DNA of 62,431 nt, filler included, from Collodictyon triciliatum (GCA_043381765.1; 4 parts of 4 records of this genome joined end to end with filler, not necessarily neighbours in it); one strand, 5' to 3'; shown: positions 1 to 62,431, numbered from the whole stretch's first letter. Translations and numbers: made by a program. The notes: a model not told the origin generated them from the letters alone.

Positions 1-464
1 ATCGCACTTTTTGATCGTGGTATATCAGCCACGAATGATCGATCGGGAGGTTCCGTTTCCCGATGCAAGCTCGACCCTGCACGAGGCTGACTGGCGCCAT
101 CATACTTCTGGTCTCACTGAAGTCCATCGATGGTTGAATTAAACCAGCCGAGGTCGAAGAGCACACTTGATGCAATATATGGTGATTTATAATTTGTCTG
201 TGTGATTTAATCGAATATATCGGTTTGATGCATGGCATTTTCCACATATTCGCTCTCCATCCCATTTTTCCATTATTTTTGTGTCACCTACCCACGTCTC
301 TTGCTTCAATACCTTAGCTTCGTTACCTTCGCTTAATTATCTTCCTTCATTAAGTTTGATTTGCTGCGCTTCTTCGCTAGTCATCCTCTGCCATCCTATG
401 CGCCGTCTTGTGTCCCTCCCACGCCGCATCATCTGCTTCCATTTTCGATAGTGACCGTTTTCCC

Positions 465-527
465 TATCATAGCACCCCAACTTCCGATAATACCAGACAA
501 ACAACGATGTATCATAGCACCCCAACT
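465..527 (+). repeat. 27-nt insert flanked by an 18-bp perfect direct repeat
   Basis: TATCATAGCACCCCAACT occurs at 465-482 and 510-527. The insert at 483-509 (TCCGATAATACCAGACAAACAACGATG) is identical to 24976-25002. Confidence 0.85.
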
Positions 528-1015
528 ACGTATACACCACAGGCCCATCTATCTATAGAAAGGTTTTTTTCCAAAAAAACTGCACTGGGAATAGGTTTGA
601 TACAAGGAACTTGGTGGAATTTCTGGTTTGTGATATGTTCAACCTTGCCCACATGAGTTTTTTTAGAGCGTAAAATGACTTAAGGATTTACTTTTCAGCA
701 AAATTGATTATGTGATTGTAATAATAAACAAATACATTTTTCTCTGGAACTCTACAATCTTCAGAACAGTAATGCTCAAAATGGATGTCAAAACAAGAGG
801 CATGAAGCACCAAAATATGGACGATAATTTCTGCTGTTTTCAATGTCCAGTAAAAGAAAGCACAACAAATTTGAGTATATAGTATTCTTCAGCTGTGTTT
901 GGTAATATCCGAATAGGACAGCAGTGAACGCCTTCATACACATATTTATCAATACGACTTTTCAAAATTGATATATAGAATCCTAGCGATAGAAATTATA
1001 CATGAATGATTATGA

Positions 1016-1101
1016 AACAAACAAACAAACAAACAAACAAACAAACAAACAAACAAACAAACAAACAAACAAACAAACAAACAAACAAACAAACAAACAC
1101 A

Positions 1102-1189
<88 letters not shown>
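1016..1189 (+). repeat. compound microsatellite (AAAC)n-(AC)n-poly(A)
   Basis: Directly visible in the sequence. Confidence 0.95.
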
Positions 1190-1192
<3 letters not shown>

Positions 1193-2268
1193 TTTGATTC
1201 ATGACTTCAATTTAATTTTACCAAAACAGCAATTTCCACTTGTGTAAAATTGCCTCTGGTAAATAAAGAATTGTCATGGCAAATAGTGTAGACAGCAGAT
1301 GATACGATGTTCCGTGCAGGAAATAGTAGATTCTGTTTAGTCGTAATCAAGCTATCATTATTTTTTTTTAAAACGAGAATAATATAGATAAATGCCGAGC
1401 TTGAGTTCATGTTAATATCGAAGAAAGTATCCATCTTTATTCTTCTACCTTGAAGAATAAACAACTTCGGTATTATCGCACGATTTTCTCCGATCGGTGT
1501 AAAAGCTTATAAGGCAGCACAAAAAAAGAGCTTATTCAAGCGCATAAAAGATGGTACCAAAATAAATATCTCCGACAAGTCATTTTTTCAAAAAGTCAAT
1601 ATTAAGACCCCAAAAAGAAATTTAAAATGATTTATTATTCATGGATGAATGAAGACTCACATGTTGAAAGACAGTAAAACAGAGAATATTAGGGCAAGAG
1701 TGGGGGATGACGATGCTGGGATGATAGAATTTCGAGTGGTATATATTCCGTATTCATTCTCAAGCGCGGCATCAAGAAACCTGAAGCTTTCCTTTTAAGA
1801 ACGAAATGATATTATTTTTTAGAATCATTTACTCGCTTTAATTTTTATGATTATGTATTCAAAAAAAAAACATCTATAAATGAGTCATATTTTCGAAAAA
1901 GAAACCCTTTAATTACCTTAGTGTCTCCACATCAACACCTTGAGCTAGAAAGAGTTCCTCCTTTTAGCCTTCTTGAATATCTTTCATAAATTTAGGTGCC
2001 TTCATTGAGGGCGAAGTCTTGTCTGATTGGATCGACTCCGAATCACCCGACGATGCCCCACTAAAATCACTGAATTGTTGTGAATGTTTTTCCTACAGAA
2101 TGTTCATTTGTAAGAGCCGGCCATTCCTTTGGGTAGTGGCATACTTTGTAGAGATTGTGGAAGATGTCGAGTTCACCTCGCTCGGATGAACTTGCTTTTG
2201 AACCTTTTACTATTTTTTCTCTTCATTTTTTTCTAGAATCAGAGTTGATATTCAATCATAATTAGTGA

Positions 2269-2294
2269 CTTTGAATTGAATAAAGGAAAAAAAA
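2269..2294 (+). mobile_element. ultra-short LINE 3'-tail insertion with a degenerate TSD
   Basis: CTTTGAATTGAATAAAGGAAAAAAAA is flanked by ATCATAATTAGTGA and TTCATTATTAGTGA, and matches 58458-58482. Confidence 0.7.
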
Positions 2295-3081
2295 TTCATT
2301 ATTAGTGAAGCCCAGCTAACGAATTTTCCTTGTTTATGGATTTTATGCTTTAAGGATAAAATGGAACTAGTAGATGGTCTTGTTGTATTTATGTCTTGTT
2401 GCCGGTGGTTCACATCAACCATACATAAAGTCAAACGCGTTTGTTTGCTATGACGAATGACCATAAGTAAGGATAGGTTGTTCGGTTACTACTCAATGGT
2501 CTCAGTCGCCCAAAAAAAAACACTTTTACATTTTTTTTCTTACTCTTTGATAATTCCAGGCTCATAAAAACGAGTTGACAGGGGAGGTTGTGCGGAGTAT
2601 TTTTTTTTTTTTTGGTTTCGACATATTTTGGGAGGAATAATGCGACTGAAACAAACTCTACGGAAATAATTCGTGAATGTGTCCAGGAAAGGATTTTTGT
2701 TTGGGAAGCCCAAAATTTACAACACAAATACAAATTAGGTATGGTCTACCAATTAATTTGATCACTTGCTTTTCTGATCGGGGTTCTGATTCACTGGGTT
2801 AAACATTTTCTGACGCGACGTATACAGAGCGCAGCGGCTGTTTTTTTCCCTTGAAGGACTCTTGAGATTCACTACAACAGAACAGATAAGCTAGCATCAA
2901 AGGGATCAAAAGTTGTCCTGAGCTGAAGTAAAGAATAGCAAAATGGTGCCGTTTCCTTTCTTTTTTTATTTTTATTTATTTAGGCCCTCCTTCCTTTCCT
3001 TTTCCTTTGCTTTCGCTCTTTGAGGCCTTTGGGGTCTTAGGTTGGAGAAGAAGGAAAAGAGGAAGAAAGAAAGGGGAAAAT

Positions 3082-8299
<5,218 letters not shown>

Positions 8300-8421
8300 G
8301 TGGGTGTACTGTTTGAGGCTACTTGAGTCACCTGAAACGCAACAGTTTCTTATTTTATTTTTATTCCCATCACAAAGAAAGAAAATAATCTTTACTGACT
8401 TGCATCATTCCGGACTTTATA

Positions 8422-8517
8422 AAACAAACAAACAAACAAACAAACAAACAAACAAACAAACAAACAAACAAACAAACAAACAAACAAACAAACAAACAAA
8501 CAAACAAACAAACAAAC
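8422..8517 (+). repeat. (AAAC)n microsatellite
   Basis: Directly visible in the sequence. Confidence 0.95.
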
Positions 8518-9760
8518 AACATCGTCCAAAGCTAAAGAAAATCGAATATTTTCGAGGGATTTCCCGTACTTAAAATGCATCTGCATAACGCGCGTCTTTG
8601 GACTTTCTCTTTCTTTGACGTTCGCACCAAAAGCACAAACCACAATGCGATGATATCATCCGGTATGAATACAGCCACATGCCAGCTCTCACAGCTCGTT
8701 TCCCACGCACTTGGTGATTATATTTACACATATTGATTGGATATCTCGAAAAGCCACTCGCTGTCTCGCTTCTAGTTCAGCACGACTGCATGGCTAACTT
8801 CTATCGGTGAGTTGTTTAATTTATAGATATCGTCGTGGTTGCAGATGTTGTTGGGGAGCGTGCGAGATGAAAGACGAGAATGAGAGGAGAGAAAGAGGGA
8901 GATGAGATGAAAGTCTGCAATGAGTGACGTTTGTAGGGCATTCGAGGGAAGTGGAAGGCGATTTGCAACAAGACGGGTGTGTGGGATGAACGAAACGGTA
9001 AGAAGAAGCGGGAATGGGGGATTGGGAGAGGATTGTTCGTGACGTGGTTGATAGGAGGGTTGACAGCAGCCAGGTCGTTGCAAGGGGTGGATGAGGGCAA
9101 AGCCGAATTAGCACGGGGGATTCGGCAAGGAATTACCAAGTATGTCCATGATATTTTTTATATGTGCTCTGTACAGGGATTTACAAACAAGCACAAGCCA
9201 TATACATATTCACAAGTGTTCCACAAGAGCGTCCCATTCAAGTAAATCGGTGAAACACAGCGTGTGGATGTGCAGCCAAGTGTAGGATTGTGAACGTATC
9301 TTTGTTTCTCTGATTATATGTTTTTTTGTAGAAGAGTTGTTTCAGGGTTGTAAGGTCTTGTCCAAGAAAACTGATATTGAGCAGCGGAAAATTGGCTATT
9401 GGAATTAATTAAAAAGAAAAGAAGAAAAAAAAGAAAAATGAACAAGAGACCAGGGAAGATATATATGTGGTGGCGAGTTATCAATGTAAATGATATTGTA
9501 AAATTTGGTGAAAGAGGGTGGAAAGCGAACGTTATTTTTTTTTTTTTTTTGGTTTTGCAAAATTGTCTAATGTCGTAAAGGATGACAAGAAATCGTTTAA
9601 GATGCCCAAGAATCGTCATGTCAGTGTGATTTCTGAAAAATAAAGATAAAGTAAGCGAATTTTTTTCTTTCCCAGTGATTTGAATGGTCCAGTTGCAGAT
9701 GTTAGGTTCTTCTGCTATTTGGGGACAAGGAAACTCGCCGATAGAGAGGAAGTAGCACTT

Positions 9761-12700
9761 TTAAGCAACTGCACCTTTTCCAAGAATCTTCTCCAATCGA
9801 GCCAGGATGTGTTTTCCATAATTGACCTTTTTCAAGAGTTGAATGTGCGGCTTGATATGGTTAATTAGATTATCGCGGAGCTGGGGCTCGCATACATCAA
9901 GAAGCTTCTGGACAACATAGTTTGCATACTGGTCCTTCATCATAATTTGAAGGGCGGTACTCCTGCCAAACAAGTCATGTTAGAATAACGATAGATTGGG
10001 ATGAGCGTTGATGAAAAAAATACTGCTGTGATAGTAGAGATAAATAATTTCTAAAGGAAGATTTACCCATCAGAGGTCTTGGTTGGAGCGAGAACCTCAA
10101 CTAGAATATCTTCTCTATCTTGGTTGGAACCATGTTGCACGCACTTTTCAACCACGTTGCTGCAAACGAGCAATTTAAGTGGGTTGTGTGTCAGTAAAGT
10201 GGACTACATGCAGCTTTCAAAACTCGCTAACAGAATCGCTTTTTGGACTAGGCCCTCCATGAAGGATTTGCAAAAGGGATATCATATTCTTGTATGGATT
10301 TTAAATGGCCGGTATACCTTGCAAACTTGTGTTGGCTCATCAAAACCATTTGGCCTTTCAGCTTTGAGAAAATCTTATATCGATCTTCTTGTTTTCCATG
10401 CTCCAGGATATGCTGGATGACATAGTTGCCGTACTGATCTTGAACAAGACTTGCAGTACATCGAAGGAGTTCTTGCATGATGGGTTCCTAATCATAGGTA
10501 GAATATGACTTCTTATTTCTTTTTTTTTTCAAAATCTTAAACTCTTTGGTTATGACTACATTCATCTTAGTTGTGAGTGTTTTTACATTAACAAAATAAA
10601 TGGTGAGAGCGTAATGGAAGACTAAAGTGTACCACTTGAAATGGGCTGCAATACTCCAGTATGCGTTGAATGACACGACATCCATAAGGATGTGTAGCCA
10701 AGACGTGGACTTGCCCGGTAAAAGCGTCGACGATAAACTGGATGTTTTTGGGTGGGATACGCTCTATACATTTTTGAATCACATGGTTTCCATTCTGATC
10801 TTTGACACATTTCAAAACGTTTCCATCCAATTCACGCACCAGCTCTTGTTGTTCAGGAAATTCAATAGATTCGATTGCCTTTCGAAAGAAGGGTGATATC
10901 AGTGGCTGTTGTTTGTTACTTTAATATGGATGCTAAACACAAAAAATAAAAAAAAAAAATATGGTACACCATTGTTTTCGAACTTCCTCATAGTTCTGAT
11001 TATAAATTTCGTTTTTTTTTTCCCTTGATTTTCCCCTTGATTCGATTCAAGAGAAGGGGTATATGCATTTTTTTCTTTGGTGAAGGAAGTTACCTTTTGT
11101 ACAACGCGGCATCCATACATTTGCAGAGACAAGACAAGAACCTGACCTCTTAACTCGTTCGTAAGGGCGCTCTTTTGGTCGGCTGTTCCTGTGATAGTCG
11201 TGAAATTAAGTTAATTAAATAGATCTTCGTTTATATCCGAACATTAGACCCATTCAGACTGTTTGTCAGGAGTGCATACCGCAAATCTATCATATCATTT
11301 TTTTGAATAGTTATGAAAACTCCTGATGTAAATAGTTACCATGCTCAAAAAACTTTTGAATAACATAATTCCCAAATACATCTTTCATGAGGTCGATTGA
11401 GCTTGGAAGAAGGCGCTGAAACACCATGTCCTTCTCTTCCATTGAAGCAGTTTCAAGTTTTTGTTGAATGAAACGAGAGCCATACTGGTCTTCGCAAAAT
11501 TCGACAACATTATCGACAATATCCTTTAATGGTTAAAAATCTTAGAAAACCCTCTCACTTTAATAAAAATATAGAAAGCCCGTTAAAAAGGAATTCATGG
11601 TATTCGTAGAATATGTCATACGCTCAGTTCGAACTTGCGAGTCTTGTTTAATCTGAACTCGTCAAGAAGGTTTCCACTGGCACCTTGCTGGCTTCCATCG
11701 ACCTTCGAGCGCCTTTCCACAGGCCTTCCGACTAAGGAATTCGAAAGGGTGCTCGGAGACGGACTTGCATACGGTGTGGAGGATTGCTTCTGTCTTTCGT
11801 TGAGAGAAATGGATCCTCTTTCATCACCCTTCAAGCCAGAGAATGGTGGAGAATCCGAGTTTTCTGGGTGTCCTGGAACGTAGCCAGCCCCACTTTTTTG
11901 ATACTCGGCGGCTCGATGGTTCCCGTCCCAGTACATCTGGCTGTATTCTTCATAGGATGCAGTGTGGGGGTAGTATGGCTGCGGTAGATTGCTTGTCATT
12001 TGCACCGCGCTGACGCCAACAGGCATCATGGCATTAACAGGTACTATACAATAGAAGAAAATATTCAGCAATCGGCACGGATAATTGAGTTTCATTTCTA
12101 GATAGAGACGCGCTGGTTGGACAAACCCATAGGGTGACCGACGTGAGGGCCATATCCCGCCATTCCTTGCATGTGTCCATAGTACGGATTTGCCGGACCA
12201 ACGGCAGGATATGCCATCGCACTAGGATGTCCGGGTTGAACCATGCTTGGAGCACCAGGCGCGGCCACATTTTGGTACTGGTGCATCGGATGCATCCCGC
12301 CAGGCCCGCCAACTTGTGGGAGATATGACTGGGCCGGGACACTATATGTGCCATTGTAGCCTGCTTCTTGTTGCTTGATGATGGAGGCTCCATACTGTGG
12401 TTGACCGTGATGGCCCATATTTTGGCGCGGGTGATATTCGGGTATGTTTGAGTATTTGGTGGGCTCATAGTGAGGTTGGTTGTGAGCTGTCTTGTGGTGT
12501 CTCATGTTATGGTGAGGAGGAAGGCTTGGATCGATCTGGGGTTGTTGCAGTGTTAAAAGCAAAGATAAAGACGAAAGAACGAGAAAGGGGGAATATAATA
12601 ATCGATGATAGGAAAATGTGAATACCCTCTGCTCGTTGAGGTGCATGTTCTGCATCTGCGCCTGTAAATCCCCGGTGGGGTCGTGCTGTGGCATGATGTC

Positions 12701-14302
12701 GTAGCCAGGGTTTGGCATGTACTGAGGGTACATGGATTGTTGATCGACATGGTTATCGTGTGTTTGATTATGTTGCTTCGCTCGTTGGGCTTGGTTTTGC
12801 ATCTGAGCGAGCTGATGTACTGGAGATGGCGTGCGAGGGAAGTCCGCTTGAATGAGATCAACAACCGATTTATTGCGTGGCGGAGCTCCTGTCTCGGGTT
12901 TTTGTGTGGGTTGCACTATACAACAAGAATATTGGATTGAGCATCATTTCAGAACAATGAAACATATACCCGATAAATTGCTATGAACTTAGCTAGATTA
13001 TTATTCCATTCATATATGCTGGCGAGCAGTTGGTGAGGATTCAAATGAGAAATACACACGTGGGTTCCATTCATCTGAGTCATTCAGCAGAGATTGTATG
13101 CTCGCTATGTTTCCACTAGAGTTTTGACCCATGGAGTCAGATGTATTTAGCTCATCGCTTGCGTTTCCTTGTGAGTCGAAGCTTTGAAGTTGGTCAATGA
13201 CTCTGGCTGGCGCTGGTTTCTGATTGTAGCAACATTTTCAGTTGCCGATATATAAGGCTTCAATAGATGATAATACGTTGAGGTTTCTTTTTTTTTTTTT
13301 TTTTTAATGAGATTGGCTTTAGAGATGGTCGTTTCCTTTCCTTTCCTTTCCTTACCATAGCCATGGGCTGGATGAGAGAGCTTGGTCGAAGCAATCCGTT
13401 TCCAAGCGAAGGATAATTGGTTGATTGAAGTTCTGCGATAGTTGTTGATTTCATAAGTAAACTGCCTTATGTTCTAGCATCTTCATAATGAAGAATTGAA
13501 AATCCATCGTTTTGGCAAAAGGACAACTAAATGATAAAAGTCCAACGAGATTGAGGGTTGTGTTTCGGTGTCTGTGATTATTTTGGTTCTGTGTTACGTT
13601 ACGGACAGGACGAGTGCGGAACTTACGCTCCGAGTTGATCTCCTGCGAAATCATTTGGTTCCATGGCGTCCATATGGGAGGAGGCAACCGCGGATTCTGG
13701 AGTCGATTCGCATAATAATAGCGGACATATTCAGGATCGGAGCGCAGATCCTGACTTGAATCGCCGCTGTTTCCGGGTCCAAAGGAAAAGCCCTGGCATA
13801 ATCAGGCAACCAAAAAACAAAAACAAAAGATAAATAAATCAAAACAAACGATAGAGATGGTGATCCAACTATAGAGCTTTATCTCAATATCTTTCTCTTA
13901 CTATTAAGTAATATTAAAAATAAATGAATTAATTGAAAGACACTGGGTTTTGTGGACACAAACAAACACATACACACACAAAAAGGAAAAAGAAAACTAG
14001 CATACATACAAATGTAAATGCGCAAAAGGCGGGGAAGATAAAGCGGCGTTGGCAAAGGCTTTGCTCACCTCGCCTGGCCCGAGCAGAGTCGGCGGAGCGC
14101 TTCCTGGGCGACTCTTGAGATCCGACCCCATCAGAAAACGGGCGGGCTGAGTCTTCCAAGCCGTGTTTGTGCCTGCAGAGGGAGTGGCACTCGCCAAAGA
14201 AAGGCCCTCGTCTTCGGCCAGAATGTCGCCGATCAGGTGCGACTCTTTGAACGACCCGGCCTGGCCGTGGAACAAGTCTGGTGTGGGATCGAGGCCATCC
14301 AT
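9761..14302 (-). CDS. PUM: Pumilio/PUF RNA-binding protein (PUM1/2, APUM1-6 type), multi-exon
   Basis: Eight PUF repeats with canonical recognition segments (SRFIQ, NYVIQ, CRVVQ, NHVIQ, CRVIQ, NYVIQ, SNVVE, NYVVQ) and a terminal [11 protein letters not shown]. The N-terminus has RPGSAPP and [17 protein letters not shown] motifs plus a Q/P/H-rich region. Confidence 0.93.
11011..11052 (-). mobile_element. diverged LINE-tail-like insertion in a Pumilio intron
   Basis: The minus strand reads TCTTGAATCGAATCAAGGGGAAAATCAAGGGAAAAAAAAAA, similar to the CTTTGAATCGAATAAAGG(A)n consensus. Confidence 0.45.
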
Positions 14303-15427
14303 CTCTGCTGGCCCTACGGAAGCGAGAAGGTTGGTTGCGGAGAGGATTTTGTCCTTTTATAACTTCTTTATTTTATTTTTTTACAGTTTGATTACGTCTT
14401 TGAATCACTGATTGTTGAGTTGTGCTGGTTTGTGTATGTAATATAGATGCCAGTTTGTTTGAGAGTTTGTTTTGACGTTGAGATGGCGGCGATGTGTGCT
14501 GCAACAGGAAAGGGAGTGGCTATTGGGAGTGGAAGAGGGGATCGAAGCGACAGGGGCCTTTCTGCCGGGAGGATGTTGCTCTTTGTAGTGTTGCGACGGG
14601 AAGGCAGGTTTTTCAAGGAATGAAAGAAGATGGGTGCTCGTTTGTACAGAGTATAGGTAATTAGAAAACACAACAATCAACTTAGGAACCGAAATAAAAA
14701 AAGAAGAGAAAGCCGAAAAAAAAAAGAGAAAAAGAAAGCCGAATGTTGTCAAGAAGGCCGTCTGCTTTCTTCACCAGGAATAAAGGAATCTGCCACTGGA
14801 TGCAGTCACACTCTCTTCAGGCCAAAACACTGGACCACCAAGCAAGAAGAATGGATGCTGGGTCGCATGTCATCCACTCGCGATTCCCAAAACACACCGC
14901 CATCAGATTCGCAGCTGCCTCAGCGACACAATGCGTCTCGATCACTTCAGCCCCTGATCACCCTCTGCTTTGTGCATCTGCTCCCAACCTTCCTCGACTC
15001 TCCCTCTCACTCTCTCGTCTGCCTCTGGCTCAGGCTGCCTGAACGACGCTACCAACACAGGATTCTCAGATCAGGCCGCCGCTGGATCCAATAACGTGCG
15101 CAGACTGCTCTCTTGGAGGTGATTTGTTTCGCTGTTATTTTCGGGGTATCGGTGTCGCGCCCATTCGGCACCGCAACGGACACATTCCTAATTTCAACCT
15201 GCATTTTGTACATTTCTGGAAATGCGACAGCCTGTCTGCCTGCTTGCGGCTGAGTCGCGCTCTGTGGGGCCGTGTCGATCAAAGCGGGTTGTTGTCTCCC
15301 TATGGCGTGTGCGGTAATGCAGCAGGAATGGCGCTGCAGAGATTAGTCTGGGGGATAAGGGGAGTCTGCTTCGCTTTTCTTCCGATTATTATTTTGTTTT
15401 ATTTAATCTTGTTCCATTCCAATCCAC

Positions 15428-18400
15428 TCATTGGACTGTGCATTTTCTATCGCGCTCTCTTGCTTTTTCTGCGGGTGATGATTCCTGTGGTGCCTCTGTG
15501 AGCTGTGCGTCGAGGAGAGGGGATGTGGCTGCGTTGGAATCGCTATCTTCGGAATGCTGCCAACACGCAAAGGGCGTGGATGTTGCGTTTTGTTCATCAT
15601 GTCTTTTCTTCGCCTCAATCCAGCTGGCTGCTTCCATTATCTCGGACTCTGCTACAGAGTAAGAATCCCAGATATCCGGTTGATCGATTTTTGACAATAT
15701 TTCACCATTTAGTCTCAAAGACCTGACCTTGTCGGATGTCTTTTTTGATACATGGCCACCTTTTTTCTTGAGATATTCAATCAGCTCATACTGATTCAGC
15801 TCCTTGGCATATTGCTTCGAGGAACCTGTCACGTCCTTCGACACATCTTCTTTGGATAGCAAAATCAGTTCTTGGGCTTCCTTAGCATCAATATGGTAGA
15901 ACTGGATCATGTCTTTTTCATTCAGGCGAGTGTGTATTTCGTCAACTCGGTCCCACGACTCATTCCCCATTTTTTCAGAGAGCTTTTCGCACCGCTGATC
16001 ACGCAAGAACTCAACCAGCTCTCCTCTATACATGTCCATCAAATTAGAGTATAGCCCCTTGGGTAGCAGATTTTCCATCTTTTCTCTTGATAATTCACCA
16101 ACGCTCTCTTTCAAGGAACTCAAATAGGATCGAATGGAACCCAGCTTAGGGCGCAGTTTGTAGTTTTGCCTGAAACACACAGAAATCAAATGAATGAACT
16201 CTTTGGGTATTTTTGCAGGAATAGGAGGTCGAAGTCCACGAAGAACAAAGCTTTGGGGCTGAGATTCGCCCAAGAAAGGCTCTACGCAAGCAAACATAAA
16301 CCAAACAAGTAGTCCATATGCATATACATTGCTGAGCTCACCACGATGCCCAATGTTGACACCATCCTCTCCATATTGTGCCTCATCATCGTAGTAAGGC
16401 TTACAGACTACTTCATGAATCTCGGGTGCTTGCCAATTAGATGTCCCATCCTGCTTCCACTCGCCATACATCGTGGGCAGGTGAGAACCCACTTTGTCAC
16501 CTCCTCGGCGATTCACAATTCCAAAATCAGCAATCTTGCATATGTTCTTATGGACCATGATATTCTCTGCTTTCAAATCTTCGTGATAAATTCCATTTGT
16601 ATGCATGAATGAGAGCCCCTGCTCGATCTGAATACAGAAATTAGTAATCTGCTGTAAAGATGGTTTCTTCTCAGCCCTGGACTCAAAAAGTTTCTTCAGT
16701 GATACACCTGCATTCTCCATAATCATGTAAAATTCATCCTCTCTTCGAAAGACTCCAAATAATTTGACGACGTTCTCACATTCACGGCATTCGTAAATTA
16801 GACGAGTTTCGGCTATAAGTGACTCTATTATGTCAGACAGTGGGATTTTATGTGTCGGCTGCACAGTTTGAATCTTCACGACAGCTTCTACCCCACCAAA
16901 ATTCGTGGTCTTGTAAACTCTACCGAAAGAACCACTCGCTATATATTCCAAAAGCTCCACCTGTTGGTCAATCCAAATATCATGCAGTTTACTATCAAGC
17001 GTCCCAACCTCAACAGATTCTAAACTTCCTAATCCTTTGCTAGATTTTTCTCTCTTTAGTCTAGACCGGAATACCTTTGACATACCTACGATAATTAGTA
17101 GTGTTATTTTTTATTTTTGTAATTTATAACAAACATGAACTATAGTTTATAAAAATCGAGAGAGGGAGTGCCGATTATAGAAATAAAAAAAATTTTTTTT
17201 TTACTAAACCAAGACAATTATTAAAAGTACCTTCTTCGAGGTAAACCCGGCCGTGTTTGAGTTTTTTCCATGCTAATGCATGGCCTTGAGAACAAATAAT
17301 AATTGTTGATTCATCACCAGCTTCAGACATATCAACATATCCAATATCTCTATTTTCTTTTCGGCATTCGAAACATTCTAGTTGGGATTTTCTAATAAAA
17401 CGAGGCCGGATGGATAGAATTTGTTTTCGAAGATAATCAAGTACTTTAAATATATCGATAAAATCCCTGATAGTCTCCTTGGCCTCGTATTTTCGAACTG
17501 TGATTTTGATGGCTTGTGTTTTAATTTCAATCAAAACTCTTAAATCTTCCCCGGGAATCAACCCAGGTAAACTCCTTAGCTCTTCTGTGGCATGATTTGT
17601 TGCGTATTCGCGCTGTTGTGGTGTTGACAAATACATCAATGTAAGGTTTCTATAGAATATATGTTCATATTGAATACCTGGGGTCGCTCTTCTTGTGAGT
17701 CGAATTGCCTGCGTTACTACATAGCTCTTATCTGATGACTGGAGTTCGCCATCACTCAGCAAATTGCATGATATTTCAGAAACACAGTTAGACTCTGGCT
17801 TGGAATTCCAAACCGTTTCGATATTTTGGCATTCCTCCATCAACGATGGGAATGCAATGCATTCTTTGTTGAAGCGTATCCCCAAGCCAAAGTGATCAAA
17901 TATTCTAAATATCAAGTCATAAACGTCCTGATCTATCTCAACATTTAATTCTCGGTTAATTTTTTGCTTTAGTTGGCCAATAAGTAATATCCCACTAGAG
18001 TTTTTTCCTAAACCCTTGAAGCTGAAAACGCATTTGAATATATTGATCAAGAAGAGAGGATCTAGGAAAACAATCCCACGCATCTGCTCATAAGCGGAGT
18101 ACCAAACAATTGAACCTAAATCATGTAAAAATTTTAATGCCGACCTGGAAGTTCTTTCAATCATTCCAATATTCTCCTTGGCGTAAGAAAATATTTGATC
18201 GGTAGATACGTATTTCACTTGGTTAGCTTTCTCTTCAAGGTATTCCTTTAGCTGTATGTAAGAAGACGGAATATCCTTATTGACATTGTCTAATTGAGTC
18301 ATCCCTTGGTAAATAACTTTCTTCAGCTCAGAGATCCCCTCTCCCGTTTCGTTGCTTATGTATAACTTTGTTCTTAAAAAGGTGTGCAAATGGTTTGCCT

Positions 18401-20638
18401 CTAAAATGCCTTTTATTTCTTCTTTCATTTGAGTAGAGTACTCTCGATTCCGTTTGTCTTTATGGGTTCCAATAATAATGATTTTTGATCCAGGCGCAAA
18501 GTCATCCAACATTTTAATCCACCTACAAAGATTGTTTCTATCCTTCCCATGATCTAGCCTATATAAAATCAGGACGAGTGCTCCGCTGGATAGAAAGAAT
18601 GGGTGCGTTACTTGAAACTCTTCTTGTCCACCAAAATCCCACATTTTGATCGAAATTTTAGTCTGAAATACCCCACCAAAAGATCGTTCATCAATATCTA
18701 TACGAGCAATACCGTCCGTGCGCTCTCTTTCTTGGTCCACAGTATTTTTGAAAAACAAGGATTTTTGGGATATCGATTTGGTAAGTGTAGTTTTACCAGC
18801 CTCTCCCTCGCCTAGGAGCAAAAGTCTGCCTTGAGTCCACTTTTGTGTTTGTCCTCTGGTTAGTTCATAAAGAAAGTTGATTATAGCATCAGACCCTTGA
18901 TTGATCACATTTTGAGGGACATTCTTGATTGGATTTCCTTTGACAAGTAACGTGCCATTAGCCAACCTTTCCATAGAGCCCATAACCGAGGGCAAAATCT
19001 TAATCTAAAAAAAAATACACTTTTACAAAATATATGTTGGATTATCATATCCCACTCGAATGTCACCTTGTTTTCGTTCAGATTAATATCAATTAGGCGA
19101 GTTAATTTCCGAATATCGTCATGTATCTTGGATATCTAAAAGAATTTTTTGTGAGGAAAACAAATATAAAAGAATCAAGGAATTATATATGAATTGAGTG
19201 TGCCTACATTATTGAAAGAAAGGTCTAGGTTTTCAATCCAAGGCATATCAAAAAGAGCTGAAGGCATCTCCAAGAACTAAATGAATCCAATTAAAATTAT
19301 TTTATGGTATACATTTGCTTATTTTACTCTTTATTTATCTAAAAAAAAAGTTCATTCATAAAAAATGACTAATCGTTGAAAAAAAAAACTACTTGATTTC
19401 TTGATAAGCATAATTTTACAAGTCTGGTCAAGTCTTTCATTCGGTCTGGTAGCGATGATATCTTATTTTCGTAAATTATTTTATTAAAAAAATTAGGCCA
19501 AGTCAGGTTTTAAGAAAATAGTATGAATAAAATGAAAGCAATTAGTATTATCTTGTGCAAGAAAGAAACACCTTGTTATTTGTAAAGTCAATAGATTTGA
19601 ACTCTATTAGAGTCTCTATTTGACTATGGATATCAACGATCTCCTGATGAACAAATAAATGCTCGAACATGTCCAAAGTTTGAAGAGCCTCAGAAAAGTT
19701 TTTGCTCTGTCCATAATTTTGAGTATTGTTCCAACACGGTAAATTTGATATCCCTTTATGACATCTTTTGACGCTTATGTTTCCCTCGTGCTCCAGATGC
19801 AACACATACAAATTCGTCAGTGCAGTCATCCCAGATGGAAGGACCTCAATCTAAGGTGATAAAAAGTATGCATATTTTATTTTTAAAAAAAAAGATAATT
19901 AAATTGTAAGTTTAATGATGGTATTGACCCTAATGAAGATACACAAATTAAAATTACACTGTTTCCTTCGATATTAAGAGAATACAAAGCTGTCAAACTC
20001 GAAAAGGACTCAGGAAGACATTGAATGGAATTCTGTCGCAGACCCAGTTTACTCAGGTTAACAAGGGTTGATACTGCATCCGTAAACGATTCGAGGTGAT
20101 TTTGTTCGAGGTGAAGCCTATTTAACTTTGTCAGTAGAGATATTCCAAGAGGTAAAGCAGATATATGATTTTGATTAGCGATAAACTCTTTCAAGTTGGT
20201 AAGGTGTGATATTCCATCAGGTATGCTCGAAATATGATTCCTGCTAATGTGTAGAACCGTCAGATTTATCAAAAGAAATAGCGGTGACGGGACACTAGTA
20301 AATTCATTCTGGCTGATATCTAGTTCCAACAAATTCGTCAACAGCGATATTGAATTCGAAAAGGATGTGAGCTTATTTTGATACAAGTAAAGGGCTTTCA
20401 ATCCTATAAGATTGGCAAAGGACAGGGACAGGCATGAAATCTGGTTTTGGTGGAGATCCAATGCTGTCATGCAGGAGAGGTTTGATATTCCAACTGGAGC
20501 TTCAATCAAGGCCTTTCCGGACAATCTTAAATAGCAGCACTCGAGTAAAATCGCCTCCTTAGGTTCATGATAGGGCTTAAGCGAAGCCAGATATTCTAAT
20601 GGTGTTGTTTGTTCCTCATTTAAGTCTGTCACCTCCAT
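15428..20638 (-). CDS. Roco family protein: LRR-ROC-COR-kinase, putative SAM-like region, C-terminal CaaX; multi-exon
   Basis: LRRs (LxxLxLxxNxL) at 20638-19000. ROC motifs GEGEAGKTT, TDG, WDFGGQ and THKD. COR-like LKFLHDLGSIVWY…VFLDP. A phase-1 intron (GAAG|GTAC…TAG|GTATG) joins this to the kinase exon (ASGSFGRVY, VVK, HEDLKAEN, DFG, QAPE). The protein ends KCTVQ*. Confidence 0.9.
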
Positions 20639-20851
20639 GAAAGTATATTGGTAGAACTATTTTAAACTCCTAGTGAGAGATTTCCTTTAGAATGAAAAAA
20701 ACTCGGTGTCTATATCTTGCTTACTTATGCTATGGAAAATAACAAGAAAGCAGAAAGTTGATAAAAAGGTTTCATAAAGACAAGTGTGAAAATAGTAGTT
20801 TATGCTTTTCTATTGATTTATTATTTTTTTGAAATGGGGGATAGAAGGGAC

Positions 20852-20962
20852 GAGAAACAAGAAACAAGAAACAAGAAACAAGAAACAAGAAAAGAAAAGA
20901 AAAGAACGAAAGAATGAAAGAATGAAAGAATGAAAGAATGAAATAACGAAAGAACGAAAGAA
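20852..20962 (+). repeat. purine-rich tandem repeats (GAAACAA)n/(GAAAA)n/(GAAAGAAT)n
   Basis: Directly visible in the sequence. Confidence 0.85.
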
Positions 20963-22161
20963 GGAGATGAAATAAACAGAAGAATAAAGAGAATGAAAGA
21001 GATTAGAAAGAAGTTATAGGCACAGATTTAGTTCTAACAGACTATCCACCCAGTCTTCACGAGGTATTGCTTATAGAAAAAGTAATTAAACCACACAAAA
21101 ATAATTCAAAGAGCCGTCGCCATTTTCTCTATATTTTTTCCATATATACTTTGATAGTATATACAATACGCGATGGACCGTTCGATGCTGAAGCGGATTA
21201 GAAGCAGATGAGCCCAGGGCGGTGATTTGGATTGGATGCGCAGCCGCGCTGATTATATGATCCAACCGCACTCCTGTTTTGCTGGGTGAAGCTGCGGTTT
21301 CTTAGCAGGACTCTCAGCACTTTTTGGTCAATAATCGCGCACCGAATCTGGAATTTAGAGGCATTTGCTTTTGGCCACATAGCTCACTTTCTTATAGTAA
21401 TTGATATTAATTGATATAATTATTATATTATTCGATAACTTTTTTGGAATTAATTTCGTTCTTTACAATAAATTATTAATTTTCCAGAATTGTTGCGGAA
21501 GACAATGTTTCTTTGTGGGTGGGGTTGATGTTTTGGGTTAGCTCGGGTTGGGTGGGCTGGTGTCGGATGGTATAGATACCGAAAGCTGCAAGCTGGCTCG
21601 GGTCTTGGCTGTTGAAAGGTAGGATACAACTACATCCAAGCAACAGATAAACTTCAGATTATTCCTACTACTGTTCGGGGAATCACAAATATTTTGCAAG
21701 GATTAATAATAATAATAATAATAATGATAAAAAGAAAAAGAAAAAGAAAAGCGAAGGAATAATAGCTGTGTGAGTTGATAGTTTTTCTTGCATATTCTAG
21801 AAACAATTTGTTTGTGTTCATATTATCTATGTATCTTATAGTTGCATCGAGGTATGATTTGCATATGAGAATGTAATTGCAAGAAATAAATTTGAAACGC
21901 AATAATAACCCGTCGCTAGTCAAATGATAAAGACCTATTTGGTGATTTATCATATTATTATCATTATTATTATTTTGGTGGGAATGTGACGTATAATTCA
22001 AATCAGCAATTATGAAACGCTATTGTATCCGCCAAATTCTCAGTTTTTATCTGGACTCGACTGTATTATTTCAAAAGCTCGTTTATCAAGAAATAGGGGC
22101 ATTTAGCTATTTTAAAAGGCTTGTATCCAGCATTGTAATTTTGTCCATTTATTGCTTTGTC

Positions 22162-23206
<1,045 letters not shown>

Positions 23207-23571
23207 CTCTTCCGCCCACGATCTTGTTGGCCCAGCTATAAAGTTTACCTTGAACTGGTGGGCGATACTTCGCTGCGCCTCTCATGCTTGTTTGTTCACG
23301 CACAACTTCAATAATGCATTCAATGCTTCGCGCTTCGTTCATCTTGCCAGCAAAAATTGTTTATGGCGCTCGGCATTCGTTGTGCCTCGAGTTTTGTGCG
23401 TGGGTATGAAACGACAAACAGGGAGGAGTCCAAAGAGAGTTGTAGCCCCGTCTCTATGTACATCCTCCTATCGGAAGGTGTGTTCACATCACATGTGATT
23501 GTGGTTTCTTTCCAACAGTTTATTGAGAGAAAACAAAGCCGAGGAAACCGCCTTCGCCTCTAGGACAAGAA

Positions 23572-24498
23572 ATGAGCTGTGGACGAGACAGTGGAAAACC
23601 CCGGATTGTGTGGTTGGAGATTTTGTGTTTTGGGTGGAAAGAAAAAGAAAAAGAAAAAGAAAATAGAAAGGAGAGAAAGTGTTCTCACACACAGACTATT
23701 CTACCCGAAGTGAATCAGTTACAACGCGATTTCTGGTTGTGTTCGAGACTGATAGAAGAGCGGATAAAGTTGTCGGGTCGATGAAAGTACGCACATGGCA
23801 GTTACTTCTCAAATCGATTCCGACGAGTCCTTTCAACCATCTATCTCAGACAAGGTTTACATCCTATTTCATTCCACTGGATGAGTCTTTTGAGGGGACA
23901 ACGGGTCACTTTCCTTGCGTTTCTTGCTGGGCGACTCAGTCAAAAAGCGATACATCGTTATTTGCCTGGTATTATCGGAAGTGGCGCTTGACCGTCCCCT
24001 GGTTTCGGGACCATGCGTAGCCGGCAGTGGACTTTGCTTAACCGGAGTATGGATATGTGTTTGTGGTTTTAGAAACATACGCTCCTGCTTGCTCGGACTG
24101 TCTTTGGTGTGTGAAGTTCCAAGCTTGGATTCGACTTGTGCTGTTTGCTCTTGCTTCTTGGTTCTCGGTGCGACGGGCTGGGGCAGGGTAAACGGACTGT
24201 CTTTGGTGGGCGCTGGTTCTTGTGTTGCCTTCGCTTTGGAGTATCCTTTCGGATAAGTAACGAAGACTGCCTTGAGGCCTCCTGTGTTATCATATTCACG
24301 TCAGTTTGAATGGGTAGTTTAAGGGGGGATTTCTTTCGGGGTTTGGAGATGCACTGCTATTGGGTCTTGCGATGTGCGGACTTGTCCGGTGTTGGCGGCG
24401 GAGGGCTCGAGTGCGAGGATTCTGAAGAGGAACCGAGATTTCCTTCCATGTCATCGTCGCTGTCGCTGTATGCGCGTATCTGCTGTGAGTCTTGCGGG
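23572..24498 (-). mobile_element. interspersed repeat copy (left arm) with a decayed S/P/K-rich ORF end
   Basis: The reverse complement of 23572-24352 aligns with 24601-25378 with scattered substitutions and indels. The reading frame is broken by stops and frameshifts, and the copy runs into the gap. Family not identified. Confidence 0.65.
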
Positions 24499-24598
24499 NN
24501 NNNNNNNNNNNNNNNNNNNNNNNNNNNNNNNNNNNNNNNNNNTTAATTAATTAANNNNNNNNNNNNNNNNNNNNNNNNNNNNNNNNNNNNNNNNNNNN
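24499..24598. other. artificial assembly gap spacer
   Basis: 44 N + TTAATTAATTAA (stops in all six frames) + 44 N. Confidence 0.97.
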
Positions 24599-25378
24599 GC
24601 GCATCTCCAAACCCCGAAAGAAATCCCCCCTTAAACTACCCATTCAGACTGACGTGAATATGGTTAACATAGGAGGCCTCAAGGCAGTCTTCGTTACTTA
24701 TCCGAAAGGATACTCCAAAGCGAAGGCAACACAAGAACCAGCGCCCACCAAAGATAGTCCATTTATCCTGCTCCAGCCCGTCGCACCGAGAACCAAGGAG
24801 CAACAGCAAACAGCACAAGTCGAATCCAAGCTTGGAACTTCACACACCAAAGACAGTCCGAGCAAGCAGGAGCGTATGTTTCTAAAACCAAAGATGCGTA
24901 TCCATACTCCGGTTAAGCAAAGTCCACTGCCGGCTACGCATGGCTCCCGAAACCAGGGGATGGTCAAGCGCCACCTCCGATAATACCAGACAAACAACGA
25001 TGTATCGCTTTTTGTCTGAGACACCCAGCAAGAAACGCAAGGAAAGTGACCCGTTGTCCCCTCAAAAGACTCATCCTGTGGAATGAAATAGGATGTAAAC
25101 CCTGTCTGAGATGGATGGTTGAAAGGACTCGCCGGAATCGATTTGATAAGAAACTGCCATGTGCGTACTTTAATCGACCCGACAACTTTATCCGCTCTTC
25201 TGTCAGTCTCTAACACAACCAGAAATCGCGTTGGAGCTGATTCACCTCGGGTAGAATAGTTTGCGTGTGAGAACAACTTTCTCTCCTTTCTATCTTCTTT
25301 CTCTTTCTTTTTCCACCCAAAACACAAAAACTCCAACCCCACAAACTGGGGTTTTCTTTTGTCTCGTACACAGCTCAT
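24599..25378 (+). mobile_element. interspersed repeat copy (right arm), inverted relative to the left copy
   Basis: Homologous to 23572-24352. Both copies end at …CACAGCTCAT on the outer side. Confidence 0.65.
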
Positions 25379-25754
25379 CTTTTTTCTTTCTTCCTCCTTT
25401 TTGTATAGATGATATCAACGCCATCACTTCCTTCATGTCGCAAACCTCGAAAAATAAAGAGCATTCAATATGTATTCCACGAGCCGTAAATGCGACGGCG
25501 ACCAAAAACTGCCCATTTTGAAGTCGAAGCTTGACATTGTGTTGGCGTGAAAAATACTGTCAGTATTCACATTTAAAATACGTACCTGTCAGCCTTAAAC
25601 GTGACATAAACTTTGATTTGTGCAGCGCACTTGATTTATTATCTCCTCCATCATCTTACTCTACCATTCCTCTATCTGACTTCCTTTCTTTTTATTTACA
25701 CCGAGAAGTTGAAACATGAGCGAGTCGCACCGGAATAGGCCACGACTAAATCCC

Positions 25755-28282
25755 TCACCAGAGCACCAGTTCTCGTGAGACGCCAGAGGATTTTTTCAAG
25801 GAAAGGCTTCTTCTAGGGTCTGTTTTACAAAATCGTAATGACGATATGTCACAGTTTCTCCAAGGGAATATACAATATGAAGGGTATTGTTCAATTTATT
25901 CATTTATGCAAGGGCACGAACCTTTACAAATGTTTTTGCGAAAGATTCCAATAGCGTCTTGAGGAGCTGCAAAGACGCCGTTTCATGTGACGGTGCCACA
26001 GGAGCAAATCCTATTGTCGAGTCTGAGTCGCGATATGAACTCAGTGCTGACCCTGAAAACGAATCACGGGGAGTCCTATAAAATCGGCACAGTATATCCG
26101 ATTAAACCATGAGTACTGCAAAGAAAATGGAAATGAGGGGGAGTTGACATATTGAATCGTGTGTTTAAAGATGAGTACTCTGTTGTTGGTGCTGCTTTGT
26201 TGTAAAGAGAGGACAACGCATGGTAGTCGATATCATTCCCGAAGATATGTTGCATAGCATTCCTGACCACCAAGTTATCCATCAAGAAACATCAATACAG
26301 AGACTGGATGGTTGGTTTTTGTTTCTATTTTTTACAATTGCTAAAGAACAATCTCATATTTAAGTCTCATAACAAATAAAATTAGCTATTGCTAAAACAG
26401 GATGTACCTCTTTGCTTGGTCCTCACTTTCTCCGTACAAAATAAACACAGATTCGAGTGCCTTCATGAAGGAGTTTAGTGCGTTTGGTCCATTTGCTTTT
26501 AATATGAGACAGAAATAAGTTAGCTTTACCAAAATATCCGCAGATAATAGTATATAAAATCAGGGTTTATTCTTCAACACGTAGATTATATTTACATATG
26601 AGGCTTTGGCTGCAGATAGACGTCAAGTCCGAGTCCTTTGTCCATTTGTATGTAGACAGTAGATTACTACTGGTGGGCACTTTTCCAACTTCGGGGGACT
26701 TTGATGAGTCCAAAGGATTCGACCGGGTTGGGCTCGGCGTGCGAAGAGAAACAGGAGTTGCCATAGGCGTGTTCCTTTGTTGGGAGCAATACAAGTCCAC
26801 AAATTTCATATCCTATTCAACTGTCAAGAACAAGAACGGATGTCGATAGAGACAAACATCATACATATACTCAGGGCTTACATGTGAGGACAAACGAGGA
26901 ATACGATAAAGAAATTCATATGTTATTGAGTTAATAAACACATGCTCAAAAAAAGTTTCAGCAAAAAGGTCTTAAAGTCTACGAATCTAAGTTTGATTTG
27001 GATACGATGTTCGTTTTCATCACGTGTACCACATCAAATAACTGCTGCACGCGTTCCTTTGAAAACCCTGGCTGAACTGTGACAAGTAGAGTAGTCTATA
27101 CATATAACATTAAACATCGATTTTCTCGCCAAGAGAATGAAAAAAAAAATGTGCACCACGTGGAGCTATCATCACTATATTTACAGAATAGGACAGACTG
27201 GATTACTGCAGGGGTATTACCTCAGGGATTCGGCTTTTGATATCACCAGAGACATCTTTTAGTTGAGAAGGAAGGCAAAGCAGAAATACGACTTTGGCAA
27301 CTCTCACAAGCTTCTCGCATGATAGGAATGTAAAAAAATGGTGAGGTGCAAACTTGCTGATTTAAATGACGATATTTATAAAAAAATATTATTTTTTACG
27401 ACAGCAAAAACAGAAAAAAGTCATCGTCATCAGATATGCAAAAATTCACTCCTGCATTATCGAATCCGCAGACCACACCGCGACTCGAGTATCTTATCAT
27501 GGCATCTGGCCTCCTTGTGGACACATAGATATGTTTTCCGTTCAACGTACCTAATATTAAAACGCGAACCTGATCATTTTTGCCTTTGTTGTATTCCCAT
27601 TATTATGTAGAAAGCGCACGTAGTGATGCAACCTTTGATTGAAAATGTAATACTTCAAACGGATTATGATATGATTCCTTTTACAAGTTAGATCAAATGA
27701 ATTTAAATACCAGAGTCAAGTAATAAATCCAAAAAGTTCTTTCCTATTTCGCCTGCACCGATTATCCCCACGATAAATTCAGTCGAATCAGGGAATGCAA
27801 TACTTTCAGAATCCTGGGAACCACCAAGCGTGCTATCGCCCAAATACAAACCCCCTCGCTGGGAGACAGGTGCCTTCTTTGATATATCGGTCTCAATAAT
27901 GGCCTCATTATCTGTTGGTGTACCTTCTGGAGGAGAATATGTTATGACTTAATATATTCGACTTGAATTCATGGTTTGACATCTTAATCTTGTTTAATTA
28001 CATACACATACATATACACATACATATACACATACATATACACATACATATAAATATAAATATACATATACAGGTCGATAATATGCAATCACCAAGTAAA
28101 GACGACTGTCCACGCCGAGATTTTAGCTCGCAAATCATAAAGATCTTTTGGACGACCCGAAGAAAGTAAAAAAGCTGCAATACAATACACTTTCGGACAA
28201 TAGGCTGAAAGGCCAACGCCGTATTTAAAAAGGGATACCGGAAGTCACCAGCAAGTCGCAAAATCTGCGTGTCCGAGAGCAT
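25755..28282 (-). CDS. NOXRED1: NOXRED1-like (pyrroline-5-carboxylate reductase-related NADP-binding protein), multi-exon
   Basis: Rossmann motif FIVGIIGAGEIG, then VSTRRP and VVFLLCLPSQL, which resemble the NOXRED1 motifs STRRP and IFLCCLPSQL. Exons join in phase to …SRELVLW*. Confidence 0.72.
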
Positions 28283-28981
28283 CGGAAACTCATCTGGGCA
28301 GAAACATACCAAAAGCAATAGAATTAATAACAACAACAACCTCTTTTTATACAATACCGCTCCTCTCCTACTAGCGAGTCCCTACCGCATTTTTTTTTTT
28401 TTTTGCAGTGTTAAATCAAGAACAAAATAAAAAAAAGATTAAAAAAAATAGAAAAAGAGATGTTTTCACGTTGAGAAAAGCAAAGAAAACTCACGCAACC
28501 ACGTCGGGTAATGACCTTTCCACATCTCCAATCCTTTGGAGTCTGTCTTTCGATGCGCAGTTCCCGGACGAGACGACATCCTCTCCCGTTTTTCTAATAC
28601 ATTTGTTTCCGATCAGCAACACACCGCGAAGCAGCTCAAAGCCCCGCGCAAGAAAAAGACAGCGGAAGCCAAAGCCCGATCAAATCCCGTCGGGCGCCGC
28701 CTCTCCATCCCACATTAGGTATGTGCACGCAGCATCTCCATTCTTGGCATGAGTGTATTGGTTCTGGAGGAAAAGAATATGAAGAGGAAATGAGGGTGGG
28801 GGCAAAACAATTTGATTAATGGCGGAGTGCATAGGCGAAAAGGCGCAACGGACTGACGAGTCGGTTTGGGCGGACTCGTCAGCTGGGCGGGAAGGAGGAG
28901 TGACGGAAGGCCTCCGGATCCAAACAAGGCAGACATGCAAATCACAGAGACTTTGGCGCCCAACGCAAAGCACGCATGCGT

Positions 28982-29393
28982 TTACATGACAGTGCATTTT
29001 TTGCGTCCCTGGGGAGAGTTCGCGCCGCCGTCCTCAGAGTCTTCGATTTTGCCTGTGGATTTGCGACGGAGGCTGATGGACCTTCTGGATTTCTGCTTGG
29101 GGGGCTTGTCTTCTACTCCCGAGCTGCCTGCCTCGGCATTTTCAGAGTCGCTCTTGGCGGGTGTTTCGGGTGACGGCACAGGTGTGCGGGGCGATTCGGG
29201 AGTCTCTGATGCGCTGGTTGACACGATAATTTCATCGGGGGACACTGCGGGCTCCGTTGTCTCTGTGATGGTCGGCTGTGGTGGGCTTGCAGGGCTCTCG
29301 GCAGGGCGTGTGTCTACGGAGAAGGACCCGCTGGATGATTGGCGGCTGAGCATGTCCCGCTCAAGCTCAGCTTCGATGGCCTGTTGTGATGAC

Positions 29394-29426
<33 letters not shown>

Positions 29427-32400
29427 AATAATAATAATAAAACTAAAACTCAAAAAACAACCTTGTAGTGCTCCATGTTACGCTTCATGATAATCTCCAG
29501 TGGACCAAGAATCTCCACGAATTTGTTACGTTCCAGGTATACGCACTCAACCTTGCCATCGGCGATGATGTTTGCTCGGCGAGGGTTGTTTGTAATCAGC
29601 GCCACCTCACCAAAGTAATCGCCTTTGGTGTAGTCCTTGGCTAGGCGGCCCGCTGGTAGTCCAGGTCCCGGGCTCCTTGTGCAAAAGGCCTTACCCTGTG
29701 TTGTGTTAAAGCAGAATTGTTGGAAAGAAAATGAGTGTCAACATGAGAGTTGATAACTAAAGTTTTAACTATGTGATGTAACCAAAGTACTCATGACTAT
29801 TTATAACATAGGAATATTAAAAATACACAAAACATATACAATAATATGAAAAAGCTACTATTAGAGAATGAATAATTCAGCTCTAAATACTAATACAGTC
29901 CTGATGCTAGGGTGATAAGATGAATATAGACAGGGTATTACCTCGAGCAGAATAAAGAAGCGATCTCCTCGTTCCCCTTGAGTGATAATGTATTCGCCGT
30001 TTTGGAATGTTGCTTGAAGAAGCTGGTCTGATAACGCCCTCCGTTCTTCCTTTTTTAGAGAAGCTATGATAACATTTAACAATCAATATTTCGATTACAG
30101 TGTATATCAAAAGAGAATCAGAGCCGATGTTCTGATTCAAAAATGAGACTGGTGGTTTGTTCCTTAAATTGCGAAGGAAAATTATGGACTATTGTATACC
30201 TCTTCAGATTTTTCTAGAAAGATATAAAAAAAATTTTAAAAAAAGAAAACGAAAGGGAAATCATCTTACCCAAGATGGGAACTTGGTCCAAAAACGTCTC
30301 ATAGACTTTCTTGTAGTGTTGGATGTTTTCGCGGAGAAGGTCCTCACAAGGTCCCAACAAGCGCACAAATACCTCGCTGGCAAGTCGCAACACTCTACAG
30401 TCACCGTAGGCGATGACGTTGGCCGCGCGAGGCTTGTTAGTCAACAGGGCAATTTCTCCAAAGTAGTCGCCGCGGTATAATCTCTTCAACTCAACAGGTG
30501 CAGCGTTTGCGCCAGGAGTCTTGTAAACCACGGCCTCACCCTTGTTATAAAAACATTGGAGGAGAGGATAAGCATATTACACTGATGATACAAATTCGGT
30601 TTCAAGGTAACGACAAAAAGGAAAAGAAGGCATGCTGCAATAGCAACTTGGTTACGAAAGATGTGGCAAAATATCGACCGTGAGCACTTACAGATTCCAA
30701 TATGTAGAATGCGTTTCCTTCTTCTCCTTCACGAATAATATGTTCGCTGTCCTTGAAATTGATTTCCTCCAGGGCATCAGCAACACGGAAACGCTCAAAC
30801 TCGGAGAGAGGGTCTTTCGAAAGTAAATTAAGCTGGTCAAAACTGTTTCCCCCTTTTTTGACGAATCACTTATCCAAAATTTCGAATTTACATGAATGAG
30901 ATAAACGCACTCAGGATGGGGACTTGCTCCAGGAATTTCTCGTACATTCTACGCTTCTTGTCGCTGGAATCCATCATAATGTGACGGAAGGAAACAGAGT
31001 CCAGAGCCCATAGCAACCCCGAAGTTGCAGCCTATTTTCACAGCACCCAATAAGGATGAGAGAAGTATAAAGACACAATTTCTCATTTTATTACGTCAAA
31101 TGGATATACATGCAAAAATAAATCATACTCGGACAGTGGCTGCGCGGGGACAGTTATACATCAAGGCTAATTCTCCGAATGAGCCACCTGAGGAAACTTG
31201 AACAACCTTTTTAGGCTCGCTTTGTTTATCTTTGGCGACGAAGATGTCAAAGGTTCCATCCTCCACAACATAAAAGTTGTCTCCCTCGTCAACTGACACG
31301 AATAAGAATATATTAGTATTCCTCCATTTTTTTTTTTTTACATAAAGCTAGCTCACAGAGCTAATAAATGATGGATATAAAACAAAACAAAACAGTGAAA
31401 ATAAAGAAATAAAAAAGCTTAATGCGAATAACAGATTGCCAATAAATTAATGCGAAGTTACACACATTGACGAATGACGTCCTCCCCAGGCTGCACGCGT
31501 CTTTCGGCGAAGGCGTCGATGAGTTCCTGCACTTGGTCCGGGTCAAGATGGGAGAAGAGGAAGCTGCTCTTGATAATCTTTCTCAATCGGCCAGTGGCAT
31601 CCTTAGATTTTTCAATTACCTAGAGATAAATGTGATGAAATAATGTTCGGATATTAGTTCCGTGTTAACTTACTTGTCTGAACGGAAATGTAACTTAATT
31701 TGATCAGAATAATGGTCCTACAATCCACTCAAGTGTGTATAAATATAGGGTATGGTGTTGACATTGAATAGGATTAATTACCCTCTTTTCTTGCTTGGAA
31801 GAGGACTCAGTAGATGGCGCACTGATGGCTGTTCTTCTTTTTCTCTCACGGCCACCGACAGGAGGAGTTACCTGCGCAGGTACAGCAGAATCCTTTGTTT
31901 CAGGATTAGCAGCAGACTCTTGGGCGCGCCTCTCTTGCATTTCTTTCACCAAATGTTCATATGCCTTGTACTGCGACATGTTGCGCATCAAAATGTCCTC
32001 ACATGGACCCAGCAGCTCGTTGAATTGGTCACGATTTAGAGTGACACAGGAGAGATTACCCTTGGCAACGATAGATGCCGCTCGAGGTGCGTCAGTCAAC
32101 ATGGCCAGTTCACCAAAGTAGTCTCCCTTGGAATATTTCATGACCTCAACTGGGTCTCCACCTGTGGCTGGTGTCTGATAGGCGGATGCATTTCCCTGAA
32201 CAACTTCGATATTAAAATGATGTCCCTCCAAGATAAACTCTGTCAGTAGTCTGAAATCGATGTGTGCTATGGGAAGGATTTAGCATTACCATCTCAACGA
32301 TGAAAAACCTATCCCCTCGATCGCCCTGACGAATGACAACATCGTTTTCCTTATACTGCATGGGCTGCAATACCTTGGCTATCTGCTGTCTCTCGAAAGA

Positions 32401-34502
32401 TGTCAGGGAGGCTAAGCGTATGTTAAGGAAATATGAGGACAACAAGGCACAAATATGACGCATCTATTTCTAAGGAGAATCCTGCGAATTGGATCTGGGT
32501 GGATTATTTTCTTTTTCATAAAAGAAAAATACGTCGAAAACGTACACAGGAAGGGAACTTGCTCCAGGAAGACCTCAAACATCTTGCGGAAGTGCTTGAT
32601 GTTTTGACGAAGGATATCTTCGCATGGTCCCATCAAGCGAGTGAATACCTCGTTCGATAGGCGGAGGGCCTATTATATGTTTCAAATAAGACATCTAGGT
32701 TGGTGGTTATGAAAGTATCATGGGTCTGACTTTCACAGTCGAAGAGGGCTACGAAAGTACCTTGGCTGGGCCGTTGAAAGCAACTACATTGGCATTTCGG
32801 GGCTTGTCGGTGAGAAGAGCAACCTCGCCAAAGTAGTCGCCAGATTCAAGACGACGAAGCTCGATTGGTTCCTCACCAGCGTGCGGGGTTCTGAAAATGG
32901 TAGCTTCGCCCTGTGGAATAAGGAAATGATTAGAACGTGCACAAAATTATCCTTGTGGTGTGATATGAAAATATATAATGGGGGAAAACAATGGCTAGCG
33001 AAACAAAGCCAACATCTTCACCATCCTGCACAAAATTGAAAGGAAGAATAAAAATATATATAATAGGGGGAAAAAATAACGATCGTGACAGGCGAGACTA
33101 AGAAAACAGATCGCACGCACGGCGTCAAGACTGAGAGAGAGAGAAAATGACAGATAAGTACAGTTTGATAGTTTCATACCTCCACCAGAATAAAGAAAGC
33201 GTCTCCAGCTTCTCCTTGGCGAATAATATAATCTCCTTCATCGTAACTGACTTCTTCCAAAGCATCAGCAAGGATGAACTTTTCAAGTTTAGACAGAGGC
33301 TCTGGGATGTTTAAATGAGAAGAGAATACCAAAACCAAACATCATATCAGAGGACCACAGTTAGCAGTATGGTGACAGGTCTCATTCCTTTTTCTTTTTT
33401 CGTTGTTATTATCAAAACTAAAAAGAAAAATAAGCCAATCATGAATTTCAAAATGAAAAAGGGGGTTGACTAAGAAGGACAAAAGACCTAGAATTGAGAC
33501 ATTCTCAATGAAGTTCTCGTATAGATTGCGCTTCTCTGTATTCGAGTGAACGAGAATGGTTCTGAAGGTGGTGCGATCGAGAGCCCACACTTTTGAAGAC
33601 TCAGAAGCCTGTATAGGAAGTTTGGGTCATAAGCTCACTCTCAACCCAAGAAACATTTAAACATCGAGGCGACTGGAGCAATTTCATAACCGGAACGATT
33701 TCTGTGCAACTGTTTCGCACTCATATAAAATCCTAATTCATATAAAAGCGATGTAAGGATTGGTATAATAATTGAAGATGGCATACTCTGACGGTAGCAG
33801 CGCGAGGGCAATTATACATCAAAGCAAGCTCGCCGAAGCTTCTGCCCGGCCCAGCAGTTCCAACCGGATTCCCATGGACGATGAACTCAAAGAGACCAGT
33901 TTCAACGATGTAAAAGTAGTCACCCTGGTCCCCTACGTCCACATCACCGGAGTTAAGCAGCGCTCCAAACAAGAAGCACTCGTATATATATATATAAAAA
34001 GAAAAGAAAAGAAAAGAAAAGAAAAGAAAAGAAAAGAAAAGAAAAGAAAAGAAAAGAAAAGAAAAGAAAAGAAAAGAAAAGAAAAGAAAAGAAAAGAAAA
34101 GAAAAGAAAAGAAAAGAAAAGAAAAGAAAAGAAAAGAAAAAGACAGCTATTCCAAACAAACAATATATGAAATGAAGACAAGCATAGTCCCAGAAACTGA
34201 GGAAGAAGCAGCAAACCTTGCTTGATAAGATCCTCGCCAGGCTTCACCAGCACCTGAACCATGGCGTCGGCAACTTCCTGCAGCTGCTCAGAACTCAGAT
34301 GCGAAAAAACCACGCTCTTTGCGGCAGCCTCGCGGATGTGCTGCGTGGCCTCGGGCGTCTTTGGGATCACCACGCGGGCATTGCTTGTGTTGGACGTCGA
34401 TGAAGACTCGGCACTCACGGCCTGGCGTCTGCGGCCCCGCTGCATGTAGCGCTCGGCCTCAGGCGGAGGTAATTCGGCCACGGCTTCGACTTCGGCGTCC
34501 AT
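28982..34502 (-). CDS. PKA regulatory-subunit-like protein with 2 inhibitor sites, 6 cNMP-binding domains and a C-terminal CaaX; multi-exon
   Basis: RRRQAVSAE is followed by PBCs [32 protein letters not shown] and [25 protein letters not shown] is followed by [32 protein letters not shown] and [16 protein letters not shown]. All junctions join in phase through GT-AG introns. The S/P/E-rich tail ends GRKKCTVM*. Confidence 0.88.
33997..34141 (+). repeat. (AAAAG)n intronic microsatellite
   Basis: Directly visible in the sequence. Confidence 0.95.
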
Positions 34503-35609
34503 CGGCTCTGGGTTGATCGGCTGGAAAGGAGGCGGTCTGGTGTTAGTATGCGGTGATCACTTTCGTTGGTCTATAAGCCTTCTTTTTCTCTTTTCTTTTC
34601 CTTTTTCCTTTTTTTTTCTTTTTCTTTTTCTTTTTCTTTTTCTGTTGCTGTCTGACAAAGTCGTGCTTGATTCGAGTGCTGATCAAGGCCTGGTGTCTTT
34701 TTCGTGGGTCTTTGAGTCATCCAATCTTTGTTGGTAGGAAGAAGGGTATGTAGGGTTTTGGTTTCCGCGAGGCAATTATTGTGATCGGAGCTCATTTGCG
34801 CGGTGGCAGCCCCGATTTTCTTCCTTTCTTTTTTTGCTTCTTTTTGCTTCTTTTTTGTTTCTTGCTTGTTTCCTTAGAACTGGGCAGGGCAGCTTTTACC
34901 GGCGAGGTAAAAAAAAAAAAAGAGCCAACGGCTGCGAGTGGGCGTCTCTCCTTCCCTATGCTTTCCTTTCACTTCCTGGACATGAACTAACTGTTGGGGA
35001 ATTCTCCAGTCTTCAGCGTGGCAATTGCGTCTTTGACCCACGCGACCGCCGCCTTCTTCCACAGGCCGACTCTCTCGCTTTGGGTCGTTATGTCTCGCTT
35101 TGTTGGATTTGTGATGTGCCACAATCTCGCTTGGCGTCTGTGAGCGTTTCCCTGTGCGTTGCTGGAATTCCTGCACATCCAAAGAGAGTCCGCCAAGATA
35201 TGCCATTCCATTCTCGAGTTACAAATTATTATGTAATCTTATGTGTATTTGTGTACTAAAATTTCTGTATGTAGGGGTTTTTATTTTATAAAATGTTTAT
35301 ATGATGTATATATATAAGTAAAATCCGCAATTGGAAGTATAATTTGGTATGATAAAACTCTAAAGCGTTTTCTTTCGTTTTTTTTCTGCTTCGTTGCCTT
35401 CAAAACAGAGGTAAGAGACAAAGTATCTGACGCGACTCGTTGGTTCGCCAGTGCCTGCGAGGGAGAGCGGTCTGGGGCTCTGCCCACTCTTTTCTGTTTT
35501 TGTTTTATTTGTTTGTGTGAAAAGCCTCGTTATTTTGTTTTATATAAAACAAATGTATACCAAGAATGCCTTTCAAAAACCTCACAGGTAGAATATGTAG
35601 CCCGTAGGA

Positions 35610-38600
35610 ATGGTTCACGTGGTCGTGAGGAAGCAGGAGGTTATCGTCTTGGTTCTTGTGGGTTTTGATTAATAGTTTCCAAGGAATCTCCATTCAACCC
35701 ACCCGCCATGTCTATTATATCATATAATGAGTTTTCCTTCTGTCTTTGCTGCGTTTAAATTTCAAGGTTCTCCTATCACTCAATAAATAAGAGTGAAGGT
35801 ATACAAGTCAGACATTTGCTTCCAGTTTTTTGTTGCTTTTTTTTTTCTCCAAGTTAATGAGAAGGACTGCATATATCGGCGTCTCATGATTTTGCCAAGT
35901 AATACTTGTCCCAAACGCCCGTGCCGTGTTTCTTTCAGGACTTTCTAAAGCAGAACGGACTAATCAGAGCGATGCGCGGGCTGGAAATAGAAACAGGGTT
36001 GCGGAGTGACCTTTTTGGAAAAGAGATACAACACATTCGTGACATGATACTTGACGGCAATTGGGATGGTGTCGAGCGCTATCTTCGTCCATACCAGGTA
36101 ATGTCAGTATAAAGAGTAGAATAAAAGACAAACACAAATACAAATACAAAAAAATAATACTCTTATTTCCCACTTACTGCATAATTCTTTTTGAGATAGA
36201 GCCATTTACAATTCTATCGAGATTTTATATTATACATTATCTTTTAATGATATTTTTTTTTGTCAATTTGGCATCATGCAAAACCCATGGTTTATTATCA
36301 TAATCTTTCAAGTCGCAAGATATTCCATTATTTTCTCTTTCTATTACACTATGTTGAATGATACCAAAAGTGTCGATTACTTACACTTGCAATTATAGTG
36401 ATTAAAAAAACATAATTACATTTTTTTTATCGGACTCTCATATCCGTAGCAATGAGAAAATCAATAACCCTCTCATTTGCACGTTTATTCTAATAGAAAA
36501 GATTTGGGGGTGATTATGGAAACATTTTATTTCTTCTGAGGAAGCAGAGGTTCCTGGAGTCAGTTGAATACCAACATCTAAATCCTGCAGTGGTGCAACT
36601 GGTTGACGGGCTTAAGGTTATATATCCACCATGGTCTTTTAATTCCTCATAAATCTCGTTGTTCTGTTGAATACTAGCTACATATTATCAATGCATCCTG
36701 TGAAAATCTTTGAATCGAATAAAGAAAAAATACGTCATGTAAAAATCCATGAATTTGACTGTCACATCGACCAACACATTTCTCAGTACTATCTGTAATT
36801 GGTTGTGTGGCTTATCAATCTTTTGAAACACGACTTGGTGTATTGAAGGACCAATCATTCACATTATATTCTCTTTTCCAAACAAAAAAAAAAAAAGGAT
36901 CTTGAACACCAATGCTCTCCTCAAGAATTCAACGAGTTGTGTTATTTAATCACGCTACCTCGGATAGCTGAACATCCCAGATATGTCCATTGGACCCCTA
37001 TGAAGGTATTCCAGTTTCGCTTTTTTCTTGAATGATTTTAATAATTTACAGGGAAATCACCGATATCCAACTTATCGCATATATTTATTATATTGTCTTT
37101 AATGTTCGCTTTGAATAGAATAAAGGAAAAAAAAAGTATCTTTAGGGTTCAGCACATGAACACTAGATTTCTATACTTTTACAATTCACTATCAGATGGT
37201 AAATATACCCCCCTTGATGGTCTGGACTGCTTCAAACTTATTTACCGTAATTATTAACTAGGGACGGCATCTGACCTTTGAAGCAATATACCCAGTCGCT
37301 GAGATGGTATTTGGGTCAAACCCACAAGGGCATGATTTTGTACCTAATCGATTGGAGAAACTTTTGAAACAATCACTTTCCTTTCAGGTAATTACGGCAT
37401 TATCGTAAAATAAAATATTCAGAATCCATATTTGACATTTTTTTTTTCAGATAGCTAGATGGAGAACGCACTACCCACAAGCTCCTCCACTACCAGACCC
37501 ATTGTATGCAACCCTATTGGATGATTTTGGGTATGCAGACCCTGAAGGTATTTCTTTTAAGATGATAATTGAAAAACGAATCAGTCATACTATTTTCTAA
37601 GTGGGTAAAACAGCCCCGATACTCCTATGTAAGGCGTTTTTTTTTTTAATAAAAATTTCAAAATAAAATTACCATAGAAACGCCCCCTATGACACAGGCT
37701 GCACTTCACGAAATGAAATCGATTGGAATTGAATTGTAGGGTGTCTGTGTGATTCTATATTGTTGTCATAAGCTAGATGCTTTCGTGTTTTATAATTGCC
37801 CTTTCTAACCTCGCCGCTCTTTGAATCGAATAAAGGAAAAAAATTTTCCTCTTTCTAAAAAAATTCCTTGATATTTCGAAACCAATATCATCATCAATCT
37901 TTTCCTAACATGATTTTTCTTTTATAGGATTCAAATTATTTTCTTACAATTTTTTTTGTTTCGGTCATATGCATAGTGTAAATATGGACCATTATGATGA
38001 ATCCAAGGCCGATGATTTTACCCATGAACCAATAACACCAGAGGTTCAAACAATAAAGGCAGAGTAATGGTCTATTTGTCCCAAAAATGAAATATTCAAT
38101 CCTTCTTTATGTCAAAAGAAATAGTTTACCAAGTAACCTTAGATTACTAGCTTTGTGAAGGTTTAGTTATGTGTAATGGAAATATTTGATTAATTAATGA
38201 GATTGTTTTTATCAAATATTGGGACATTCATCTTGTATATATGCGCGCTTTATGACAAAGTCTTGCAAGTCCGAAGTCGCGAAGTCCCTCCCCAGTCAGT
38301 CGACATGTTCCACTGAAAACTCCTACAGAAAAAAATGAAGGTGCTCAAATTTACCATATTTCCCCGCTTCAATAATTTATTCACTCCAATTTCTCGTCTT
38401 CGATACTCCGACAGAACCAAGAGACAGAAGGCCGAAATCATGGAGCATTGACCCACCTCGTAAGTCTCTATGACCTATAATCCATAAATTATGCATTTTT
38501 TTTATTTTTATCCTTCACTGTTACGTGGATCTTTAATTTTTTTTTTAATTTTTTGGAATTTTATTTGGCAGGTGTCAATATGAAGAGGTCAGAGCACGCC

Positions 38601-41600
38601 CAGGCAGCAAGTATCTCACCCAAAGCCACACCCAGATTTACTGAGAGGCCAAACTCGTAAATTCAATTTTTGGGCGACTTACATTATGCCATTTAGATCG
38701 AATGAATAGTTTTTTTTAATTCAAGCAGAACTTTAAAGATCCAGCTTCTGCCACTACTATCTATGGAAAATAATAACAATAATAACAGTCTCATACATAA
38801 CTAACAGAAAGGATTCTAGTCCTCGGAGTTTACCGCCGTCAAGGTCGTTACTGGAGGTATTCAGAAGGCTTCTTTGAATTGTCAAATGGATTGTCTTATC
38901 AATAGCGCAAATAAAATTTAATTATCCTTTTTTCGAATATTTTACTTATGGTTTTTCGACTTCAAGGCGGGAAATATACAAAAACTGAGGCCTATTGGAA
39001 TCTTCAAAGATGCTAACATAATTCGGTCTATTTGCATTCACCCAAGATTGGCATGGTAATAAGCTAATCTGGATATTGTCACCTTACTCCTTCTTTTCTC
39101 ACTCCCAGATTTTATCTCTAAAAAACTATCGAGCCCTATGGCCATAGTATCAAAAATAAATAAATAAATAAATAAATAAAATAGGTTTCCAACTTGAGAT
39201 ACATATTCTAGGGAAACATAACCAAATATACACGAAGTCATACTAACCCTTTCTTTGTCTACGTCAGCGCTGCGATTGGAGGAAATTCTAAAGCTGTGAG
39301 TATCATTTCTTTGGAATGCAATGATGGAGGAGAAGGTTTCACTTTTGTTTTATTCCAACCTTACATTCCTACATTTTAATGCATTATCCTTTAAGAAACC
39401 TCGAATTTATGCAACTATATCTCAAATCGAATATGTAAAAGAAAATAATAAGCCAGCCTTCAACCAAAATAAAAAAAGAAAAAGGAAAGAAAAAAGACAC
39501 AGAATATAGATTCAGGTCAATTCTAAATAATTTCTTGAAATAACGAAAGGCATACAGGAGTTGAGATTGATACAAAAATTTCCTGCCCAGCACCACGGTT
39601 CAATATATTCTGTGGGTTGGAACTGCACAGGTTTAATCTTCATTTTATATACGCTGTTCTTGTTTTTGTTACACGCGCTGGTTGAAAATGAATTGTTTTT
39701 CCTTCGACAGCTAGGGATATTATTTGATTATTTGAATGAGAAAGAGCAGCTATTCCCCGCAGTACTCACCTTTCCTCTCATATATTTTTTTCAAGGCAGA
39801 CTACTGGCCTCAGGGTCTAACGATCAGAAAGTCAGCTCCCTATTTCAAACTTTGAAAAAAAAATCTCTCCGCTCTAAATGATAATAACCTCAACCCACTA
39901 TTTTTCCTTCGTAACAGAGTCACGATGACACATGATACTTTATCCAATTGATAGTTATTTTTTAATCAAATGCAGATCACTGTAATAGGTCTTGAGGATG
40001 ATTTTTTGCTCGATAAGGTATCTTCGATAAAATGCAAACAAAAAAATGGTTTCCATTTAATATACCCTATTCATATGATACTTGAAACTCTTTGGCTCTG
40101 TCACAAACAAAATATTTGAACTTTTATTCTTTTTAGAACAAAGAAGTGATTCTTCGAGGACATGATGGCACGATACGTGACCTTTCGTTCAGCCCTATCA
40201 CGCCTGGATTGCTAAGTAGCTTCAGAGACCTTGATGTTTCATTACTGATTTTTGCGTCTCTTTCTTACAGAAGGGAAAGGCAGATTAGGCAGTTGATTTT
40301 AAATCAGACCTTCTCGTTCACAAATGTGTTTATTCTGCACCTCAGTTTCGGGAGGAAGTGGAGATTGCAGGTTCAGGGTATGGGATGCTATTCGAGGTCG
40401 TTGTTTGCACCCTCATGACGGACATACAGGAACAATCACAAGTGTGGGATTCAACAAAGATGGAAGGTAAGAAAATAAAAACTACTTGGTTCTCCTAATC
40501 TTATTTAGATACATATTTGCATATCAATGGTACTTCATTTTTTTCTCCCTTTATTCGATTCAAAGAATGGTACTTCATCTTATGAATTGATGTAAGTCCT
40601 GTCCATCCTATATGTATCCAATAAATATAAAAATTTCTTTCGAAATGTTGCCTATCAGTCTGATGGGGTCTGCATCTGAGGATGGTACGATTCGGATTTG
40701 GGACGCAAGAACTCCGAAATGCACTCTCACAATATCCCCGAATAATGGAGAGGTCTATCCAACCCGCCAAATCTTTAATTAAAATTTCTCGGCATATCAT
40801 ATATTTGCATTTCTAATAAATGAACTAAATATTTCAAAAAAAAAGAATATAAATTCCCAATTTTCTTACTTTGGTACCAAAGTTTATGTTGTGTCAACAT
40901 CAAATCATACCATCGCATCTATTATCATATAGATATCATCTATTTCGTTCAGTCCCTCTCATAATATAGTGACTGCAGCTTTTACAAGTATGTGTTATAC
41001 TTATAATGTGCACCAAACGGTGTATCAAGATTCGGCACTATATTCTTATCTGACATCGGACATATCTATTAACAATATTGATTGACTGACACTCCACCCA
41101 AACAGACTCGAGTTGTTTTATGATTGACGTGACAACAGGACGGACTTTTTATGAGCTCAGAAGACACAGTGCATCGTGTTCATCAGGTTCACTGGGCCGC
41201 AACCTCTTAATCTAATCCAACAAGTCACATCACAATGTCATATTTGCATTTTGGCAATTACATGTGCATATATGCTTAAAGTCCACAACAAATACTATGC
41301 TAAAAGAATTTTTTCTAAAAAAAAATTGTATGTGCACGGAAAGCAAAAACTAACATCGCCACACGTACTACTAAGTGGATTTCTTTCCTGGCGGCGATTG
41401 GCTCCTGACCAGTTCGTACGACTGCTCCATAAATGCAATCCCCACAGAACTGACCATGTCAGGAAGGGGTGACTTGAATTCGCTTGCGCAATCGTTCAAC
41501 TACCATGAGGACAAAGTCTTGAAGGTAACATCATACCTTAAATTTGCGATTAACTGAAAAAAACAAAAAAACAAGAAAACAAAAAAACAAAAACAAAAAA

Positions 41601-41789
41601 AACAAAAAAAACAAAAAAACAAATAAAAATTACAATTTTTTTCTAATGTAACAATCAAAAAATAATGCCCGATGACTGGACAAGAGTTCTGCTGAATATA
41701 AATATTCGAATTAGGTTTGTTGTCACCCAACACGCATTTCCTTCTTGTCATCATGCGCGGACCGCACTGTTGTTTTCTGGGATTCCTAG
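35610..41789 (+). CDS. WDR47: WDR47-like (LisH-CTLH plus C-terminal WD40), multi-exon
   Basis: N-terminus MVHVVVRKQEVIVLVL|DFLKQNGLIRAMRGLEIETG…ILDGNWDGVERYLRP, then FLLRKQRFLE, EFNELCYLITLP, IRSICIHP, HHGSIYSVGWN and LASGSND. The C-terminus HEDKVLKVCCHPTRISFLSSCADRTVVFWDS* parallels the end of WDR47. Confidence 0.85.
36708..36730 (+). mobile_element. ultra-short LINE-tail insertion in a WDR47 intron
   Basis: CTTTGAATCGAATAAAGAAAAAA lies between the degenerate duplicates ATGCATCCTGTGAAAATC and ATACGTCATGTAAAAATC. Confidence 0.6.
37109..37135 (+). mobile_element. ultra-short LINE-tail insertion in a WDR47 intron
   Basis: CTTTGAATAGAATAAAGG(A)9, with a possible degraded TSD (TGTCTTTAATGTTC / TATCTTTAGGGTTC). 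Confidence 0.6.
37806..37843 (+). mobile_element. short LINE-tail insertion in a WDR47 intron
   Basis: TAACCTCGCCGCTCTTTGAATCGAATAAAGGAAAAAAA matches 58445-58482 (TAACCTCGCTGCACTTTGAATCGAATAAAGGAAAAAAA). Confidence 0.75.
40539..40565 (-). mobile_element. 27-nt LINE-tail insertion with a perfect 13-bp TSD
   Basis: AATGGTACTTCAT at 40526-40538 and 40566-40578 flanks a segment whose minus strand reads CTTTGAATCGAATAAAGGGAGAAAAAA. Confidence 0.85.
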
Positions 41790-42137
41790 TTTGAAAGGAA
41801 ATGCCACGCATACTCCATCCCGCCTGTTTAGTTCGACCATGCAAAATATCACTGCAAAACACTTAAAGAAAAAGCTTATAAATTGATTTTTCTAATCATT
41901 CCTTTTAGTGCTATGCATTCGGTGCTTTTCATCTGTTCAATTATTCTGAGACAAGAAAGCAAAATTTACAATAGAAAACGCGGTAGGCTTGGGAATCATA
42001 GCAACGACATTATTTTTTTTTTTTTTAAAAAAGGGAAAGGAAAGGCAATGCATTTGAATGAGAAAAATAATCTGAAGAAAAAGGAAATGATTTAACAATA
42101 ATAAAGAACATGGAAAATATAAGCAACTGAGAGTTGG

Positions 42138-45100
42138 TCATGAATCAGGCAAAGTGATAAGCTCATAAACAGATGAAATGATTTCGCGGATGATGGAAGG
42201 ATGCTCCTCGGCGACCCGGTGCCCCCCGTCCATAAGACGGAAATGAATCCCATTTCGTTTCTTGATGACATCTTCCAAAGCTGCATTCTGGTCTCCGAAG
42301 ACCTAAGTGCCCAAGAACGCCATAAAAAACCATAAAATATTTTTTAGAATGGAAAAATATTAAAAAAATGCTTAGAAAAGATTAAAAATCATTAAAAAAC
42401 ACTAAAACAAAACAAAAAAAAAACAGAAGGAAGAAATCGAAAAGCTTGATATTGGCGAACATCTATTTGAGTGTGTTTCTATGGCAGGAACCTTCATGAT
42501 ATCGGCTGAGTGGATTGGTTGCACAAGAATGTCGTCAGTGGACCGAACCACAATCAATGCCCAGTTCAATTGGACCAGCAATGGCCTCATATCAGTGTTG
42601 TTCTGGAAGCCTTTAATATGATTTTATTTATTACTTTTGCTGAGCAGGAAACTGCGAGAAAGACTCTGTGGAACTATTCTTGTCTGCGATATTAAATGTC
42701 GGATGATATACAGCCAGATGCAAACCTGTCATTATGTAGCGTTTGCCGGCAGGGTTTGCGGGTTCCTCGTCGTTAATGTGGACAACAATACGCGATTCTG
42801 CGCTCTTTGACGAGCTTTCTTTTTGGCTTGAGTTTAAAGATGCACCCGTTTTCAGGCGTCTTTGTTTGGCCAAATAGGCCTCGGAGTAGAATAAATGGGA
42901 GAAGAGCTGTATCAATCAGATTAGAGAAGTATGAATACAAAACCACCATTAAATTTGAAAATGGAATCAAAAAACTATTAATGATGCACATGGACACACA
43001 AATTATGTAAACTGCACCTTTTGAATTGTATCTGTATTTGTCACTTTCGCGCGAATAGAGTCTGCGGCAGAGAAGTTTTCGAAAACGATAGAAATGTGCA
43101 TGTCGACTACGAGGATTGGGTTGATGGCGAACAAGGCAAATATGGGATATTCTTTATGCTCAGCACCTAATTTCGTCAAAAGTAAGCAAATAGAGAAATG
43201 TGTTCCGCAGTTTCTTCTTCTAAATTATCCATTCAAATAATAAAAAAAAAACGAAACAGTATAAAATCAGCAAGTGCATTTTCATGTTGAAAAATTCATA
43301 GGATTGGCTAATTATTGCGGCACGCACGATATTTGCAAGCCACGCTCGCACCAAGTCCGAATGAAATGAAAAAGGTCGGTACAAGTTCCAACGAGAAGAG
43401 TTCCTAATTAAAACAAAACAAAACAAAACAAAACAAGAAACAAAATACTCATGTACTTAAAAAAAATCTTGGAAAGAACAAATGTAATATGATAATATGT
43501 TATAATTCTCAATCGGTACGCGAATGCTTTTAGAGTACCACATCTTCTATTGCAAGGGGAAAAATGGATCAGTTGGGCTTACATCTTTAGCCAAGGATAT
43601 GAGAAGCGAATGGAACACTTCCGATGCATACGAATTGCTGAATGGATGGTTTCCATCGAACTTGGAACGCGCTTGTCCTGGTCGACGCATCAAAATAATG
43701 TGGAAAAAAAAGGAGGAAGAATCCAACGACGACAGTAGCAGCAAATGCAGCAATACAAATAACAAAATTTAGAACATGCTCTCAATTATTTCGGAATAGT
43801 CTGCCATAGTTTGTGTGTCGTTATTGTGAAAAGGTAAACCGGCAAAGTTTTATGCATGCGTTTCGCTGTATGCAATTATGAGAGACTACAAAGTTTACCG
43901 GGGTAATTGAACATCAAAATTCGACAACAAGGCAGTCTAGATATGAGTGGCGACAATAGAGGTACATATGCTTCAAAATCGTCCATAAAATCGTTGAAAA
44001 CCACGACATTAACTAGAGAGACCGCAGCAGATGATTAGTCTTTGCTTGTTCTGAGTGATTTGCTTGTTCATCCTTTTAATCGGAGACATAATCTTCTTAA
44101 AGCGTGGTTAGGAAGACGCCTTTCATGTCCATTTCGCCGATGGTGTTTCAGAAGGAAAAAAAAGAAGCTACTTACATGCCACAGGGGACTCTTTATCTGG
44201 GGAGGTGATTATCTTAAAGGGTATATAGACAATCGAAGAAATGCGACACACAGTTCGTCGGGAGTTCTTTACAACCTGGGGATATGCCTTTATCTGCAAA
44301 CGGAGAAGCAAAACAATCATAATAATGCAAAATAAAATAGAAAAAAAAGGGAAGTTCGTTAATTCTGAGTTCAAATTCTCATGTTCCATGTTTCTTTCTG
44401 AATATATTGTACAGATAAAACAGCCAGATAATGAATGCGATATGCTTCGTCCGACCTTTGGTAATGGGCATGGCTTTGATTTCTCTACGGGTGGTTCTAA
44501 GTTTTTCAACGGAAGAAGGGGAATGTTTCTGACTTGTTTACCCACTTCACCGTCAGACACAGATCTGCTAAGTTTGCTTCGCATTTTATCATTGGGTGGC
44601 GACACCTATCGAATCACATTTTAAAAAGAACTGATTAGGGAGCTTAAAATTTTTTTAAATATATATAAAAAAGTCTTACTTTTACAGAGAAAGTTTCACC
44701 GAGTTGTAATTAAAACAAGAATAAATATATAAATAAACTCTAAGACGAAAATAACATAGCACATATATATTCAAAAAAAACTGGTCTGAATAAACAAAAA
44801 AAATTATATTTTTTTGCTTTTCTTTTAATAAAATTAAACACTACAGATGAAGCTTCTTCTCTACTCATAAACATTCCAATCGATTCTTTTGATTCACCCA
44901 TTCCCCGAAGTTTCTGAGACAAGTAAAACAACGAGAAACATTGTCAACGAGACAGACATTCATGCTGGCGCGGCGAGAGAAACCGCAAGGATATAGTTGC
45001 TTCCCATATCAAAAAATGAGGCACATACGCGGACGATGGAGTCTCTCATTATTGGTGACGTTCCACGCTGTATAGACCGTGACAGCTGAGAGAAAAGCCT

Positions 45101-47475
45101 TTCTTTCTAAAGGAAATGTGAATGATGTCTCATTTTCAGCGATAAGATCTTAAACAAAAACAGTTTCTGAATGGGTAAGTGCGCCACCTGCTGCGGAACA
45201 TCGGACGATTCAATCAATTCGTTGTGCTCTGATGCTTGTGTCTTTTTTATTTCCCCAGAAAATGAGAAAGTAATATATAAATTTTTACCGGAAAAAATAG
45301 AAGTTAAAAACAGCATAGAAATGCTATATTCCATTATTGTGTGTACAACACGGCAATATTTTGAGTATTAGGTTATGGTTGACTTACTCCGTGAATGTTT
45401 TCTTGTTGGTCACGGCGGTCCATGTCTTTCTTCAGATAGATAAAGTAGCAAATTGGGCAAACAGTGACCTTAAAGAATTTCCATACAAAACAAAATACAA
45501 AACAAAATACAAAACAAAATACAAAACAAAATACAAAACAAAATACAAAACAAAATACAAAACAAAATACAAAACAAAATACAAAACAAAATACGAAACA
45601 AAATACAAAACAAAATACAAAACATAAAAAAAAAAGGGAAGAAAAAAAAGGAATGAACGAAATAAGGACATATGAGTAAGCGGGTAAATAGCCATTCCTC
45701 ATAATTGTTATTGATGACATTTCATGTTGGATATTAAATCACTTCAGCATAATAGTCGGTTGGTGCCATCTGTTTCAGTTCTTTTGCAAGAATAATTGAT
45801 GTTTGGGATTTCACATCGTATTCTACGAAAATATACACAATCACTATAAATCAAAGTACACACTGTTCACTTCATTATCCATGCGCAAGTGATTCATACA
45901 TGACATAATTCCTGCAGATATAATCATTTTATTCCAGAGCTTCAAAGATATGTCAACCTGTTGATTGCGATGGTTTTTGTAGCCGCTCTTCCAGCCGAGC
46001 AAGGACAATGGACTTTGACATGCAGGGGAGTGTATTTTATATATTGTAATGGGTGAATACAAACAATCAGCTGTAATTTCATTTCTGCGAATATACTAAA
46101 CCTTATTTAGAATAACATAACAGTTATCTTTCTCCAACATCAGCCTCTTTTGGGGCATTTCCATATCACGCACGGGAGGTGTGCAATAGTCTCCATAGCA
46201 TCTTCGAGGCTTAAATGATATAAGGATAAAAAAAAGTAAGGGGATAAATGTAAAATAAGATAAAAAGCCGGCCAAATTGTGGTAAACAATATTCAAGATC
46301 ATGTACCCTGTGTATTCTGGATTGACTAACGACAAGAGACCGATTTAATTTCTCTAATTCCTTTAAAACCAGAAAAAAAATCAGCATAACGCTGACTTGC
46401 AGTGATTACAACTAGTTGAGTAAAAACTTGACCAAATAGATTAAGATATCTTACTTTTTCATCTAAAGGGGGAGCATCGACGGGAACAGTTTCGACATCA
46501 TCAACAAGTTCTGGTGGCGTCAGGCTAATTCTTTCAATTTGTATATTTTCGAAAACTTCACCAAGTTCGATCGTCGTGATGTGAGAAGCATGGTAAAACC
46601 AAAGCTGATGATTAACGAATAATTCAATAAGCTAATATACCAACCATTTTTTCTCTGCAAAAAATGAAAATAATAACCTTTTCATTGGAGTCCATGAGAA
46701 AAAAGGTGCTCATTCGAATAATTTTCTATGAATTAACAGAAGAATGAGAGCTTACTAGCAGCAAAATAAATAAGCCTAAAAAGAAATTGCATTTCTAGAT
46801 CGATCAATTAATTAGCTGATAAAGAAACAACAAATGTAATTGATTGTCTACCACATTCTCGTTGTATTCAACGAACTTGACCATGTTAACAACTTGTCTT
46901 TCCAAAGCTGCGTTCAAATCCAGAAGCCTTGAGGGTGTAAATTTACGAACATACTTTGCCTTGAAACTATCATCATATTCATGTGTAATTAAAATGAAGT
47001 CTGCAATATACACTTTGGGTCAAACTGCAATAAAGAATAAAAATCATGTTCATTGGAAATGGACACGTTTATTATTAAATTAAAAGGCAATCACGATGAT
47101 TCTGAGGCACGTGGTATGTTATCAGGGTTATCATCAGCTGTTCTTAAAGCCTGCGTTTCCTGAAAGCTTTTCAATTGTATAATGAATGGTGATGAAATCT
47201 ATTCAATAAATCTAATTCTGGATAGGAAGCAAAGTGCATGAAGAAAATAAGGAAAATAGCGCTTTGATTCTTGGGAGTTAATTTTAGTATTTACGCTGTA
47301 TAATTCTTGTACGTGAACAGATAAGGTTTTCCAAATTCTTGAATAACGTATTCCACTCGAAAACATGTTTCCAGGGGATGCTGTTTGTCGATAAGTGAAC
47401 AAAGAAAACTTTATGATTCTTACGAGAGACCCGTTTCTGAATTTTTTTCGCTCTAAAATATTTTGCAAAACACTA

Positions 47476-47540
<65 letters not shown>

Positions 47541-48633
47541 AGGATGCATATTTAAAACCAAGTTGATGATGATGGCGATAAGTACATACTTTTCCGGACA
47601 CATATGCTTGCAAAGATACAATATTTCTTCGTGTAACAGGAGGTTCTTCGAGCCAATGGCCAAGACTTTCAGCCTTAATATTCTGGGTTACATGTGTTCC
47701 TATGGTTAGCAAAAAAATGTTGTTAAATTAAATATATAAGCTAACGGTGGTAATTTGCACATTTTGGGCGGATGCTATTATAAATACAAGGACATAATAT
47801 AGATAGCAAAGTTACAACCAATTTGATTTATTCATTTACCATCCATTTTCGGTTTTCTAATAACCGCGATAAAGGGATGTTGGTTTCCATGGGCAACGCG
47901 GTATTTTTCAAATTCTATTTTGATCCTGGAGTAATCATTGTGGGGAAGTGTGTTTCTCTTCATCAGTTTCCCTTCCTGTCCGACGAGAAAATAAATTTAA
48001 TTTCTCAAAGATACAAAAGTCATATCATCGTGTACTTGGATAGCAACCAACACAGTCTCTATATATATGTTTGAAAGCTAGGGAATAATTTGGGGCATAA
48101 GAATACAACAGCATGCATCCATTTAGACTAATACCCTTGGTACCTTGTTTGTAAAAAACCACGTGCGAACATTCCCAGCATCGAAAATAATGGTGTCGGG
48201 TATAGGGACATAAAGCTTTTCCTCGTGTGCCTATCGCGTGAGATGAAATAGAAATTGAATATATTTTTTTTATATAAAACTAAATACATAGCTTAGTACA
48301 AAATAAATGGATATTTAATGGATGTTTCCTTCTTCAAAGTTGTAAATCAAATATATACATATAAAAAAAGGTAAAAGTTTGCCTTCTCTAGTCCACTCAG
48401 AAATGGGAAAGGATCAAAGAAATGACTTTGTTAAAATGTACCCAAAGCGCATGAAACAGCCAGGAAATGTCTCGCTGACTTGGAGTCGGCCCGCCAGACT
48501 GTGGACGAATCGGAGGCGTTTTCCCAGGCGCATTAATCGTGGAGAGGTTCAGACTCCGAAGAGAAACGTTGGACAAAGACACAGACAGCGAATCTGCCGA
48601 GTGTGGCCGCGTGCGGAGACCTCCGTGGGACAT
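42138..48633 (-). CDS. large hypothetical protein with Cys motifs and a C-terminal alpha/beta-hydrolase-fold domain, multi-exon
   Basis: Exons include VPIPDTIIFDAGNVRTWFFTNK, CYGDYC and VTVCPICYFIY. The C-terminal region reads NVVVFNDFMD…ILMFNYPGQARSKF…FFISFGLGASVA…LIVVRSTDDILV…MDGGHRVAEEHP…LPDS*. Internal exon joins were only partly verified. Confidence 0.6.
45484..45623 (+). repeat. 12-bp minisatellite (TACAAAACAAAA)n, intronic
   Basis: Directly visible in the sequence. Confidence 0.95.
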
Positions 48634-48665
48634 AAACTAGGTGTTTAAGAAAGTTGATGCTGTGC

Positions 48666-48696
<31 letters not shown>

Positions 48697-49070
48697 CAGG
48701 GGTTTTTTTTTTTTTTTTCCCCCTCATTCTTTCCTCTTCCTCTTCCTCTTCCTCTTCCTTCCTCTTCCTTCCAAGGAATCTAGCACCAGTGGAGTTGGGC
48801 GATCGGAAATCAGCAAAGATTTGTGAGGTACGATTCTCGTTGCAAGCTAAATTCCACAGATAGGAAAATGATCTAATGTCCAAAAATGTATCGATTTTCT
48901 TATGTGGAATATTGATTTTTTTTATTTTGGGGTGGCTGGGTTCGATTCCGTCTCTGTTCGTGGTTTTGTGTTCGGTGTTCTGGCTCTTAGTCCATTCACA
49001 GTACAACAAAAAATAACAAAAAATAACAAAAAATAACAAAAAACAAAAAAACAAAAAAACAAAAAAACAA

Positions 49071-49170
49071 NNNNNNNNNNNNNNNNNNNNNNNNNNNNNN
49101 NNNNNNNNNNNNNNTTAATTAATTAANNNNNNNNNNNNNNNNNNNNNNNNNNNNNNNNNNNNNNNNNNNN
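49071..49170. other. artificial assembly gap spacer
   Basis: N44-TTAATTAATTAA-N44. Confidence 0.97.
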
Positions 49171-50448
49171 GCAAGGATTCGATTTGCCGGAGAAGAGTGG
49201 TAGCAAAAACTTACAATTAATTTTTGAACAAAAAAAAAAAAAAAAATCACACACTAAAAAAAAAAAAAAAAAAAAAAAAGAGGTTCTGATGTAACTTAAT
49301 TTATTTTTATTTCATTCTATATAGGCTCGCGAACCGTCGGTAACCTTCGCAGCCGATTAAAATTAGGTCTGCTGTGCCCTGCTTTGCGTCCATGTTTTCA
49401 GAATTCAACATTCATATCCAGTTATATGAGACGAAAACAGACAATCGACGAAGAAAAGTAAGAAAAATAAGTAATCATCTTAATTTCAAATAACTCCTTT
49501 TTGTAATCAAAAGGTATTTGAGTGGACATCAGCTGGCCTATCGTCATCGATAAAAATCATTTTTGACTAGAAGGATGGCCATGATGCATATGGGATATCA
49601 TTATCTATTACGAAACAGTTTTTCAAAATAATTATTTTTTTTATTCTTCCTTTCAATTTTGTGCAGGATGGTGGAGATGTTGGAGTTTTTCAAAATAATT
49701 ATAGTGATAAGGAGCAAATAAGGATTTCGGCTTTCTCTGCACAGCTTGAGATATTCTACCTGCTATATGCGGGCTTATAAATAATGATTAGAAAAAATAC
49801 CGTAAATTAATCCAATTGGAAGAGAAAATCAATATCTCATCATTCACCCCTTTATACATTGCTGAAGTCGAACATGTAGTTTTGCAGTAAGTATTGGGAT
49901 AAATCCAAACGATTGACTGCATAGACATATATGAATTGCGCACTCGTCTAGTGAGTTATATGTACAAAAAAGTTTGATACATATTTCGAAAAATAAATAT
50001 GTACTTCTTGAATATATGAAATATATCACATTAAAGCGTTAGGAAAAAGAAAAAAAAAGGAGGAAATGTTGTTCGAGCGTTTCGAACAATTATAAGTAGT
50101 TTGGTAATATTTGAGACACAATATGCAGAAGCTTCCGACGATAAGGAGACGAGGGTTATGAACATTTGTTTTTATTCACTCATCTAGATGGGATATTATG
50201 ACCCTGTATTTTATTTTCCTTTTGCTTTTCTATGTATATGAAGAGAAGATGCAGTCGGATTGAGCAAGATATGTTAAAGAAAAATGGATATCGTTTACAA
50301 GTATGCCTATATAAGACGGCTGGTCGGGCTGCAAGGATGAAAACAACACTGGCATGGTATGGGTCTTGCGGGGAAACCTTGAGAGTTCTCCAAATCCGAT
50401 ACATATCTTTACATATTGACTTTATGGGAAGTGTCGTGTCATATGTTG

Positions 50449-53343
<2,895 letters not shown>

Positions 53344-53715
53344 CTGCAGAAGGAGGAGGACTCGGGCGTGAAACCACCGGCGGCAGCAAAAGACCTTCCT
53401 GGCGTCATAGTCAAAGAGGCCCGCGCGATAAAGAACATGGATGGCATAGGGAGAAAAGGAGTCTCTGCGCAAAGGTGTTGCGGAGTGGCCGTTCATTCGC
53501 CTGCGTGTGACAGGAATCAAGGAACGAGCGCCTGTGATTCGGCCGCCTCTGCGAAAGTGCGGTTGTCTGGTCGAAAAAGGCATGGACTAGCGGAGTGTGG
53601 AAGGAGAAGAAGGATTAGGTTCTGTGTGTCTGTCTGTGGTTCTGTGCTCGGGGAGAAGCTGCGGTGGACGGCACGCAGCAACAAACAAAAAGAAGGCGGG
53701 AGATGCAGTCCCTGC

Positions 53716-57662
<3,947 letters not shown>

Positions 57663-57866
57663 CCACACTCTGGGGAGGCTTGGTTAGCACGTCTCTGGGT
57701 GTTTGTCAGCAAGTGCGGCCCATCAGGCAGAGCCCGACAACTGGGAGGTACACGAAAAAGGCCGCCATTTTTTTGTTTTTTGTTTTTTGTTTTTTGTTTT
57801 TTGTTTTTTGTTTTTTGTTTTTTGTTTTTTGTTTTTTGTTTTTTGTTTTTTTTTTTTTTTTTTTTT

Positions 57867-57966
57867 NNNNNNNNNNNNNNNNNNNNNNNNNNNNNNNNNN
57901 NNNNNNNNNNTTAATTAATTAANNNNNNNNNNNNNNNNNNNNNNNNNNNNNNNNNNNNNNNNNNNN
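57867..57966. other. artificial assembly gap spacer
   Basis: N44-TTAATTAATTAA-N44. Confidence 0.97.
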
Positions 57967-58482
57967 GAGCTTGATTATGCTCCCAACCGACTCAGCGCGT
58001 CTGACATCCTGTTTGGCCCACAATACCAAATGACCCACGACTCTAGAATACTCTGGACAGTCACAACGGGAACATATGCTGTGGTCTTTATGGAGTGTGT
58101 GCGTATTCTCTCGCTCTAACTAATGATTCACCCGAACAAGACATCAATGTATCCAGGCTTGAGAGCCTCGTGCAATACAGCTTCCTGAACAGTCTGCTGA
58201 AACACGCCCGCATTCTTCGCTACTCTGACTGCAAGCGAAGAGAGGTGTGGGAATGTGTCGTGCGATATCTCCCACAGCATATCCAATCCCTGCTACCCAC
58301 GCAGCCAATCAACCAGTTGGGACGCCCACCTGACTAACTCGCTATCACTGACTTCTTTCCGGTGCTACCCTCTCCACGGTAGTGTCTTCCCCTACTCGAG
58401 TTTGCTCTCCACCATGCGCTCCCATCCCGCCCCTTTGTATGGCATAACCTCGCTGCACTTTGAATCGAATAAAGGAAAAAAA
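57967..58482 (+). mobile_element. 3' end of a decayed non-LTR retrotransposon (L1/Tx1-like ORF2 C-terminus, 3' UTR, A tail)
   Basis: Intronless, GC-richer segment next to a gap. The frameshifted reading …SDILFGPQ…ILWTVTT/HMLWSLWS/…LGRPPD* resembles the ILFG…W…LW-x-LW end of L1/Tx1 ORF2. It terminates in AATAAAGG(A)7, which is repeated across the window. The RT core is not visible. Confidence 0.6.
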
Positions 58483-59120
58483 TGGTAAGAATTAGGTGTT
58501 TTACCAGCCCCGTTACTAAAAGGTTTTCTTAATCCGGGATATATATTTATACGTACAATAAACGTAAAAAAACAATGTGATGAACAAACATTGATAAATT
58601 CATACCAAAATATTGTATTTTATCATATTGATATTTAAGGGCCTTGGAAATTTAAATTTTTATATTTTGCCGCCAATATCGAAACACTGTGGTGCGCCAC
58701 GCAAGGACTTTCGCCCGATCCCTGGCGGATTATGCTAGTTGAATCCAATTCCTGCGACGAAAACTTCCAGCACAGCGGCCAGCTGAGGCGGCAATGCCTC
58801 TCCTTGGAATATTGGCGACTGCCTTCGCCTCCAGAGACTTCTGCATCACACATTCCTTTCTCTGACTGACAATCGCGATCATGATCCTCAGTTTTCTTCT
58901 CATTGTCTGTTGCTTTATCTTCGTTTTTTTCTTTTATTGAACTTTCCCCCTCTCTGTTGTCAACTTTTCGGCTTCTTTCTAACTTTCTTTAGAGCTAACT
59001 ATTTGTCATCTATGCTATTCCTCCTCTATATATTTATTTTTATCATTATTATCGTCATAATTGTTGTTGTTATTATATTACTATGAGAATGTCCTTTTTG
59101 TCTCTTTTTTCTCTATGTCT

Positions 59121-59171
59121 CGCCCCTTGATGGCACAACCTCGAGCGCTTTGAAGCGAATAAAGGAAAAAA
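59121..59171 (+). mobile_element. 51-nt LINE-tail insertion upstream of the SEY1 start
   Basis: CGCCCCTTGATGGCACAACCTCGAGCGCTTTGAAGCGAATAAAGGAAAAAA aligns with 58428-58481. Confidence 0.75.
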
Positions 59172-59230
59172 CAAACTCTTTTTCTTAATTTAAGATATCC
59201 TTATGTCTTCTCAGGTCACATTTGCATAAC

Positions 59231-62200
59231 ATGGACCCTGCAAACGCTGAGTCCGATCTTCAAACAGCCTCCGATCCTGTCGACGTCCAAAAAGGGCCTT
59301 CTTCTCCTATGCAACTAGGTCTTTGCTATTGCTGCTTCTTTCTTGTTCTTGTTCTTGTTCTTGTACTTATTATTATTCTAAGGCGAATTTCTGTTGCCCA
59401 CGGCTTGGAAATCATAGTTTCGTACCATCCTTACTTCTCTTTTTGCACTTCCACCCACTTCGATTAACGCACGAAGAAACCATAGACACAACTCAAGACT
59501 ATGTGTACGTTGAGGCTGAAGTACCTGTGCAGTCTGAACCCAAGGAAGAAGCCGTGGATGATTCACAGGAAAAGTATACTATGAGACCCGTGCGGTGTTT
59601 TCTCTGACATTTCTTTGTTTTTCTTTTTCCTTGCATTTAATATTTCCATGCTGGTCATGCTTGGCTCCTGTTCACGTCTGAAATCGCACGTTAACTTTGG
59701 CCTTCCTCTTTTCTTATATCTTTCCCTATTGTACTTTTTTTCTTTAAAATAAAAAGACTATTCTCCTAGGGTTACCCCGAAGCTGCACATCATCGATGGC
59801 GATTGCACTTTTATGTAAGAGCCCATTTTATAGTGGATTATCCTTCTAGAAAGGAATTTGTTTGAGAGCCCTTTCTGTAACACACGTGATACACAAGACC
59901 CTCCATTTTGATACCAACATATCGTTTATCATGTTCCCTCTCCCGTTCACTCTATAATTTCGTTTTATTGACTATTTATTTACTGCCTCTTCTTTTTTCC
60001 TTATAGCCTATCCTACATAACCTCAACATTTGGAAGTGTATTCGATATCTTAACTTATAATATTAATATTCACACGATTGCGCGCTTTGTCTGATTCTTC
60101 TTAATTGAAACAATTGTAGTGGCGATATTGACCACTATTACAGAGCTGTTAAGATGGCTGATGTTGGTCTTGGCTACCACACATTGACAATATTTGGATC
60201 CCAATCGACTGGAAAAAGTACTTTGTGATTAACAGCTATTTCTTTCTCGATTTGAAAGCTTTTTACCTGCCCATCTTTTTGTGACGGATATATTATCACC
60301 ATTTCATTACTATTTTCAAACAATTTGTACACATATTCCACTATCTTTTCTATCTTCACACATTACCATGAATGCTTTTCTGCCTCTTTTTGCTCCTCAT
60401 ATTTTTTTTTTTGGTTCACAGTGTTCTCAATAAAACAATACAACCTTGCAGGTACCCTTCTAAATGACCTGTTTGGAACCTGTTTTGAAATGATGGATGC
60501 ATCACACGGACCTCAACAAACAACAAAGGGTGTTTGGTTGTCGAAGGCTCACAAGGGCAAACTTTTCATCTTTGATGTGGAGGGCACTGACAGTGGTGAG
60601 CGTGGAGAAAATTCATTGGTAATTTACCCTCAAACAAAGCACTATTAAATTTCCTTTGCATTTGATCACAATGTATGATAGCCTTGAAACTACATTCCAA
60701 TCTATTATACATACACTTATGATTAACATTTATAGATTGAACGCAGGACAAGCTTATTTTCAATTGCTGTTGCTGAGGTGGTTATCATCAATATGTTTGC
60801 TGGTAATGTTGGTGAGTCGGTGTCATATTTCATATATCTCTAAGTGGCACATATGGCACTCTCTACCATTTGATCAATACCCTTCGTCCTCAATCCATTT
60901 GTAGGCACTTATCACGGAGCCAATATTGGATTGTTAAGAAACATCCTTGAGGTCAACCTTCAAGTTTTTGCTGTGAACAAGTACTAGTTGATGAAATATG
61001 CAGCCTCAACAGCCATGATGCATGCATTATCTGCCCCGTTCTATTTATTTATTTATTTTAATATTCAAATCCAAGATCAATACTCTGTTCACATTAACCC
61101 ATACAAACATTCATTGCAGATCTGTCACAAAAACGACCATCATGATCATACTGAGAGACTACTTCCCATACCTGAACATTGATCACCTGCGCAACCGAAT
61201 CACTGGTCAGATTACAAGTCTTTGGAGTAAAATCTCATTCGTACGTTCACCGCGCATCTGCATTCATGATTTCTATACAGAGCGAACACACTAATATTCT
61301 TTTTCACCAATGTTAAGTATGTTGGTATCACTCACCTTTTTATGATCGCACCATGAAACTCGGAAATTGATGTACATCCCCTCTCGCTATATTTTTTTTT
61401 TAAAAAATTAAAAAAAAAAAACATTTGAAATGGAATATCTTCTGCTCAAAACTAACTTTTCCTTTCTTTGTTAATCTAATATTAGCCCGAGGGGTACGAG
61501 AACATGAAGTTCGAAGACTTTTTTACCCTTCATGTCATCGAAATGCCATCAAAAATGGTTCTTCCTGACCAGTACCTCGAGACCGTTGTTCGTCTTCGGG
61601 AATTGTAATAGCACGATGCTTTTTCTGTATCAACATTATCTACTGCGTCTAAAATATGACTTCTTATATTTGATCTTCTGTACCGATTTGAAAAATAAAC
61701 AAAATTTAAACTCTTTCTAGCTTCTTGAATCCCAACGCAGAGAATTATGTATACCAAGAGTCTAACACAAAGGCTGTACCTATTGATGGATTTGGTTCTT
61801 ATGTCCGGCAAATATGGGTACACATATCCACGCTTATTAAAAATCATATATTTCGATATTATTTTAAAGGAAATATGTCCTTTATGAATATATACTAAAT
61901 AGTGTATGATAATGTGCAACATATACAATAGGATTCAATCTGCAGCAATCATGACCTTGATATCCCATCCGAGAAGGAGCTCCTTGCTACACATCGTTGC
62001 AATGAAATAGCGGAGGCCGTGAGTCGACTTTATAAACATATCTTTGCATATTTTTATTTTGACGATGAATAGCAAGTTTGGTAATGCGGTACGGTGTCTC
62101 GGACACTATAGGATGATTTTTCTTCTTCTGATTTAACTTCCCTGCCATTTTTCAGGTGCTTCAAGAGTATAATTCTGAAGTTTCCAGGGTCCTCCTTGGT

Positions 62201-62431
62201 GGATTATCTGACCAAAGCGAAAAGGAAGTGTTGCACCTGCTTGAACTCGTTAATATTTCGCTAGGTTTTTATATTATTTCTAATAGACAGAAAATACATT
62301 TTTTTCTGAAGAAATGCAAAAATAAAATAAACAATTCCAGTTTCAAACCAACATCCATTCTAAATCCAAAGAAGTTTGGAATTTATGAATTTTGGTAATC
62401 GGCAGGTGAATCAACTACAGAGACAACTGAA
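59231..62431 (+). CDS. SEY1: SEY1/RHD3 ER-fusion GTPase (partial, runs off the window end), multi-exon
   Basis: Exons give [19 protein letters not shown]…MDAS…[66 protein letters not shown] and [19 protein letters not shown]. Confidence 0.93.

Follow-up and report, generated by a model that had tools for sequence, protein, structure and literature searches.

The locus on the minus strand between positions 34502 and 28982 of the window (the whole stretch of DNA analysed, 62,431 nucleotides with filler included) raises the question of whether one gene can encode a doubled regulatory (R) subunit of PKA on a single chain, and how such a chain would hold its kinases. The initial annotation had described a continuous in-phase exon chain encoding two inhibitor (pseudosubstrate) sites, six cNMP-binding (CNB) domains whose phosphate-binding cassettes all keep the Glu and the Arg without a PKG-type Thr, no dimerisation/docking (D/D) domain and a CaaX end, and had proposed that such a chain could hold two catalytic subunits without dimerising, with cooperativity altered by three cAMP sites in each module and prenylation in place of AKAPs, which would make it a non-canonical design and a candidate for an undescribed system.

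Investigation of the coding region (34502..28982, minus strand) revealed 16 exons comprising 3072 nt including the stop, which translate into 1023 aa with no internal stops; the start codon ATG at 34502 and the stop TAA at 28984-28982 both coincide with the limits given initially. Two proteins encoded in the transcriptome of Diphylleia rotans are related to the window protein, P0001 (1049 aa), identical at 829/1014 aligned positions (82%), and P0002 (1116 aa), identical at 566/1004 aligned positions (56%). The exons, which were assembled, translated and aligned to P0001 and P0002, and the 3' end of the transcript are as follows:

34502-34217, 33932-33787, 33608-33488, 33301-33180, minus strand: exons 1-4
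32910-32761, 32669-32546, 32411-32290, 32195-31782, minus strand: exons 5-8
31619-31466, 31292-31129, 31031-30911, 30813-30692, minus strand: exons 9-12
30540-30270, 30063-29942, 29695-29462, 29380-28982 (including the stop), minus strand: exons 13-16
28737..28981, minus strand: 3' untranslated region, with the poly(A) addition site at ~28737

For exon 2, a start at the first in-frame AG (33962) was rejected, and the start was placed at 33932 by the alignment with P0001 and P0002 and an RNA loose end at 33934. Fourteen introns have GT..AG borders, and intron 1, which leads to the exon 2 start at 33932, closes with the AG at 33934-33933. RNA-derived contigs support all 15 introns, 12 of them as splice joints, two as contiguous pieces within one contig (29379/29461 and 30063/30270), and intron 1 by a 204-letter loose end, the first 30 letters of which match the end of exon 1 in reverse complement; splice joints were found in RNA runs of three studies. 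A single RNA-derived contig of 3261 nt starts at the poly(A) site and passes through every exon as far as into exon 1, spanning both halves, and the X1 and X2 contigs stop at 28737 and continue with a 23-letter T run on the plus strand, which is evidence of polyadenylation.

The boundary between the two halves lies inside exon 8, where a single open frame covers CNB3's end, the linker and site 2. Because this boundary falls within a single exon and is crossed by one spliced, polyadenylated contig, positions 28982..34502 are one expressed nuclear gene with one mRNA, from a collodictyonid-like protist. Gene predictors can fuse tandem copies, and some very long multi-module matches from metagenomes might be such fusions, but an artefact of this kind, whether from a mis-joined model or from two genes lying side by side, is effectively refuted here and must be regarded as exceedingly improbable: in addition to exon 8 and the contig, this layout recurs at full length in two independent ORFs from the transcriptome of a related species. 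Thus, the in-phase exon chain described initially was confirmed, and the polyadenylated contig runs across the stretch between CNB3 and CNB4, where transcripts of two separate genes would end.

The encoded protein consists of site 1 and three CNB domains, a linker, site 2 and three further CNB domains, a disordered tail of ~130 aa and the terminal CTVM, with the following features:

34407..34433, minus strand: inhibitor site 1, RRRQAVSAE, aa 24-32, with Ala28 at P0; read from the translation, kept in P0001 and P0002
33537..34355, minus strand: CNB1, A-type, ~aa 50-168, exons 1-3, cassette from aa 129; Pfam match in exon 2, CNB-A clade (99/94)
32595..33536, minus strand: CNB2, B-type, ~aa 169-300, exons 3-6, cassette from aa 253; Pfam matches in exons 4 and 5, clade with CNB5 (99/94)
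31947..32594, minus strand: CNB3, extra B'-type, ~aa 301-440, exons 6-8, cassette from aa 385; Pfam matches in exons 7 and 8, clade with CNB6 (99/86) within the B clade
31815..31841, minus strand: inhibitor site 2, KRRTAISAP, aa 476-484, with Ala480 at P0; in exon 8, shared with the end of CNB3
30960..31592, minus strand: CNB4, A-type, ~aa 505-625, exons 9-11, cassette from aa 586; Pfam match in exon 10, CNB-A clade
30316..30959, minus strand: CNB5, B-type, ~aa 626-757, exons 11-13, cassette from aa 710; Pfam matches in exons 12 and 13, cassette, tree
29369..30315, minus strand: CNB6, B'-type, ~aa 758-895, exons 13-16, cassette from aa 842; Pfam matches in exons 14 and 15, cassette, tree
28997..29368, minus strand: Ser/Pro/Glu-rich tail, probably disordered, aa 896-1019; from composition, pLDDT 30-40 in the P0001 equivalent
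28985..28996, minus strand: CaaX box CTVM, aa 1020-1023, with KK just before it; from the translation and the exon 15-16 joint

In the Pfam scan of the 16 exon translations, cNMP_binding was detected in 10 (E 4e-11 to 0.004), tiling into six domains, and the other six were blank. P0001 and P0002 each contain both inhibitor sites, six cNMP_binding stretches and a CaaX end, so that the architecture of the window protein is already present, unremarked, in the public Diphylleia rotans transcriptome; it is far beyond what chance would produce. No family other than cNMP_binding was found above the cut-off in full-length P0001 and P0002, and no Pkinase domain was detected in the 16 exons or in these two proteins, the open reading frame closing in the disordered tail. 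Structural models and matches to solved structures were obtained with P0001 as the query. In its AlphaFold model the six CNB domains are confident, with block means mostly 85-98, and the values fall under 50 in both inhibitor sites, in the linker between the modules and in the tail, with low pLDDT also in the linker of site 2 (453-480), as would be expected of flexible docking segments; with a pTM of 0.41, the model is silent on how the domains pack together. The two sites, both RI-type, and the six domains thus agree with those annotated initially, as do the cassettes, since Gly-Glu and Arg are retained in all six and the residue following the Arg is, from CNB1 to CNB6, A, N, A, A, A and R, with Thr in none.

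Regarding family membership, the best solved match is RI-alpha (E 2.3e-76, over query aa 6-303, a span that takes in the inhibitor site, with site 1 aligned to RRRRGAISAE of RI-alpha), RII-alpha/beta match at E about 6e-71 over query aa 473-759, and the best PKG is weaker than both (E 4e-58). The Arg-Arg-x-(Ala/Ser)-hydrophobic motif that marks PKA-R N-terminal to the first CNB occurs twice, with Ala at P0 both times, and is followed by CNB-A and then CNB-B with cassette Glu and Arg, with one surplus B-type domain per module. In sequence, PKG and other CNB proteins are further from the modules than PKA-R is, identity being 43-48% to fungal PKA-R vs 32-40% to kinases with fused CNBs, and neither of the characters of PKG, the kinase domain and the Thr after the cassette Arg, is present. 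On these sequence characters, each half is PKA-R-like, not PKG-like. A Thr at this position is associated with the cGMP preference of PKG, and the cassette residues would point to selectivity for cAMP over cGMP, this residue being a weak guide in these lineages because the fused kinases also lack the Thr.

That same absence is compatible with regulation in trans of another AGC kinase (PKG-like or otherwise cyclic-nucleotide-dependent) instead of the catalytic subunit PKA-C, by a protein for which cGMP, alone or together with cAMP, may be the ligand, and the modules of one site and three CNBs do align in one stretch to the three-CNB fused kinases P0188, P0221, P0229 and P0242. Such a role is nevertheless considered improbable, as identity to the fused kinases (37-40%) is below that to fungal PKA-R and to the free three-CNB protein P0144 (49-52%), their second and third CNBs form a clade of their own, apart from CNB2/5 and CNB3/6, and PKA-R chains outscore PKG by far among the solved structures.

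Regarding the origin of the PKA-R-like modules, the tree places CNB1 and CNB4 in the A clade, and CNB2+5 and CNB3+6 in two clades, both inside the B clade and each ordered (P0002,(window,P0001)). Between the two modules, identity is 50.5% across 424 aa, and six intron positions are common to both. The CNB tree and the common introns indicate that a PKA-R-type ancestor underwent duplication of the B domain followed by tandem duplication of the whole module; a third step, a later duplication of the gene, gave rise to the P0001-type and P0002-type paralogs.

At the N-terminus only ~20 residues precede inhibitor site 1, and D/D domains (Pfam RIIa, Dpy-30) were not found in exon 1, P0001, P0002 or 11 upstream minus-strand ORFs, consistent with the absence noted initially. 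A possible splice acceptor is present ahead of the ATG and after the in-frame stop upstream of it, and the RNA contigs reach into exon 1; because of this acceptor and of RNA ending short of the 5' end, the reading that no coding exon lies upstream leans on the Pfam-negative upstream ORFs and on the orthologs, which are of the ORF type 'complete', begin at the same Met and have an equally short N-terminus.

At the other end, the 132-aa tail (18% Ser, 12% Pro, 11% Glu) matches no Pfam family and terminates in GRKKCTVM; the exon 15-16 joint, which brings the CaaX in frame, was found in all four RNA runs. As the initial annotation proposed, this is a CaaX end, and its Cys is conserved at position -4 in all three collodictyonid sequences (CTVM in the window protein, KKCIVM in P0001, KACVIV in P0002), a position and conservation that suggest a lipid-anchor signal. 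The tail also contains one RRKS motif (aa 996-999, 29068-29057), 21 residues ahead of the CaaX Cys, and RRxS is kept in the three sequences at 20-29 residues before the Cys. Val as the last CaaX residue, as in P0002, is less typical. It is conceivable, if unlikely, that CTVM does not work as a prenylation signal and that the protein is soluble, its tail having another role and the remainder of the preferred explanation being kept: the argument for prenylation is one of sequence position, the tail is poorly conserved except at its end, one paralog ends in CVIV, and two of 269 other R-like proteins surveyed (P0122 and P0167, both probably truncated) end in C-x-x-x, apparently by chance. However, the Cys is kept, and preceded by basic residues, in all three sequences although the 100-200 residues before the CaaX have diverged almost completely, and another lipid signal, an N-terminal MGCGAS, on the multi-module R-like proteins P0135, P0153 and P0279 suggests that membrane attachment recurs among such proteins.

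The explanation preferred, which is regarded as probable with moderate confidence, is a single-chain R subunit of the form (site - CNB-A - CNB-B - CNB-B') x 2 that holds two kinases, releases them with cAMP and is tethered by a farnesyl group. Each Ala-P0 site would occupy the active-site cleft of one PKA catalytic subunit, with the neighbouring A domain docked on it, one chain thereby holding two catalytic subunits with covalent linkage in place of D/D-mediated dimerisation. The kinase would be set free when cAMP binds to the cassettes, at most three in each module, with the extra B' domain providing one further gating step. Farnesyl on Cys1020 and the nearby basic residues would tether the complex to the membrane without AKAPs, and at RRxS the released kinase may loosen this tether.

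Six intact cassettes per chain and a membrane-targeting end would also suit local buffering by a membrane-tethered sink or scaffold, in which the CNBs buffer or sense cAMP, no PKA-C is held and the sites are either vestigial or used for other partners, and CNB arrays elsewhere are joined to quite different partners (in P0127, 12 CNBs and adenylate kinase domains; in P0129 and P0132, 15 CNBs and RhoGEF). In disordered linkers, vestigial sites should decay with time, whereas the window protein, P0001 and P0002 have all retained both Arg-Arg-x-Ala-hydrophobic-Ser-Ala sites at 56% overall identity, with a constant distance to the A-type CNB that follows, as seen in the solved holoenzymes of RI-alpha, and there is little probability that such a sink is the function. 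Building on the two-kinase chain, it is suggested tentatively, and with considerable doubt, that collodictyonid PKA is a self-contained membrane device, with a farnesylated chain substituting for R dimer and AKAP, two catalytic subunits, six cAMP sites with B' gates and detachment by the released kinase through the conserved RRxS next to the polybasic-CaaX end, and that tandem R chains are a widespread, overlooked alternative to D/D dimerisation; if true, covalent tandem R chains span Rhizaria, Euglenozoa, ancyromonads and CRuMs, often carrying lipid signals of their own.

Among known systems, PKA RI-alpha (PDB 4mx3, 2qcs, 6no7) and RII (3tnp, 2qvs) are alike in having an Arg-rich site followed by CNB-A and CNB-B with Glu/Arg cassettes, structure alignments giving 44-46% identity between them and P0001, and Ala at P0 makes the sites of the window protein RI-like pseudosubstrates. 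The predicted A-B pairs of P0001 superpose on holoenzyme-state R chains with TM 0.63-0.68 vs about 0.5 on cAMP-bound chains. The window protein differs from RI-alpha and RII in that no D/D was found, a third, B-derived CNB accompanies each A-B pair, the unit is doubled and a long tail ends in CaaX. Trp260 of RI-alpha caps cAMP in the A site, and its position is Leu in module 1 (P0001 L189), so that A-site behaviour may differ from that of RI-alpha.

A D/D domain is not universal among PKA-R, as Toxoplasma gondii PKAr1 is described as an R that lacks the docking domain at its N-terminus and is membrane-bound through its own lipid modification instead of AKAPs (PMC6152992). The signal there is N-terminal myristoylation and palmitoylation, in contrast to the C-terminal CaaX of the window protein; PKAr1 has one inhibitor site, and its regulatory domain (PDB 5j3u, 261 residues) aligned to one stretch of the query, two CNBs long.

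Single chains of the form 2x(site + CNB-A + CNB-B) are found in Rhizaria, euglenozoans and ancyromonads, namely in Lapot gusevi (P0003), Leptophrys vorax (P0272), Nonionella stella (P0141), Fabomonas tropica (P0011) and Ploeotia vitrea (P0275). Like the window protein, they have at least two full R modules per chain (37-44% identical to P0001) and no kinase domain by catalytic-loop motif scan, and Pfam detected nothing but cNMP_binding in P0003, P0011 and P0141; unlike it, they have two CNBs per module instead of three, and none has a CaaX end. No published description of these proteins was found. The modules of P0011 pair with each other in the tree, as do those of P0003, which suggests that the duplications may be independent. 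P0144 (431 aa) has one site and three CNBs (A-B-B'), the module type of the window protein, and shares 49-52% identity with either module; in the tree, the CNB2/5 clade has the second CNB of P0144 as its sister (100/90) and the third lies outside the CNB3/6 group, and P0144 differs from the window protein in being a single module without tail or CaaX. More than two CNBs in a row behind an autoinhibitory segment are also present in PKGs with three to four CNBs (Plasmodium PKG 5dyk, 5dzc; protist fused kinases P0188 and P0221), and such PKGs are the top Foldseek matches by E-value to the whole P0001 model, with identity of only 17-19%; in contrast to these, a kinase domain is absent from the window gene, and the PKG and fused-kinase CNBs fall in separate clades.

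Thus, the search of protists for the same architecture, as proposed initially, recovers the full layout in the two Diphylleia rotans proteins, and in Rhizaria, euglenozoans and ancyromonads chains with two CNBs per module and no CaaX end. The claim of an undescribed non-canonical design holds in that no paper describing the six-CNB, two-site, CaaX architecture was found in the literature search, but has to be narrowed, as multi-module R-like chains are widespread in protist data, P0144 has the module, and the Toxoplasma report describes a lipid-anchored, D/D-less R (PMC6152992). The window gene is an unusual and apparently unstudied variant of a well-known signalling protein, and among the R-like proteins surveyed it is only in collodictyonid proteins that six CNBs, two sites and CaaX are combined.

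Regarding the gene model, PKA-R-like pieces lie in series across the stop-to-stop frames of 28982-34556 (-), and joining them at GT..AG sites gives a 16-exon open frame that runs from the ATG at 34502 to a TAA at 28984-28982 (-) and encodes 1023 aa without an internal stop, an in-frame stop lying 19 codons before the ATG. Exon 2 was placed at 33932-33787, with its acceptor AG at 33934-33933; an acceptor at 33962, also in frame and AG-flanked, was ruled out, as the 10 residues it would add are not present in P0001 and P0002, two full-length relatives from Diphylleia rotans, and a loose end of the RNA falls at 33934. For the last exon, an acceptor at 29443, giving a short His/Tyr-rich end without a CaaX box, was rejected because contigs of all four sequencing runs (X1-X4) join 29462 to 29380. 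Rfam gave three matches on 28000-36000, each far under the gathering score, and the following repeats lie in or near the gene:

33997-34140: perfect AAAAG microsatellite of 28.8 copies (144 bp), in intron 1
29387-29426: TGA repeat of 13 copies, in intron 15 (the 81-nt last intron)
28002-28072: ATACAT-type repeat, 665-735 bp past the poly(A) site at 28737

The RNA evidence comprised assembled contigs of public runs X1-X4 (three studies; four of runs X1-X17) on 28600-33975, a range from exon 2 to beyond the poly(A) site. X1 and X2 are presumed, as a guess, to be RNA, and their contigs are spliced and polyadenylated. One X1 contig of 3261 nt opens at 28737 with 23 T's in a row, corresponding to a poly(A) tail on the gene's strand, and extends through the 3' UTR and every exon from 16 back to 2; past 33934 it has a loose end of 204 letters, of which the first 30 match the reverse-complemented end of exon 1. 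Twelve introns were seen as joints in contigs of X1-X4, many of them present in X2, X3 and X4 as well, and those at 29380-29461 and 30064-30269 were deduced from adjacent record coordinates of the 3261-nt contig. The initial annotation had proposed a single continuous chain at 28982-34502, which two genes ending and starting between CNB3 and CNB4 would have contradicted. The exon chain has exactly these limits, one spliced, polyadenylated contig crosses the CNB3-CNB4 boundary and both halves, and a single exon (32195-31782) contains the last part of CNB3 together with the linker and inhibitor site 2; the two halves are therefore not separate genes.

Within intron 4 (32920-33099), summed contig depth reached 575 in X1 and 372 in X2 against about 20 elsewhere, and loose ends of many contigs fall at 32990-33058, where Rfam has no match. 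This peak could be due to a short AT-rich element that recurs in many transcripts, or else to cross-matching of low-complexity sequence at 90% likeness.

Other coding features of the window include three long ORFs that look like one ROCO/LRRK-type kinase gene at 15428-20656 (-), and an ORF divergent from the R gene:

19883-20656 (-): long ORF, leucine-rich repeats
17175-19004 (-): long ORF, Roc and COR-A
15428-17110 (-): long ORF, protein kinase domain
35903-36112 (+): weak LisH/CTLH-like ORF, about 1.4 kb upstream of the R gene

Gene fragments at 7895-8299 (+), 22400-22879 (-) and 60256-60648 (+) have Pfam matches to the RING/U-box-like zinc finger, Nas2 N-terminal domain and RHD3/Sey1-type GTPase families.

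Regarding domain content, the Pfam family cNMP_binding matches 10 of the 16 exon translations and nothing was matched in the other six, the partial matches tiling into six domains; P0001 and P0002 have six such stretches each and no other family above cut-off. The motifs of the window protein are:

aa 24-32: inhibitor site 1, RRRQAVSAE, Ala at the phospho-acceptor position
aa 476-484: inhibitor site 2, KRRTAISAP, Ala at the phospho-acceptor position
starts at aa 129, 253, 385, 586, 710 and 842: phosphate-binding cassettes, all with Gly-Glu and Arg

The six cNMP-binding domains and two pseudosubstrate sites expected from the initial reading are thus present, and its statement that all cassettes keep Glu and Arg with no Thr after the Arg is borne out, the residues there being A, N, A, A, A and R in order. 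The Ser/Pro/Glu-rich tail with a CaaX end, likewise anticipated, is 132 aa long and ends in KKCTVM, with CTVM placed in frame by the exon 15-16 joint in four of four runs; it has a single RRKS 21 residues before the Cys, and this RRxS is conserved in the three sequences (RRKS, RRKS and RRLS). The lack of a D/D domain claimed by the initial reading also holds in the sequence searched, as the D/D-type families RIIa and Dpy-30 were not found in exon 1, in P0001 and P0002, or in 11 minus-strand ORFs at 34543-36173.

An exon 8 query among longer proteins gave 256 matches, headed by P0001 (1049 aa) and P0002 (1116 aa), two entries of the Diphylleia rotans transcriptome in EukProt whose ORF type is labelled complete. 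In alignments of the window protein, 829 of 1014 positions are the same in P0001 and 566 of 1004 in P0002; the N-termini of both relatives lie about 20 residues ahead of site 1, and their C-termini read KKCIVM and KACVIV. The window thus probably derives from a collodictyonid that is kin to, yet distinct from, that Diphylleia strain. The window gene is real, expressed and conserved.

Domain history was addressed with a phylogeny of 69 CNB units, drawn from 22 proteins (one false motif match removed), in which columns are few and many forks unresolved. CNB1 and CNB4 were placed in the A clade (99/94), while CNB2 with CNB5 (99/94) and CNB3 with CNB6 (99/86) formed clades within the B clade, each with the topology (P0002,(window,P0001)). 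Modules 1 and 2 are 50.5% identical over 424 residues and have six intron positions in common, with one private intron in module 1 and two in module 2. In the simplest history, a B domain was first duplicated to give A-B-B', the resulting module was then copied whole in tandem, and lastly the gene itself was duplicated in collodictyonids.

In the wider survey, with full-length P0001 as the query, 134 of 7999 scored candidates reached E <= 1e-50; among the best 120 of these 134, only P0002 covers most of P0001 (86%), the next coverage being 66% at 28% identity. At least six cassettes, two sites and a C-x-x-x end occur together only in P0001 and P0002 among 271 R-like proteins surveyed, the other C-x-x-x ends (P0122 and P0167) looking accidental. 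Among the matches listed, at least 13 of 28 kinase-less R-like proteins with 3-5 motif-defined cassettes carry at least two sites by a strict motif; such counts are lower bounds because the regular expression misses divergent sites, as in the dinoflagellate proteins P0280, P0283 and P0287 (no sites, four CNBs). Multi-module R chains were found in Lapot gusevi, Leptophrys vorax, Nonionella stella, Fabomonas tropica, Ploeotia vitrea and Lacrimia lanifica, some such chains having an MGCGAS acylation-like N-terminal start, and P0128, P0134, P0138, P0149 and P0153 are three-module chains.

The similarity searches also brought up other CNB proteins. P0127 (3779 aa) combines 12 cNMP-binding domains with three adenylate kinase domains and, by motif, six R-like inhibitor sites, and P0129 (2659 aa) and P0132 (2651 aa) have 15 cNMP-binding domains with RhoGEF domains; these giants may be genuine arrays, or else fusions made in gene prediction. 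By precomputed Pfam labels, R-like CNB pairs occur with a RhoGEF domain in P0218, P0228, P0321, P0323, P0332 and P0334, one such fusion belonging to the slime mould Ceratiomyxa fruticulosa; the fusion would tie cAMP sensing directly to Rho GTPase activation. P0188, P0221, P0229, P0242 and relatives are protist kinases in which three CNBs are joined to an AGC kinase domain; several have MGNxx or MGCxx acylation-like starts and Ala, not Thr, after the cassette Arg. The cGMP-dependent label that some sources give this type may not match the true ligand.

An AlphaFold2 model of P0001 (45-row alignment) had a mean pLDDT of 77 and a pTM of 0.41, with six confident CNB domains and pLDDT < 50 at residues 1-11, 20-32 (site 1), 296-311, 453-480 (linker and site 2) and 909-1049 (tail), so that inter-domain packing is undefined. 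In Foldseek, the whole model therefore gave a query TM of only 0.13-0.23 and is usable for per-pair comparison only; its A-B pairs reached TM 0.63-0.68 on holoenzyme R chains versus about 0.5 on cAMP-bound R.

PKA is the standard example of an allosterically controlled kinase, and its R2C2 geometry normally depends on the D/D dimer and AKAPs. In the window protein, each pseudosubstrate site with its A domain would clamp one catalytic subunit, two per chain, the covalent link between modules would do the job of the absent D/D dimer, and cAMP binding would release the kinase; B' would add a third cAMP site per module and so probably alter threshold or cooperativity. CTVM resembles a farnesylation signal, with the lysines before it as a polybasic helper; Met as the last CaaX residue favours farnesyltransferase, and the tail RRxS may be a feedback site for released kinase. 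This functional reading (two catalytic subunits per chain, cAMP release, farnesylation) is drawn from the established mechanism of PKA and is plausible and testable. A natural single-chain R-R with an added CNB per module and a predicted lipid anchor would allow tests of what dimerisation gives to cooperativity, how a third CNB shifts the activation threshold, and how PKA was localised where AKAP docking is absent. Because the CRuMs, to which the host belongs, diverge close to the root of Amorphea, the gene is also informative on the PKA designs present ancestrally, and the survey places tandem R chains in several distant protist groups.

Regarding family placement, the best match of P0001 among all solved structures was PKA RI-alpha (E 2.3e-76, aa 6-303 including the inhibitor site), followed by RII-alpha/beta (E about 6e-71, aa 473-759), with PKGs at E 4e-58 or weaker; Protein Atlas gave generic PKA RII clusters only (score 0.92-0.93, recognition under the usual level). 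Identity to the window modules is 49-52% for P0144, a free 3-CNB protein, and 43-48% for fungal R subunits; for protist kinases that carry three CNBs in fusion it is 37-40%, and for a PKG-like protein 32-34%. By sequence and layout, the D/D domain excepted, the window gene is a member of the PKA-R family.

In the literature covered, mostly non-subscription and excluding supplements, no description of tandem, 3-CNB or prenylated PKA-R was found, nor any paper on the tandem R chains of distant protist groups. In PMC12083921, no passage on 'tandem' or 'fusion' concerns R architecture and the words 'Diphylleia', 'CRuMs', 'prenyl' and 'four CNB' are absent, though its supplementary ortholog lists may contain such proteins; the passages considered from bioRxiv 10.64898/2026.07.23.740246 deal with Stentor PKG only. 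The initial annotation had presented the gene as a candidate for an undescribed system, which stands only in part: several R modules per chain are common in protist data, and a lipid-anchored R without a D/D domain is published for Toxoplasma PKAr1 (PMC6152992), but in the data surveyed only collodictyonids appear to combine two modules of three CNBs each with two sites and a CaaX end.
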